Source: an uncultured Gemmatimonadales bacterium
Lineage (GTDB): Bacteria; Gemmatimonadota; Gemmatimonadetes; Gemmatimonadales; GWC2-71-9
Length of the DNA stretch: 64,000 bases
Assembly: GCA_963771275.1 (NCBI GenBank)
Contig: CAVYSW010000003.1
Coordinates: forward strand, 1,056,001 to 1,120,000
Direction of reading: 5' to 3'
This document shows, in pieces, positions 1-64,000 of this stretch. The notes below the pieces were generated by a model. The model did no database searches and was not told the DNA's origin. It worked only from the letters and a program-made list of their open reading frames with translations. The translations under genes were made by a program, and so were the position numbers. Numbering within the stretch: the first letter of the stretch is position 1; every line of letters starts with the position of its first letter.

Positions 1-318
1 GCGGACCTGGTTGGTCCCGACCCCGGTCACGTCCAGGCCGGCCAGACCGCGAAACAGGTCGCTCACCGAGTTCGGGACCCGCTGGGTGATCGCCCTCCGG
101 TCGATCACGCTGACCGGCGTCGGGACGTCGAACACGCTGGTCTCGGTGCGGGTCGCCGTGACCGTGATCGGCGTGAGCCGCACGGCGGCCGAGTCGCGGC
201 GCGTCGTGTCGCGCGCCGCCGCCCCACGCTGCGCCGCCACCGGCGCCGCGCCACTCGCCAGGAACAGGCCTGCCGCGATGACCCGGCCGGCCCGGCATTT
301 CCACGATGAGAATGACAT
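1..318 (-). CDS. TonB-dependent receptor, N-terminal part (signal peptide + plug start), runs off the window
   Basis: Not in ORF track. My translation: MSFSSWKCRAGRVIAAGLFLASGAAPVAAQ...LTPITVTATRTETSVFDVPTPVSVIDRRAITQRVPNSVSDLFRGLAGLDVTGVGTNQVR, i.e. TonB box-like ITVTATR plus plug motif; GAGGAG upstream of ATG. Confidence 0.9.
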   Translation of the reverse strand, partial: MSFSSWKCRAGRVIAAGLFLASGAAPVAAQRGAAARDTTRRDSAAVRLTPITVTATRTETSVFDVPTPVSVIDRRAITQRVPNSVSDLFRGLAGLDVTGVGTNQVR

Positions 319-372
319 GTGCTCCTCAAGGCTGTGTGTCCGGCCCGCGCCAACCCGTGGCGCGGTCCAAAC

Positions 373-441
373 AGGCTAAAGGAGCGTGATTATCCGGGGT
401 ATTCGTGAAGATCCGGGCGGGCGAGTCCGGAAAACTACCGA
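373..441 (-). promoter_or_regulatory. Putative promoter of the TonB receptor gene with two imperfect 16-bp boxes
   Basis: -10-like TAGCCT (378-373); boxes TCCGGGGTATTCGTGA (393-408) and TCCGGAAAACTACCGA (426-441), 33 bp apart. Confidence 0.35.
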
Positions 442-1103
442 TCGTCCTCGCCTAAGAGGCCCGTTTCCAGTGCGAAGCGGGTCAGCTCCGCGACCGACCG
501 CACCCCGAGCTTCTTAAGGATGTTCTCACGATGGGTTTCGACGGTCCTGTGGCTGATGCCGAGTTCCGTCGCGGTTTCCTTGTTGGTGCGCCCCGCCACG
601 ATGCGGCGGAGCACATCCAGCTCACGCGTCGTGAGGCGCTCGCGCCGCTGGGCCTGCTCGCTCCGCTCGGCCTCCTGTCGCAGGGCGACGTTGAGCTGGC
701 GCGTCGTGGCGGCGCTGAACGCACTCTCGCCCCGGGACACCCGGCGGATCGCGTCGCGCAGCTCCGCAGGGGACGAGTCCTTCAGCACGTACCCATCCGC
801 TCCGGCGCGCACCGCTTCCAGCACGTACTCCGTATTGTCGTAGACGCTGAGCATCAGGATCATCGTGGTGGGCAGCAGCCGCTTGAGCCGGCGCGCCACC
901 TCGAGACCAGACTCGCCCGGGAGCGACACGTCGAGCACGACGACATCCGGCACTCCGGCTTCAGCCTGGGTGATCGCCTCGTCGGCGTTCCCCGCCTCGC
1001 CGATCACCATGAAGCCCGCCTCCGCTTCGAGGACCTGGCGGATGCCCTGGCGAACGATCGCGTGGTCATCGACGACCAGCACGCGAATCCTGCCCTCGTT
1101 CAT
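435..1103 (-). CDS. NarL/FixJ-family response regulator (REC + LuxR HTH)
   Basis: VLVVDDH, DVVVLDVSLP, GYVLK, LTTRELDVL...ISHRTVETHRENILKKLG. Confidence 0.95.
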   Translation of the reverse strand: MNEGRIRVLVVDDHAIVRQGIRQVLEAEAGFMVIGEAGNADEAITQAEAGVPDVVVLDVSLPGESGLEVARRLKRLLPTTMILMLSVYDNTEYVLEAVRAGADGYVLKDSSPAELRDAIRRVSRGESAFSAATTRQLNVALRQEAERSEQAQRRERLTTRELDVLRRIVAGRTNKETATELGISHRTVETHRENILKKLGVRSVAELTRFALETGLLGEDDR

Positions 1104-2878
1104 GACCGATCCTCCGCCCCCGTCGGGACCCGAACCCGCAGGCGGACGCCGCCCTCCGGCGCCGCCTGGACCGTCACGCTGCCGCCGAGCGCGCTGATGC
1201 GCTCCCGCATGCCCGCCAGGCCCATGTGTCCCCGCCGCTCAAACTGCTCCGCCGTCATCCCGGCGGGTAGCCCTCGGCCGTTATCCGCCACGTCGAGCTC
1301 CACCGCCGCGTCCCGCGCCTGCACCGTCACGTCCACCGTGGTGGCACCGGCGTGGCGCACGACGTTCGCCAGGCCCTCCTGGAGCGCGCGGAACAGCCCC
1401 AGCTCGGCCGCCTCCGACGTGGCCGGCAGGCTGGGCGGGGCATGCAGCCTGACGTCGAGATCGCCGCGGGCATCGAAGTCCCGCACCAGCGCCCGCAGCG
1501 CGGGCAGCAGGCCGAGCTCGTCGAGCAGCGACGGCCGCAGGTCGTTGGTCACGTTCCGGATGCTGCGGATGCCGGCGTCGATCAGCCCGAGCGAGCGGTC
1601 GAGGCGCGGCACCAAGGCCGGCGCAGCCTGCTCGCGCAGCAGGCCGAGCTCGAGTTTCACCGCCGCGAACACCTGGGCGGTCTCGTCGTGCAGCTCCCGC
1701 GACAGGCGGCGTCGCTCATCCTCATGCTGGTGCACCATTCGCGCGGCAAGCCGCTCGAGGTCGGCCGTCCGCGCCTCCAGCCGGCGGTCGAGGTCCGCGT
1801 TCTCCAGCGCCGCGCCCATTTGCTGTCCCAGGGCAACGAGGAACCGCGTGTCGAGCGCCGCGAACGGATCCCGCGCGTCGCCGACGATGACGAGTGCGCC
1901 CGTGACGGACGCCCCACGGAATATCGGAAGCGCCGCGGCGTAGGCGTAGCGCGACGCCCCGTCTGCCCCGGAGGCCCGCTGGCGAGCCACTTCCGGCTGT
2001 CCCGACCGCAGCGTGCGGCTGATCGCGTCGGCCGCGGCTGCGGACGGCTCCTGACCGGCCCAGCCGGCGCAGACGCCGGTGCCCTGCGCGTAGCGCCCGG
2101 TGGTCGCGGCGTACATCGCGGCTCCCCGCACGCCCGTGAGCTGGAGCGTGCCTTCGAGCAACGGCCGCACCACCTCGTGCTGACGGCCGCCCCCCTGCAG
2201 GCGGCCGGAGACGGCCGACAGCGCCTCGAGCCCGCGCTGGAGGTCTTCGAGGACCAGCAGGAGCGTCCCCGCGCCGACCCCCAGCACGAACAGCAGGTCG
2301 AGGTAGTAGCCCCACGGATTCCAGGCCCCGCGGGCCCGGAGGAACGGGTAGTCGAGATGGTGCACGCCCCAGAGAAACAGCACCACCGCGAGGGCGAGCG
2401 CCGCCACCGACCCCACGCGCTGGTGGTAGCGGAGGAACTCCCAGCCAGCCCACAACGTGGCCCCGGCGAGAAACACGACGGCCGGTGCGGCCGCCAGCAG
2501 GAAGTTCTCCATCTGATAGATCGCGACGTACGACCACAGCGGCGGAAACAGGACCACCAGGAGATAGCGGTGGCGCCAGCGGAGCTGCTGCGCGAACACC
2601 AGCGCCGCCCACAGCAGGGCCAGGGCGGTCCACCCCGTAACCACCTGATGCCAGTAGAGCCACGACCAATCCTGGGTCATCAGGAAGCTGATGATGGCGC
2701 CCAGGCGGAGCACGTACAGCAGCCACGCGAGCGCGAACCAGCCGAAGTACGGCTTGCGGTACCGGCGGTACAGGAACGTGAACAGCCCCGCCAGCCCCAG
2801 CATCACGGCCGCCTGGAGCAGGGCCGCGGCGAGTTCCGGGGGTGACAGGGCGGTGACGTCGGCCTGCATGGTCAGCAA
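1100..2878 (-). CDS. Membrane sensor histidine kinase (multi-TM sensor, GAF, HisKA_3, HATPase)
   Basis: About 7 hydrophobic segments; ERRRLSRELHDETAQ H-box; QEGLANVVRHA, DNGRG, GLAGMRER; 4-nt overlap with the regulator; alternative ATG at 2869. Confidence 0.93.
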   Translation of the reverse strand: MLTMQADVTALSPPELAAALLQAAVMLGLAGLFTFLYRRYRKPYFGWFALAWLLYVLRLGAIISFLMTQDWSWLYWHQVVTGWTALALLWAALVFAQQLRWRHRYLLVVLFPPLWSYVAIYQMENFLLAAAPAVVFLAGATLWAGWEFLRYHQRVGSVAALALAVVLFLWGVHHLDYPFLRARGAWNPWGYYLDLLFVLGVGAGTLLLVLEDLQRGLEALSAVSGRLQGGGRQHEVVRPLLEGTLQLTGVRGAAMYAATTGRYAQGTGVCAGWAGQEPSAAAADAISRTLRSGQPEVARQRASGADGASRYAYAAALPIFRGASVTGALVIVGDARDPFAALDTRFLVALGQQMGAALENADLDRRLEARTADLERLAARMVHQHEDERRRLSRELHDETAQVFAAVKLELGLLREQAAPALVPRLDRSLGLIDAGIRSIRNVTNDLRPSLLDELGLLPALRALVRDFDARGDLDVRLHAPPSLPATSEAAELGLFRALQEGLANVVRHAGATTVDVTVQARDAAVELDVADNGRGLPAGMTAEQFERRGHMGLAGMRERISALGGSVTVQAAPEGGVRLRVRVPTGAEDRS

Positions 2879-2929
2879 ACAAACCCGGCCTCGGCTCGCG
2901 AGGCAACGGGACGCCGGGAGCGGCGCGCT

Positions 2930-5900
2930 TCAGTCCGCGGCAGGGGGCCAATCCGGGGCGGGTCCGTCCAGGGTTTCCCGCACGCGGGTGAGCAACTCCG
3001 CGATGGCCCACGGCTTCGGCAGAAACGGGACGCCCGGCGCGATCTGCTCCTCCCAGGGCATCTCACCTTCCGCATAGCCGCTGGTGAACAGGAAGCGCGG
3101 CCGGTGCGGCATGCGGCTCACCGCCTCGAACAGCTTGCGACCCGAGAGCCGGGGCATGAGCACGTCCGCGATCACGAGCGCGATGTCTTTGCCGGAGGAT
3201 TCCAGCAGTCCGAGGGCCTCCAGCCCGTCGGCGGCGGCGAGCACGCGGTAGCCGAACTGCTCGAGCACACGCGTGGCCGACCGCCGGATGCTCGCCTCGT
3301 CCTCCACCAGCAGGAGGAGCTCCGTGCCCCCGCGCACCGTTCCGTCGGCCGGTCGCGCCGCCGGGTCCGGTGCCGGCGCGGCGCCGGCGGCGACGGTCGG
3401 GAGGTAGACGCGGAAGCTCGAGCCGTGGGCCATGCGGCTGTCGACCACGATGTAGCCGTGATGCTGCTTCACGAGCCCGTAGACCATCGCGAGGCCGAGT
3501 CCCGTGCCCTTGCCGATGGGCTTGGTAGTGAAGAACGGCTCGAAGACCCGCGCCCGCGTGGCTTCGTCCATGCCCGCTCCGGTGTCGCGCAGCTCCAGGC
3601 ACATGTAGCGGCCCCGCTGGCCGAACCCCCATTGCAGACACTGGGCGTCGTCGAGCTCGACCGGAAGCGTGACGATGTGCAGCAGCCCTCCCTCCGGCAT
3701 CGCGTCGCGCGCATTCGTGGCGAGGTTGAGGATGATCTGCAGGATCGCCCCGCGGTCGGCCCAGATTCGGTCCGCCGTGGGCTCGGCGGTCACGCGCATC
3801 TCGATGCTCTCGGGGAGCAGCCGGCGGAGCATGGCGCTCGCTTCGGACGCGACGATCGCCAGATCCAGTTGCTCGAGCGCGAGCGGCTCCCGCCGGCTGA
3901 ACGCCATCAGCTTGCGAATCAGCTCGGCGCCTCGCCCCGCCGCTGTCTTGACATCCTCGACGTCGCGGCGCAGCTCGGTGAGGTGTGCCGGCAGCGACGA
4001 GGCGATGTAGTCGGCGTTGGCGAGCACCGTCGTGAGGATGTTGTTGAAGTCGTGCGCGATCCCGCCGGTGAGCTGCCCGACCGCCTCCATCCGCTGCGAG
4101 TGGCGCAGCTGCCGCTCGAGCATTCTGCGCTCGGTCACGTCCTCCACGATCATCTCGAACGCTTCGATCTCGCCCGCGGCGTTGCGCACCTGCCGCCCAT
4201 TCAGCTGCACGCGGATCGGGCGCCCGTCCTTGCGAACCCAGTCCACCTCGACGCGCTCGACCCGGTCCGCGCCCGCGTAGCGTTGCATCAGCGCCGCGCG
4301 CTGACCCGGGATGGCGTAGACCTGTTCCATGCCGGCGGCAAGCAGCTCACCCACCGAGTCGTACCGCAGCATCTCTGCCAGCGCGGGATTCGCCATGAGG
4401 AGCCGGCCGGCCGGCGTGGAGCGGTACAGCCCGTAGGTCACGTGGTCGACGAGCGCACGGTAGTCGATTTCGGACGTCCGGAGCCGGTCCTCGATCGTGC
4501 GGCGGTGCCGGGCGGCGGCGAGCACGTGGGCAACCGTCTGGACGAACCCCGCATCCTCGGGCGTGAACGCGTGGACCGCGCTGCTGTGCGCGCCCAAGAC
4601 GCCGTGCGGGCGATCCGATGGCCCAATCACGACGCTGAGTCCACTGCGCACGCCATGGTCCTTGAGCAGCGGCGGCGCGCAGAACCGGCGCTCCGTGGCG
4701 AAGTCCGCCACGACCACGGGGCTCCCGACGCGGAGCGTATACCCCCCCTGCGAGCCTTCGTCAGCGGGAACCGTTGCGATCCCCACGGCGCCCGGACGCC
4801 AGCCGACCCCCGCGGTGAGTCGCAGGAGGTCGGCCTCCGCGTCATACGCCAGGATCTTCGCGAATTCGACGCCGAGGGTGGTCGCCACGAGTTGGACCGC
4901 GTGCATCTCGAGGCGGCCGAGGTCCGCCGACTCGAGCGCCGCCCGGCCCAGCTCGGCCACGGCGGCCTGCTGCCGCACCCGGGTCTCCAGCTCCGCCGCC
5001 CCGCGCTTGCGCTCGGTGATGTCGCGGTAGGTCCCGACGATCGCCTGCACGCTCGGATCGTCGAGCAGATTGACGCCGGCGGCTTCGACCCACCGCCACG
5101 TCCCGTCCTGGTGGCGGACCCGCAGCTCCATCGGCACACCCAGCTCGGGGGGGTCCCGCATGTCGCGAAACGCGCTGGTGACCAGGGCATGATCGTCGGG
5201 ATGGATGAAATCGAAGATCGAATGGTCGATGACGTCCGTGGGGCGATGACCGAGCACGCGCTCGACGGATGGCGTGATGTAGCGAATCCCGCCGTCCGCA
5301 TCGACCAGGTTGATCACGTCCCACCCGTGCTCGACGAGCCGGCGGAACCGTCGTTCACTGGCTTCCATCGCCGCCGTGGCGCGCTCGCGCTCGCTCAGGT
5401 CGCGGGCCACGGCGATGATGCGGCCGTCGGGCAGCCGTCGGAGGTTCGCTTCCACGCGCACCCGCGTGCCATCACGCCGCACGAACACGCGGCGGACCAT
5501 GACGGTCTGCTCCGGCTCCACCGCGTCGAGCCGCACCGGCTGCTGCGCGAGATCCTCAGGCGCCACCAGATCGGTGACGCGCTTTCCGATCAGCTCCTCG
5601 CGCGCGTAGCCGAGCAGCTCGCAGGCGGCGGGATTGACCTCGGTCCAGCGCCCATCCGGGTCCGCGAGGAAGATGCCGTCCGAGGCGTGATTCACCACGA
5701 GCTCGAGACGCTTGCGGCTCTCCCCCAGGGCGTGCCGTGTCGCCTCCTGCTCCGTCACGTCCCGCGCCGTGAGCACGATGGCCTCGACGGTGGGGTCGTC
5801 GAGCTGGTAGTTGGCGCTCACCTCGAGGAGGCGCCATGAACCGTCGGCGTGCCGCACGCGCAGGCGCACCGCCGGAGCCGGCCCCGCGACGTCGACGCGC

Positions 5901-6397
5901 TCGCTGAACCACCGGGTCACGCGCGCGACCTCGTCCGGATGCAGCAGGTCGAACACCGGGCGGCCCACCACGCTGCGCGGCTCGACCCCGAGCACCGCCT
6001 GGACCGCGGGGCTGGCGTACTCGATGCTGCCCGCCCGGTCGAGGCGGACTACGATGTCGAGCACGTTGGCCAGCAGCGAGCTGGCCCGACGCTCGGCGTC
6101 CGCCACGAGCTGGACGGCGCGGTTGGCGCGCTGGAAGACGGACCCGATGAGGACGGTCCCGACGAGCAGCAGCAGCGAGGTTCCCAGCGCCACGACTTCG
6201 GCGTCGAAGCTGGGCGCCGCGTGTCCCTGCAGCACGCTCCACAGCACGACGGCGCGATGCACGGCCATCAGTGCCATGGCCGCCGCGAGAAGCACCCACG
6301 GCGATCGTCGCCCTGTGAGACCGATCAGGCGCAACGCGAACACCGTTGCACCCATCTGGAACGCGATCGACAGCAGCAGCAGGGCCGTGACGCTCAT
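2930..6397 (-). CDS. Hybrid sensor kinase (3 TM, PAS x3, GAF, PAS, HisKA, HATPase, REC)
   Basis: PAS repeats (HPD...RHxDGxWR); [31 protein letters not shown]-terminal receiver LLVEDE. Confidence 0.95.
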
Positions 6398-6628
6398 GAT
6401 CTGGCCTTCATGATAGCGATCGCGCGTCGCGCCGCCAGCCGACCCGAGCGCGGTCTCCCAATGCGCGATGCGCCACCGTACCGTCGCCGGATGGGGCGTC
6501 GTGCTGCGACGGCCGGGACCCGTTACCTTCCGGGGGCGGCGGTCTCACGAACCCACGAGGCAACCTGACATCCCAGCGCCGGACCCCCGGCGGCCGCAGG
6601 CGACCCCCAGCACAGCGATGGAGCGGCC

Positions 6629-6793
6629 ATGACGGAATCAAAGAACCGCCGCACCGGTACCGATCGCCGGAAGCGCCGCGTGCGCGACGCGACTCGGCGC
6701 AAGCAGCAGACCCCGATGTCGATCGAGCGGCGGTCGGGGATGGACCGCCGCGCGCGCGATCGTCGAACCGGCAAGGACCGCCGACGCGACTAG
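6629..6793 (+). CDS. Small Arg-rich protein (54 aa) with three RRxGxDRR repeats
   Basis: Below ORF-track cutoff. MTESKNRRTGTDRRKRRVRDATRRKQQTPMSIERRSGMDRRARDRRTGKDRRRD; GGAG upstream; stop overlaps convergent stop in CTAG 6790-6793. Confidence 0.7.
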   Translation: MTESKNRRTGTDRRKRRVRDATRRKQQTPMSIERRSGMDRRARDRRTGKDRRRD

Positions 6794-8094
6794 GGTCCGC
6801 CGGGACCCTTGTAGACCACGCCGTCCTTCATCACGAAGAACACGCGCTCGAGCTCGCTGACGTCCGCCAGCGGATCGCCCCGCACCGCCACCAGGTCGGC
6901 GAGCGCGTCCGGCGCGATCACGCCGAGTCGACCGGACTGATCGAGCAGCGCGGCCGGCACGGAGGTCGCCGCCTTGATCACGGCCATCGGAGGCATCCCG
7001 TACTCCGCCATCAGGGTCAGCTCCTTCGCCTCGTTGATCGTCCAGGGGAATCCGCCCGCGTCGGTGCCCAGGGCGATCCGCACCCCCTGCTTCACCGCGA
7101 GCTGGAACGCGCGCTTCTCGGCCGCCACCAGCGCCGGCCACACGCCGCCGCGCGGCGTGACGTACACACCGACGAACATCGTGGGACACCAGTAGACGCC
7201 CTGTGCGATCACCCGGTCGATCAGGTCCTCTGTCAGCCCGTCGCCGTGTTCGATCGAGTTGACGCCCGCGCGGAGCGCCGCGTCGATCCCGTCCCACCCG
7301 ATCGCGTGCGCCGCCACGTTCCTGCCCAGGCGGTGGGCTTCCTCCACGATCGCCTTCATCTCCTCGTCGGTGTAGTTCACCCATGAGCGCACGCGCCCGT
7401 CGGGCGCCATGTAGTAGCGCCGGTCGGCGTAGAACTTGATCCAGTCGGCACCATACTTGACCTGTTCGCGGACCGCCTTCCGCAGATCGTCCGGCCCGTC
7501 CGCGATCTGCACACCGCTCGGCATCTGCAGCTCCCACGAGTAGCCCGTCACGGGGTACATGCCCGTCGGCGCGAGCGCCCGGGTCGACACGAACAGGCGC
7601 GGCCCCGGGATCACCCCGCGGTTGATCGCGGTCTTGACGTCCACGTCGGCGTACATCGCGCCTTCGGTTTCCACGTCGCGCAGCGCCGTGAACCCGTTCA
7701 GCAGCGCCGTGCGCACCGCGACCGTGGCGCGGATCGTCCGGTAGGGGGTGCTCTCCTTGAGGATCTGGTCGTCGTAGTCCTCCGACGTGATGTCGCCCTG
7801 CAGCAGGATGTGCGTATGGGCGTCGATCAGCCCCGGGAGCAGCGTCGCGTCGCCCAGGGCGACCTCCATGATCCTGCCCCGGGCACGGCGCCGCAGGTCC
7901 GCCGCCGCACCCACGGCCATGATGCGGTGGCCTTCGACGAGCACCGCCACGTTCTCGCGCGGCGCGTCGGACATGCCGTCGATCAGCCGACGTGCCGTGA
8001 CGAGGTACGAAGTGGGCGGCACAGAATCCTGCGCCGCGACCGGCAGCGGGACGCACGCGGTGGCGGCCATCAGGAGGAACGCACGACCCAGCAT
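6790..8094 (-). CDS. Exported amidohydrolase-family metallohydrolase (Xaa-Pro dipeptidase-like)
   Basis: Signal peptide; PGLIDAHTH, GADWIK, AAHA, SIEHG, GTDAG. Confidence 0.9.
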   Translation of the reverse strand: MLGRAFLLMAATACVPLPVAAQDSVPPTSYLVTARRLIDGMSDAPRENVAVLVEGHRIMAVGAAADLRRRARGRIMEVALGDATLLPGLIDAHTHILLQGDITSEDYDDQILKESTPYRTIRATVAVRTALLNGFTALRDVETEGAMYADVDVKTAINRGVIPGPRLFVSTRALAPTGMYPVTGYSWELQMPSGVQIADGPDDLRKAVREQVKYGADWIKFYADRRYYMAPDGRVRSWVNYTDEEMKAIVEEAHRLGRNVAAHAIGWDGIDAALRAGVNSIEHGDGLTEDLIDRVIAQGVYWCPTMFVGVYVTPRGGVWPALVAAEKRAFQLAVKQGVRIALGTDAGGFPWTINEAKELTLMAEYGMPPMAVIKAATSVPAALLDQSGRLGVIAPDALADLVAVRGDPLADVSELERVFFVMKDGVVYKGPGGP

Positions 8095-8174
8095 GGCAGA
8101 CCCTCGGACTTGGAGACGCGCAGATTGTGGCGCCCGGGGCGCGGTCGCGCCAGAGGGCGGGAGGCGGAGATGCT

Positions 8175-8894
8175 TCAGAGCGAAGCGGCCAGCCCGTAGC
8201 GCTCCATCAGGGCCGAGTCCCCCGTGATGGCGGCGAGCGGGGCATCGGCTACGACGTGCCCCTCGTGCAGCACGATCCCGCGCCGGCAGAGTGCCCGGGC
8301 GACCTCGAGGTCGTGCGTCGCCGCGAGCAGCGTCTCCGGACGCGCGCGGAGCAAGCGCACGAGCTGCTGGCGGTGCCGGGCGTCGAGATCCCCGGTCGGC
8401 TCATCCAGGACGAGCAAGGCGGGACGCAGCACGAGCACGGTGGCCAACGCGGCGAGCCGCCGCTCGCCGCCGCTCAGATGGTGGGCTGCGCGATCGTGCG
8501 CGTGGTCGAGCCCGAGCGCCGCCAGGACCGCCCGGGCCTGCGCACCGGCTTCGGCGGGCCCCACCCCATCGTTGAGCAGGCCGAACGCGACGTCCTCCAG
8601 CAGGGTGGGCAGGAACAGCTGGTCGTTGGGGTCCTGAAACACGAGCCCCACGCGGCGGCGCACCGCCCGCACGGCACCGCTGTCGGTCAGCGCCATCCCG
8701 TCGACCCGCACGCTTCCTTCTGCGGGCACCAGCAGGCCATTGAGATGCTGCAGCAGCGTGCTCTTGCCGGAGCCGGTCGGCCCGAGCAGCGCCACCCGCT
8801 CCCCCTGCTCGATGCGGAACGACACCTGCGCGAGCGCGGCGGTGCCGTCCGGGTAGCGGAAACCGAGGCCGGAGACCTCCACCAGGGACGTCAT
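8175..8894 (-). CDS. cbiO: ECF transporter ATPase (CbiO/NikO)
   Basis: GPTGSGKST, VFQDPNDQLF, LSGGE, LDEPT, THD; ATG at 8894 overlaps cbiQ stop. Confidence 0.88.
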   Translation of the reverse strand: MTSLVEVSGLGFRYPDGTAALAQVSFRIEQGERVALLGPTGSGKSTLLQHLNGLLVPAEGSVRVDGMALTDSGAVRAVRRRVGLVFQDPNDQLFLPTLLEDVAFGLLNDGVGPAEAGAQARAVLAALGLDHAHDRAAHHLSGGERRLAALATVLVLRPALLVLDEPTGDLDARHRQQLVRLLRARPETLLAATHDLEVARALCRRGIVLHEGHVVADAPLAAITGDSALMERYGLAASL

Positions 8895-9664
8895 CAGAGC
8901 CCTCCGAGGTGGGCCGCTCCGCTCGTGACCGCCACCAGCGCAACAAGTGCGGCGAGCGCCAGGACGGTCTGCGGGCTCCAGACCCACGCTTGCAGGCTGG
9001 GGAGGTCGCCGCCGTAGCCACGCGCCACCATGGCGCGATGGGTTCGCTCGGCGCGGGCATACGCCCGCCCCAAGACGGCCGCCGACACGCCGATCACCAG
9101 GCGGCGACGCCCCGCATTGCCTCCGCCCGCGTTACGCGAACGGGCGGCCCGCTGCAGCCGCTCGATCTCGTCCACCAGGAGATAGAGCAGCCGGTACGCG
9201 AGTCCCAGGGCGGCCGTCACCACCAGCGGCAGGCGCAGGGTGCGCAGCGCGTGCAGCAGGTCCGGAAAGCTCGTGGTGCTGACCAGCACCACCGCCGAGC
9301 CCAGCGCGACGATCGCGCGTCCAACGACGAACCCGAAGCGGGCGATGCCCTCACGCGTCACCGCAACCGGTCCCACATGAGCGGCGGGCTCGCCCGGCAC
9401 CAGGACGAGCAGGCCGATCGACGCGAGCAGCACGAAGGCGAGTGGTCCCGCCATGCGGGCAAGCAGCCGGCGGAGCGGCAGCCGGGCGATGGCCGCCGCG
9501 GCGAGGACCGGCACCGCGAGGATGGCGAGCGGTCCCCAGGCGCCCTGCGGCAGGGTCGCGGCCCCGGCCGCCACGGCGGCGGCGCCGAGCAGTCGTGCCA
9601 CGGGCGGCGCCGCCGTGATCGGCGACGGCACGGTCGCGTACTGGTCGAGGTGGTGGAAGCTCAC
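8894..9664 (-). CDS. cbiQ: ECF transporter T component (CbiQ/NikQ)
   Basis: Hydrophobic; TTSFPDLLHALRTLRLP, YRLLYLL, ARSR and MVARGY motifs; GTG 9664 overlaps cbiM stop. Confidence 0.88.
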   Translation of the reverse strand: MSFHHLDQYATVPSPITAAPPVARLLGAAAVAAGAATLPQGAWGPLAILAVPVLAAAAIARLPLRRLLARMAGPLAFVLLASIGLLVLVPGEPAAHVGPVAVTREGIARFGFVVGRAIVALGSAVVLVSTTSFPDLLHALRTLRLPLVVTAALGLAYRLLYLLVDEIERLQRAARSRNAGGGNAGRRRLVIGVSAAVLGRAYARAERTHRAMVARGYGGDLPSLQAWVWSPQTVLALAALVALVAVTSGAAHLGGL

Positions 9665-10578
9665 GATCGCCGCCGGGCCGCCAGCCGGCTCACCGCCCAC
9701 GCGAGCAGGAACAGGACCGCCACCCCCACGACGGCAGCCACCCACGGTCCGCCGCGCGGCGCCGCGTATCCGGCGAACGGGGGCGTCACGCTGCTGGTCG
9801 CGCGACCGGTCAGCCCGAACCGCGCCGCCGCTGCCGTCAGCACGTCGGGGCGGGTGGAGGCGAGATACGCGGCGCCCACCGCCACCGCGAGAGCCAGCCC
9901 CAGCGTCACGAGGGCGAACCCCCGGGCCGCACGGCTCGGGGGACCCACGGCCGTCACCAGATCCGGCCGGCTCCGGATCACGAGCGTGAGGATGCTCCCG
10001 GTGAGGATTGCCTCCCCGATCCCCACGAGCACGTGCGCGCCGCCGATCAGCAGCACCGCCGGTCGCAGCGGGACGATGCCGGAAGCTGCCAGCTCCACGG
10101 CGACCGCGACGCCGACCAGCACCGTCGACCCGAAGCCGGCGAGCGCGGCGGCGACGGCGCGTCGCCCGGCGCCGTCCCCCACGAGCGCGAACACCCAGCG
10201 GTAGAGCAGGAAGCCGCCGCCGGCGCCGATCACGGCGAGATTCAGCGTGTTGGCGCCGAGCGCGGCGATGCCGCCGTCCTGAAACAGCAGCGCCTGAATG
10301 AGCACGACCGCGAACAGCACGAGCATGCCCGACCAGGGCCCGACCAGCGTCCCGACCAGCACGCCGCCCAGCAGGTGCGCGCTGGTGCCCGCGCCGAGCG
10401 GGAAGTTGAGCATTTGCGCCGCAAAGACGAAGGCCGTGAGCGCGCCGAGCAGCGGGGCTTCGCGCTCGGCGAGCCGCTGCCGGGAGCGTCTGGCGGCGAC
10501 CGCGAGGAAGACAGCGCTCGCGGCCGCCGTGCCAGCCACGACCGGGGCGCTCAGGAAGCCGTCTGGGATGTGCGCCAT
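9661..10578 (-). CDS. cbiM: Co/Ni ECF S component (CbiM/NikM) with fused PDGLE-like (NikN-type) C-terminus
   Basis: MAHIPDGFLS, FVFAAQMLNFP, GTSAHLLGG, QALLFQDGG, IGEAILT; C-terminal ASTRPDVL. Confidence 0.9.
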   Translation of the reverse strand: MAHIPDGFLSAPVVAGTAAASAVFLAVAARRSRQRLAEREAPLLGALTAFVFAAQMLNFPLGAGTSAHLLGGVLVGTLVGPWSGMLVLFAVVLIQALLFQDGGIAALGANTLNLAVIGAGGGFLLYRWVFALVGDGAGRRAVAAALAGFGSTVLVGVAVAVELAASGIVPLRPAVLLIGGAHVLVGIGEAILTGSILTLVIRSRPDLVTAVGPPSRAARGFALVTLGLALAVAVGAAYLASTRPDVLTAAAARFGLTGRATSSVTPPFAGYAAPRGGPWVAAVVGVAVLFLLAWAVSRLAARRRS

Positions 10579-10582
10579 CGGT

Positions 10583-10648
10583 GTGCTAGCACGTGGCTTG
10601 GCGCCGGTTGGTGCGGTGGGAGATATCGAGCGCTCGCATCGACGTCAA
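10583..10648 (-). promoter_or_regulatory. Putative sigma70 promoter and palindrome upstream of cbiM
   Basis: TTGACG-N17-TATCTC (10648-10620); perfect palindrome GTGCTAGCAC at 10583-10592. Confidence 0.45.
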
Positions 10649-10703
10649 TGGGCGGCATGGTCGGTGGGCGCGTCCGGCGTCGGGGCAGACTCGGGCGGGG
10701 AGA

Positions 10704-10776
<73 letters not shown>

Positions 10777-10823
10777 CGGGGCGGAATAATAGCCGGGGCC
10801 CAGAGCAGGGACCACCCCGAACT

Positions 10824-11291
10824 TCACCTATCCGCCCCGCTCCACGGGCGGTCGTGGCGCGCGATCTCCGCGGCGTCCGGATACTTGCGGCGCACCGCTT
10901 CGAGGATCTCGCGTGCCCGCTCCGGCTCCTTCCGGATCGTCCGGTAGATCTCTGCGAGACGGATCGCCGCCTGGATCTCCACGTGGCGGTCGGCGCCGTG
11001 CGCCAAGTGGCTCTCGAGCAGCCGGATCGTGTCGTCGAGCGTCGGTCGGGTCGCCGCCGGCGCCTCGCCGACACCCTCGGTAAGCACCCGCGCGGCCCAC
11101 GCGCCGCCCGGTCCCAGCACGCGGTCCCACAACAGGTCCCACAGCGTCCACACCAATCCGAAGGCCGCCGCAGCGGCGAGCAGTCGAGGGGACCGAAGGC
11201 CCAGCCCGAGCAGCAGGAAGACCACGGTAGCCGCGGCGAAGACGGCGCGGACGACGATCCCGGGGTTGGTATACCGCTCGAACGCGCTCAT
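10824..11291 (-). CDS. Hypothetical membrane protein (2 TM + TPR-like helical C-terminus)
   Basis: Two hydrophobic segments; AAIRLAEIYRTIRKEPERAREILE. Confidence 0.7.
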   Translation of the reverse strand: MSAFERYTNPGIVVRAVFAAATVVFLLLGLGLRSPRLLAAAAAFGLVWTLWDLLWDRVLGPGGAWAARVLTEGVGEAPAATRPTLDDTIRLLESHLAHGADRHVEIQAAIRLAEIYRTIRKEPERAREILEAVRRKYPDAAEIARHDRPWSGADR

Positions 11292-11380
11292 GGGAGGGCC
11301 TGCGCTCGCGGCGCGGCGGGGGATCGGTTATTTATGGTCTAAATGACCGCGCCGCAACACACCCTGGAACCGCACCGTCC

Positions 11381-12448
11381 GTGCGCGTAGCCATCATTGG
11401 CGGTGGGCTCGCCGGCCTTGCCTGCGCCTTCGATCTCGTCGACGGCGGGGTGGATGTGACCGTGCTGGAGGCGGGCGACCGGTTCGGCGGGCAGGTCCGG
11501 ACGACGCTGGATCGCGGGTTCGTCGTCGAGGAGGGCGCCGACGGGTTCGACCCGATGAGCACGGCGCTCCGCACCCTGATTCGCGACCTCCGGCTGGCGG
11601 ACGACGTGCTCGTGCCGGAGTCGCTCCCGACGCTCCTGCTGGAGCGGGTCAACGGTACGCGCGCGCTCCGACCGGCGCGCGAGGTCCCGGAGGCGGCCGC
11701 ACCGCCCGCCACCCTCCGGGGCGGGATGTTCTCGCTCGTGCGTGGTCTGCTGCGTCGGCTCGAGGGGCGCGCGGACCTGCGCGTCGGCAACGCGGCCGTG
11801 GCGATCAGTCGCGCGGCCGATCATTGGGAGATCCACCCGGAGATCGGACCGTCTCTGAGCGCCGACGCCCTGGTTCTGTCGCTCCCGCCGCGATCGGCCG
11901 CCTGGCTCGTGCATGCGGTGTGTGCTCCCGCAGCCCGCGCCCTGTCGACCCTCGCCGCACGGCCCCTGATCACGGTCTCGCTGGCGTACCACCGCGCGGC
12001 CGTCGTGCACCCGCTCAACGCCGCCGGCTTCGTGGTGCCGCGCCAGCCGAGCGAGGGGGGGCTGGAGCTGTGCTCCTTCGTCACGTCGAACCTTGCCGGC
12101 CGCGCCCCGGCGGACACGGTCCTCGTCCGGGCGGTCCTGCGACCGGCCCGGGGCGAGCTCGTCGCGACGACGGATGAGGGCTGGGCCCACGGCGCGCATG
12201 CCGCGCTGCAGCCGATTCTCGGCCTCGGCGAAGCCCCCCTGGGAGCGTGGGTGGCCCGCTGGACCGACGCGATCCCACTGGTCGACGACCGTTACCGCAT
12301 GCTGGTCAGGGAGGCGGGCGCGGCGCTGCGCGCCACGGGGCTGATCGAGCTCGCCGGCGCGGCCTACGGCGCGTCGGGCCTGACCGGCGCACTCCATACC
12401 GGCACGGCAGCCGCGCGCCGGCTCCGCGCGGCGTTGAGCGAACCATGA
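11381..12448 (+). CDS. FAD-dependent oxidoreductase, short protoporphyrinogen/coproporphyrinogen oxidase (HemY)-like
   Basis: VAIIGGGLAGL, LEAGDRFGG, EEGADGF, TLRGGM, GFVVP, RWTDAIP, LAGAAY. Confidence 0.8.
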   Translation: MRVAIIGGGLAGLACAFDLVDGGVDVTVLEAGDRFGGQVRTTLDRGFVVEEGADGFDPMSTALRTLIRDLRLADDVLVPESLPTLLLERVNGTRALRPAREVPEAAAPPATLRGGMFSLVRGLLRRLEGRADLRVGNAAVAISRAADHWEIHPEIGPSLSADALVLSLPPRSAAWLVHAVCAPAARALSTLAARPLITVSLAYHRAAVVHPLNAAGFVVPRQPSEGGLELCSFVTSNLAGRAPADTVLVRAVLRPARGELVATTDEGWAHGAHAALQPILGLGEAPLGAWVARWTDAIPLVDDRYRMLVREAGAALRATGLIELAGAAYGASGLTGALHTGTAAARRLRAALSEP

Positions 12449-12627
12449 AGAAACCCATGCGCCAGTACGAGGTGGTGCTCGTGAAGCTCGCGGGCCGCAC
12501 GCGACCGGACGAAGAATCGCTCACCGATCTGCTGAACGAGCGCGCCCGGGCCGGGTGGCAGTTTCATACAGTGACGCCGCTCAGCCCCGCCCGGCTACTG
12601 GTCGTGTTCGCCCGCGATACGGCGTAG
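12445..12627 (+). CDS. Small DUF4177-like protein
   Basis: QYEVV...LTDLLNERARAGWQF...LVVFAR; ATGA overlap with upstream gene. Confidence 0.7.
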   Translation: MKKPMRQYEVVLVKLAGRTRPDEESLTDLLNERARAGWQFHTVTPLSPARLLVVFARDTA

Positions 12628-12640
12628 CCTGAACCACCCG

Positions 12641-13198
12641 ATGCCACCAGAGGAAGGCGAGCGGCTCGCCACCGAGCGGGCCTACGTCGGCCGCCTGTTG
12701 CGAGTCGACGTCGACACGGTCCGGATGCCGAACGGGACGCGTCTCGAGCTCGAGATGGTCCGCCACCCGGGTGCCGCGGCGGTGGTCCCGTTGCTCTCGG
12801 GCCCCGACACCGAAGACCCGCAGGTCCTGTTGCTGCGCCAGTATCGCTACGCGGCGGGAGGAATGATCTGGGAGGTCCCGGCTGGAGTGCTCGAGCCGGG
12901 CGAAGAGCCGATCGCCTGTGCGCGGCGCGAGCTGCGCGAGGAAACCGGCGCCGAGGCCGACACCGTCGAGTACCTCACCACCGTGTTCACGACCCCGGGG
13001 TTCACCGACGAGCGAATCCATCTGTTCCTCGCGACCGGCATTCGCGGCGGGCGCCCCACCCCCAACAGCGATGAGCTGATCGAAGTTCGTCCCCAGTTGC
13101 TCTCGCAGACCATGAAGATGATCCGGGACGGCGAGATCACGGACGCCAAGACCATCATTGCGCTGCTGTACGTGGCGGGATTTCGGATGCTGCTATGA
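12641..13198 (+). CDS. nudF: NUDIX hydrolase (ADP-ribose pyrophosphatase-like)
   Basis: HPGAAAVV, RQYRY, Nudix box GVLEPGEEPIACARRELREETG, TPGFTDE, DAKT. Confidence 0.85.
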   Translation: MPPEEGERLATERAYVGRLLRVDVDTVRMPNGTRLELEMVRHPGAAAVVPLLSGPDTEDPQVLLLRQYRYAAGGMIWEVPAGVLEPGEEPIACARRELREETGAEADTVEYLTTVFTTPGFTDERIHLFLATGIRGGRPTPNSDELIEVRPQLLSQTMKMIRDGEITDAKTIIALLYVAGFRMLL

Positions 13199-13253
13199 GC
13201 CAATCTGTCCCCTCCGGAGGACAACTCGGCACGCGGGATGACACCCGAGCCTC

Positions 13254-13281
13254 GCAACCTTCGTAGGTACCCAAGCATCTA
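13254..13281 (+). promoter_or_regulatory. Putative ECF-sigma (autoregulatory) promoter
   Basis: GCAAC-N17-CATCTA upstream of the ECF sigma gene. Confidence 0.4.
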
Positions 13282-13391
13282 GTTCACAAGAAGTTGAGCC
13301 GCGCTTTCGCCAGGCAGGCCAGGCCGGCGACGATCGGTATGGATGTTGCCCTTTTGGGCTACTGACCTCATTGGAGGGCTCTGGAGCCGCC

Positions 13392-14021
13392 ATGTTGACC
13401 GGTACTGCCATGACGCCACGACCGCTCGAGGCGGCGTCGGCTGGCACACAGAACGACTCGAGTGTCGTCGCCGCCTACTTGGCGGGCGATCGGCGATCAT
13501 TCGACGTGCTGGTGGATCGGTACCAACGGCGGCTCCTCAATTTCGTCTACCGCACGATCGGCGACCGCGAGCGGGCGGAAGACCTGGTTCAGGAGGTGTT
13601 CATCCGGGTCCACCGGCATCTGCACCGCTTCGACCAGTCGAAGAAATTCTCGACCTGGATCTACACGATCGCCTCGAACCTGGCCAAGAACGAGCTGCGC
13701 AACCGGAGCCGCAATCCGCTGGTTCTGTTCCAGACGATCAGCAAGAAGGACGGGGAGTCGGACCAGCGGCCGCTGCAGTTCGAGGATCTGCATTCCCGGC
13801 CCGACGACCTGTTCCACAAGCGTCACCTGCGGGAGCTGGTTGAGGGAGCGGTCGCGCAGCTGCCCGAGCATCATCGGATCGTGTTCGTGCTGCGGGAGCT
13901 CGAGGGCAAGACATACGAGGAAATCGCCGAGATCACGGACTGCAACCTCGGCACCGTCAAGAGCCGCCTGAACCGGGCCCGCAACCGCTTCGCCCAGCTC
14001 ATCGCGCCGCTGGTCGACTGA
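13392..14021 (+). CDS. ECF RNA polymerase sigma factor (RpoE-like)
   Basis: AEDLVQEVF, FSTWIYTIASN, LRELEGKTYEEIAE, GTVKSRLNRAR; GGAG before ATG 13392. Confidence 0.93.
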   Translation: MLTGTAMTPRPLEAASAGTQNDSSVVAAYLAGDRRSFDVLVDRYQRRLLNFVYRTIGDRERAEDLVQEVFIRVHRHLHRFDQSKKFSTWIYTIASNLAKNELRNRSRNPLVLFQTISKKDGESDQRPLQFEDLHSRPDDLFHKRHLRELVEGAVAQLPEHHRIVFVLRELEGKTYEEIAEITDCNLGTVKSRLNRARNRFAQLIAPLVD

Positions 14022-14095
14022 CCGGGGCTCCTCCCCTCGGGGAACATCCACGCGGCCCACCGGTAGAAGCAGGCCGATGACCGGTTGCCGCCCCG

Positions 14096-14590
14096 ATGAC
14101 TTGCGCTGAATTCCTGCGTCATTACTCGGAATACCGAGACGGCCAGGTGAGCAACGGACTGCTCCGTGGCCACCTTGAGGCTCACCTGCTGGCGTGTCGC
14201 CGCTGTGGCCGGCTCTTGGCGGCCATGGACCACGGGTTGGCGGCGCTGCGGGGCACCGAGGGCGTCGCGCCGTCATCGGGGTTCCGGGCGGAGCTGGACC
14301 GGCGGTTGCGGGCCGACGTGGCGACGCAGGACGCGGTGATGCCGGCCCACGCCGGGCTTGCGGCCACGTTCCTCGTCGCCGCGGCGGTGGCGCTGCTCCT
14401 GTACGAGGGCCTGTCGCATGCCGATTCCGCCGGGCCGGTGGCGCCGCTCGCGGCCTCACCGTTCCGGGCCCCTCCCCCTCCCGACCAACCGTTGCTCATC
14501 GACGTCACGCTGCCGGCCTTCACCCGCTCCGACCTCACCTTCACGAGCAGCCAGACGTCTCTCGGGTCCTTCGCGGCCTTCGGGCGCTAG
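14096..14590 (+). CDS. Zinc-binding anti-sigma factor (zf-HC2) with one TM
   Basis: MTCAEF...HLLACRRC (HxxxCxxC), TM segment, directly follows sigma gene. Confidence 0.85.
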   Translation: MTCAEFLRHYSEYRDGQVSNGLLRGHLEAHLLACRRCGRLLAAMDHGLAALRGTEGVAPSSGFRAELDRRLRADVATQDAVMPAHAGLAATFLVAAAVALLLYEGLSHADSAGPVAPLAASPFRAPPPPDQPLLIDVTLPAFTRSDLTFTSSQTSLGSFAAFGR

Positions 14591-14637
14591 CACCGGTCAC
14601 TTTCACAGGCACCAGGCGGCGGGTAATTTCCGCCGTG

Positions 14638-15690
14638 ATGGCCGGTCTATCTCTCGAGCGCGCGTACGGGGCTCTCAAGCAGGGTACCGTCGGGGGCGTA
14701 TACTATCTCACCGGCGGTGCCGAGATCCTCAAGGACGAGCTGATCGCGGCGATTGCGGACGCCGCGCTGGACCAATCGGCCAGGGACTTCAACCTCGATG
14801 TCCGGTCGGCGGGGGACCTGGACGGCGAGGCGCTCAACGCCTTGGTGGAGACGCCGCCGATGCTCGCCGAGCGCCGCGTCGTGGTGGTGCGCGGGATTGA
14901 CCAGTGGCGCAAGAACGCGAAGGTCTGGGACGTGCTGTACCGCTACGTCGAGCGGCCGTCGCCCACGACCGTTCTGGTCCTCACGCAGGCCGGGGACAGC
15001 GACCCCGACGCACGCATCATTGCGGCGTCGAGCCACCTGGCCCTGACCGGGCTCAAGCCCGACCAGGTGACGCGTTGGGTGGCGCACCGGGCCGCCCGGG
15101 CGGGCGTGACGCTCACCCCCGAGGCGGCGGCGCACCTGACGGCGGCCGTCGGCGGCGACCTGGGGCACCTCGCGGTGGAGCTGGAGAAGCTCGCGGCGGC
15201 GGCCGTGGGGGACGCTCCCGTCACGATCGCCGAGGTGTCGCGCCTCGTAGGGGTGCGGCGCGGCGAGACCGTGCAGGATTGGATGGATGCGATCCTGGCG
15301 CGGGACGCGCGCCGCGCGCTCGATCTGCTCGATGTCGTCCTGCTCCAGCCCGGCATGGGCGGAGTCCAGCTCGTCGGGGCGCTGGGTACGGCGTTCGTGG
15401 GCGTGCGGCTCGCCCGGGCGCTGGCCGATGCCGGAACCCCCTGGCCCCGGGTCGAAGCGGCCGTCTTCGCACAGATCCGCTCGGCCCGGCCGGGACGTCT
15501 CCGGAACTGGAGCGTCGAGGCGGCGGCCTGGACACGCGCCGCCCGGGACTGGTCGGCCGAGCATCTCGCGGCGGCGCTGGCGGCGGCCGCCGCCGCCGAC
15601 CGCCAGCTCAAGTCCACGACGATCACTGACGAACGCGGCATCCTGATATCGATGCTCCTGGCGTTTCCCCTTACGAGGGTGACAGCATGA
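14638..15690 (+). CDS. holA: DNA polymerase III delta subunit
   Basis: VYYLTG, RDFNLD, PMLAERRVVVV, GGDLGHLAVELEKL, DRQLKS. Confidence 0.9.
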   Translation: MAGLSLERAYGALKQGTVGGVYYLTGGAEILKDELIAAIADAALDQSARDFNLDVRSAGDLDGEALNALVETPPMLAERRVVVVRGIDQWRKNAKVWDVLYRYVERPSPTTVLVLTQAGDSDPDARIIAASSHLALTGLKPDQVTRWVAHRAARAGVTLTPEAAAHLTAAVGGDLGHLAVELEKLAAAAVGDAPVTIAEVSRLVGVRRGETVQDWMDAILARDARRALDLLDVVLLQPGMGGVQLVGALGTAFVGVRLARALADAGTPWPRVEAAVFAQIRSARPGRLRNWSVEAAAWTRAARDWSAEHLAAALAAAAAADRQLKSTTITDERGILISMLLAFPLTRVTA

Positions 15691-16514
15691 GGCGAGGGCT
15701 CTTCCTGGTTGCGTGCGCGACCGTGTGGGTCGCGCGCCCCAGTGCGGCGCAGACATTTACCGACTCGACATTGGCCCTGGCCATCCGGCTCGTGTCGGAA
15801 GGTCAGAGCGACTCGGCCCGGGCGATCGTGCGTGCGAAGCTGGCGGGCCTTTCACGCACCGATTCACTCTATCCGGAAGCGCTGTTCGCGGCCGGCATGG
15901 TGGGTGGCAGCCTCGACAGCGCGCTCGCCGCGTTTCGCCGGGTGAGTCTCGATTACTCCGAGTCCCGCTGGGCCGACGACGCGTTGCTGCGCATCGCCCA
16001 ACTGAGCTATGCGGCCGGGGACCTCGCCACGGCCGAGCGCGCCGTCGACCGGATCCTGGCCGACTATCCGCTGAGCGACGTGCGCGCCCAGGCGGCCTAC
16101 TGGGCCGGACGAATCCGCATCAAGGAGGGGAAGGGCAACGAAGCCTGCCCGCTGCTGCAGCAAGCCGCGGACGGGGCGGGGGCGGACATCGAGCTGGCGA
16201 ACCGCGCTCGGTACTACCTGCAGAGCTGTCAGGTGCCGGCGGCCCCCACACCGGATACGACCGTCAAGCCCGCGCCGCCGCCAGGCACCATCTACGCCGT
16301 GCAGGTCGCTGCGGTGGCGACGGCGACGGCCGCCGACGAGATGATGCGCACCCTGAACACGGCGGGCTTTCAGCCCCGCGTCGTGCGTGATGCCGACGGG
16401 CTGTTCAAGGTCCGGGTGGGGCGGTACGCCACGCGCGCCGAGGCGCAGCAGCTCCAGGTGGAGATCCGGCGCAAGCTCGGCGGCTCGCCGTTCGTCGTCG
16501 AGGAGCAGCGGTGA
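15687..16514 (+). CDS. Exported TPR + SPOR domain protein
   Basis: Signal peptide; TPR-like WADDALLRIAQ; C-terminal YAVQVAA...FKVRVGRYATRAEA. Confidence 0.85.
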   Translation: MRRGLFLVACATVWVARPSAAQTFTDSTLALAIRLVSEGQSDSARAIVRAKLAGLSRTDSLYPEALFAAGMVGGSLDSALAAFRRVSLDYSESRWADDALLRIAQLSYAAGDLATAERAVDRILADYPLSDVRAQAAYWAGRIRIKEGKGNEACPLLQQAADGAGADIELANRARYYLQSCQVPAAPTPDTTVKPAPPPGTIYAVQVAAVATATAADEMMRTLNTAGFQPRVVRDADGLFKVRVGRYATRAEAQQLQVEIRRKLGGSPFVVEEQR

Positions 16515-19102
16515 CCCGGAAGTCGCCGGGGGCGCCCGACACGCCCTTGATGCAACAGTACCGCGACATCAAGAACCGCCATGCGGACGCCATTCTGTTC
16601 TTCCGGATGGGCGATTTCTACGAGATGTTCTACGACGACGCGCGCCTGGCGGCCCGTGAGCTCGGACTCACGCTCACGGCCCGCAACAGCGGCGGCGCCG
16701 CCGACGTGCCGCTTGCCGGCGTGCCGGTCAAGGCCGCGACCGAGTATCTGCGGCGTCTCGTCGGCCTGGGCTACCGCGTCGCGATCTGCGAGCAGGTGGA
16801 GGATCCCCGGACCGCCAAGGGCGTGGTCCGGCGCGAGGTCGTCGAAACGGTGACGCCGGGGGCGATCCTCGCAGACGATCTGCTCGACGGCGTCGGGAAC
16901 AACTTCCTGATGGCCCTCGCCCCGGGAGTTCCGGTCGGCATCGCGGCGATCGACCTGTCGACCGGCGAGTTCGCGCTGGAGACCGTGGCGCCCGTCGACC
17001 TGGCCGGGGCGGTCGCGCGCTACGCGCCGCGGGAGCTGGTCGTTCCGGCGGGGGCGCCGTCCGCCGACCTGCCGTCCCCGGCGATGCGCACCACCCGTGA
17101 GGACTGGGAGTTCGACGCCGCGCTCGGCTGCGATGAGATCACCAAGCGGTTCGGGCTGGCGGGCCTCACCGGCCTCGACATCGGCGACCCCGACCGCCCC
17201 GCCCTGGCCGCGGCGGCGGCGCTGTTGCACTACCTGCGCGAGCTGCAGCCCGGCGGGGTTCCGCATCTCGCGCACCCGGTGGTGCGGCGCGCCGGGCGGA
17301 CCATGGTGCTCGACGAGATGACGCGTCGCAATCTCGAGCTCACCGAGACGATGCGGCCCGGCGAGCGGGGCACCACGCTGCTGTCCGTCCTCGATCGCAC
17401 GGTCACGCCGATGGGGACCCGCCTGATCCGCCAGTGGCTGCTCGCGCCGCTGCGCGATGCCGCGGCGATCCGGGCCCGGCATGACGCCGTCGAGGTCCTC
17501 GCACGCGACGGGCGGGGCCGCGACCGCCTGCGCGACGCGCTCGACGGCGTGCGCGACATCGAGCGACTCGCCGGTCGCGCCGCGGCGCGGCGGGCAACGC
17601 CGCGTGACCTCGGCGGGCTGCGCGACTCGCTGCAGCGCCTGCCCGACGTGCTGAGCGCGCTCCACGGACTGCCCGGACGCGAGGGCAGCGCGGAGCTCGA
17701 GCGCATCGCCCGCGCGTTCGACCTGCTCACCGAGTGTGCGGAGCCCCTCGCGCGATCGCTCGCGGAGCGGCCGCCGGCGACACTCGGCGACGGCGAGACG
17801 ATCCGGAGCGGCGTGGACCCGGCGCTGGACGAGCAGCGCGACCTGCGCGACGGCGGCAAGCGGTTCATCGCCAGCCTGCAGGCGCGCGAGCGCGAGCGCA
17901 CCGGCATCACGTCGCTCAAGGTCGGCTACAACCGCGTGTTCGGCTACTACCTCGAGGTCTCCAAGGCGAACCGTCACACCGTCCCGGCGGATTACGAGCG
18001 CCGCCAGACGCTGACCGGAGCCGAACGCTACGTCACGCCCGAGCTCAAGGAGTACGAAGCCCGGGTGCTCGGCGCGGAAGAGGCGGCGCTCCTCCGCGAG
18101 GGCGCGTTGTTCGACGTCCTGTGCGACGGGATTCGGGAGCAGCTCGCGCGGATGCAGAGCGTCGCCCGCATCCTCGCCGAGCTCGACGTGTACGGCGCCT
18201 TCGCGGACGCCGCGACGCGGGAGGACTACGTCCGGCCGCAGATGGCCGACGAGCCCGTGCTCGATCTGCGCGCGTCGCGCCACCCGGTGGTGGAGCAGCG
18301 GCTGCCGCGCGGCAAGTTCATTCCCAACGACATCTACCTGGATGACGCGCAGCGCGTGATCCTCCTGACCGGCCCCAACATGGCCGGGAAGTCGACGATC
18401 CTGCGGCAGGTCGGGCTCGCGGCCATCATGGCGCAGGCGGGCTGCTTCGTGCCGGCGGCGCAGGCGACGCTCGGCGTGGTGGACCGCGTGTTCACCCGCG
18501 TCGGCGCGAGCGACAGCCTCGACCTCGGCCAGTCCACGTTCATGGTCGAGATGAGCGAGACCAGCGCGATCCTCAACGCCGCGACGCCCCGGAGCCTGGT
18601 GCTACTCGACGAGATTGGCCGCGGCACCGCGACCTACGACGGCGTCGCCATCGCCTGGGCGGTGACCGAGTACCTGCACGATCAGGTGGGCTGCAAGACG
18701 ATCTTCGCCACCCACTACCACGAGCTGACGCAGCTCACCGAAGAGCTCCAGCACGCGCGCAACTGCAACGTGGCCGTGCAGGAGTCGGGACACGACATCG
18801 TCTTCCTGTACCGGCTCGATCCCGGCGGGGCCGACCGGTCGTACGGCATCCACGTCGGGCGGCTCGCCGGACTGCCGCCCGGTGTCGTCCACCGCGCCGG
18901 CGAGATTCTCGCCATGCTGGAAGCGGGCCACCACGTCGCGGGCCGGGTGCCGCCGCCGCCCCCCGACGCGGCGCAGCTCGCGCTGTTCACCCCCGAGCAC
19001 CCCGTGCTGCGGGAGTTGCAGGCCATCGACCCCGACACCATGACCCCCCTCGAAGCCCTGTCGCGGCTCGCGGAGCTGAAGCGACGGGCGGAGGAACGCT
19101 GA
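16511..19102 (+). CDS. mutS: DNA mismatch repair protein MutS
   Basis: TPLMQQY, FRMGDFYEMF, TGPNMAGKST, STFMVEM, DEIGRGT, ATHYHEL. Confidence 0.98.
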   Translation: MTRKSPGAPDTPLMQQYRDIKNRHADAILFFRMGDFYEMFYDDARLAARELGLTLTARNSGGAADVPLAGVPVKAATEYLRRLVGLGYRVAICEQVEDPRTAKGVVRREVVETVTPGAILADDLLDGVGNNFLMALAPGVPVGIAAIDLSTGEFALETVAPVDLAGAVARYAPRELVVPAGAPSADLPSPAMRTTREDWEFDAALGCDEITKRFGLAGLTGLDIGDPDRPALAAAAALLHYLRELQPGGVPHLAHPVVRRAGRTMVLDEMTRRNLELTETMRPGERGTTLLSVLDRTVTPMGTRLIRQWLLAPLRDAAAIRARHDAVEVLARDGRGRDRLRDALDGVRDIERLAGRAAARRATPRDLGGLRDSLQRLPDVLSALHGLPGREGSAELERIARAFDLLTECAEPLARSLAERPPATLGDGETIRSGVDPALDEQRDLRDGGKRFIASLQARERERTGITSLKVGYNRVFGYYLEVSKANRHTVPADYERRQTLTGAERYVTPELKEYEARVLGAEEAALLREGALFDVLCDGIREQLARMQSVARILAELDVYGAFADAATREDYVRPQMADEPVLDLRASRHPVVEQRLPRGKFIPNDIYLDDAQRVILLTGPNMAGKSTILRQVGLAAIMAQAGCFVPAAQATLGVVDRVFTRVGASDSLDLGQSTFMVEMSETSAILNAATPRSLVLLDEIGRGTATYDGVAIAWAVTEYLHDQVGCKTIFATHYHELTQLTEELQHARNCNVAVQESGHDIVFLYRLDPGGADRSYGIHVGRLAGLPPGVVHRAGEILAMLEAGHHVAGRVPPPPPDAAQLALFTPEHPVLRELQAIDPDTMTPLEALSRLAELKRRAEER

Positions 19103-20898
19103 TGCGGCGCACTGCTACGCTCATCACCCTGGCCCTCACTGCCGCCGCGTGCGGGCGAGCGAGCCGGGACGCGGACGCGGCGAGCCCCGCCGCAACCTCC
19201 CGCGGGTTCGAGCCGCCCGTCATCACGAATCCCGAGTCGCCCGTCCGCTACCCGCCGGCGCTGTACGAGCAGCGGGTCGAGGGGACCGTGGTGCTGCGGT
19301 TGTACGTGGACGAGGCGGGCGCGGTGGACTCCGACTCGACCCGCATTGCCGAGGGCAGCGGTCACGCGTTGCTCGATTCCGCCGCCCTCGCGGGCGTCCC
19401 GGCGATGCGCTTCGCCCCCGCGCGGCTGGACGGCGTGCCCGTGGCCGCGGCCTTTCTCCAGCCGATCCAGTTCCGACACCCCGAGGCCAGCGGCCCGGGG
19501 GGGACCGCTGACATGCCCGCGCACCCTCGCCCCTACGACAACGTCCTCGAGACGATCGGGTGGACGCCGCTCATCCGCCTGCATCGCGTGACCGAAGGCC
19601 TGCGCACCCCGGTGTACGGCAAGGCCGAGTTCTTCAATCCCGGCGGCTCCGTGAAGGACCGCATCGGGATCGCGATCATCGAGGACGCCGAGCGCCGCGG
19701 CGCACTCAAGCCCGGCGGCGTGATCGTGGAGGGCACGTCGGGCAACACCGGCGTCGGCCTCGCGATCGCCGCGGCCATCCGGGGGTATCGCTGCATCTTC
19801 ACGCTGCCGGACAAGATGTCGAGCGAGAAGGTCCGCCTGCTCAAGGCCTTCGGGGCGGAGGTGATCATCACACCGACCGCGGTACCGCCGGATCACCCCG
19901 ACAACTACGTCATGAAGGCAAAGGCGATCGTGCAGCAGACGCCCGGTGCGGTCCTGGCCAACCAGTTCTACAACCAGGTGAATCCGGACACGCACTACCG
20001 CACGACGGGCCCGGAGCTGTGGGAGCAGACCGAGGGTCGGATCACCCACTTCGTCGCCGCTCCCGGCACCGGGGGCACCCTGAGCGGCGTCGGCCGGTTC
20101 CTCAAGGAGAGGAACCCCAAGATCCGCATCATCTCCGGCGATCCCGACGGCTCGATCTTCGCCGAGTACGCGCGGACCGGGAAGGTGGGCGAGGCCCACC
20201 CCTACAAAGTGGAAGGCATCGGGAACGACAAGATTCCCGGGACCTTGCACTTCCAGTACATCGACGAGTTTCACACCGTGACCGACGCCGAGGCATTCCA
20301 TATGACGCGGCGGCTGGTCCGGGAGGAGGGACTGTTCGTCGGCGGCTCGACCGGCCTCAACGTGACCGTCGCGCTGCGGGTCGCGCGCCAGGTGGACGAC
20401 CCGGCGGCCTGTGTCGTCGTGCTGCTGTGCGACACCGGGGAGCGCTACCTGTCCAAGGTGTTCAACGACGAGTGGCTGCAGGAGCACCAGCTGCTCTCGG
20501 CGCCACGCGTGACCGCGCGGACGCTGCTCGCCGGGAAGCCCGCCGGGGCGCCGCCGTTCGTCACCGTCGAGGCGGCGCAGACCGCCCGCCAGGCGCTCAA
20601 CCTGATGTCGACGTACAATGTGTCACAGCTCCCGGTGATGACCGGCGCCGAGTGCGCCGGAGCCGTCACCGAGGCTACGCTGATGGCCCGCGCGATCGGC
20701 GACCCCTCGTCGCTCGAGCGCCCGGTCCGGGATCAGATGGAAGGCCCCTACCCCGTCGTGGAGGCGGACGTGCCGCTCGAGCGCTTCAGCGCCCTGCTCT
20801 CCCGCGAGACGCCGGCGGTGCTCGTCCGGGCCGACGGCGCGTTCGTGGGGATCGTGACCCGCCACGACGTGTTGCATCACATGCAAGGGTTGCGATGA
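19102..20898 (+). CDS. In-frame fusion: lipoprotein TonB C-terminal domain (aa 1-137) + PLP-dependent cystathionine beta-synthase with CBS-domain pair (internal ATG 19513)
   Basis: LTAAAC lipobox; YPPALYEQRVEGTVVLRLYVDEAG...LDSAAL...RFAPA; then IGWTPLIRL, GGSVKDRI, TSGNTG, GTGGT, YKVEGIG, DTGERYLSK. Confidence 0.85.
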   Translation: MRRTATLITLALTAAACGRASRDADAASPAATSRGFEPPVITNPESPVRYPPALYEQRVEGTVVLRLYVDEAGAVDSDSTRIAEGSGHALLDSAALAGVPAMRFAPARLDGVPVAAAFLQPIQFRHPEASGPGGTADMPAHPRPYDNVLETIGWTPLIRLHRVTEGLRTPVYGKAEFFNPGGSVKDRIGIAIIEDAERRGALKPGGVIVEGTSGNTGVGLAIAAAIRGYRCIFTLPDKMSSEKVRLLKAFGAEVIITPTAVPPDHPDNYVMKAKAIVQQTPGAVLANQFYNQVNPDTHYRTTGPELWEQTEGRITHFVAAPGTGGTLSGVGRFLKERNPKIRIISGDPDGSIFAEYARTGKVGEAHPYKVEGIGNDKIPGTLHFQYIDEFHTVTDAEAFHMTRRLVREEGLFVGGSTGLNVTVALRVARQVDDPAACVVVLLCDTGERYLSKVFNDEWLQEHQLLSAPRVTARTLLAGKPAGAPPFVTVEAAQTARQALNLMSTYNVSQLPVMTGAECAGAVTEATLMARAIGDPSSLERPVRDQMEGPYPVVEADVPLERFSALLSRETPAVLVRADGAFVGIVTRHDVLHHMQGLR

Positions 20899-21278
20899 GC
20901 ACGTTCCTGCTCTCGACCGAGGCGACCTTCTCGGCGGCGCACACCCTCCCGGGCGTGGACATGTGCGCGCGGATGCACGGGCACAACTGGCGCGCGCGGG
21001 TGACCGTGACCTTCGATGCGGCCCGGCTCGACGGGCACGGGATGGGCGTGGATTTCCGCGTGCTGGAACAGATGACGCGGGATGCCGTGGCGGATTTCGA
21101 GCACCGCTACCTGAACGATCTGGCGCCCTTCGCTGAGTGCGCGCCGACGGCGGAGTCGATCGCCCGTGTCGTGGCGGAGCGGGTGGACACCCGACTGGGC
21201 GGCCACTCCTCGGGTGCGCGCGTCCTCGAAGTGGAGCTGTGGGAAATGCCTCAGTACCGCGTGGTGTACCGCCCATGA
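20895..21278 (+). CDS. queD: 6-carboxytetrahydropterin synthase / PTPS family
   Basis: FSAAHTL, CARMHGHNW, VDF, EHRYLND, PTAESIA, LWE; ATGA overlaps on both sides. Confidence 0.88.
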   Translation: MSTFLLSTEATFSAAHTLPGVDMCARMHGHNWRARVTVTFDAARLDGHGMGVDFRVLEQMTRDAVADFEHRYLNDLAPFAECAPTAESIARVVAERVDTRLGGHSSGARVLEVELWEMPQYRVVYRP

Positions 21279-22303
21279 CGCGCGTCGCCGTTCTGACCGG
21301 GGGCTCAACCCCGGAGCGCGACGTCGCCTTTGCCGGAGCCGCGCAAGTCGTCGCGGTTTTGCGGGACCTGGGGTACGCGGTCACCGTGGTGGATACGACC
21401 GCAGGGGAACTCGACGGCGCCGCCGAGGCTCGCTGCCTCCGACCCGCGGTCGGCACGTCACCACCCGATCGGGACGAGCTGGCACGGCTCCGCGCGAACG
21501 AGCTGGGGTCTGCGCTGGTAGCGCTGCCGGCGGTGCGGGACGCCGATCTCGTCTTCCCGGTGCTCCATGGCCGGCAGGGCGAAGGCGGCGAGCTGCAGGC
21601 CCTGCTCGAGCTCGCCGGCGTGCCGTACGCCGGCAGTGGCCCCCTCGCAAGCGGCATGGCCCTGGACAAGGACATCGCCAAGCGGCTGTTCCGCGGGGCC
21701 GGGATCCCGACGCCGGACTGGTTGATGTGGCCGGCCGACCCGCATAGCGTCGCCGCCCTTGGCATGCCGCTCGTCGTCAAGCCGTCCAAGGTGGGCTCCA
21801 CCGTGGGGCTCACCGTGGTCGAGCGCACGGACGCGCTTCCGGCCGCGGTCGTTGAGGCGCAGAGCTATGATGACGAGGTGATGCTGGAACGGTTCGTGGC
21901 AGGCCGGGAGTACACCGTGGGGATCCTGGGCGACCGGGCGCTCGCGGTGGGCGAGATCATCCCCCAGCACGACGTGTTCGACTACGAGTGCAAGTACACC
22001 CCCGGGATGACGCGGGAGATCTTCCCCGCAGAGATCCCGAAGGCGCTCGAGACCCAGCTGCGCGACCTCTCGCTCGTGGCGCACAACGCGCTCAAGCTGC
22101 GGGATTTCTCCCGGGCCGACTTCCGCGTGACCCCGGCCGGCGAGCCGTACTGTCTCGAGGTCAATACCCTCCCGGGACTCACGCGGACGAGTCTCCTGCC
22201 GCAATCCGCCGCCGCCATGGGGATCGATTTCCCCACCCTGTGCGACACGGTCTGTCGCCGGGCCCTAGCGCGCGCGGCCGGCGGGAACAAACTTGTGTCC
22301 TGA
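21275..22303 (+). CDS. ddl: D-alanine--D-alanine ligase
   Basis: GGSTPERDV, LHGRQGEGG, VKPSKVGSTVG, FDYECKY, RADF, LEVNTLPG. Confidence 0.95.
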   Translation: MTRVAVLTGGSTPERDVAFAGAAQVVAVLRDLGYAVTVVDTTAGELDGAAEARCLRPAVGTSPPDRDELARLRANELGSALVALPAVRDADLVFPVLHGRQGEGGELQALLELAGVPYAGSGPLASGMALDKDIAKRLFRGAGIPTPDWLMWPADPHSVAALGMPLVVKPSKVGSTVGLTVVERTDALPAAVVEAQSYDDEVMLERFVAGREYTVGILGDRALAVGEIIPQHDVFDYECKYTPGMTREIFPAEIPKALETQLRDLSLVAHNALKLRDFSRADFRVTPAGEPYCLEVNTLPGLTRTSLLPQSAAAMGIDFPTLCDTVCRRALARAAGGNKLVS

Positions 22304-22331
22304 GGCAGTACAGTAGGGTGAGCCAAGGGAC

Positions 22332-23168
22332 ATGATGCCCGCCACGCCATTTCACCTGACCCCCTGGGTGCGCCGTCTCGTGGCGGTGAACGTCGGCGTG
22401 TTTCTGCTCTCGGCCACCGTGTTCACCGGCCCGTGGTTCCTCCAGACCGTGGCGTTCTCGCCCGCCGCCCTCGCGGACCGACCGTGGACGCTGTTCACCT
22501 ACTCGTTCGCGCACCGCGGCTTGCTGCAACTCACCGTCACCATGCTCGTGCTGGTCATCTTCGGGCCGGCCGTGGAGCGCCGCCTGGGCGGGTGGACGTT
22601 CCTGCGTTACTACCTGTTGTGCGGCCTCGGCGGGCCGGCGCTCGCCCTGCTGCTGTCGCTCGTCACGCAGGACGGGACCCCGCTCGTCGGGGCGACCGCC
22701 CCCGTGTTCGGCGTGGCGCTGGGGTTCGCGCTCGCATGGCCGCGCACGCACGTGCAGGTGTTCCCGCTTCCGTGGCCGATCCCCGTGGGCGCGCTCGTCG
22801 GGGGTCTGGCGGTGCTCGCGCTCGCACCGGCGCTGCTCGACGCGCAAGATGGCGTCAGCCGCCTCGCGCAGCTTGGGGGCTTCGCGGTGGGCTTTGCCTA
22901 TCTCTCGATCGCGAGCCTCGTCGAGCGCCACACCCGCGAGCAGCCCGCCCCGCCGCCGGAGACGCCCGCCCTGGTCGCGCACCAGTCCGCCGCCGCCACC
23001 GCTGACATGCCACCCGCGGAGCCCACACAGGCGGGCCCGCCGCGCAGCGACGTGGCGCTGGAGATGGACCGCCTGCTCGACAAGATCTCCCAGCAGGGCC
23101 TCACGAGTCTCACCGCCGCTGAGCGCCGGTTCCTCGACGAGATGAGCCGGCTGATGCGCCGGCACTAG
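22332..23168 (+). CDS. Rhomboid-family membrane protein with substituted catalytic residues and a C-terminal helical domain
   Basis: [25 protein letters not shown] in place of GASG, AQLGG in place of [29 protein letters not shown] tail. Confidence 0.8.
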
Positions 23169-23172
23169 GCCG

Positions 23173-23673
23173 GTGGCCCCCCGCATCCGCGTGCGACAGG
23201 GTGACATCACCACGTTCGAGGGTGACGCGATCGTCAACGCCGCCAACGTCGACCTCAAGCTCGGGGTCGGGGTGGCCGGTGCCATCCGGCAGGCCGGTGG
23301 CCCCTCCATCCAGGCGGAGTGCGACCGCCACGGGCCGATCTCCCTGGGCGACGCGGCGGTGACCGGAGCGGGGAAGCTGCAGGCACGCTATGTGATCCAC
23401 GCGGCGATCATGGCCAACGAGAGCGAGCCGGTCACGCCCGACGTCGTCCGCCGCTGCACCGAGGCCGCACTCCGGGTGGCGGCGGAGCGGGGCGTCACGC
23501 GGCTCGGCGCGCCGATTCTGGGCTCGGGGGTCGGGCGCCTCCCGCTGCCCGAAGCGGCGCGCGTCATGCTCGACGCGATCGCGGCCTCGCCGCACGCGGA
23601 TGCACTGGATGTCATCGTGCTGTTCGGGTATCGGACGGAAGACGCCGAGACCCTCGAGGCGCTCGTGGGGTAG
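23173..23673 (+). CDS. Macro domain protein (ADP-ribose binding/hydrolase)
   Basis: [37 protein letters not shown]. Confidence 0.92.
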
Positions 23674-25661
23674 CGGCGCTCGCACTCGTTGCCACGCTGG
23701 GCCTGGCGCGCCCCGATTCCTCGATGCTCGCGCAGGCGGAGTCCCTCGTCGTCCACGGTCGACTCGCCGAGGCCCGCGCGATGCTCGAGCGCGCAGTGCG
23801 GCGGGATCCGACCGATGCCGCCGCGCTCATCCTGTTGGGCCGCGTGCACCTCGCCTGGCCCACGGTGGGACGGTTTCGGGCCTGGCGGCTGTTCGAGGAG
23901 GCCGCTCACCTGGACCCCACGAATCCGGAGCCCCGCTATCAGCAGGTTCAGGTCGGACTCGCGCTGGGCAGCGCGGACGGTGAGCGTTTGGCGCGCGACG
24001 CCATCTTCAAGATCCTCCAGATCGTCCCCGACTACGCCGACATCTGGCGCGTGTGGCGCCGGCTGTACGAAGGTGACGGGCACCGCCGCCGAGCCCTCCG
24101 CCTCCTGGCGCGGTTCGACGACCCGGCGAGCACCGTGCGCCGGGCCGATCTCCTGCTCGCCATGGAGGACTACCAGGCGGCCGACAGCCTGCTCGCCGCC
24201 GCAGCCCGGCGTCACCCCGACGACCCCGCAGTGCTGGCCCTCCGCGCGGAGGTCGCCTTCGAAACCGGCCGCGCGGCCGACGGCGAGTCGTACTACTGGG
24301 CGGCGGTGCAGCGGTCTGCCGCCGACAGCGCGGACCGCCTCTGGCGGCAGATCGAGGCGATCGCGAGCCCGGAGGAGGAGGGTTCCTATTGGGTCACGCC
24401 GGTGGACGAGCGCCCCCAGTATTTCCGCCGTTTCTGGGCGCGGCGTGAGCCGGACCTCACCACGCCGCTGAACGAGCGGCTGGCCGAACATTTCCAGCGG
24501 TTGCGACGCGCGCGCCGGGATTATGCCCTGGGGCAGCCGCTCAGCACCTTCCATCGGTCACCACTCTGGCGCGCGCTCCAGAGCGGATGGACGGCGGACA
24601 TCCTCCAGCGACTCGGCGACTTCACGTCGGCCAGCGGCGTCATCCCCGGACATTCAGCCCTCGAGGACGACCTGACTCGCGCCGGCCTGGGTGTGGACCT
24701 CCGCGACCTGCCCGAGCCCGACAGCGTCTCGCGGTACGCCCGGCTCGGGTTCGACGGGCGGGGCTTGATGTATCTGCGGTTCGGCGAGCCGCAGACCCGC
24801 CTGATCTCGGTCGGTCCCGGCATCGACGTCGAGGCGTGGCGTTACGTCGTGGACGGCCGCGCGGTCTCGCTCGTGTTCGCGCGAGCGACCGCAGGAGGCG
24901 GCAGCAACCCCGGCGGGGACTTCGTGCTGTACCCGACCAGCGCGCGCGAGCTGCACAACAGCGCCGTACTGCTCGAGCGGGACGCGCCCACGCGCGTGCC
25001 GCCATTGCCGCTCGCCACCTGGGTCGCGTTTTTCCGGGCCGCCGACTCCGCCGCCGCCAACGACGGATGCCACGACGTCGTGATCCGCACCAGCGGTGAT
25101 GCCGCCGCGGTGGCCGTGTGGGATCTCGGAGATCTGGAGATCGTCCGGTCGGTGGGGGTGGGTCCCCTCACGCTGCGCGTGCGCGACGGCGTGTACCGGT
25201 TCGGCGCCGACGCACACGTGGGGGACCGCCTGGGGAGCGTGCGCGGTCCGCTGGTCGTCCCCCCGCTCGGGCCGGGCTGGCTCTCCGTCTCGAGCCTGCT
25301 CGTCGCGGTGGTCGGCGACTCCGCGCCGGACCGCATGACCATGGCACGCGCGATGCCCGCGAGCCTGGCCATCGAGCGGCACGGCAGGCCGGTGACCCTG
25401 TACGCCGAGCTCTACGATCTGCCGGACCGACGCGGGACCGCGGAATACGACGTGGTCTACACGTTCGAGCCGGTCGGCCGCGGCGCGCGCGTGAGCTTCT
25501 CGTTCAGTCGCACCGTGCTGGCGACGACGACCGTGTTCGAGCGCCTGATCGTCCAGCCCGGCCAGGTGCCTCCGGGCCGCTACCGCGTGACGCTCGCGGT
25601 GCGCGATCGCCTTCTCGGCCTGCGCACCGGTGCCGTGTCGCTCGACGTGACGCTGCGCTGA
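23670..25661 (+). CDS. TPR + divergent GWxTD-domain protein with C-terminal beta-sandwich; start uncertain
   Basis: Hydrophobic leader from 23670 (next ATG 23724); TPRs; [24 protein letters not shown]...[27 protein letters not shown]. Confidence 0.7.
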
Positions 25662-25714
25662 CGTCGCGCACCCTTGCCCGCGTCCCGTCGCCGGAGCAGA
25701 TTCGGGACGCCTCC

Positions 25715-26659
25715 ATGGTGATCAACCTCATCCCCGAATTCCTCGCCGCGCTCGCGACGCGCGATCCGTTCGACGCATACCGCCGGTACCTCGACGAGCA
25801 TCGCCTGGTCCTCGGCGCCTACTGGCGCAACTACGTGCTCGACCTCGAGAGCCCGCACGCCGACGCCGTGATCCGCCGCGCTCTCGCTGCCGACCGTCGC
25901 GATCTGCGGCAGCTGATGACCGACACGGACGTCGTGGCGCTCGCCGAGGAGACCGTGCGCACGGCCGAGCAGGTGCTGGAGCTCGATCACCCGGTCGATC
26001 TCTACCTCATGGTCGGGGTGGGCGGCGCCAATGCCGGCGAGCTGGTGGTGGAAGGCCGCGGCATCGCGTTCGTCTGTCTCGAGCACTTCACCGGGCGACC
26101 GAACCCCGACACGTACGGGCTGGGGCTCCACCCGCGGCTGCTGCCGTTGTGGATCGCCCACGAGATCGCGCACACGACCCGCTACACGTCCCCGCGCAGC
26201 GCGAGCGAGCTTGCCCAGATCGTCGCCGACGCCGGAGGCTTCTACGACTATTGGGAGAGCGGCAGCCGCGCGACGTTGCGCGAACTGCTGGTGAACGAGG
26301 GCCTTGCCGTGCTGGCCGCCCGCGCCGTCGCGCCATCGTTCGCGCCGTGGGACTACCTCGGGTACAGCCGGCGGCAGTACCAGCGTCTGCGCGAGCTGGA
26401 CGCCTTCCTGCGCCGCGCCACCCGGCCGGACCTCGACGAGACCGGGCTCGGGCTGCGGCTCCGTTACCTGTCCGGCGGCATGAGCCCGGCGCAGCGCCTG
26501 GTCGCGGGCAAAGTGATTCCCGAGCGCGCGGGGTACTACCTCGGCTACCGCATGGCCGAAGCGGCGGTCGCCGAGCGCGGGATCGCCACGGCCTTGCGAC
26601 TCAGCGCGCCGAGCGTCTGTGCGATCGAGGACGCGGTCGCCGGGGCGCAGAGCGCGTGA
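25715..26659 (+). CDS. Putative Zn-dependent peptidase (HExxH, DUF2268-like)
   Basis: IAHEIAH, NEGLA, RAGYYLGYRM. Confidence 0.72.
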   Translation: MVINLIPEFLAALATRDPFDAYRRYLDEHRLVLGAYWRNYVLDLESPHADAVIRRALAADRRDLRQLMTDTDVVALAEETVRTAEQVLELDHPVDLYLMVGVGGANAGELVVEGRGIAFVCLEHFTGRPNPDTYGLGLHPRLLPLWIAHEIAHTTRYTSPRSASELAQIVADAGGFYDYWESGSRATLRELLVNEGLAVLAARAVAPSFAPWDYLGYSRRQYQRLRELDAFLRRATRPDLDETGLGLRLRYLSGGMSPAQRLVAGKVIPERAGYYLGYRMAEAAVAERGIATALRLSAPSVCAIEDAVAGAQSA

Positions 26660-26895
26660 GCCCCACGCCCCGCAAGCGGGCGCCGGCCGCGGCCCGGCCC
26701 GTACCAGCCAGCGATCGGCGCGCCAACCTCGGGCTGCGCGAGGCGCTTGAGGAGTTGGTCCAGCACGTCCGGGTCGTGGCCCGCACGGTGGACACGATGA
26801 CCCCCCCCGAGCGCGCCTTCGCCCAGGAGCGGCTCGAGTGGCTGGCGGACGAGCTGTGGCGCATCGCCCTCGAAAGCGAGGACGCCGAGCGGTAG
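26656..26895 (+). CDS. Small helical hypothetical protein
   Basis: GTGA overlap; DRRANLGLREALEELVQHVR...QERLEWLADELWR. Confidence 0.6.
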   Translation: MSPTPRKRAPAAARPVPASDRRANLGLREALEELVQHVRVVARTVDTMTPPERAFAQERLEWLADELWRIALESEDAER

Positions 26896-26896
26896 G

Positions 26897-28249
26897 CTAC
26901 TTCCCCACGCAGAACGCCGCGAACACGCGGTCGAGCACATCGTCCGACGTCACCAACCCGATCAGGTCCTCCAGCGCCGTGACGGCCGCCCGGAGATGCG
27001 TGGCGGCGACCACCGCGTCCACCTGCGCCGCGCGGGCGCGCGCGAACTCGTCGATCTCGGTCAGCGCACGGCCAAGCGCAAGCCGGTGCCGCTCCCGCGT
27101 CACCAGCGGGGCCGCGTCCGCCTGTGCGACCAGTCCCGCAAAGGCCGCGCGGGCGAGCTCCGCGCGCAGCGTGGCGATGCCCTCGCCGGCCAGCGCCGAC
27201 ACGGCCACCTCGGCGGTCCCGGGCGTCCACCCCGAATCGCGCGCCACCGCATCGAGCTTGGTACGCGCGACCACGACCGGCACCGCGAGCGCATCGAGGA
27301 AGGCCCGTTCCTCCGCACGCACCGCGCGGCCCGCTTCGATGCAGCAGACCACCACGTCCGCGGCCGCGAGATAGCGCCGGCTCACTTCGATCCCCAGCTG
27401 CTCGAGCCGGTCCCCGTGCTCGTGCAGCCCCGCCGTATCCACCAGGCGAAACGGGAAGCCGCCACACACCGCCGGCGCCTCGATGGCGTCCCGCGTCGTG
27501 CCCGGCACGTCGGTCACGATCGCGCGCGTAGCACCGAGCAGGGCGTTGAACAGCGAGGACTTGCCGACGTTCGGCGGGCCGGCAATGACCGCGAGCGCGC
27601 CATCGCGCAGCCGCTCACCCTCGCGCGACGTCGCCAGCAGCTCGGCGAGCGCCGCACGCAGTCCAGCGTGCGCCGCCGCCACCCGGGCGGCGGGCACCGG
27701 GCCGTCGTCCTCTTCCGGGAAGTCGATCTCGTAGCTCACCAGCGCCTCGAGCCCGAGCACCTGCTCGCGCAGCCGGCGGATCCGCTCGGACAGCCCGCGA
27801 TCCAGCTGGCCCAAGGCCGCGCGCCGCTGTGCCGTGCTCGTTGCATCGACGAGATCACCGACCGCCTCGGCCTGCAGCAGATCGACCTTGCCGTTGGCGA
27901 CCGCGCGGCGCGTAAACTCGCCTGGCGCCGCAAGGCGCGCCCCCGCGGCGAGTAGCGCCGCAAGGACCTCGACCGGGGCCATCAGGCCGCCGTGCGTCGA
28001 GATCTCGACCAGGTCCTCACCGGTGTAGGAGGCAGGCGCGGCAAACACCGCGTACAGGATCTCGTCGAGGGTCTCACCGCTCTCCGGATGGACCGCCCGC
28101 GCCCGCCGGACCACGCGCGGTCGGTCCGTGGCGAACGGCGTCACGACCCGGCCCGCGACGTCCCACGCGCCGCGGCCGGACAGCCGAACGACGGCGATGG
28201 CGGAGCGACCGGGTGGGGTCGCGATCGCGGCGATCGGGTCGGTCACCAT
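26897..28249 (-). CDS. mnmE: tRNA modification GTPase MnmE
   Basis: IAAIATPPG, SYTGED, GEFTRRA, GPPNVGKSS, GTTRD, DTAG, FCVGK. Confidence 0.97.
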   Translation of the reverse strand: MVTDPIAAIATPPGRSAIAVVRLSGRGAWDVAGRVVTPFATDRPRVVRRARAVHPESGETLDEILYAVFAAPASYTGEDLVEISTHGGLMAPVEVLAALLAAGARLAAPGEFTRRAVANGKVDLLQAEAVGDLVDATSTAQRRAALGQLDRGLSERIRRLREQVLGLEALVSYEIDFPEEDDGPVPAARVAAAHAGLRAALAELLATSREGERLRDGALAVIAGPPNVGKSSLFNALLGATRAIVTDVPGTTRDAIEAPAVCGGFPFRLVDTAGLHEHGDRLEQLGIEVSRRYLAAADVVVCCIEAGRAVRAEERAFLDALAVPVVVARTKLDAVARDSGWTPGTAEVAVSALAGEGIATLRAELARAAFAGLVAQADAAPLVTRERHRLALGRALTEIDEFARARAAQVDAVVAATHLRAAVTALEDLIGLVTSDDVLDRVFAAFCVGK

Positions 28250-28298
28250 GGCCGGATGCCAGGAAGGCGCCCGGCTGCGGGCCGCCGTACGGCTGGGC

Positions 28299-29969
28299 TC
28301 AGGTCTGCCTTCTGCTGCTGAGCCGCTTGGCCCGCTCCTTCGAGATGAGCCACTGCTGCGGCAGGCTCGTGAGGTTGCTCACGGCATAGTACAGATTGAG
28401 TCCGGAGGAGAATTTCAGGAAGAGGAACGTGAACATGCCGGGCATGAGATACATCATCATCTTGGTCTGCGGATTGGGTGGCAACCCTCGCTGCCCGATC
28501 CAGGACAGCGCGAACATCGACGCGCCCATCAGGATCGGTATGATGTAGGTCGGGTCCGCGCGCGACAGATCGGGCAGCCAGAGGAACGACACCCCGCGGA
28601 ACTCGATGGTGTTCGCGAACACGAAGAACAGCGCGAACAGCACCGGCATCGGGAGCAGCATCGGCAGGCAACCGCCGAGCGGGTTCACGCCGTGCTCGCG
28701 GTACAGCTTGAGCATCTCCTGCTGCAGTTTCTGCGGCTCGTTCTTGTACTTCTCCTGAATTGCCTTGAGGTCGGGCTGAATCGCCTGCATGGCCGTGGAG
28801 GACCGCATGGCCTTCTGGTTGAGCGGCCAGAGGAGCAGGCGCACCAGGATACCGAACAGGATCAGCACCCAGCCGTATGCGAGGCTGAGCCGCTCATGCA
28901 TCCAGAAGAGAATCGGCAGGATCGCGTAGTCCACCACCGGACGGATGATCGGGCGCAGAATCCACCCGTAGGGATTCACGTCGTTGAGATCATGCCCGAT
29001 GTGCGCGAGGCGGCGGTACTCCTGGGGTCCGAGGTACACGCTGTGCCGGAACCGGCCATCGGGTGACGGCAGGGACGCCGTGATTTCCACGTTGGTCTGG
29101 TACCGTCCGGGCTTCGGACCGCCCACGGCGACGGCTCCGCCGAACCGGGGCTCGCCTTCTTCCAGCGTAAGCACGGCGGCCACGAAGTACTTCGACTTGA
29201 TCGCGATCCATTCGAACGGCCCGACCAGGTCCCGCCGTTGGCCCGGCGAGAGCGAGCGAAAGTCGATCCGCTCGGGACGCCGCGCCTTCGTCACGACGCC
29301 GTAGCTGCGGAAATCGGTGATCGAATCGGCATCCACCGACCGCAGGCCGGGCCCGATGTCCACCGTGAGCAGGCCCTCCCGCGCCCCGACGATCTCCCCC
29401 TCGACTTCGAACCGATAGGTGCCGGGGCTGAAGCGGTAGGTGATCCGGACCTCGCGCCCGCCGCGCCGCGCAACCCAGTGGAGCGCGGTCCCCGGCTGCG
29501 TCACACGCAGTGTGTCCGCGTCCGGCTCGAAGGTCCAGTCGCTCAACCGCAGCGTGTCCGCACCGACCACGAATGCGTAGGCCAGGAACCGCGTGTCGGC
29601 CGGGAGAATCTGGGCCGCGCCGGTCTCACCCGGCGCGAATGATTGGTAGCGCAGCAACGCGGCGGAGATGGGACGAGCGCCGCGGGCCGAGAATGCGTAG
29701 CGGTACAGGTCCCCGGTGACGACCACGGTCCGGGCGACGGCCGTGTCGACCGTGCCGACGGGCTGTGCGGCGGCCGGGGTGGCGACCGGGACGGTGGTCG
29801 GTGGTGGCTGAGACGCGGGCTCGCTGGCGCCGGGCGGCGCCGCGTTTCCCGTCGTATCCGTCACCGCCCCGGCTGGGCTCGGGGCCCCGCGCTCTGGCGG
29901 AAAGAGAAGCGCCGGGAGCACGGCCACCACGACGATCAGGCCGATGGCGAGAAGAAGACGACGGTCCAT
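28299..29969 (-). CDS. yidC: Membrane protein insertase YidC
   Basis: KYF, YLGP, YGW, VRLLLWPL, NPLGGCLPMLL, FLWLPDLS, GLNLYY. Confidence 0.97.
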   Translation of the reverse strand: MDRRLLLAIGLIVVVAVLPALLFPPERGAPSPAGAVTDTTGNAAPPGASEPASQPPPTTVPVATPAAAQPVGTVDTAVARTVVVTGDLYRYAFSARGARPISAALLRYQSFAPGETGAAQILPADTRFLAYAFVVGADTLRLSDWTFEPDADTLRVTQPGTALHWVARRGGREVRITYRFSPGTYRFEVEGEIVGAREGLLTVDIGPGLRSVDADSITDFRSYGVVTKARRPERIDFRSLSPGQRRDLVGPFEWIAIKSKYFVAAVLTLEEGEPRFGGAVAVGGPKPGRYQTNVEITASLPSPDGRFRHSVYLGPQEYRRLAHIGHDLNDVNPYGWILRPIIRPVVDYAILPILFWMHERLSLAYGWVLILFGILVRLLLWPLNQKAMRSSTAMQAIQPDLKAIQEKYKNEPQKLQQEMLKLYREHGVNPLGGCLPMLLPMPVLFALFFVFANTIEFRGVSFLWLPDLSRADPTYIIPILMGASMFALSWIGQRGLPPNPQTKMMMYLMPGMFTFLFLKFSSGLNLYYAVSNLTSLPQQWLISKERAKRLSSRRQT

Positions 29970-29979
29970 GAGTCAGCCG

Positions 29980-30219
29980 TCACGGGACGGGGTCATAGCC
30001 GCTCCCGCCGAAGGGGTGGCACCGCAGGATCCGCCGGGCGCCGAGCCACAGCCCGCGTGCCGCTCCATGCCGCTCCACCGCCTCGAGCGCATAGCTTGAG
30101 CAGCTCGGCGTGAACCGGCAGGGTGACGGAAACGGTGACGCCGCGACCTGATAGACGCGGATCACGGCGGCAATCACGCGGCGGGGCCATGATGCTACGA
30201 ACGCAGCGAGGCGAGCCAT
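29980..30219 (-). CDS. yidD: Membrane protein insertion efficiency factor YidD
   Basis: [24 protein letters not shown]. Confidence 0.95.
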
Positions 30220-30539
30220 CGTTCGAGGTCGGCCGCGATATCCCGTGCGGCTGCGTCATAGGCGGCGACCCGGGGCCGTACGATCATGTCGAAAGCAGGG
30301 ACCAGTGGCAGGATGAAGCGTCGCGCATGCTCGCGGACCCGGCGCCGCAGGCGGTTCCTGGCCACCGCCGAACGCCCGAAGCGGGACACCACGACACCGA
30401 GCCTCGGATGCCCCAGGGCGTTGGCTCGCCAGAGAATGTCAAGTCGGCCCGTGCGGCGGCGCGAGCCCGAGGTCAGCACCGCCCTGATCTCCTCCGCTCG
30501 GGTGAGACGCCAGTGCCGAGGGAGCCCCTCGGACGTCAG
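30195..30539 (-). CDS. rnpA: Ribonuclease P protein component (probable CTG start at 30539)
   Basis: [26 protein letters not shown] motif; lies between rpmH and yidD. Confidence 0.9.
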
Positions 30540-30697
30540 GCCGCTCCGTGCTTGGACGGACGCCGCACGGCCAAGCGCTTGCGTCCCTTCTTGCGCCGGC
30601 GGCTGAGCACGTCACGCCCCCAGCGCGTTTTCATGCGCGCCCGGAAACCGTGCTTGCGGATGCGCCGCTTGTTCCGCGGTCGGTAGGTCGGTTGCAT
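30536..30697 (-). CDS. rpmH: 50S ribosomal protein L34
   Basis: Not in ORF track. [53 protein letters not shown]. Confidence 0.97.
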
Positions 30698-30720
30698 GGC
30701 TGCCCTCAGTTGAGCCGCAA

Positions 30721-30782
30721 AAGCTACCCGCGCCAGGGCAGCCAGGTCAAGGTTGACTTTTCCACACGCGATGCGTTAACAT
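30721..30782. promoter_or_regulatory. Back-to-back rpmH/dnaA sigma70 promoters with a consensus DnaA box
   Basis: Plus: TTGACT-N18-TAACAT (30753-30782); minus: TTGACC-N18-TAGCTT (30750-30721); TTTTCCACA at 30758-30766. Confidence 0.7.
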
Positions 30783-30822
30783 CGGGCGCCCTTTCGGACC
30801 CCCACCTCGTTCTCAAGAGCAG

Positions 30823-32202
30823 ATGGACCTGTCAGTCAAAGAAGCGTGGACACGCCTGCTCTCTGAAGCTCGGCGTGAATTGCCCGACGCCACCATCAAA
30901 ACCTGGCTGGAGCCGGCGCGACCGGTCGCCTTCGAGGAAGGCAGGTTGGTCGTCGCGGCCCCGGACCAGTTTGCCGTCGAGTGGAACGCGTCGAAGCACG
31001 CTGGCGTGCTCTCCCGCGTTGCCGCCGAAGTGTTCGGCCGGCCGCTCGACATCGTCTTTCAGGTCCAGGAAGAGCGCGCCAGCCGCCCGCAGATGGACTT
31101 CTTCGTTCCGTCTGGCAGCACCGCTCCCGCTGCGGCAAACAGCCGAGCCACGCCACTCAACGAGCGCTACGTCTTCGAGACGTTCGTCATCGGGAAGTGC
31201 AATGAGCTGGCGGCGGCGGCGGCCCATGCGGTGGCCGAAGCCCCGGCCAAGACGTACAATCCGCTCTTCATCTATGGCGCCACCGGCCTCGGCAAGACGC
31301 ATCTCATGCAGGCGATCGCGCACGCCGTCCTGCGCCGTGACCCCGGGATTCGGGTGGCCTACATGGGTGCCGAGCAGTTCGTCAACGAGGCGATCGAGGG
31401 CATCCACGGCCGCACGATGCCGGACTTCCGGCGGCGCTACCGCAGTGAGATGGACATGTTCCTCGTGGACGACGTGCATTTCCTCGAGGGGAAGGAAATG
31501 ACCCAGGAGGAATTCTTCCACACGTTCAACGCGTTGCACGAGGCCAGCAAGCAGATCGTCCTGACGTCCGACCGGCCGCCCAAGGAAATCCCGGGGCTCG
31601 AATCCCGGCTGGTGAGTCGTTTTGAGTGGGGAATGGTGGCCGACATCGGCCAACCGGACCTCGAACACCGGATCGCCATCCTGCGGAAAAAGGCCGAGCA
31701 GGACCACCTCGAGCTCACGATCCCCGACGATGTGTTGCGGTTCATCGCCGAGCACGTCCGGAGCTCCGTCCGCGAGCTCGAGGGCTGCATCATCAAGCTG
31801 TTGCTGTACGCCTCCTTACGACATCGGGAGATCTCGATCGAGCTGGCGCGAGAGGCCTTGTCCGACAAGATCCGCCACAGCGACGGGGCCGCGCCGGACG
31901 CCGGCCGTGCGCTCCCGAGCGTCGCTCGGGTGCAGGAGGTGGTCGCCCGACGCTGGGGCGTCACTCCGGAAGGACTCCGTTCCAAGGTTCGCACCAAGAC
32001 CCTAACCGTCCCACGGCAGGTCGCGATGTTCCTCGCGCGGGATCTCTTGGGGATGCAGCTCGTCGAGATTGGCCAGGCGTTTGGCGGTCGGGACCACTCG
32101 ACGGTGATCCACAGCCTGGGCAAGGTGGAACGGGATATGGTCCGTGATCACCAGTTCCGCGATCGCGTTGAGCTCGCGCGTCGCGAGCTTTCAGCACCGT
32201 AG
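30823..32202 (+). CDS. dnaA: Chromosomal replication initiator DnaA
   Basis: YNPLFIYGATGLGKTHL, DDVHFL, QEEFFHTFN, SRFEWG, GGRDHSTVIH. Confidence 0.99.
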   Translation: MDLSVKEAWTRLLSEARRELPDATIKTWLEPARPVAFEEGRLVVAAPDQFAVEWNASKHAGVLSRVAAEVFGRPLDIVFQVQEERASRPQMDFFVPSGSTAPAAANSRATPLNERYVFETFVIGKCNELAAAAAHAVAEAPAKTYNPLFIYGATGLGKTHLMQAIAHAVLRRDPGIRVAYMGAEQFVNEAIEGIHGRTMPDFRRRYRSEMDMFLVDDVHFLEGKEMTQEEFFHTFNALHEASKQIVLTSDRPPKEIPGLESRLVSRFEWGMVADIGQPDLEHRIAILRKKAEQDHLELTIPDDVLRFIAEHVRSSVRELEGCIIKLLLYASLRHREISIELAREALSDKIRHSDGAAPDAGRALPSVARVQEVVARRWGVTPEGLRSKVRTKTLTVPRQVAMFLARDLLGMQLVEIGQAFGGRDHSTVIHSLGKVERDMVRDHQFRDRVELARRELSAP

Positions 32203-32440
32203 CCAACATTGCTCACAACGGGGCTGGAAGACTGTGGGAACGTTGGCTGTCCTGGGGCAATCGGTGGTGGCTCCACAGGATCTCCCCGGTGACCAACATC
32301 CGCCCGCCCGGGGTTGGACGCACGGTGACAACAAGTTAGGAGAGGGTATCAAGGTTTCCAGAGGCTCTACTACGACGACTAGTCTTATATACTAGTGTAC
32401 TCGTAGTTCAGTAATCCACCGCGCGCAGGGAAAAGTCTCC
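32203..32440. other. Probable oriC (dnaA-dnaN intergenic)
   Basis: Degenerate DnaA boxes; GTTTCCAGA-GGCT-CTACTACGACGACTA trio-like run, then AT-rich CTTATATACTAGT. Confidence 0.75.
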
Positions 32441-33550
32441 ATGAAGTTCACGATTACACGAGAGAAGCTCCAGGAAGGCCTGGTCGCCGTCGCGGCAAGT
32501 GTTCCGGCGAAGACGACGCTTCCCGTACTCTCCAACATCCTCGTGGAGGCGGTGAAGGATGGGATCCGCCTGTCGGGGACCGATCTCGATATCGCGGTCA
32601 GCACACTGGTTCCCGCCGAGGTCGATGCCGAAGGAGCAGTGACGCTCCCGGCCAAGAAGCTACTGGAGATCGTGCGGGAACTGCCCAGTGCCGCCATCCG
32701 GGTGACCGCCGCGGGCGAGCAGCGGGTAAACTTGGAGTGTGGCCGGTCACGCTTCAAGCTGCTTGGCATCCCGCGTGACGAGTTCCCGAGCTTCCCGCCA
32801 GTCCGGTTCGAGAGTCCCTGGACCATCCTGTCCGGCGAGTTGCAGAAACTGATCGGGCACGTGGCATTCGCAGCCTCGACCGAGGAGAGTCGCCCGATTC
32901 TCAACGGCGTTCTCTGGGAGCTGCGCAAGGACCAGATGCGCATGGTGGCCACGAACGGCCACCGGCTTGCCCGTATGGATATGGCCGTTGCCGGTGGGCG
33001 CGCCGCTGCGGACTTCATCGTGCCACCCAAGGCGCTGGACCAGATCCGCCGGCTGTTTGGTGCCGCTGACGAAATCGAGATCGCCAAGAGCGAGAACCAC
33101 CTCGGGTTCCGGAGCGGGCAGACCCTGGTCTACACGCGCCTGATCGAAGGGCCGTACCCGAACTATGAGCAGGTGATTCCGCGGGACAACGATCGGATTG
33201 CGGTGGTCGACAAGATGGCGCTGAGCTCGACGCTGCGGCGGGTGGGGGTCGTGGCGTCCGATCAGACGCACCGCGTCCGGCTCGGGTTCAGCGGCGGCAC
33301 GCTCAAGTTCACGGTCAGCACGCCGGATCTCGGGGAAGCCCAGGACGAGATGGCGGTGACCTACGAGGGCGAGCCGATCGAGATCGGCTTCAACGCCACC
33401 TACCTGCTCGAGATCCTCAAGTACATGCCGACCGACGAGGTCAGGCTGTCGATGAAGGCGCCGGAGCGCGCGGCGACGATCGAGCCCGCTGGGTGGGATG
33501 ATCCGGCGTCGTACCTCTGCCTGGTGATGCCGCTGCGCCTGGTCGACTAA
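32441..33550 (+). CDS. dnaN: DNA polymerase III beta clamp
   Basis: TLPVLSNIL, GTDLD, SRPILNGV, VATNGHRLA, YPNYEQVIP, IGFN, LVMPLR. Confidence 0.99.
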   Translation: MKFTITREKLQEGLVAVAASVPAKTTLPVLSNILVEAVKDGIRLSGTDLDIAVSTLVPAEVDAEGAVTLPAKKLLEIVRELPSAAIRVTAAGEQRVNLECGRSRFKLLGIPRDEFPSFPPVRFESPWTILSGELQKLIGHVAFAASTEESRPILNGVLWELRKDQMRMVATNGHRLARMDMAVAGGRAAADFIVPPKALDQIRRLFGAADEIEIAKSENHLGFRSGQTLVYTRLIEGPYPNYEQVIPRDNDRIAVVDKMALSSTLRRVGVVASDQTHRVRLGFSGGTLKFTVSTPDLGEAQDEMAVTYEGEPIEIGFNATYLLEILKYMPTDEVRLSMKAPERAATIEPAGWDDPASYLCLVMPLRLVD

Positions 33551-33556
33551 GCGTGC

Positions 33557-34381
33557 CTACGGGAAGGTCCGGGTGACCATCGCGGTGAGACTTGCCGTCT
33601 CCAGGTGGGTCACGCCGCCCCGCCGCGCGCCGCTTCCCACGAGCACCGCCTGGTAGGGCAGGCCCACGGAGACGCCGGCGACCAGGCGGTCGATCCGGAG
33701 GTGCTCGTTCAAGTCGAGCACCGCCAGGGCACCGATCGGAACCCTGCCGCGCGTCTGGATGCGGAGTCCCGCCCGGTATGCCATGAGCGCGGACCCGGCA
33801 TCGACGCGGTCGGACGCGTGAGCGTCCGCCGCAAGTTGGACGGCCCCCCCAATGCCGGTCCAGGCCAGTCCGAGCGCGCCGCCGAACCGGAGCGACGAGT
33901 CCCGGACGACGGGCTGGCCGATGTGCTCGACCCTCGCCGCGAGCTCGAGCGACGGCGCCAGCCGGTATCGCATGCCGATGTCCACGTCCTGTTTGCGGCT
34001 CGCACCGCTGTACAGCGAGACTGCCGCGCCGATGCCCACTCGACCTGCGGCACGCCCGAAGCCGAATCGCCAGGTGTTGCCCGCCGCGCCATTCTGGAAC
34101 CGGTCACGCCGGTAGCCGGCGCTGAAGCCGCGGCTGCTGAGTCCTGCCGTGTATTGCGCGACGGGGTATCCGCCTGCGGTGTCACGCTCGACCATGATCT
34201 CCGCCATCAGCGAGGCCTCGCGCACCGTCCCGAGCCCTCCCGGATCGACCCAGAGCGCGCGGGCTCCCCAGACTGTCGTGGGCAACAGGTAGTCCGCGGA
34301 ACGGGGGCCGCGATACTGGGCATGGGCCGGTGCCGCACACAGCGCCAGGAGCCACAGGACCGGGCAAGCGCGTAGTCTCAC
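33557..34381 (-). CDS. Exported hypothetical protein, possible outer-membrane beta-barrel
   Basis: GTG 34381 overlaps upstream TGA; signal peptide ending AHA-Q; ALWVDPGGL; alternating amphipathic strands. Confidence 0.6.
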   Translation of the reverse strand: MRLRACPVLWLLALCAAPAHAQYRGPRSADYLLPTTVWGARALWVDPGGLGTVREASLMAEIMVERDTAGGYPVAQYTAGLSSRGFSAGYRRDRFQNGAAGNTWRFGFGRAAGRVGIGAAVSLYSGASRKQDVDIGMRYRLAPSLELAARVEHIGQPVVRDSSLRFGGALGLAWTGIGGAVQLAADAHASDRVDAGSALMAYRAGLRIQTRGRVPIGALAVLDLNEHLRIDRLVAGVSVGLPYQAVLVGSGARRGGVTHLETASLTAMVTRTFP

Positions 34382-35196
34382 GACGCGACCCTCAGGGTGT
34401 CGGTGGTCCACTGGGTTACCGGGATGGTGATCCCGACCCCGGAAAGGTCGATCTCCATGGTCACGCTGTCTGCGCGGTTGCCGCCGATCAGACGGCCGTC
34501 GGCGGAGAGATAGTGGCGCCCGTGCCCGCGCCCCGTTCCGGTGACCGTGAACGCCTGACCGGCCTGCGCGCCGCTCCCGCTGATCTCGATCGTCGCATCC
34601 GTCTGGATCTCGAGAGCCTGCACCGCGCCAAGCGTCGTCCATGCGGGACTGCTGCGCGTGTTGATGGACCGAACACGGATGTCAGCGCCGCCACTCATGC
34701 CCTGGGCGTCCGTCGTGTCGGTCCATCGCGCTCCGGCCGTGACGCCCGCACGGGGCGTTCCCGGGAAGAAGTCCTGGATCAGGAAGGCGATCTGCTGAAG
34801 CAGCGGGTTCGCGGGGTCACCGCCGCGGAGCTCGGTGAGGAGGCCGCCCGGCAGCAGCGTGGCGTCGAATCGCGCACCGCGCGCGCCCGCCACGACCTCG
34901 GGGGGAAAGACGGGCCCCCCCTCGAGCGAGATCGAGTCGATGACGAAGGTGGCCACGCGCGCGCTGTCCCCGGCGAGCGAAACGGTGAGCGCGACCCGCG
35001 TCGCAAGATCCGTCGTGAGCGGCTGCCCCTGGAACATCTGCTCGACGTGGCGGTGCTGCACGACCTGATAGACTATCGAAGACGGCTGGTAACGAACCGC
35101 CGCCGGATGCACGGGGGTGGGGGCTGCGGTCGGTGCAGGTTGGGCGCCGCGAACGCACGAGGCAAGGACGAAGGCGGCGACGGGCAGGCGGCGCAT
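34378..35196 (-). CDS. Hypothetical beta-rich lipoprotein
   Basis: MRRLPVAAFVLASC lipobox; beta-strand-rich body. Confidence 0.7.
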   Translation of the reverse strand: MRRLPVAAFVLASCVRGAQPAPTAAPTPVHPAAVRYQPSSIVYQVVQHRHVEQMFQGQPLTTDLATRVALTVSLAGDSARVATFVIDSISLEGGPVFPPEVVAGARGARFDATLLPGGLLTELRGGDPANPLLQQIAFLIQDFFPGTPRAGVTAGARWTDTTDAQGMSGGADIRVRSINTRSSPAWTTLGAVQALEIQTDATIEISGSGAQAGQAFTVTGTGRGHGRHYLSADGRLIGGNRADSVTMEIDLSGVGITIPVTQWTTDTLRVAS

Positions 35197-35273
35197 GGCA
35201 TTCCCTCGGTCACCCAGAACGCATCAGCGGCGGGGTGTCTCGACTGCGATGGACCGTACCAGAGGACGGAAGC

Positions 35274-35630
35274 GGGCGGGGCCGTAAGCCGAGTTCTGTG
35301 CACCCTTGCGAGTGCCAACGGTCATCTCTCTGGGATGCCGGTCGCCCGGCACCTCTAGCGGCCTACCCGCGGCTCAGGCGGTCCGGGCCGGACCATCGCC
35401 GCCTATTTGGCCTTGCTCCCGCTGGGGGTGACCGTGCCACGCACTGTTGCCAGGCGTGCGGTGGGCTCTTACCCCGCCGTTTCACCCTTACCCGCGTTGC
35501 CGCGGGCGGTCTGATTTCTGTGGCCCTGTCCGTCGCCTCTCGGCGCCCAGGTGTTACCTGGCAGCGTGCCCTGCGGAGCTCGGACTTTCCTCGGCCCGGC
35601 GAACCGGACCGCGACCGTCTCACCCCGCCC
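35274..35630 (-). ncRNA. rnpB: RNase P RNA (type A)
   Basis: Minus strand has GAGGAAAGTCCGAGC, GCCACAGAAA, GGGTGAAACGGCGGGGTAAGAGCCCAC, ACAGAACTCGGCTTAC; complementary P1 ends. Confidence 0.97.
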
Positions 35631-35784
35631 CTCCGTCCGCCCGGAAGATAGCCCCTCCGCGGGCAGCCGCACCAGCGACGTGCGGTCGATTGCTGTGGCC
35701 CGGCAACGGAGGGGGTGGCGTGGGATGGCCGCGCCGTTGAGCCGCCGTTGAGCGTGCGCCCGTAGCGTCCGCGCCCAGCTGATC

Positions 35785-36663
35785 ATGGGTGAGGGATCCG
35801 TGCGCGTGCTCGAATCGAGAATGACGATCGCCACCGTGTTGGAGCCCGCGGACCGGCCGCGTTTTGAGGCCGCCGCGGGCGATCGGGTGTCGACGATTCA
35901 TGCGGAGTCGGTGGCGGACGCCATTCGCAAGGTGCGCGAGCGCCCGGTGGACGCGGTGCTGCTTTCCGCGGAGTACGTTCCCAAGGAGCAGGTCCCGACG
36001 GTGGCGTCTCTTGTCCGGAGGTTCCCGGCCGTGCCGGCGGTCGCCGTCGTCTCACGACACGACGCGTGCTCCAGCGAGCGTCTGCTCGATCTGGGGGCGT
36101 CGGGCGTACGCCGCGTGCTCGACCTCAGCCAGCGTGACGGTTGGGCCCGCTTGCGGGATCTCCTGTCCCACCCCGCGTCGCCGGTATCCGCCGCCATCCT
36201 CGCGCGCGTCATGCCTGAGCTGGATGGCGCGGCGGCGGACTGCCGCGTGTGCTTCCAGTCGCTCATACGCCTCGCACCCGGTGCCCCGACCGTGCGCGCG
36301 TTGTGTCGTCAGTTTGGCGTGCGCCCGAGCACGTTCATGTCGCGCTTCTTCCGCGCCGGCCTGCCTTCACCCAAGCGCTACCTGGCGGTGGTCCGGCTTG
36401 TCTACGTGGCGGCGCTGCTCGAGACGCGGGGACTGTCGGTCGCCGACGTGGCCTACCGCCTCGAGTACTCGTCACCCCAGAGCTTCGGGCGCCACCTCCG
36501 GGCCCTCACCGGCCTGACGGCCAGCGCCTTCCGACGGGGCACCACCTTCGGCTCGGCGCTCGAGGCGTTCGTCAGCCAGCTGATCGTCCCGTTTCGGGCG
36601 ACGTTGCGTGCCTTCCATCCTCTCAACAGTGACGGGGTGGTCGCACTTGGACGCGGCACGTAG
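35785..36663 (+). CDS. AraC-type HTH regulator with degenerate receiver-like N-terminus
   Basis: SPKRYL, LSVADVAYRLEYSSPQSFGRHLR...GLTASAFR; alternative ATG 35821. Confidence 0.8.
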   Translation: MGEGSVRVLESRMTIATVLEPADRPRFEAAAGDRVSTIHAESVADAIRKVRERPVDAVLLSAEYVPKEQVPTVASLVRRFPAVPAVAVVSRHDACSSERLLDLGASGVRRVLDLSQRDGWARLRDLLSHPASPVSAAILARVMPELDGAAADCRVCFQSLIRLAPGAPTVRALCRQFGVRPSTFMSRFFRAGLPSPKRYLAVVRLVYVAALLETRGLSVADVAYRLEYSSPQSFGRHLRALTGLTASAFRRGTTFGSALEAFVSQLIVPFRATLRAFHPLNSDGVVALGRGT

Positions 36664-36702
36664 CGTCGCTCGGGACGGGGCGAAGGCAGGGGGTACGGCG
36701 GT

Positions 36703-37259
36703 TCAGCGGATCAGGTCGGCCATGCGGACGAGCGCCGCCACGCGGTGGCCCGCCGCCTCGATCGCCTCACGGCCTCCCTCCTCGCGGTCGACGACCGCCA
36801 GGACGCCCAGCACGTGGCCCCCTGCGGCGCGGATCGCCTCGATCGCCTTGAGGGCGGATGCGCCGGTCGTGATCACGTCCTCCACGGCGACGACCGTGCC
36901 GCCACTCAGGAACGGGCCCTCGATCCGGCGTCCGGTGCCATGGTCCTTCGGCGCCTTGCGCACGGTGAAGCCATCCACGACCGGGGGCCGCCGGGCGCTG
37001 GCGGCCGCGATCGCGTATGCGACCGGGTCCGCGCCCAGCGTGAGGCCACCCACGAGCGTGGGTGCCCAGCCGGCGTTGCGGATTGCTGCGAGCCCGAGAT
37101 CGCCGACGAGCACCATGCCGCGGGCGGACATCGTGGTCTGGCGGGCGTCGACGTAGTAGGGAGACTGGCGTCCGGAGGCGAGGGTGAAGGTCCCGCGGCG
37201 GAACGAGCGCTCGCGCAGCAGTGCCACGAGCTCCGCGCGGGCCGTGTCGTCCGGCGCCG

Positions 37260-37263
<4 letters not shown>
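36703..37263 (-). CDS. pyrE: Orotate phosphoribosyltransferase
   Basis: FTLASGRQSPYYVD, VRKAPKDHG, VEDVITTGAS; GTG 37263 overlaps kinase stop. Confidence 0.93.
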
Positions 37264-38213
<950 letters not shown>

Positions 38214-38273
38214 GTCGGCGGCAAACTAAGCGTCGTACTTGAACTTGAGCAAGTCGTGGGGTTACGTACCTTC

Positions 38274-39647
38274 ATGAGGCTGGCGGCCATCGGCGGCGCC
38301 CGGCGGGCGTGCGCACTCGGTTTCATGCTGGTGCTTGTGGGATGCGGCAAGTGGCAGCGCGTGGGTAGCGCCACGGGGCCGGACCCCACGGTCGTGGTAC
38401 CCCAGTTGTTCGACCCTACGGCCACCTACACGGCGATGGGGTTCCTCGCCGCCGGCGCGCCGCTGGCCTTTGTCGGCAGCCTGTGGACGCTGGCCACCGA
38501 GTCGCCCGACACGACGCTCGCCGTGTTCGCCCTGTCCATGAACAACAACACCCTGTCGTTTCGCCGGGCGGGGCAGGGGTTCGAAGCGCGCTACCGCGTG
38601 GAGCTGGTGCTCCGTCGCGACGGCTCGGTCGTCGCGCGGGTGGCGTCCCAGGAGTCGGTTCGCGTCGGCTCCGCCGATGAGACCCGGCGCGCCGACGAGA
38701 GTGTCCTGTTCCAGCAGTTCCTGCGCGTCTCCCCAGGGACCTACGTTGCGGTCGTCACGGTGCGGGACGACTTCGGAACGGGAGTCGGGCGCGCCGAGCA
38801 GACAGTGACGCTGCCGCGGATCGATGCCCGAGGCTGCTCGGCCCTCACCCCCGTTTACGAAGTCGAGCCGCGCCGGCAGCGCACCGATGCCCCCCGGCTG
38901 CTCGTGAACCCGCGCGCCACCGTTCCCTACGGACTCGACTCCCTGCGCCTGTACCTCGAGAGCTACGGTGTGCCGGCCGGCACCCCGGTGACGATCACCG
39001 CGAGTGGCCACACAGGCGACGAGGTGTGGGCGGCCCAGGCGACCCTCACGGGAACGCAGGACTTCGCGACGGCGCTCGTCACGATTCCGCCCGAACAGCT
39101 TCCCGTCGGCCAGCTGCGCCTCACCGCGGCGGTGCCGGGGTGCCCCGCATCGATCACCACGGCGGCTCTGGTCAGCTTCTCGAATCAGTGGGCGATCACC
39201 AACTTCGACGAGATCCTCTCGCTGCTGCGGTACTTCGGCCAGGACCGGGCGATCGCGAAGATGCGCGAGGCGGACCCGGCGGAGCGCCCCACGCTGTGGC
39301 GGGATTTCTGGCGCGCCACGGATCCCAACCCGCTGACCCCGGAAAACGAGGCGCTCGAGCAGTACTTCCGGCGGCTTCAGGAGGCGAACCTGCGCTTCCG
39401 CGAGGCCGGCGAGCCGGGATGGCTGAGCGATCGGGGCGAGGTGTTCATCACGCTAGGCGAGCCGGACGAGATCTTCGACCAGAGCTCTGCCTTGCAGGGG
39501 CCCCGTCAGATCATCCGCTGGAACTATCTTAGCCTGCGCCTCCAGCTCGACTTCACCGACGACACGGGATTCGGCCGGTTCCGCCTCGTCCCTGCCGCCC
39601 GTGCCGAGTACCAGCGCGTGCTGAACAACCTCCGGAGTCGCGGCTGA
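38274..39647 (+). CDS. GWxTD-domain lipoprotein
   Basis: LVLVGC lipobox; FWRATDPNPLTPENEALEQYFRR...GWLSDRGEVFITLGEPD. Confidence 0.85.
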   Translation: MRLAAIGGARRACALGFMLVLVGCGKWQRVGSATGPDPTVVVPQLFDPTATYTAMGFLAAGAPLAFVGSLWTLATESPDTTLAVFALSMNNNTLSFRRAGQGFEARYRVELVLRRDGSVVARVASQESVRVGSADETRRADESVLFQQFLRVSPGTYVAVVTVRDDFGTGVGRAEQTVTLPRIDARGCSALTPVYEVEPRRQRTDAPRLLVNPRATVPYGLDSLRLYLESYGVPAGTPVTITASGHTGDEVWAAQATLTGTQDFATALVTIPPEQLPVGQLRLTAAVPGCPASITTAALVSFSNQWAITNFDEILSLLRYFGQDRAIAKMREADPAERPTLWRDFWRATDPNPLTPENEALEQYFRRLQEANLRFREAGEPGWLSDRGEVFITLGEPDEIFDQSSALQGPRQIIRWNYLSLRLQLDFTDDTGFGRFRLVPAARAEYQRVLNNLRSRG

Positions 39648-41797
39648 TCTATCGCCTGACCGTCCTTCTGGGAGTCCTGGTTGCCGCGTCGAGCGGCGCG
39701 CTGCGGGGACAGGACATCCCGAAGCGACCGTGGGATCCGCCGGCCGATCCCTGGCATGTCGTCGTGGCGTGGGCGGCTGCGCCCGACACGCAGCAGGTGC
39801 TGCGCGTGGCCGCGGCAGAATTGGCGATTGGGCAGCCGGCCCGGGCCCAGCGGCTGCTCGACCGGTACGGCCCAGGGGTGGTGGATTCCGTCGGCCTGCT
39901 CGCGCTCCGCGCGGCGGTGGCCGCGCGCGGCGGCCAGGCGGCTGATGCCGCGGTGCTCTACCTCGCAGCGGCCCGGCGGGCCGGCCGGGAGGACGCGGGC
40001 CTGCTCTTCGCACTGGCGGGAACCGCGCTGGAGCGAGCCGGGCTGCCCGATTCCGCTGCCCGGGCGTATCGAGCCGCCCGCCTCGCCCTTCCCGAGATCG
40101 CCGGATGGCTCGCGCTGCGTGAGGCGCGGCTCACTCGGGACTCGAGCGCGGCAGCGCCGCTGTTGGCGCTCGCGCCACCGGCCGCCCAGGACGAAGTCCT
40201 CGCGGTGCGCGCCTACCTGCGACTCCTCATGGGCGACATGTCGGGAGCCGAGCGGCTGCTCGCAGAGGCCGGCCAGACCGGGCGTGCCGCGGAGCTGGCG
40301 CTTGCGCGCGGCGACACGCTCGGGGCCCGCGCGCTCCTGTCCCAGGCGCTGGCCACCGGCGACACGGCCACCACGCGACAGGGCCTGGCCCTGGTGGCTC
40401 GATCGCTCCCTCCCCGCACGCCGGGCGACTGGATGGCTGCCGCTCGCGCCGCCGCCCGCCTCGGAGACGCCGGAGCAGCCGCGCGGTTCGCCCAAGCTGC
40501 CGCGACCGCCGGCGATAGCACCCTGCCGACGATGCTCGCACTTGGCGACTGGCTCGAGCGGGCCGGGCGCCGTCGGGAAGCCCTGCGCGCCTACCTGGAA
40601 GCCGGGGACGCCGGTGCGTTCCAGCGCGGGCGCGCGCTGGCGCGCCTCGGCGAGCGCACAGCCGCAGCGCAGGTGCTCCGCGCGTTCGCCACGCGGACCC
40701 CCGACGATCCTTCCGCTCCGGCCGCGATCTATCTCCTGGCGGACCTCACGAGCGGCGACAGCCTGCTCGATCAGGTGGCGCGGCGCTGGCCGACCAGCGA
40801 ATACGCGTCGCGTGCGCGCACGCGACTGGCGGAAGCGCGCCTGTCGCGGCGCGATACGGCGGCGGCGCTCCGCTACTACGCCGCGGAGATCGCGGCGCGC
40901 GGCCCGGAGGCCGTGCGGTCGCGCTATCACGTGGCGCGCCTGCGACTTCCCCGGGTCGCGGATTCCGCCCGGGCGGCGCTGGCCGGCCTCGCGCGGGAAG
41001 ACTCCCTCGGATACTATGGGCTGCTCGCGCGGGGGCGGCTCGGTATGGCGCCGCCTCACATCCCCGCACCGGAGGACCACGCACCCGCCGCCGCCGTGCA
41101 GGCCGCGCTCGCCGAACTGGCGCTGCTCGATGCGGCGGGGTTCACCAACGAGGCGCGGCTGCTGCTCGATCACCTGACGAACGGCGCCTTGCCCGACCCC
41201 GAAGACCTGCTCGACCTCGCGGAGGGGTTGTTCGCGAGCGGCCGTGCGGCCGAGGCGATTCGACTGGGATGGCGGGTGGCTGCGCGGCTGACGCTCAACC
41301 ACCCGCGCGTGCTGCGGGTGGTGTTCCCGTGGCCCACCCGCGGCATGGTCGAGGCGGAGGCGCGGCAGTTCAGGCTGGACCCCTACCTCGTCGCTGGACT
41401 GATCCGACAGGAATCCGGATTCGCCCCGGCGGCGCGCTCCCATGCCGGTGCCAGGGGGTACATGCAGCTCATGCCGGCGACCGCCGCAGCGCTGGCCCGG
41501 CAACTGAAGCTCCCGTGGAGCGACCAGATGGCCGTCGTGGTGGATGCCAACGTGCACATCGGCTCGGCCCACCTCGCGGGGTTGCTCGCTCGCTACCACG
41601 GGGAGGTGGCGCCCGCCGTTGCGGCGTACAATGCCGGCGGCGTCCCCGTCGATCGCTGGCGCCGCCGGGCCGGGTCGAAGGACCCGGCGGCGTTCGTCGA
41701 GCGGATCGAGTTTCCCGAGACTCAGGGATACGTCCGTGCCGTGCTGCGCAACCAGGCGCTGTACAAGCTCCTGTACCCCGGCTCTGGTGGCCCGTGA
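39644..41797 (+). CDS. Slt-type lytic transglycosylase with TPR superhelix (probable CTG start)
   Basis: IRQESGF, GARGYMQLMPAT, AAYNAG, ETQGYV; signal peptide only if started at CTG 39644. Confidence 0.88.
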   Translation: MIYRLTVLLGVLVAASSGALRGQDIPKRPWDPPADPWHVVVAWAAAPDTQQVLRVAAAELAIGQPARAQRLLDRYGPGVVDSVGLLALRAAVAARGGQAADAAVLYLAAARRAGREDAGLLFALAGTALERAGLPDSAARAYRAARLALPEIAGWLALREARLTRDSSAAAPLLALAPPAAQDEVLAVRAYLRLLMGDMSGAERLLAEAGQTGRAAELALARGDTLGARALLSQALATGDTATTRQGLALVARSLPPRTPGDWMAAARAAARLGDAGAAARFAQAAATAGDSTLPTMLALGDWLERAGRRREALRAYLEAGDAGAFQRGRALARLGERTAAAQVLRAFATRTPDDPSAPAAIYLLADLTSGDSLLDQVARRWPTSEYASRARTRLAEARLSRRDTAAALRYYAAEIAARGPEAVRSRYHVARLRLPRVADSARAALAGLAREDSLGYYGLLARGRLGMAPPHIPAPEDHAPAAAVQAALAELALLDAAGFTNEARLLLDHLTNGALPDPEDLLDLAEGLFASGRAAEAIRLGWRVAARLTLNHPRVLRVVFPWPTRGMVEAEARQFRLDPYLVAGLIRQESGFAPAARSHAGARGYMQLMPATAAALARQLKLPWSDQMAVVVDANVHIGSAHLAGLLARYHGEVAPAVAAYNAGGVPVDRWRRRAGSKDPAAFVERIEFPETQGYVRAVLRNQALYKLLYPGSGGP

Positions 41798-42336
41798 GTC
41801 CGGTCGGGCTGCGCCGCACGCTGCACGTCGCATCGGCCGCCGTGCTGTTGCCGGCACTGCGCTCGAGTACCGCGCTCCGGCTCACCGTGCTCTGGGTCGC
41901 GGTGGTTGCCGCCCTCGTCGAGTTCGCCCGACTCGCCAGCCCCCGGGCGCACCGGTGGCTGGCGGCGCACCTGCCGGTCTACCGGCCCCGTGAGACGCGG
42001 CGCGCGAGCGGAGCCTTGTGGCTCGCCTTCGGGTATGCGATCGCGGGGTGGCTGCCGCTGCCGGCACCGGTCGCGGGAATCCTGGCCGGGGCCTTGGCCG
42101 ATCCCGCGGCCTCCTGGGCCGGCGCGCGGTGGGGCGCTGGAGCGCGCAAGAGCTGGGTGGGCAGCGCTGCGGCCCTCCTGGTGACGGTCGCCACGACGGC
42201 GGCGGTCGGTGCGGCCCCTGCGACGGCCCTCGCCGCAGGGCTGGTTGGGGCGGCGCTCGAGCGGTGGTCCGGGCCGATCGACGACAACCTGCTGGTGGCG
42301 CCTGGCGTCGCGGCCGCGGTTGCGTTCCTGGCTTGA
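41794..42336 (+). CDS. Phytol/dolichol kinase-like CTP-dependent membrane protein
   Basis: RRTLH, ADPAASWAG, KSWVGS, DDNL; GTGA overlap. Confidence 0.75.
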   Translation: MSPVGLRRTLHVASAAVLLPALRSSTALRLTVLWVAVVAALVEFARLASPRAHRWLAAHLPVYRPRETRRASGALWLAFGYAIAGWLPLPAPVAGILAGALADPAASWAGARWGAGARKSWVGSAAALLVTVATTAAVGAAPATALAAGLVGAALERWSGPIDDNLLVAPGVAAAVAFLA

Positions 42337-42362
42337 CAGGCCGCGCTCCTGCAACGCAGAAT
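42333..42362 (+). promoter_or_regulatory. Putative sigma70 promoter of the cold-shock gene
   Basis: TTGACA-N18-CAGAAT. Confidence 0.55.
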
Positions 42363-42402
42363 AGCGCGACCGACCCCCCAAGACCTGCCGAGGAGGCGTG
42401 GC

Positions 42403-42600
42403 ATGCGCGGAAAGGTGAAGTGGTTCAACGACTCCAAGGGGTACGGGTTCATCGCCCCGGAATCCGGAGCGGACGTGTTCGTCCATTTCACGGCCATCCA
42501 GATGGACGGCTTCAAGACCCTCCGGGAAGGACAGGACGTAGAGTTTGACCTGGAGTCCCGTGACCGCGGCCAGCAGGCGAAGAACGTGACCTGCGTCTGA
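42403..42600 (+). CDS. Cold-shock protein (Csp family)
   Basis: [31 protein letters not shown]. Confidence 0.97.
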
Positions 42601-42619
42601 ACCGGCCTGCTCGTCGGTG

Positions 42620-42655
42620 CGCCCCGCCGGTACGCCACCGGCGGGGCGTTTCGTT
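42620..42655 (+). terminator. Intrinsic terminator
   Basis: CGCCCCGCCGGT-ACGCC-ACCGGCGGGGCG followed by TTTCGTT. Confidence 0.8.
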
Positions 42656-42676
42656 CCCGGTTAAGTTGATGCGGTC

Positions 42677-45436
42677 ATGTCGTCGGCTCCTGCCCCCCGC
42701 CTGTTTCTGATTGATGGCTACGCGCTGATCTACCGCGCGTTCTTCGCGATGATCGGCCGCCCGCTCACCACCAGCAAGGGCGAGAACACCTCGGCCGCCT
42801 GGGGGGTCGCGACCTTCCTGCTGCGGTTGTTTCGGCAGCACGCCCCCGAGCACGTCGCCTGGGTCCACGACGCCGGCACCTCGTTTCGCCATGAGGTCTA
42901 TCCCGCCTACAAGGCGACCCGGGAGAAGCTCGAGCCGGCCCTGCAGGAAGTATTCGATCGGTCGGTGGAGCGGGTCGGCCAGCTCCTGGCCGCGTTTCGC
43001 GTGCCGCTTGTCGCGCTGGAGGGCTATGAGGCCGATGACGTGATCGGCACCCTGGCCCAACGGGGGGCGGCGCGGGGGTGGCGCGTGGTCATCGTGTCCG
43101 GGGACAAGGACTTCTACCAGCTTGTTGCGCCCGGTGTCGCCCTGCTGAATCCCGGGCGCGGGGGCCCGGCGGCCGTGGACGAGCTGTGGGTGGACGAGAC
43201 CAATGCGGCCGAGCGGCTGGGGGTACCGCCGGAGCGCGTCGTGGACTACCTCGCTCTCGTGGGTGACGCGTCGGACAACGTGCCGGGCGTGCGCGGGGTC
43301 GGCGACAAGACGGCGCGACAGTTGATCGAGCAGTTCGGGAGCCTGGATGCCATCCTCGCCCGGGCCGGAGAGGTGTCGCTCAAGCGGGCGCGCGAGGCGC
43401 TGCTGGCGCATGCCGACGAGGCCCGGCTTTCCCGTGACCTCGTCACCATCCGGCGGGACGTGCCGATCGACATCAGCCTGGACTCGCTGGTCGCGGCCGC
43501 GCCGGACCGCGAGGCGCTGACCGCGCTCCTCTCGGAGTTGGAGTTCCACTCGCTGATCCAGCAGATCGCGGCGCCCCCCTCACCGCCGCCCCTGCCCCGG
43601 TCGTCCATGGAGCACCACGGCGTGGTGGTCGACACCGTGGCCGATCTCGATGGGCTGGTCCTGGCGCTGCGGGCCGGCGCACCGCTCGCCGTCGCAACCC
43701 TGGTGGAAGGCGCGGACCGCCTGCGCGGCGCGCTCGTCGGGATCGCGCTAGCGGTGCGGAACGGTGGCTGGTACCTGCCGTTCGGCCACCGCGCGCCGGC
43801 GGAGCTTGGTGCTGCGGAGCCGTCGAACCTGCCGGCGCTCGATACGCCGGCGCTGGCTTCGGTGGCGGCCGTGCTGCGCGACGCCGCGGTCCCGAAAGTG
43901 GGGCACGACGTCAAGCCGGACCTGTTGACCCTGCGTGGCGCCGGCATCGAGCTGCGCGGAGTGGTGGACGACACCATGCTGTCGAGCTTCGTGCTCGAGC
44001 CGGGTCGGCGCAGCTACGCGCTGGACCAACTCGTGTTCGAGCGCCTCGGCACGCAGGTGGCCTCGCTGGCCAGCCTCCAGGGAGCCGGCCGGAGCGCGCG
44101 GCCCCTCGCGGAGATGGCGCCCGCCGAGGTGGGGGGCGTCGCGGTCGCGCTCGCGCAGGCGACCCTCCGGCTGCGCGAGGCGCTGGCCCGGGAAGTCGAG
44201 GCGCTCGCCCTGGGTCCGCTCGTGCGGGACGTGGAGTTGCCGCTCGTGCGGGTGTTGGCGGACATGGAGTGGCGCGGCATTGCCGTGGACACCGAGCGCC
44301 TCGCGGCGCTGTCCCGGCTGTTCGCCGGCGAGCTGGCCGAGCTCGAGCGGCGGATCTGTGCCGATGCCGGCACGGACTTCAACATCAACAGCACGCCGCA
44401 GCTGCGACACGTCTTGTACGAGAAGCTGCAGCTCCCCGTGCTCAAGAAGACCAAGACCGGTCCGTCCACCGACGCCGACGTGCTGGCGGCGCTGGCCGAG
44501 ATGGGATTCTCTACGCCCACGCTGCTGCTCGAGTACCGTGAGCTCACCAAGCTGCGCTCGACGTACGTCGAGGTCCTGCCGACGCGCGTCAATCCCGCGA
44601 CGGGCCGGATTCACACGACGTTCAACCAGGCCGGTGCCGCGACGGGCCGCCTGTCGTCGCTCGAGCCCAATCTGCAGAACATCCCGGTGCGCACGCGACG
44701 CGGGGAGGAGATCCGCCGCTGTTTCGTGGCGTCCTCGGGGTCCCGGCTGATCGTCGCGGACTACTCGCAGATCGAGCTCCGGGTTCTGGCACACCTGTCG
44801 GGGGACGAGGCGTTCATCGCCGCATTTCGCCGCGGCGGCGACATTCACCGCGAGACGGCGGCGGTGATCTTCGACACGGAGCCCGCGGATGTGACGCCGG
44901 AGATGCGGGCCCGGGCGAAGACGATTAACTTCGCCACCATCTACGGGCAGGGCGCCTTCTCCCTGAGCCGGCAGCTCGGCATCTCGCAGGACGAGGCCCG
45001 CGACTTCATCGCCAGGTATTTCACGCGGTTCGCCGGCGTCCGGCGCTTCCTCGACGAGACTGTGGCGCGGGCGCGGGTGGCGGGCTATGTCGAGACGATC
45101 TTCGGCCGGCGGCGGTACATTCCCGAGCTGCAGGACCGCAACCGCAGCGTGCAGGCGTTCGGCGAGCGGACCGCCATGAACTCGCCGATGCAGGGCTCCG
45201 CGGCCGACATCATCAAGGTGGCCATGATCGGCCTGGCTGGCGCGTTGCGGGAGGGGCGGTATCGTGGGGGAATGCTGCTGCAGGTGCACGACGAGCTGGT
45301 GCTCGAGGCGCCGCTGGAGGAAGTCGGCGCCATCAGCGGGCTCGTGCGGCAGCACATGGAAGGCGCCGCCACGCTGGCCGTCCCTCTCGTGGTTGATCTC
45401 GGCGTTGGGGACAACTGGTTGGACGCCAAGCAGTGA
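42677..45436 (+). CDS. polA: DNA polymerase I
   Basis: LIDGYALIYRAF, YEADD, GDASDN, TGRLSS, ADYSQIELR, AKTINF, LQVHDELV. Confidence 0.98.
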   Translation: MSSAPAPRLFLIDGYALIYRAFFAMIGRPLTTSKGENTSAAWGVATFLLRLFRQHAPEHVAWVHDAGTSFRHEVYPAYKATREKLEPALQEVFDRSVERVGQLLAAFRVPLVALEGYEADDVIGTLAQRGAARGWRVVIVSGDKDFYQLVAPGVALLNPGRGGPAAVDELWVDETNAAERLGVPPERVVDYLALVGDASDNVPGVRGVGDKTARQLIEQFGSLDAILARAGEVSLKRAREALLAHADEARLSRDLVTIRRDVPIDISLDSLVAAAPDREALTALLSELEFHSLIQQIAAPPSPPPLPRSSMEHHGVVVDTVADLDGLVLALRAGAPLAVATLVEGADRLRGALVGIALAVRNGGWYLPFGHRAPAELGAAEPSNLPALDTPALASVAAVLRDAAVPKVGHDVKPDLLTLRGAGIELRGVVDDTMLSSFVLEPGRRSYALDQLVFERLGTQVASLASLQGAGRSARPLAEMAPAEVGGVAVALAQATLRLREALAREVEALALGPLVRDVELPLVRVLADMEWRGIAVDTERLAALSRLFAGELAELERRICADAGTDFNINSTPQLRHVLYEKLQLPVLKKTKTGPSTDADVLAALAEMGFSTPTLLLEYRELTKLRSTYVEVLPTRVNPATGRIHTTFNQAGAATGRLSSLEPNLQNIPVRTRRGEEIRRCFVASSGSRLIVADYSQIELRVLAHLSGDEAFIAAFRRGGDIHRETAAVIFDTEPADVTPEMRARAKTINFATIYGQGAFSLSRQLGISQDEARDFIARYFTRFAGVRRFLDETVARARVAGYVETIFGRRRYIPELQDRNRSVQAFGERTAMNSPMQGSAADIIKVAMIGLAGALREGRYRGGMLLQVHDELVLEAPLEEVGAISGLVRQHMEGAATLAVPLVVDLGVGDNWLDAKQ

Positions 45437-45744
45437 CCACCTGGCGTGAGTTCGCGTTGTGGCGCGACGGGCTGGTGCACGCGATCGAGGGTGGCCTGTG
45501 GCTCCACCGGTTCACGCTGCGCGGCGAGCCGTGGGCGCACCTGGTGTCGGCCGATCGGCGCGCGCTGCTGGAGGCGGGGCAGCGACTGTCCCTGTCGCCC
45601 TACTGGCTGCAGTATCGGCCGCTCAAGGACCCCCGGTTTGCGGACCGGGTACGGGTAGATGCGTGGCACTGGGATCTGCGCCGCGAGCGGCTGGTGCGGG
45701 CGCTCACGCTCGCCGACCCGAAGGTCCCCTATCGCACGAAGTGA
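45433..45744 (+). CDS. Small DUF4031-like protein
   Basis: WAHLVSAD...L...WLQ...HWDL; GTGA overlap with polA. Confidence 0.6.
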   Translation: MTTWREFALWRDGLVHAIEGGLWLHRFTLRGEPWAHLVSADRRALLEAGQRLSLSPYWLQYRPLKDPRFADRVRVDAWHWDLRRERLVRALTLADPKVPYRTK

Positions 45745-45775
45745 TCTCGCACGACGCGGAACGCCGGAGCCCATC

Positions 45776-47239
45776 ATGTGTCTTCGTCATCGCTCGCCCG
45801 TCGTCGCGGCCACCGCCGTCTGGATGGTGCTCGCGATCGTCGCCTGCAACAACTCTCCGTTTGGTGATGTCGGCGAGGCCACCTCGGCGGAGATTGTGGG
45901 CGGCGACACGACGCTGTTCACGGGCGAGAGCGCGCAGTACAGCGTCGTGGCGGTCTATCCCATCGGGTCCGGAGGCCCGCGCTCGGTGGCATGGAGTGTC
46001 TCCGACACCACCAAGCTCGGCTTGGCTGCGCTGCCGGACTGGAGCGCGATCGTGACCGCGCGGGACACCGGCACAGCCACGGTCTACGGCTTCATCAATG
46101 GGGCGTTTCACGACAGCGTCCGGTTCACCATCGTGGGCCGCGGAGAGGTCCGCTGGCGCCGCACCCTCGCGGCAAACCCGACGCTGTACCAGGCGCTCGA
46201 TTCCGCTCAGGTGTACGCCACCACGACCGACAACCAGCTCGTCGTGGTGTCCGCGGCAGACGGCGCGCCGGTGCGCACGGCCGCGCTCTGCGCCGGCGCC
46301 CTCGGTCCCAGTATCGGGAGTGGGGGCGTGACGTCGGTGGCCCAAGACTGCGTGGCGCGCATCACGCGGACGGGCGGGCCGCTCTGGAGCGAGGCGTTCG
46401 GCCAGCCCGAGAGCGGCGTCGCGATTGGATCGGACGATGCGAGCCTCGTCGTGTCCGCCGAGGGCGCCGGCGGGAGCGCCGCCGTGGTGCTCAGCCGGAT
46501 CAGCGCGCTGGGCGTGACGGTCTGGCGCGATACCCTGGTCACGACCCTGCAACCCACCGGTGCGGCCCTGGCGATCGGCAGTGGTGGCGACATCTACGTT
46601 CCGTGGCGCACGGCGACCGACTCGAGCCGGCTGAGCGGGTTCACATCGGCGGGGGTAGCCGCGTGGACGCTCGAGTTGCCGGGCCGGGTGCGGCTCGCGA
46701 GCCCGGCGGTGGCCGGGACCCGGGTGATTGTCACCTACGATGGCGGCGTCCTCGCCGCGCTCACGACCGGTGACACCGTCTGGAGTCGCGCGTTCTCCGA
46801 TGCCGGTCCCGCGTTTTCCGCAACGGAAGCGGCGTCGTCACCTACGGTGGACGGCTCCGGCAACATCTACGTCCAGACACCACACGGACTCCTCAGCTAC
46901 AGCAGCGCGGGCGCGGTGCGTTGGGTGGCGGATTCGCTGGGTGGGGGTGACGCGACGCTGGGGGTCGGGGCGCCGGCGTTCCTGCGGGATGCCACGCTGG
47001 TCGTCCCGTGCGGCGGCGACGTGTGCGGCGTGGCCTCCACGAACGGATCCCGTCTGTGGCGGACCGCCTTGGGTGGGGTGATCGGGGGGGTGACGGTGGG
47101 CCCCGATGGCACCATCATCGTGCCCCGTCGCGTGGGCGGAGCCGGCGAGCTCGTTGGCCTATGGAACCGCTCAGGCCTGCACGTCTCAGGCTGGCCCACG
47201 GAGGGGTTCGACGCGGCCCGGTCGCGCCGCGTCCACTAG
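45776..47239 (+). CDS. Lipoprotein with Ig-like domain and PQQ-type beta-propeller repeats
   Basis: AIVAC lipobox; VAWSVSD; repeated G..xW blades, SSPTVDGSGNIYV. Confidence 0.78.
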   Translation: MCLRHRSPVVAATAVWMVLAIVACNNSPFGDVGEATSAEIVGGDTTLFTGESAQYSVVAVYPIGSGGPRSVAWSVSDTTKLGLAALPDWSAIVTARDTGTATVYGFINGAFHDSVRFTIVGRGEVRWRRTLAANPTLYQALDSAQVYATTTDNQLVVVSAADGAPVRTAALCAGALGPSIGSGGVTSVAQDCVARITRTGGPLWSEAFGQPESGVAIGSDDASLVVSAEGAGGSAAVVLSRISALGVTVWRDTLVTTLQPTGAALAIGSGGDIYVPWRTATDSSRLSGFTSAGVAAWTLELPGRVRLASPAVAGTRVIVTYDGGVLAALTTGDTVWSRAFSDAGPAFSATEAASSPTVDGSGNIYVQTPHGLLSYSSAGAVRWVADSLGGGDATLGVGAPAFLRDATLVVPCGGDVCGVASTNGSRLWRTALGGVIGGVTVGPDGTIIVPRRVGGAGELVGLWNRSGLHVSGWPTEGFDAARSRRVH

Positions 47240-49536
47240 GGCTCGCGCGGGGGGCTCTCGGTGGCCGATCGGTCGTGGTGCCGCGCTCCCCGCGCTCCCC
47301 GCACGCCCGGCCACCAGTTCCAGTCCCCGGCGATGTGCATGAACGCCGGGACGAGCACCATGCGCACCAGCGTGGCGTCGAGCAGGACGGCGGCGGCCAG
47401 CCCGAAGCCGAACAGTTGCACGGCCAGCACCTGAGAACGCGCGAAGGTGCCGAACACGATGATCATGATCGCCGCCGCGCTCGTGATCACCGAGGCGGTG
47501 GCGCTGAGGCCCTCCATGGTCGCCTGACTGTTCTGTCCCGACCGGTCGAATGCCTCCTTGATCCGGGCGAGCAGGAACACCTCGTAGTCCATGCTCAAAC
47601 CGAACACCACGGCAAAGACGAGCACCGGCACGAGGACATAGATCGCCCCCGTCGCCTCCTCCAGTCCGAACAACCGTCCCCCGACGCCGTGCTGGAACAC
47701 GAGCACGATCAGCCCGAACGCCCCGGCGACGGAGAGACAGTTCATCACGACGGCCTTGATCGGCACGAACACCGACTCGAACGCGAGGAACATCGCGATC
47801 GCCGTGATTGCCAGGACCAGCGTGATCAACAAGGGAAAACGGCTCAGCAGCGTATCCTGGAGGTCCACGCTCGACGCCTGGAATCCGCCCACCAGCACGC
47901 GGGTGGAGTCGAGACCGGGGATCCCGGCGCTGCGCACCGCGCGAATGCGGCGTACGACGTCCATCGAGCCCGTGATCGACGTCGAATCCGCGAGGATCAC
48001 CGTCATCCGCGTGGTTTGACCGTCTCGGGAGAGATAGGTCCCGAGGAGCTCGGGATACCGCTCGCGGGCCCGGTTGAGGTCGCTGTAGAGAAGGGAATAC
48101 TGCAGCAGTGACATCCCGCGCTGGAGCGTGATGGCACTGCGGACGTCGCTCACCCGCGGATCGCTGGCGATCGAGTCCGCCAGACGCTGCAGCCCGCGCA
48201 GGTACCGGGTTCCCACGATCTTGGCCCCGTTGGGTGCCCGCACCACGACGTTGATCGGCTGCAGCACGCCCCGGGTCCCGATCCGGTCGAGCGTGTGTGC
48301 GCCCGCCGCCGATTCAGTCCGCTCCGGGAACCAGCCGGCCCTCGGCAATCCGATCCGGATGTTGGCGAGCGGCCAGGTGACGATCGCGGCGATCGCGAGT
48401 CCGATCAGCAGGGCGCGCCACGGGTGCTTGCCGAGAGTCCGGGCCCAGCGCTCCCATCCGGTCGGCGCGTGGTACCAGGCGAGCCTGCGCGCCAGACCAC
48501 GCGGGGCGTCGATCGCGCGGCCGAGCAGCGCGAGCACCGCCGGCAGCAGCGTCACCGAAAGTAGGACGCTGACGCTCACCACGATCACCCCCCCGACGGC
48601 CACCGACCGCGTCTCCATCACCGGCGCCACGAAGAGGCTGGCGAACCCGACGACCACCGTGAGTCCGCTGGTGACGACCGCGCGGCCCGCCGTCTGAATG
48701 GTGCGCTGGGCGGCGTCCCGGCGTCGCAGCCCGCGGTTCATCTCCTCGCGGAACCGCGTGACGATCAGCAGGGAGTAGTCGATCCCGACGCCCAGGCCGA
48801 TCATCGTCACGATGTTGAGGACGAAGACCGACATCGGCAGGAACGCGGCGGCCAGGTGGACGAGCGCGAGGCCGCACGTGATGGCGAACAGCCCCACCAC
48901 GAGCGGAAGCATCGCGGCGACCAACGCACCGAACGCCACCACGAGCACGAGCGCGGCGAGCGGGAGGGCACGGCGCTCGCCCCAGTCCGCGTCTTCCTTG
49001 CTGACCGTGCGGATGTCGAAATCCAGCGCCGGCCCGCCGGTCACGTTGATCGCGTAGTCGGCCCGCGCGGGCAGGCGGTCAGCGGCGCGGTGCACGGCCT
49101 CACGCAGCGTCGGTGTGACATCGGTCGCCGTATCGGCATCGGCCTTGTCGACCGCCGCCACGAGGAAGGTGGCCTTGCGGTCAGGACTCACGAGCGACGG
49201 GTCGTCCGTCGTCTGGGTGGAGAAGACCTGCGTGATGTACGGCTGCGCCCGCAGGACCGCCGCCAGGGTGGACAGGACCTGCTGGTAAGGCGGACTGTCG
49301 ACCGGCATCGGCCCGTCGATCGTGACGGCGAAGAAATGCGTGAAGGGTTGCGGGAAGTCGTCGCGGAGCAGCTCCGCCGCTTCGCGCGACTCGGTGTGGA
49401 ACAGCGGCCGCCCCTCGACATCGAGCACGCCGTGCACGCGCGACGCGCGCGGAATCGCAAACGCCGCCACCGCGACCCAGAACGCGATGACGAGGATACG
49501 GAACCGCACGATGGCGCGAGCCGCGGACGCGATCAC
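47236..49536 (-). CDS. MMPL/RND-family transporter
   Basis: GLGVGIDYSLLIVTRFREE, FGLSMDYEVFL, DATLVRMVLVPA; frame open to 49614, GTG 49536 preferred. Confidence 0.93.
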   Translation of the reverse strand: MIASAARAIVRFRILVIAFWVAVAAFAIPRASRVHGVLDVEGRPLFHTESREAAELLRDDFPQPFTHFFAVTIDGPMPVDSPPYQQVLSTLAAVLRAQPYITQVFSTQTTDDPSLVSPDRKATFLVAAVDKADADTATDVTPTLREAVHRAADRLPARADYAINVTGGPALDFDIRTVSKEDADWGERRALPLAALVLVVAFGALVAAMLPLVVGLFAITCGLALVHLAAAFLPMSVFVLNIVTMIGLGVGIDYSLLIVTRFREEMNRGLRRRDAAQRTIQTAGRAVVTSGLTVVVGFASLFVAPVMETRSVAVGGVIVVSVSVLLSVTLLPAVLALLGRAIDAPRGLARRLAWYHAPTGWERWARTLGKHPWRALLIGLAIAAIVTWPLANIRIGLPRAGWFPERTESAAGAHTLDRIGTRGVLQPINVVVRAPNGAKIVGTRYLRGLQRLADSIASDPRVSDVRSAITLQRGMSLLQYSLLYSDLNRARERYPELLGTYLSRDGQTTRMTVILADSTSITGSMDVVRRIRAVRSAGIPGLDSTRVLVGGFQASSVDLQDTLLSRFPLLITLVLAITAIAMFLAFESVFVPIKAVVMNCLSVAGAFGLIVLVFQHGVGGRLFGLEEATGAIYVLVPVLVFAVVFGLSMDYEVFLLARIKEAFDRSGQNSQATMEGLSATASVITSAAAIMIIVFGTFARSQVLAVQLFGFGLAAAVLLDATLVRMVLVPAFMHIAGDWNWWPGVRGARGARHHDRSATESPPREP

Positions 49537-49710
49537 GCAGCTACCTCTGCCGACGGAGGAGTCCCTTCGGGCCGCCATGCGGTGCCACCGGCGTCGCGGT
49601 CCGAAAGCGGCCAACTGATTGCTGGGCCGAATGATAGAGGTCGGTGGGGCGGCACGCCAGCGCGGGTGACCCCGTGGCGGCGCGCTGGGCGCGGGACGAT
49701 ATTGAGAGCC

Positions 49711-50463
49711 ATGCGGAGTCCGGGTTCCCTGCTCAAGCTCTCGGTCGCCGTCGTCGCGGGCGGCGCGCTGGTCCTGCTCGGTCGGCGCCTAGGGGTGCCG
49801 GCGGCCCAGCCTCACCCCGCCGGCCTGCAGCAAAGCCAGTCACTCGGCGGTAGCGTGCGGGCCGATTCGGCCCGGGCGGTGCGTGCCGCCATCCTGCGTC
49901 ATGTCGCCGGCCCCGACTCGTACATCCCCGCGATGCTCGTGGAGGGCGACTCCGTGCTGAAGCGCTGGCCCGACCGCTCGGCACAGGGCATCAGGGTCTT
50001 CCTCGGCACCGCTCCGGCCGTGGATGGCTATACGGCCGAGAAGCGGGAGGAGGCGCGCCAGGCGTTCGTGCGCTGGGAGCGCGTCGCCGCGATCCCCGTG
50101 CGCTTTCAGTTCGTGAACGACTCGGCATCCGCCGAGGTGCGCGTCCGGTGGATCGAGCGGTTCCCGATTCGGCGAGCCGGTCAGGCCGACATCACGTGGA
50201 ATCGGGGTGGGTGGATCGTGCGCGGAACCCTCACGCTCGCGACGCGCACCCGGGACGGTACCCCGCTCTCCGACACCGCCGTCTACACGGTGGCGCTCCA
50301 CGAGATCGGGCACCTGCTCGGCCTGGGGCACTCCGACGATCCCCATGATGTGATGTACCCCTCGACCGAGGTCCACGACATCACCGCACGGGACCGGCAT
50401 ACGGGCCGACTGCTGTACTCCGTGCCGCCCGGGTCGCTGCGATTGGGCTTCAAGGGCGACTGA
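49711..50463 (+). CDS. Matrixin-family (M10) metalloprotease
   Basis: HEIGHLLGLGHS...VMYP Met-turn; N-terminal anchor. Confidence 0.9.
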   Translation: MRSPGSLLKLSVAVVAGGALVLLGRRLGVPAAQPHPAGLQQSQSLGGSVRADSARAVRAAILRHVAGPDSYIPAMLVEGDSVLKRWPDRSAQGIRVFLGTAPAVDGYTAEKREEARQAFVRWERVAAIPVRFQFVNDSASAEVRVRWIERFPIRRAGQADITWNRGGWIVRGTLTLATRTRDGTPLSDTAVYTVALHEIGHLLGLGHSDDPHDVMYPSTEVHDITARDRHTGRLLYSVPPGSLRLGFKGD

Positions 50464-50474
50464 GCCCACTGCGG

Positions 50475-51983
50475 CTACCGCCGGCCGCTTGGCACTCCGC
50501 CGATATCGACCGCCTGCGCCAGCAGGTACGCGTACTGCGCGTACCGTTCCAGCCCGACGAACGGGAACGCTTCGTCATACTCGTCGGCGGCCTGGTGGTA
50601 GTGGTCCCACCGCAAACGCAGCGCGTGGGAGGAATCGGCCGAGAGGCCTTCGTACGGCGCCGCGCCCGGCACGATGAACACGGCCGGCACCCCGTGCCGC
50701 GCGAACGGGAAATAGTCCGAGTTGGGGGTGGCCGGCGACACGGTGGCGCTCCAACCGTGTGCCAGCGCGACATCCTGTCCCAAGGCGCCCAGCGGCGATC
50801 CCTCGCCTCCGGCCAGGCGCCAGCTCCAGGGCCGGGCGGGCGGCGCGCCAGCATCGAGGTTGATCACGGCCCGGATCCGCTCCAACGGATAGACCGGGTG
50901 CGCGACGAAGTAGTCCGAGCCGAGCAGCCCGCGCTCTTCCGCGGTGAAGAACAGGAACAGCACCGCGTGGCGCAAGCCTCCCGCCGGGCTCTGGCGCAGG
51001 GCTTTCGCGATCGTCAGCAGCATCGCCACGCCGGCGGCGTTGTCCGAGAACCCGTTGTAGATCGAATCGCCGGCTTCATCGGCGACGCTGATGCCCAGAT
51101 GGTCGTAGTGCGCGGTGAGCGCGACGGCCGTATCCCGGACGCGCGCATCCGTTCCGGGGAGGAGGCAGGCGATGTTCCGCGCGGGGATCGGCTGGCGGTC
51201 GAACGCGGGCCGGAGGTCGATCACGCTTCCCCGGTCGGCCTGGAGCGCGGCGACCACCGCGTGGGCGACGCCCGGACCCACGAGCAGGGCCGGCACCGAC
51301 GGGTAGAACGACGACGCGATGCCCGGGTCGCGCAGAATCGTCATGGGCGTGCCCATGCTGGTGGCGTACGCGCGGTAGGTCGCGGTGTCCGGGATCAGCT
51401 GCACCAACCCGATCACGCCGCGGGCGGTCAGCAGTTCCGCCGCGCTCACCCGAAGCGGGCCGATCGTGACCGCGACTTTCCCCTCGAGCGGCGGCAGCGA
51501 GTCGGGTGCCCGCCGGATGTCGTCCCCGGTTCCGACGAACGCCATCTGGCCGGCGAATCCCGCCAGCGCCGCCTCGGTCCCCCCCACCGGGAAGAACCCG
51601 TCGGCCGGTGTGAGCGTCGCGGTATCCGTGCCGTGCCAGATGGTCAGCCGGGTCTCGGCCTCCCGCACCGCCGCCTGGTCGAGCGGGACGTCCTGACCGT
51701 AGCCACCCTCCAGCGGCCGCAGGCCAAGGGCGCGGCACTGCGCCGTGATGTAGAGCGCGGCCACATCGGCCCCCCGACTCCCCGTCCCGCGGCCCTCGAG
51801 CAGATCACCGGAGAGAAAGAAGGTGTGGCCCCGGAGCGCGAGGGTATCGATCAGGCCGGGTGCGAACCGGCGCTGGGGCCCGGCCCCTGGGGGCCCGCCC
51901 GGCTCCGGGGGCCCGCCCGGCCGGGGCATGCATGCCTCCACGATCAGTGCAAGCAGGACCGGACGGAGGTGCCGCGTGGGCAT
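50475..51983 (-). CDS. M28-family metallopeptidase, probable lipoprotein
   Basis: LEGRGTGS, AHYDHLG, NGFSDNAAG, AEERGLLGS, NLD, SDYFPF, YHQ. Confidence 0.9.
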   Translation of the reverse strand: MPTRHLRPVLLALIVEACMPRPGGPPEPGGPPGAGPQRRFAPGLIDTLALRGHTFFLSGDLLEGRGTGSRGADVAALYITAQCRALGLRPLEGGYGQDVPLDQAAVREAETRLTIWHGTDTATLTPADGFFPVGGTEAALAGFAGQMAFVGTGDDIRRAPDSLPPLEGKVAVTIGPLRVSAAELLTARGVIGLVQLIPDTATYRAYATSMGTPMTILRDPGIASSFYPSVPALLVGPGVAHAVVAALQADRGSVIDLRPAFDRQPIPARNIACLLPGTDARVRDTAVALTAHYDHLGISVADEAGDSIYNGFSDNAAGVAMLLTIAKALRQSPAGGLRHAVLFLFFTAEERGLLGSDYFVAHPVYPLERIRAVINLDAGAPPARPWSWRLAGGEGSPLGALGQDVALAHGWSATVSPATPNSDYFPFARHGVPAVFIVPGAAPYEGLSADSSHALRLRWDHYHQAADEYDEAFPFVGLERYAQYAYLLAQAVDIGGVPSGRR

Positions 51984-52033
51984 GGGGTCTGCTCCAATGG
52001 CGATTCGTGAACGTACCTTGCTAAGATAGTGGC

Positions 52034-53155
52034 GTGTCCCTGCTGCTCGCGGTGCTCCTTGCCCTCCAGGGCCAGAACGCGATCGACCACGCGGTGTCCG
52101 CTGGGATCGCCGCCGGAGCGTACCCTGGCGCCGTCGTTGTAATCGGAACGCGCGACACCGTGCTGTACGCGCGCGGCTACGGGCACTACACGTGGAACCC
52201 CGCAAGCGATGTCCCGGATCCGGCGCGCAGCCTGTTCGATCTCGCCTCGCTCACCAAGGTGGTCGCCACCACGACGGCCGCCATGCTGCTGGCCGACCGG
52301 GGCGTGCTCGCGCTCCAGCGCCCGGTGTCCGCCTACCTGCCCGGGTTCGTTGGCCCGGGCAAGGACCAGGTGAGCGTTCGCCGGCTGCTCGAGCATCGGT
52401 CCGGCCTCCCGGCCTTCATCCGGCTCGACACGCTCGCGCGCGACCCCGCCGACGCCCGCCGCTTGGTGCTGGCCGAGCCGCTCAAGTGGCAGCCGGGAAC
52501 GCGCGTGGAGTACAGCGACCTGAACGCAATGCTCTTGGGGTGGGTGGTGGAAGCCGCGGCGGGGACGACGCTCGACAGCTTCGTGACCGCGCAGATATTC
52601 CGGCCACTGGGGATGACCTCGACCATGTACCGCCCGCCCAGGGCTCTACGGCCGCGCATCGTTCCCGTCGGTCTCTGGCGCGGGCACGCCATCGCCGGGG
52701 AGGTGCACGACCAGAACGCGGCGACGCTCGGGGGGGTCTCCGGCCACGCCGGGCTGTACGCCAGCGGCCTCGACCTCGCCCGGTTCGCCCAGTTCCTGCT
52801 CCGCCGCGGCAGGGCCCCGGATGGGACGCAGCTGGTGCGTGGCGGCGCCGTGGATGCCTTCGTCCGCCGCGGCCCGGGAAACCGGGCGCTGGGCTGGGAA
52901 ATGCGGGACACGACGACGCGCGACAACGCCGGCGAGCTGCTGTCCCCGGCGGCCTACGGGCACACGGGATTCACCGGAACGTCGCTGTGGATCGATCCCG
53001 CGCGGGATCTGTTCGTCGTGGTGCTCACCAACCGCGTGTTCGCGCCGCGCACGCGACGCTCGATCACGGAGCTCAAGCGCGTCCGCGGCGAGGTCGCCGA
53101 CGGGGCGGTACGGCTCCGGGAAGCGTGTCGGGTGGAACAACGACCGGGGTGCTGA
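52034..53155 (+). CDS. Serine hydrolase, beta-lactamase/PBP fold
   Basis: FDLASLTK (SxxK), YSD, GEVHDQNA, GHAGL, GHTGFTG. Confidence 0.9.
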   Translation: MSLLLAVLLALQGQNAIDHAVSAGIAAGAYPGAVVVIGTRDTVLYARGYGHYTWNPASDVPDPARSLFDLASLTKVVATTTAAMLLADRGVLALQRPVSAYLPGFVGPGKDQVSVRRLLEHRSGLPAFIRLDTLARDPADARRLVLAEPLKWQPGTRVEYSDLNAMLLGWVVEAAAGTTLDSFVTAQIFRPLGMTSTMYRPPRALRPRIVPVGLWRGHAIAGEVHDQNAATLGGVSGHAGLYASGLDLARFAQFLLRRGRAPDGTQLVRGGAVDAFVRRGPGNRALGWEMRDTTTRDNAGELLSPAAYGHTGFTGTSLWIDPARDLFVVVLTNRVFAPRTRRSITELKRVRGEVADGAVRLREACRVEQRPGC

Positions 53156-53161
53156 GCCCGC

Positions 53162-53521
53162 GTGAACGCTGAGCGCCGCACCGGTCCCGTGGTCATCTAC
53201 AACGAGGCGTGCAGCTTCTGTCGCCGGTGGGCGCAACACCTGCGCCGCTGGGATCGCGCCGGACGTGTCACGCTGCTTCCCCTCCAGGACGACCGCGCGC
53301 CGGCGCTTGCCGGCAGATCGCGCGGTGCGCTCGAGCAGGCCGTGCACGTGGTGCTCCCGACGGGTGAAGTGACCTCCGGAGCCGCAGCGTTGCGCGCGAT
53401 CTGCCGGTTCCTGCCCAATGGGTGGCTGGTGCGCATCGCGCTCTCTCTCCCCGGGGCGCTTCCCGTCGCCGAACGGGTGTACCACTACGTGGCGCGGCGC
53501 TGGGGGCCGGTTGGCTCCTGA
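53162..53521 (+). CDS. DCC1-like thiol-disulfide oxidoreductase (DUF393)
   Basis: YNEACSFC, GAAA, YHYVARR. Confidence 0.8.
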   Translation: MNAERRTGPVVIYNEACSFCRRWAQHLRRWDRAGRVTLLPLQDDRAPALAGRSRGALEQAVHVVLPTGEVTSGAAALRAICRFLPNGWLVRIALSLPGALPVAERVYHYVARRWGPVGS

Positions 53522-53601
53522 TCCGTCCGTCGGTAGCTTCCAGAGAGAAGCCGCCCGGGCGGGCGGCCGGCCGTGACTGCGTCGTTTGCCGAGGTGATCC
53601 C

Positions 53602-53904
53602 ATGCCTGTCACCGAAGAGACCGTGCGGAAGGCGTTGCGCGTGGTCAAGGATCCCGAGCTCAACCTCAACATCATCGACCTCGGACTGGTCTATGATGTC
53701 GAGATCAAGCACCAGACCGAGGTGGTTGTCCGGATGACGTTGACCTCGCCGGGCTGCCCGGCTGGGCCGGAGATCATGACCGACGCGGAACAGGTCGTCC
53801 GCGGCATGGACGGGGTGACCGGCGTGGAGATCGAGCTCGTTTGGGAGCCCTACTGGACCCCGGAGCGGATCGACCCGCGCGTGCGCGCGTTTCTCGGCCT
53901 CTAG
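53602..53904 (+). CDS. DUF59/SufT-like metal-sulfur cluster assembly protein
   Basis: DPELNLNIIDLGLVY, MTLTSPGCP, VWEPYWT. Confidence 0.92.
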   Translation: MPVTEETVRKALRVVKDPELNLNIIDLGLVYDVEIKHQTEVVVRMTLTSPGCPAGPEIMTDAEQVVRGMDGVTGVEIELVWEPYWTPERIDPRVRAFLGL

Positions 53905-53958
53905 GCGCCGTGTCGGTTGGTGCCCTGCGGGTGGAGCGCAGTCTGCCCCCACGGCGTT

Positions 53959-55116
53959 TCAGACCGGGCGCACCGCCCGCAGGATGGCCTCATCCGCCAG
54001 CACCTCGCGCTGCCAGCGGCGCAACTCCGGAATCGCGTCGAGATCGGCGGGCACTCGCGGCGCGGCACGGGCGATCTCCTGCAGGACTCCGTTGGCGCAG
54101 ACCAGCCCTGGATCGAGGCTGACAGCGGGCGCGCGGGCGGCCCGCAGGTCCCGCAGTCGCTGAAATCGGCCGTCCGCTTCCGGATCGGAGCGGGTCCGGG
54201 GTCGGCGCTCCACCCGCGGCCACTCCGCCTCGGGCGTCGCGAGCCCCTCCGCGATCGCCGAGAGCAGTTGGTCGCCGTAGCGCCGCGCGATGCTCGCAGG
54301 CATGCCCGGGACCGCCGCGAGGGCGGCAGCGGTCGGCGGGGCGAGCCGAGCGAGCGCGATGAGCAGCTCGTTGACCAGGATCCTGAAGGGTGCACGGTCC
54401 AGCGCTTTCGCCATCTGCGTACGCCACGACCAGACCGCGCGCAGCACGGCCAGTTGCGGCGGGTTCAGCAGCCTGGCGCCCTTGAGGTCGAGAAACGCGT
54501 CCTGCCCGTTGGCCCGGGCGTTCCACCGCACCTGCTCGAGACGCAGGAACTCCTCCTCCGCCCAGTGCAACCGTCCCAAAGCGCGGAGCCGGTCGGCGAG
54601 TAGATCCCTGAGGGCCGGCAGGTGCGCGGTGTCTGCGGCCGCATAGGCGATCATCTCGTCGGTCAACGGCCGCACCGACCAGTCGGCGCGCTGCAGCTTC
54701 TTGCTCAATCGAATGTCAAAGAACCGCTCGAGCAGGGCGCTCAGGCCGAACGCCTGCTCACCGGCGAGTTGTGCCGCGACGCGTGTATCCCAGATCCGGC
54801 GGGCGCGGAACCCGTAGTCGCGGTCAAGCATGCGGAGGTCGTAGTCGGCATCATGGAAGATCACCTCGATCCCGGCATCGGCGAGGAGGCGACCGATTGG
54901 CCCCAGGTCGGCAATGGCGAGCGGATCCACCAGCGCCGTCTCCCGGTCGGAGCTGAGCTGGATCAGGTAGACCCGATCGACGTACCGGTGGAACGACGCC
55001 GCCTCGGTGTCGAGCGCCACGCGGGTGCCGGTGCGCAGCCGCACGGCCAGTTGTTCAAGATCCTGGGGCTCCGTGATCAGGAGCGGCGAAGTCGGCGAGC
55101 GGAGGGGATCGGTCAT
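53959..55116 (-). CDS. rnd: Ribonuclease D (3'-5' exonuclease + HRDC)
   Basis: ALDTE, LIQLS, HDADYD, DTRVAA, DWSVRPL, YAAAD; HRDC domains. Confidence 0.92.
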   Translation of the reverse strand: MTDPLRSPTSPLLITEPQDLEQLAVRLRTGTRVALDTEAASFHRYVDRVYLIQLSSDRETALVDPLAIADLGPIGRLLADAGIEVIFHDADYDLRMLDRDYGFRARRIWDTRVAAQLAGEQAFGLSALLERFFDIRLSKKLQRADWSVRPLTDEMIAYAAADTAHLPALRDLLADRLRALGRLHWAEEEFLRLEQVRWNARANGQDAFLDLKGARLLNPPQLAVLRAVWSWRTQMAKALDRAPFRILVNELLIALARLAPPTAAALAAVPGMPASIARRYGDQLLSAIAEGLATPEAEWPRVERRPRTRSDPEADGRFQRLRDLRAARAPAVSLDPGLVCANGVLQEIARAAPRVPADLDAIPELRRWQREVLADEAILRAVRPV

Positions 55117-55279
55117 GCCTCATGGAATCATCGCCAGGCGGGTGGCGATCCGGTAGCGACACCGGCTCCTCGAGACGGGCGCCCCCGGTCGCGGCTGCGG
55201 GGTCCGCCGCGCCGGTCAGTTGAAGCCGGTCGGCAGGCAGGTACCTTTCCTGCTCCAGCACGCACTCACGGGGGTACGG

Positions 55280-56488
55280 GTGGCGGTTTCGCCGGTCGAG
55301 CTGTCGGTCTACCCGGACGACTGCGACGCGTTCGGGCACCTGAATCAGGCCAGCCTCCTCACGCTGTTCGAGCGTGCGCGGTGGGAAGCCCTTGCCGCGG
55401 GCCCCGGGGCGGACGCGTTCCAGAAGACCGGCGTCTGGCCGGCCCTGCGCAAAGCCACCGTGGAGTATCTCCTGCAGGTCTTTCCTGGCGAGCGGCTGCG
55501 GTTCGACCTCGTGCTCACCCACCACGGGCACACCAGCTTCGCCGTGCGCCAGTCCGCCCGGAAGGTCGGCACCGACGCGCTGGCCGCGACGGCGGACTTC
55601 GTGTTCGTGTGCGTGGGGCGCGAAGGCAGGCCGGTACAGGTACCACCGGAGGTGAGCCGATTCCTGGGCGCGCGTCCATCGCGCCGCAGCGGCGCCACGC
55701 AGCGGATCTCGGTGCGCGGGCTCGCGCTGGCGGTGGACGTCACCGGAGACGGGCCGCCGGTCCTGTTCGTGCACGGGTTTCCCCTGGACCGGACCCTCTG
55801 GCGGCCGGTGATGGCCACGCTGACGGGGTGGCGGCGCATCGCGCCGGACCTGCGCGGGATGGGCCTGTCGGACGCGCCGGAAACCGGCTACACGATTGCC
55901 GAGTACGCCGACGACCTGGTGGCGCTGCTGGATGCGCTGCACGTTGACCGGGCGATCGTCTGCGGGCTCTCGATGGGTGGGTATGTCGCGTTCGACATGC
56001 TGCGGCGGCACCCGGGACGGATTCAGGGTCTCATCCTCGCCAACACGCGGGCCGGGGCCGACGATGCGGAGGGGCGGGCGCGCCGCGACGCCATGATCGC
56101 CCGCGTCCGACGGGACGGCACGGGATTCCTCGGGGAGGACATGGTGCCGAAGCTCCTCGCGACGACCTCGGTGCAGACCATGCCCGACGTCGTCCGGCAC
56201 GTGGCGGCCATGGTCACCGGAAGCCCGCCCGACGGCATCGCCGGCGCGCTCGCGGCGATGCGTGACCGCCCCGACTCGGTCGACCTGCTTCCGCGTATCG
56301 CGGTGCCCACCCTCGTGGTGGCGGGGAGTGACGACCAGTTGATCCCCCTCGCCGAGTCCCGTGCCATGGCGGGCGCCATCCCTGATGCCCACTTTGCGGT
56401 GATTCCCTCGGCCGGGCACCTCGCGCCACTGGAGCAACCGGTGAACACGAGCCGCGTGGTTCGCGAGTTTCTCGAGTCCCTCCTGTGA
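55280..56488 (+). CDS. Hotdog thioesterase fused to alpha/beta hydrolase
   Basis: DCDAFGHLNQA...ERAR (4HBT/YbgC-like); then HGFP, DLRGMG, GLSMGG, D and GH triad; frame open from 55220. Confidence 0.85.
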   Translation: MAVSPVELSVYPDDCDAFGHLNQASLLTLFERARWEALAAGPGADAFQKTGVWPALRKATVEYLLQVFPGERLRFDLVLTHHGHTSFAVRQSARKVGTDALAATADFVFVCVGREGRPVQVPPEVSRFLGARPSRRSGATQRISVRGLALAVDVTGDGPPVLFVHGFPLDRTLWRPVMATLTGWRRIAPDLRGMGLSDAPETGYTIAEYADDLVALLDALHVDRAIVCGLSMGGYVAFDMLRRHPGRIQGLILANTRAGADDAEGRARRDAMIARVRRDGTGFLGEDMVPKLLATTSVQTMPDVVRHVAAMVTGSPPDGIAGALAAMRDRPDSVDLLPRIAVPTLVVAGSDDQLIPLAESRAMAGAIPDAHFAVIPSAGHLAPLEQPVNTSRVVREFLESLL

Positions 56489-56928
56489 CGAGCGTGAGGC
56501 CGCGGATCCCGTCCCTGCTCTGGGGGCTCGCCCTCGGGCTGGCCGTGCTGACCACCGCGCGGCCCGCCGCCGCCCAATCACCGGAGCAGGCGGCGCAGCA
56601 CGCCGCCGAGCGGTGGCTCGCGCTGGTTGATTCGGCGCAGTACGCGGAGAGCTGGACGCAAGCCGCCGCCGCATTCCGGACGGCCCTGTCGCAGGGCGGA
56701 TGGGACACGACCATGATGCGTGTGCGGAGCCCGCTCGGCGCCGCCCGCTCCCGGGAACTGCTGGGCGCGCAGTACTCGAGCACACTTCCCGGGGCCCCAC
56801 CGGGCGAGTACGTCGTCCTGCAGTTCCGCACGGTGTTTGCCGACCGCACAGCGCCGGCTGTCGAAACCGTTGTACCGATGAAAGAGCCGGACGGCACCTG
56901 GCGGGTTTCCGGCTATTTCATCCGATAG
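56485..56928 (+). CDS. Exported DUF4019-like protein
   Basis: WLALVD...YAESW, LPGAPPGEYV, ETV, GTWRVSGYFI. Confidence 0.8.
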   Translation: MTSVRPRIPSLLWGLALGLAVLTTARPAAAQSPEQAAQHAAERWLALVDSAQYAESWTQAAAAFRTALSQGGWDTTMMRVRSPLGAARSRELLGAQYSSTLPGAPPGEYVVLQFRTVFADRTAPAVETVVPMKEPDGTWRVSGYFIR

Positions 56929-56966
56929 TTGAGCCGCAGCACCACCCGACATCCTCAGAGGACCCC

Positions 56967-57617
56967 ATGCAGTCTCGATCGATCCTGCCATTCCTGCTGC
57001 TCGGCACCCTGATCGCGTGTCCGGCGCGTGATAAGGAACAGCCGAACAAGGAGCAGCCGGCGGCTGACGCCGCTGGGCGACCGGCGGCAACGCGCGACAC
57101 GGTCATCCTGGAGACCGGCAAGGGACGCATCGTGATCGAGTTGAATCGGGAGCAAGCGCCCCAGACCGTCGCGAACTTTGAGCGACACGTGGGTGCCGGC
57201 TTCTACGACGGGCTGGTGTTTCACCGGATCGCGCCGGGGTTCGTGATCCAAACCGGCCGCGTCACGGAGTCCTTCGGCGAGCGCAAGAGCGCGGTGATGG
57301 GCGTCGAGAACGAGGCGCAGAATGGGCTGCACAATCTGCGCGGGACCGTGGGAATGGCGCGGACGGCGGACCCGCACAGCGGCACCAGCGAGTTCTTCAT
57401 CAATCTGGCGGACAACTCCGCGAAGCTCGACTTCACAGCGCCGACGATCCAGGGTTGGGGGTACGCGGTGTTCGGCCGGGTGATCGAGGGTATGGACGTG
57501 GTGGACGCCATCGCGGCGACGAAGCCGGTCCGGCGCGGCACGTTCGGCGAGTATCCCACGGACCCGACGGTGATCAAGCGCGCCTACATGCGGGGAGCGG
57601 CTCCGGCGAGCCAGTGA
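56967..57617 (+). CDS. Cyclophilin-type peptidyl-prolyl isomerase, lipoprotein
   Basis: LIAC lipobox; APQTVANF, FHRIAPGFVIQ, MART, FFIN, YAVFG. Confidence 0.92.
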   Translation: MQSRSILPFLLLGTLIACPARDKEQPNKEQPAADAAGRPAATRDTVILETGKGRIVIELNREQAPQTVANFERHVGAGFYDGLVFHRIAPGFVIQTGRVTESFGERKSAVMGVENEAQNGLHNLRGTVGMARTADPHSGTSEFFINLADNSAKLDFTAPTIQGWGYAVFGRVIEGMDVVDAIAATKPVRRGTFGEYPTDPTVIKRAYMRGAAPASQ

Positions 57618-57622
57618 GCGGG

Positions 57623-58192
57623 ATGCGCCAGCCCGAGATCCGCGTCACCCTCCCCTCCTGGGTCGCGTCGTTCGTCCCGTGGGCCCGATCGCACGCAACG
57701 GACGCCGAGCGCATGCGGCTGGCAGTGGCGCTGGCCGACGAGAACCTCACGCGCCGGAGCGGCGGCCCGTTCGGAGCCGTCATCTTCGACCTCGAGAGCG
57801 GCCTCCCGATTGCCGTCGGCGTCAATCTCGTCGAACGGGCGCGCAACGCGATCCTCCACGCCGAGATCGTGGCACTGATGCTGGCGGAGCGACGCCTCGA
57901 CCGCTACTCGCTTGGCGATCCCGACCTGCCGCCCCACGGGCTCGTGACCTCCTGCGAGCCCTGTGCCATGTGCCTCGGTGCCGCCCTGTGGAGCGGGGTG
58001 CGACGGCTGGTCTGTGGCGCGACGCGGGAAGACGCCCGCCGGCTCGGGTTCGATGAAGGGCCGGTGTTCCCCGAGTCGTATCACTATCTCGAGCGCCGTG
58101 GCATGACGATCGTCCGTGAAGTCCATCGTGCGGAAGCCGCCGCCGTGCTCGAGCGATATGCGGCCGAGGGTGGCACCATCTACAATGGATAG
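57623..58192 (+). CDS. Zn-dependent nucleoside/nucleobase deaminase (guanine deaminase-like)
   Basis: GGPFGA, HAE, EPCAMC, GFDEG; alternative GTG 57614. Confidence 0.88.
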   Translation: MRQPEIRVTLPSWVASFVPWARSHATDAERMRLAVALADENLTRRSGGPFGAVIFDLESGLPIAVGVNLVERARNAILHAEIVALMLAERRLDRYSLGDPDLPPHGLVTSCEPCAMCLGAALWSGVRRLVCGATREDARRLGFDEGPVFPESYHYLERRGMTIVREVHRAEAAAVLERYAAEGGTIYNG

Positions 58193-58742
58193 GCCCGCGC
58201 CCCAACCCACGCTGGCGACGCCACGCCTGCTGCTCCGCCCGCTGGCTCTGGCGGACGCCGCGGAGGTACAGCGTCTGGCCGGGGTGTGGGAAGTCGCGGA
58301 TACCACTCTCAGTATTCCGCATCCCTATGAGGACGGGGTCGCGGAAGCGTGGATCGCCACGCTGGCCGACCTGTACGCGCGCCGCGAGCAGGTGGTGTTC
58401 GCGATCGCCGCCCGCCCCGACGACTACCTGCTCGGGGCCATCGGTCTCGTGCTGCGCCGCACGTACAACCGCGCCGAGCTCGGTTACTGGATTGGGAAAC
58501 CGTTCTGGGGTCTCGGCTACGCCACGGAGGCCGCGATGGCGGCGTTGCGCTACGGGTTCGGGACGCTCGCGCTCAACCGCATCCACGCCTGTCACTTTGC
58601 GCGGAACCCGGCGTCGGGACGGGTGCTGCAGAAGATCGGCATGCGGCAGGAGGGCGTGGCGCGGCAGCACGTCAGGCGCTGGGGCCGGTATGAGGATCTC
58701 GTGCAGTACGGCATCCTGCGAGAGGAGCACGACGCCCAATGA
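58185..58742 (+). CDS. GNAT acetyltransferase, RimJ/RimL family
   Basis: TPRLLLRP, ELGYWIG, GYATEA, NPASGRVLQKIGM. Confidence 0.92.
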   Translation: MDRPAPQPTLATPRLLLRPLALADAAEVQRLAGVWEVADTTLSIPHPYEDGVAEAWIATLADLYARREQVVFAIAARPDDYLLGAIGLVLRRTYNRAELGYWIGKPFWGLGYATEAAMAALRYGFGTLALNRIHACHFARNPASGRVLQKIGMRQEGVARQHVRRWGRYEDLVQYGILREEHDAQ

Positions 58743-59803
58743 GACGGCTCGCTTGGCTGCTCGCGATGGCCGCCGCGGCCTCCACCACGGACCGGGCGGC
58801 GGGCCAGAGCGTGACCCACGTGATCGGTGTGAGCGGGGAGTTCCGCGGCATGTCGGCGACCGGATCGGTGGTGTGGGCGAGTGGACGGGGTGGGAAGTAC
58901 GCCCGCTCGACCGACGGCGGGGTGACCTGGACGGCCGGAACCGTGCCCGGCGCCGAGGACATGGTCCTGGTGGACGTCGCGGCACTCGATGACCGCTCCG
59001 CCTGTGTCCTCGCCACGAGCTTCGAGGGAGGCCTGGGCAGGATCTACCGTACCGCCGACGGCGGCGCAACGTGGACCCTGTCCTACGAGCACGAGCGTCC
59101 CGGCGTCTTCTTCGATGGGATGGCGTTTTGGGACGCGCGGCACGGGCTCGCGTTCGGCGATCCCGTGGACGGTGCCTTTTCCATCGTGCGCACCACCGAT
59201 GGCGGCGCGTCGTGGTCCGAGGTCCGGCGCGAGAAGATCCCCATACCGCTCGACGGGGAAGCGGGCTTTGCCGCCAGCGGGACCGCGATCGCGGTCGTGG
59301 GGACCCGGCATGGCTGGATCGGCACCGGCGGCGGGCCCGTGGCGCGCGTCCTCCGCACCGGCGACGGCGGCCTCTCGTGGTCCGCCGAGACCACGCCGCT
59401 CCCCGGCGGGGCCGCGACGGGAATCTTCGGGGTCGCGTTCCGCGATACCGTCCACGGCATGGCCGTGGGTGGGAACTACCAGCAGCCTTCCGCCGCCGGT
59501 CCGAACGTGGTTCGGACCACGGACGGCGGCCGCACGTGGGTGCTCGCCGGGACCACTGCGCCTGCCGGGGTCCGCTACGGTCTCGCCTATCTGCCGGGGG
59601 CTGCGGGGACCGCAGTGACCGTGGGGCCCACCGGGTACGGCCTGACGCACGATGACGGGCGCACATGGGTCGCGGTCGATACGCTGTACGCCTTCACCCT
59701 CGCGCTCGCGCCGGGGCGTGGTTGGCTCGCCGGTCCGGCGGGGCGCATCATCGGGCTCGACCCCGCACTTCTGCGTTCGCCGGAGCGGGGCGGCGGCCGC
59801 TAG
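58739..59803 (+). CDS. Exported BNR/Asp-box beta-propeller (YCF48-like)
   Basis: Repeated T/A/G-DGGxT/SW boxes; FAASGT; signal peptide. Confidence 0.85.
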   Translation: MRRLAWLLAMAAAASTTDRAAGQSVTHVIGVSGEFRGMSATGSVVWASGRGGKYARSTDGGVTWTAGTVPGAEDMVLVDVAALDDRSACVLATSFEGGLGRIYRTADGGATWTLSYEHERPGVFFDGMAFWDARHGLAFGDPVDGAFSIVRTTDGGASWSEVRREKIPIPLDGEAGFAASGTAIAVVGTRHGWIGTGGGPVARVLRTGDGGLSWSAETTPLPGGAATGIFGVAFRDTVHGMAVGGNYQQPSAAGPNVVRTTDGGRTWVLAGTTAPAGVRYGLAYLPGAAGTAVTVGPTGYGLTHDDGRTWVAVDTLYAFTLALAPGRGWLAGPAGRIIGLDPALLRSPERGGGR

Positions 59804-59834
59804 CCCGATCCCCGCGGCGTCGCGCTCCTCGCGA

Positions 59835-60383
59835 CTAGTGCCTCGTCGTGCTCGTGTCCTGACAGCAGCCGGGCATGCCCTTTCCCATCCCCGCACCCAT
59901 CCCCATGTCGTGCTCCATCCAGCCCTTGACCGTGGCCCGCTGCTCGTCGGTAAGCAGGGCCATCGCCGCGAGCCCCGCCTGGACCTGAACCCAATGTCCC
60001 GCGCCCATCGCGTCGAGCGCGGCTTGGAACTGTCGGTGCACCATGGCGGAATCGGGGCTCGCCGCCTGCATGGCCGTCATCATCGCTTCCATGTGCTGAT
60101 GCTGAGTCGCGGTCGCGCGGTCGTACTGCTCGCGCGCATCGGCCGCCAGCTTCTCGATCTTTGCCACCTGGTCGCCCGTGAGCTTGAGATCGGCCTTTCG
60201 CTCCAGCAGGTGCGCCGCTCCGAACGCCATCATGTGCATCCCGGGCTCCATCTGCGTTCCCATGTGGGAGCTCATCTGGTCGCCGTGCATGCCGGATCCC
60301 ATCTGATGCTGGTGCTGCTGGGCCGCCAGGGGCGCTGTTGCCGCCGCGGCCAGGGCGACGACCACTGTTCCGAGCTTCATCAT
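59835..60383 (-). CDS. Exported Met/His-rich Spy/CpxP-like protein
   Basis: Signal peptide; LKLTGDQ and LLTDEQ (LTxxQ) motifs; Met/His-rich termini; GCC near C-terminus. Confidence 0.78.
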   Translation of the reverse strand: MMKLGTVVVALAAAATAPLAAQQHQHQMGSGMHGDQMSSHMGTQMEPGMHMMAFGAAHLLERKADLKLTGDQVAKIEKLAADAREQYDRATATQHQHMEAMMTAMQAASPDSAMVHRQFQAALDAMGAGHWVQVQAGLAAMALLTDEQRATVKGWMEHDMGMGAGMGKGMPGCCQDTSTTRH

Positions 60384-60739
60384 GCTTCCGCTCCTTCTGC
60401 TCCCGCGGCAGATCGGGGAGCGCCGGGTTGGTGGGGGACGTGCGGGCAGCGATCCGTGCTGGGAAAGAGCGTTGCCCGACCTGTGCCCAAAGATACCCGA
60501 CTTCCGACCGCGGAGGTCCCGGGAGCGGGAGGACTTGAGCGCCCGGCTACGCCTTGGGATCGCGCTCAGGGCGAGTCGCGAGCTCGGAGCCGCGCCGCGG
60601 CGTAGGTGAACGAGGTGGTGTGCGTGCGGGACCGCCCGTTCGCGGTGTCGCGCCGTACGAGGCTCACCCGAATGCTGTCGACGGACCGTCCCTCCGGCCA
60701 GCCGCCGCATCCCGTGCCTCCCGTCAATGGTCGATGCCC

Positions 60740-60928
60740 TCAATCCTGATGCTCCGCCGGGCTCAGCCGCTCGGCGCCCGGCAGCTTCCCGACCAGACGG
60801 GCCGGATCGTGAATCAGGATCGGCAAGTGCTGAGGGCAGATCCAGTGGGTCGTGCCCTGGTATTCGAGCGGAATCAAGGGGGTTTCGTCAGGCCCGCGGT
60901 GGCAGGCCAGGCATGACTTCTCGGGCAT
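60740..60928 (-). CDS. Small Cys/His protein (CxxC...CxxH), putative metal-binding
   Basis: MPEKSCLACHRGPDETPLIPLEYQGTTHWICPQHLPILIHDP. Confidence 0.72.
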   Translation of the reverse strand: MPEKSCLACHRGPDETPLIPLEYQGTTHWICPQHLPILIHDPARLVGKLPGAERLSPAEHQD

Positions 60929-60943
60929 CGGTGGCTCGCTTGC

Positions 60944-61414
60944 TCAATTGGCGGGGAGCTTTCCGGTGACGCGCAGCAGCCACCGGAAGCAGCGGTGCCC
61001 CGGATCAACCGGCTCGCAGAACATCATCGGGCACCCGCCCGCGATCACCGTGACGCCACGCTCGCGTCCCAGCTCGGCCGCGCGGTCGGAGACGCTCCCG
61101 GTGCCGAATGAGCGGTGCATCCAGACGCGCGGCACGCCGAGTTGCGCGCACTGCTCGACGAGCCGCTCGCTAACGGCCGGCGTGGTGGCGAGCACGGCGC
61201 CGTCCACGCTGTGGGGCAGCGCTGCGAGCGTGGGGTAGCACGTGTCCCCTTCAACCGATTCCGCGTTGGGATTGACGGCGTACACGACGTAGCCTGCTTT
61301 GCGCAACGTCCGGTAGATCAGGTTCGCGGGCTGCCGCGTGTCGCGCGACACCCCCACGACCGCGAGGTGCTTCTGCCGCAGGAACTCCGCGATGGATGGT
61401 GGGACCTTGGCCAT
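60944..61414 (-). CDS. CoA-binding protein (YccU-like)
   Basis: AVVGVS, YAVNP, VWMH, GCPMMF; GGAGGA before ATG 61414. Confidence 0.88.
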   Translation of the reverse strand: MAKVPPSIAEFLRQKHLAVVGVSRDTRQPANLIYRTLRKAGYVVYAVNPNAESVEGDTCYPTLAALPHSVDGAVLATTPAVSERLVEQCAQLGVPRVWMHRSFGTGSVSDRAAELGRERGVTVIAGGCPMMFCEPVDPGHRCFRWLLRVTGKLPAN

Positions 61415-61529
61415 GTCAGTCCTCCGCGTCGTCCAAGTTGTAGGCGATGCGCCGCCTCCTCGGCGGGCACCGCCGGGGTGCGCCTCTCGGTCTGAGCCGA
61501 CTGTCCGTGCGCACAGGCATCGCCACGCG

Positions 61530-62381
61530 CTAGTTGAACATCCATCGCCGGCCACCCCGCGCGGCCGCGTGAACGGCGTCCCCAAAGCGGCGTACTTCCT
61601 CGAGTCGCGCCTCGTCGAGCGGCCCGTCGAGCGCGGCGGCAACGTCCTCCCGGAGCTCCGCGGGCGTTCGCGCCGCGCATAGCGCCGTGTCCACGGCGGG
61701 ATGCGACAGGGCGAACCGATAGCAGTCGCCGGCGGGCATGCCCTGTGGGAAGCCGGCGCGCGGGACCGGCTGCAGCAGCATGCCCCACCGCGTCGCAGTG
61801 TAGGAGATGATGGCCGGCGTGCGCGTCCCCAGCGCGCCGAACACCTCGTCCTCAGCGCCGCGATGCGCCGCGTTGTAACGGATCATCAGCGTGTCCACGT
61901 CGAACTCGCGTGCGAGCGCCGCGGCGAGCCGCCGCTTGTGACACGAGAACCCGATGGCCCGCACCCTGCCCTGCTCCCGCAGTCGCCGCATCGCGGCCCA
62001 CGTCTTCCCGGTGAGGTACCACCGGGCCTGGACCCATCCGAGCAGGTAGATGTCCAGCGTGTCCACGCCGAGTGCTCTGGCGTGCCGCTCCCACCCGCGT
62101 CGCACGAACCCCCCCGTGGGAAGCCCCATCTCGGCGAGCAGCACGAGGTCATCGCGGTGCCCGGCGCGGATCAGCCGCCGCAGCCCCTCCACCAGGGGGG
62201 GCATCAGCAGCCAGTGAAACAGGAACGTGTTGATCCCGTGCTCGTAGAATGCCTGTTCGACGTCGGCGGCGGTGAGCTTGAGCCCGCGCGGGCCCGCCGC
62301 CCGCACCGAGCCGGCGCCGAGTGCGAGCGGCGTGACCTGGAGACCGGTTCGCCCGAACGGACGTGGCTGCAGGCGAGGCAT
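61530..62381 (-). CDS. Aldo/keto reductase family protein
   Basis: FGRTGLQVTPLALG, LGVDTLDIYLL, GRVRAIGFSCH, RYN, FALSHPAV; GGAGG before ATG 62381. Confidence 0.82.
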   Translation of the reverse strand: MPRLQPRPFGRTGLQVTPLALGAGSVRAAGPRGLKLTAADVEQAFYEHGINTFLFHWLLMPPLVEGLRRLIRAGHRDDLVLLAEMGLPTGGFVRRGWERHARALGVDTLDIYLLGWVQARWYLTGKTWAAMRRLREQGRVRAIGFSCHKRRLAAALAREFDVDTLMIRYNAAHRGAEDEVFGALGTRTPAIISYTATRWGMLLQPVPRAGFPQGMPAGDCYRFALSHPAVDTALCAARTPAELREDVAAALDGPLDEARLEEVRRFGDAVHAAARGGRRWMFN

Positions 62382-62410
62382 GATCACCTCCGGGTGTCGC
62401 GTGGGCGGGA

Positions 62411-62866
62411 CTAGAAGCGCTCGCCCCGCGCTTCGCGCGCCCGACTGCCAACCGCGCGGATCCGCGCGCGGATGGCCCAGATGAAGAGGGCCAGACCGAC
62501 GACTTGTCCCAGACCGCAGCACAGGATGACCCAGCGAAGCCACCCGGGGCCGCCTGCGTCCCGTGCCACTTCGCCGGCAATCCGCCCCGCGGTGCCGAGT
62601 GTGAGCACCCAGTAGACCACCTCGATCTGCGCGGGGTGGTAGCGGGCGTCCTCCCGCGCGGGCCGCGGGAACAGCCAGAGCGCGACCCCCAGGATCATGA
62701 ACATCATGAAGCCCACGAGCAGCGCGTGCGTATGGGCCGAAACGAGGTACAGTCCCGGCCAGGCCCCCGATACCTCGCGTTGCACGAGCGCGTGCGCCCC
62801 GAGGAGCAGCCCGACGATCAGGAATCCGAATGCGGTCCAGATGAACCGCCGCGCCACACTATGCAT
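62411..62866 (-). CDS. Four-TM membrane protein resembling a heme-copper oxidase subunit I fragment
   Basis: AHTHALLVGFMMFMILGVALWLFPR. Confidence 0.6.
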   Translation of the reverse strand: MHSVARRFIWTAFGFLIVGLLLGAHALVQREVSGAWPGLYLVSAHTHALLVGFMMFMILGVALWLFPRPAREDARYHPAQIEVVYWVLTLGTAGRIAGEVARDAGGPGWLRWVILCCGLGQVVGLALFIWAIRARIRAVGSRAREARGERF

Positions 62867-62873
62867 CGTTCCC

Positions 62874-63203
62874 TCAGACGCGGATCATCGCCAGCATCAT
62901 GCGGAATCGGCTGACCGCCCGCAATGCGTGGGGCGTGTTCGCCGGCATGAAGATCGCCTCGCCCGCGCCGACGCGGTGCGGCGTTCCGGCGATCGCGATC
63001 TCCGCCTCGCCGTCGAGTACGGACACTACGGCGTCGAACGGGGCTGTGTGCTCGCTCAGCTCCTGCCCCGCGTCGAACGCGAACACGGTGATCGATCCGG
63101 CCGGGCGCTTGACCAGCACCCGGCTCACGATCGCCTCCGCCTGGTAGTGCACCAGGTCGGCGAGCGCCCGGGGGCGGTCAAGTCCTGGCCCGTCCTCCCT
63201 CAT
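62874..63203 (-). CDS. Cupin domain protein
   Basis: FAFDAGQELSEHTAP, LDGEA, MPANTPHAL. Confidence 0.88.
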   Translation of the reverse strand: MREDGPGLDRPRALADLVHYQAEAIVSRVLVKRPAGSITVFAFDAGQELSEHTAPFDAVVSVLDGEAEIAIAGTPHRVGAGEAIFMPANTPHALRAVSRFRMMLAMIRV

Positions 63204-64000
63204 CGGGACGCCCCCACGGGCATGACCAGCACCTCGAGCCGAGTGGGTCGCTCCGGGCTGCGGTACACGCGCATCGTGGCCGCGCGGTAATCGCTCGCCC
63301 GGGCTTCGAAGATGTTCGGCACGAACGTCTGCGGGTTCCGGTCGATGTAGGGGAACCACGAGCTCTGAATCTGCACCATGATGCGATGCCCCTTGCGGAA
63401 CGTGTAGTAGATGTCGGGCATCGTGAACCGCAGCGAGTCGGGGCGGTTGGGCACGAACGCGACCGGCCGCTCGAAGCCACGGCGGAACCGTCCGCGGAAC
63501 GGCTCACCACGCACCAGCTCCTGGTAACCGCTCATCACCAGGCTGGAATCGTCGGGATCCGGCGGCGTGTCGGCGGGCAGGACGTCGATCAGCTTCACCA
63601 CGAAGTCCGCGTCCGTGCCGCTGGTCGCCACGTGGAGCACGGGAGTCACCGGGCCCGCCATCGTGACGTCCTGGGTGAGCGGGTCCGTTTCGTAGACGAG
63701 CACGTCGGGCCGCTGGGCCGCGAAGCGCTGGTCGGCCGTCATGTACTCCCGCGGCATCCGGGATGCAATCCAGCCGATGAACGGAACCGGCTTTGCGGGA
63801 TCGCTGATGTACTGGTCGTACTCCGACACCCCCGCCCGGGGCGGCGGCACCTCGAAGGAGAGGTGCCCCCCGGGTTGCAGGTACAGCGCGCGGGGTGTGG
63901 CGGCGGCCGGCGGCCAGGCGCGTTCCCGGTGCCATGCGTTGGTGCCCCCCTCGAACACCAGCGCCTCGGAGAGGTCGGCCGGCGGAGCGTCCTTCAGGTA
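63200..64000 (-). CDS. CocE/NonD-family hydrolase, C-terminal part (start outside window)
   Basis: YISDPAKPVP, DQRFA, RPDVLVY, DADFVVKLIDV, GHRIMVQIQSSWFP, DRNPQ. Confidence 0.9.
   Translation of the reverse strand, partial: YLKDAPPADLSEALVFEGGTNAWHRERAWPPAAATPRALYLQPGGHLSFEVPPPRAGVSEYDQYISDPAKPVPFIGWIASRMPREYMTADQRFAAQRPDVLVYETDPLTQDVTMAGPVTPVLHVATSGTDADFVVKLIDVLPADTPPDPDDSSLVMSGYQELVRGEPFRGRFRRGFERPVAFVPNRPDSLRFTMPDIYYTFRKGHRIMVQIQSSWFPYIDRNPQTFVPNIFEARASDYRAATMRVYRSPERPTRLEVLVMPVGASR

Follow-up and report, generated by a model that had tools for sequence, protein, structure and literature searches.

An apparent TonB_C and cystathionine beta-synthase fusion in a deposited assembly is very probably two adjacent genes joined by a homopolymer undercall

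The deposited sequence contains a single open reading frame of 598 aa (19102..20898, + strand) that encodes TonB_C, PALP and CBS domains in one chain, and we consider this apparent fusion very probably, with a likelihood of roughly 0.9, to be an artefact of a one-base undercall, G7 for G8, in the deposited assembly. All positions refer to the window, i.e., the whole stretch of 64,000 nucleotides that was analysed. The locus would instead comprise two tightly packed genes (Table 1), the first for a putative TonB_C lipoprotein of ~136 aa that is predicted to be exported and the second for a CBS-like enzyme of 461 aa that is predicted to stay in the cytoplasm, while the missing base may have been lost during consensus building or polishing. 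The G run would serve both genes, by encoding the Gly-rich end of the lipoprotein and by acting as the presumed ribosome-binding site of the enzyme gene, and because of this double use the lipoprotein and enzyme genes are probably translationally coupled.

Table 1. Features at the junction and on either side of it, in window coordinates.
Feature	Position	Strand	Remarks
mutS	16511..19102	+	MutS domains I-V; stop TGA 19100-19102 shares one base with ATG 19102
Putative TonB_C-domain lipoprotein gene	19102..19511	+	~136 aa with G8, ending ...FRHPEASGPGGDR at TGA 19509-19511; stop one base out of frame in the deposited G7
G homopolymer	19497..19503	+	7 G deposited, 8 G in read-derived contigs; codes the Gly-rich lipoprotein tail
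Haem-less cystathionine beta-synthase-like PLP enzyme gene, 461 aa	19513..20898	+	Start ATG 19513; C-terminal CBS pair (Bateman module)
6-pyruvoyl-tetrahydropterin synthase (QueD-like) family gene	20895..21278	+	PF01242, 103.3 bits

The composition of the deposited frame has been found as a preliminary description gave it, with a lipobox, a TonB-C domain, a PLP enzyme and a CBS pair in succession. In Pfam, TonB_C covers residues 48-125 with 50.2 bits (cut-off 24.6) and PALP residues 149-443 with 252.1 bits, and CBS is recognised in two stretches, the better of which spans residues 484-529 (44.6 bits). The N-terminus, MRRTATLITLALTAAAC, carries a lipobox-like Cys17, as judged by eye against the lipobox pattern. 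Direct reading of the letters likewise bears out the junction as it had been described, with seven Gs at 19497-19503, a TGA at 19509-19511 that lies in frame +2 relative to the open reading frame, and an ATG at 19513 that is in frame as codon 138. The junction peptide of the G7-encoded fusion would span ...GPGGTADMPAHPR. Downstream, the ATG 20895 of the QueD-like gene overlaps the enzyme stop, as ATGA.

Evidence for the undercall has come from public sequencing runs. An extra G behind 19496 has been found in the read-derived contigs of four out of four public runs from four studies, one contig each (depth at the insertion 9.42 in X1, 16.1 in X2, 3.6 in X3 and 4.54 in X5, the depth with the insertion equalling the depth in each), these being assembled contigs rather than per-read counts, in which rare variants are dropped and of which two have a depth below 5. 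It is the sole indel in the table comparing these contigs with the deposited sequence, and the contig records bridging the G run show only 0-3 further differences from it. X1, the possible source of the deposited DNA, also gives G8. A single continuous frame across the junction, as a natural TonB_C + PALP + CBS fusion would possess, is thus confined to the G7 of the deposited assembly. With one more G, window:19503-19511 translates to DR*, the upstream frame ends ...SGPGGDR-TGA, and this stop, which is in frame because the read-derived contigs carry G8, ends one base before ATG 19513. The preliminary description had anticipated that one added G would turn the frame into two ordinary neighbouring genes, and had proposed a comparison of G7 with G8 in the reads; the G8 translation and the four runs agree on this point.

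Relatives have shown the same arrangement. Among same-order relatives, the TonB-C gene and the enzyme gene are split at all 19 fetched loci, and in each of these the TonB-C stop lies at or beside the enzyme start; the two frames differ in 18 loci and coincide in one, where a TAG separates them. In 80 metagenome loci, 73 have been found split and seven without a TonB-C match in the available flank, with no fused case. In the nearest relative, a metagenome contig with an enzyme 97% identical (L021), the upstream gene ends ...EASDPGGDR-TGA-c-ATG, a C-terminus that matches the one obtained here with G8. At the protein level, 119 of the 120 best matches are enzymes that stand alone, 436-464 aa in length, whereas the one remaining match, P0062 (626 aa), is the sole fused call among the 120. 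A further fused call, P0124 (516 aa), is one of seven matches to the N-terminal part of the open reading frame; about 60 N-terminal residues of its enzyme part are absent, which suggests that the gene call is damaged or chimeric. The TonB_C + PALP + CBS architecture, for which a search of relatives had been suggested, accordingly recurs in none of the 19 and none of the 80 loci and in one of the 120 best matches. The initial title reading of a true fusion that exports the enzyme is not supported, given G8 in all four runs and the lack of a fused locus among these relatives, two outcomes that the preliminary description had itself set against it, whereas the homopolymer assembly error that had been listed as a third option agrees with both the G8 contigs and the split loci.

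One match, G022, at first appeared to carry a single open frame matching query 14-598 free of stops, and has been rejected by tblastn and by reading of the junction. At this locus (L017), the TonB-C part lies in another frame, its TGA overlapping a GTG start, and the long match merely continues through a second frame that is open in this GC-rich DNA.

Homopolymer tracts of eight Gs are mutable, and the sequenced strain may in principle carry a real G7, a recent one-base deletion having fused the lipoprotein and enzyme genes. Translation of the enzyme would then still begin at the internal ATG 19513, downstream of the SD-like run, and the fusion would be a by-product, probably non-functional outside the cell membrane. 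The deposited assembly does read G7, and the fused calls P0062 and P0124 do exist in public data, observations that run against the artefact reading and lend themselves to this alternative, as does a packing so tight that a single indel joins the genes. It draws further support from a genome-wide scan, in which the third-position GC phase before each G/C run has been compared with the phase after it. Among the strong-signal runs, 11 of 114 with a length of 7 and 2 of 24 with a length of 8 have shown a phase shift, as compared to 3.5% at random positions, and most of these 13 candidates, their contexts read by eye, are normal gene boundaries with the G run 5-9 nt before the next start. The scan has given no sign of systematic homopolymer frameshifts in the assembly, nor has it lent the undercall any added support, and a G7 error would therefore be local, not systematic. 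A genuine G7 allele has nevertheless to be regarded as very unlikely, as X1 and three further near-identical runs all read G8, fused relatives number 0 of 19 and 0 of 80 loci, and P0124 gives the impression of damage or chimerism.

Under the preferred reading of two genes separated by G8, the run lies 9 nt ahead of ATG 19513 in a Shine-Dalgarno-like position. GGAGG- or G-rich runs have been observed ~7-12 nt ahead of the enzyme start in relatives, and G7 or G8 runs are similarly placed ahead of other genes in the source genome. These comparisons lend weight to the suggestion, already raised in the preliminary description, that the run could act as the SD of ATG 19513, and it is here taken as the putative ribosome-binding site of the enzyme gene. 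The same description had also offered a slippage switch between fused and split forms. Such a switch could act in DNA, as phase variation, or during transcription, and in its fused state part of the enzyme would be exported. A G8 homopolymer exactly at the junction, the difference of one G between assembly and read-derived contigs, and a G11 at the same place in the same-genus relative L007, and likewise in L028, would fit such a switch, yet we judge it highly improbable: a single length, G8, runs through the contigs of all four runs (contigs being unable to display minorities), the tract is not conserved, with widely different junctions in relatives, most of which do without a long G run (some read GGGGGAGG, GGAGAGGG or GGAGG, and others have no G run whatever), most relatives use an ATGA or GTGA overlap, a one-base slip in these relatives would not as a rule yield an in-frame fusion, and no route is known that would load PLP into, or fold, this enzyme after Sec export. 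Equally little is to be expected of the variant in which G8 slips at a low rate, so that a few cells or transcripts make a lipoprotein-anchored exported CBS fusion and the deposited G7 represents one of them.

The 461-aa enzyme gives PALP at 12-306 (252.5 bits) and CBS at 45.5 bits in Pfam, and combines a fold-type II PLP domain with a following CBS pair in a full-length alignment, as seen with Pfam, TIGR01137 and the Rv1077 chain. Its completeness from ATG 19513 is evident from TIGR01137, positions 3-456 of 457 of which align to residues 146-594 of the long frame, and from the chain of Rv1077, 6-457 of which pairs with query 9-456. Three homologues examined in full length begin V/M-P-x-H-x-R-P-Y, and an SVKDR stretch is present, the lysine of which we take to be the PLP lysine. 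The TIGR01137 score of 476.1 bits stays below the curated equivalog cut-off of 510.25, and cysteine synthase A (NF007989) falls just short as well (380 vs cut-off 387). Because of the TIGR01137 value, the safe name would be 'CBS-like', and the score fixes neither the exact reaction nor the response to S-adenosylmethionine. The upstream protein passes the gathering cut-off for TonB_C on residues 1-134 (53.8 bits, cut-off 24.6; Pfam), and the upstream genes of relatives encode putative lipoproteins of 125-145 aa that end 6-10 residues past a conserved FRHP motif. A lipobox-like pattern has been matched in 14 of 19 relatives by a regular expression of our own; by eye, four of the five misses (L002, L004, L005, L011) also have a comparable ...AC or ...GC site, and the sequence of the fifth (L020) is cut short. 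A PDB search has returned no solved structure matching the TonB-C part by sequence at E 0.01 or better.

The gene model 19102-20898 should consequently become two genes, this record should not be used as a source of the TonB_C+PALP+CBS architecture, and no exported sulfur-metabolism enzyme is implied by the locus. The upstream protein resembles the TonB C-terminal domain family (PF03544) in its clear TonB_C domain. Energy-transducing TonB is built with an N-terminal membrane anchor and a long Pro-rich periplasmic spacer, whereas the ~136-aa protein appears to lack both and shows a lipoprotein-type signal with a lipobox-type Cys17, and only ~30 residues precede its TonB_C domain. The enzyme in turn resembles the cystathionine beta-synthase Rv1077 of Mycobacterium tuberculosis, which is likewise a stand-alone, haem-less bacterial protein in which a PALP catalytic domain is joined to a CBS pair at the C-terminus (PDB 7xnz, 7xoh, 7xoy; Sci Adv 2022, PMC9232105) and aligns with the 461-aa product end to end (E 1.2e-105), although Rv1077 stems from another phylum and the relatives of the window enzyme carry the label Gemmatimonadota in their sources. 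Length errors at homopolymers of assembled genomes are a subject of the Polypolish (PMC8812927) and Nanopore R10.4 (PMC9262707) papers. The case described here resembles such errors in that a G/C run wrong by one base alters the reading frame, so that the gene model comes out wrong. Known errors of this kind usually split a gene, whereas here two abutting genes merge into one open frame, because stop and next start lie one base apart, and the homopolymer indel yields a plausible fusion instead of a broken gene.

The preliminary description had reported a 598-aa reading frame that carries a TonB-C lipoprotein domain into a cystathionine beta-synthase-like PLP enzyme across a G tract, and the frame, its domains, the seven Gs (G7), the TGA in another frame and the in-frame ATG are all present in the deposited sequence (see table). 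Pfam has placed TonB_C at residues 48-125, PALP at 149-443 and CBS in two stretches (best 484-529), all above the cut-offs. The top NCBIfam model, TIGR01137 cystathionine beta-synthase, has reached 476.1 bits, which is below its cut-off of 510.25, with profile positions 3-456 of 457 aligned to residues 146-594.

Features at and around the junction (window positions)
Feature	Position	Strand	Remark
Single ORF, 598 aa	19102..20898	+	read in deposited sequence
G homopolymer, seven Gs	19497-19503	+	deposited sequence
TGA, frame +2	19509-19511	+	deposited sequence
ATG, in frame, codon 138 of ORF	19513	+	deposited sequence
mutS	starts 16511, stop in TGATG 19100-19104	+	stop overlaps ATG 19102 of TonB-C lipoprotein gene
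PTPS/QueD-like gene	ATGA 20895-20898, to 21278	+	ATG overlaps enzyme stop

One search found 21 public sequencing runs, and four, from four studies, have been compared over 19200-19800: X1 (0.97 of sampled words; marked as possibly the source of the window DNA), X2 (0.84, a peat metagenome), X3 (0.38) and X5 (0.36), all as Logan contigs and not raw reads. The single indel relative to the window has been an extra G behind 19496, found in 4/4 runs (one contig each), of which X1 is not independent evidence if it is the source of the assembly; depth with the extra G equals the total depth in each run (X1 9.42, X2 16.1, X3 3.6, X5 4.54; under 5 in two of the four), and bridging records differ from the window in 0-3 further letters. 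Therefore, the tract is eight Gs (G8) in every read-derived contig, and the G7 seen at the junction is confined to the assembly. Among the three explanations first offered, a homopolymer assembly error has thus been borne out, and we consider the TonB_C/enzyme fusion an assembly artefact with a probability of about 0.9. A true G7 allele of the sequenced strain, with the assembly on its side and the contigs of all four runs against it, is improbable. A slippage switch at the G tract would suit the one-G difference between assembly and contigs and is more improbable still; G8 is the single length in the four runs, in contigs from which rare variants are dropped.

As 19503-19511 translates to D-R-stop, the upstream gene, given one extra G, terminates ...FRHPEASGPGGDR at TGA 19509-11, one base ahead of the enzyme ATG. 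The same layout has been found in the nearest metagenome locus (L021, enzyme 97% identical), where a 135-aa lipoprotein ends ...FRHPEASDPGGDR, followed by TGA, one C and ATG.

The fused architecture has also been sought in relatives. The enzyme gene has been detected in 40/40 same-order genomes searched and a TonB-C match abuts it in 35/40, as counted from the matches listed, among which a separate TonB-C entry is missing for G025, G027 and G039 and an orthologous enzyme match for G028; in G029, the genes lie apart. The TonB-C frame is closed by a stop at or beside the enzyme start in 19/19 fetched loci, L002-L020 (18/18 loci and 34/39 genomes without G020, the source of L012, which is flagged unpublished), the two frames being different in 18 and the same in one (L011), with TAG between. 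Same-genus junctions read GGGGGAGGCCGC-TAG-CG-ATG (L002), ...TGATG (L005) and a G11 run, then ...TGA-TG-ATG (L007). In the metagenome scan, 80 loci were kept: a stop-closed TonB-C gene lies immediately upstream of the enzyme in 73, the TonB-C match is absent from the available flank in 7, some cut by a contig end, and a fused frame occurs in 0/80. A true exported fusion is accordingly unsupported, since G8 in 4/4 runs also places a stop before the enzyme.

In protein databases, stand-alone PALP+CBS proteins of 436-464 aa make up 119 of the best 120 matches to the whole ORF, the one also bearing TonB_C being P0062 (626 aa), in which a long Pro/Arg-rich linker precedes a Val aligning with the usual enzyme start. 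Residues 1-150, queried against proteins of 328-1047 aa, gave 7 matches. One of them is again a fused call (P0124, 516 aa), whose enzyme part misses ~60 N-terminal residues; in the remaining matches, the TonB-C part is linked to domains of MutS or alanyl-tRNA synthetase, or the protein is an ordinary TonB. P0062 and P0124 are sporadic single clusters and form no family. In the public gene calls P0121, P0122 and P0123, TonB-C lipoprotein homologues are joined to MutS domain V or alanyl-tRNA synthetase domains, probably as additional artefacts of read-through or frameshift where genes of GC-rich genomes lie closely packed.

The abstracts of PMC8812927 and PMC9262707 name wrong homopolymer lengths as the type of error that most often remains in long-read assemblies. 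The genome (70.3% G+C) has 310 G/C runs of 7 and 90 of 8, and a coding-phase test has detected shifts at 11 of 114 strong-signal runs of 7 and 2 of 24 of 8, versus 3.5% at random positions. Judged by reading their sequence contexts, the majority of these 13 shifts mark normal borders between genes, and the junction error looks local. At C3:1183244-1183250 and C11:42132-42139, coding phase changes at the G run, with the upstream frame open >150 nt past it and the downstream frame open hundreds of nt before; these are possibly frameshifts or more miscalls.

The junction G run lies 9 nt upstream of ATG 19513 and may reasonably be taken as a putative Shine-Dalgarno site, because relatives have GGAGG-like or G-rich runs at the same place and other genes of this genome carry G7/G8 runs 5-9 nt upstream of starts (e.g., C3:228015-228022, C3:1495878-1495884, C10:107038-107044). 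Pure G runs apparently act as such sites in this genome, and a one-base length error at each would alter gene models.

From 16511 to 21278, mutS and the genes for the TonB-C lipoprotein, the enzyme and the PTPS/QueD-like (6-pyruvoyl-tetrahydropterin synthase family) protein are packed so that each stop overlaps or abuts the next start, and they appear to form one operon. In this lineage, the placement of a cystathionine beta-synthase-like gene directly downstream of a small TonB_C lipoprotein gene is widely conserved; its most frequent junction among metagenome loci, a 4-nt ATGA or GTGA overlap, suggests that the exported protein is translationally coupled to the cytoplasmic enzyme. The upstream product (TonB_C, 53.8 bits, preceded by a lipobox-like signal) has no PDB match by sequence. 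The 461-aa downstream product aligns end to end (query 9-456, E 1.2e-105) with Rv1077, the solved haem-less cystathionine beta-synthase of M. tuberculosis.
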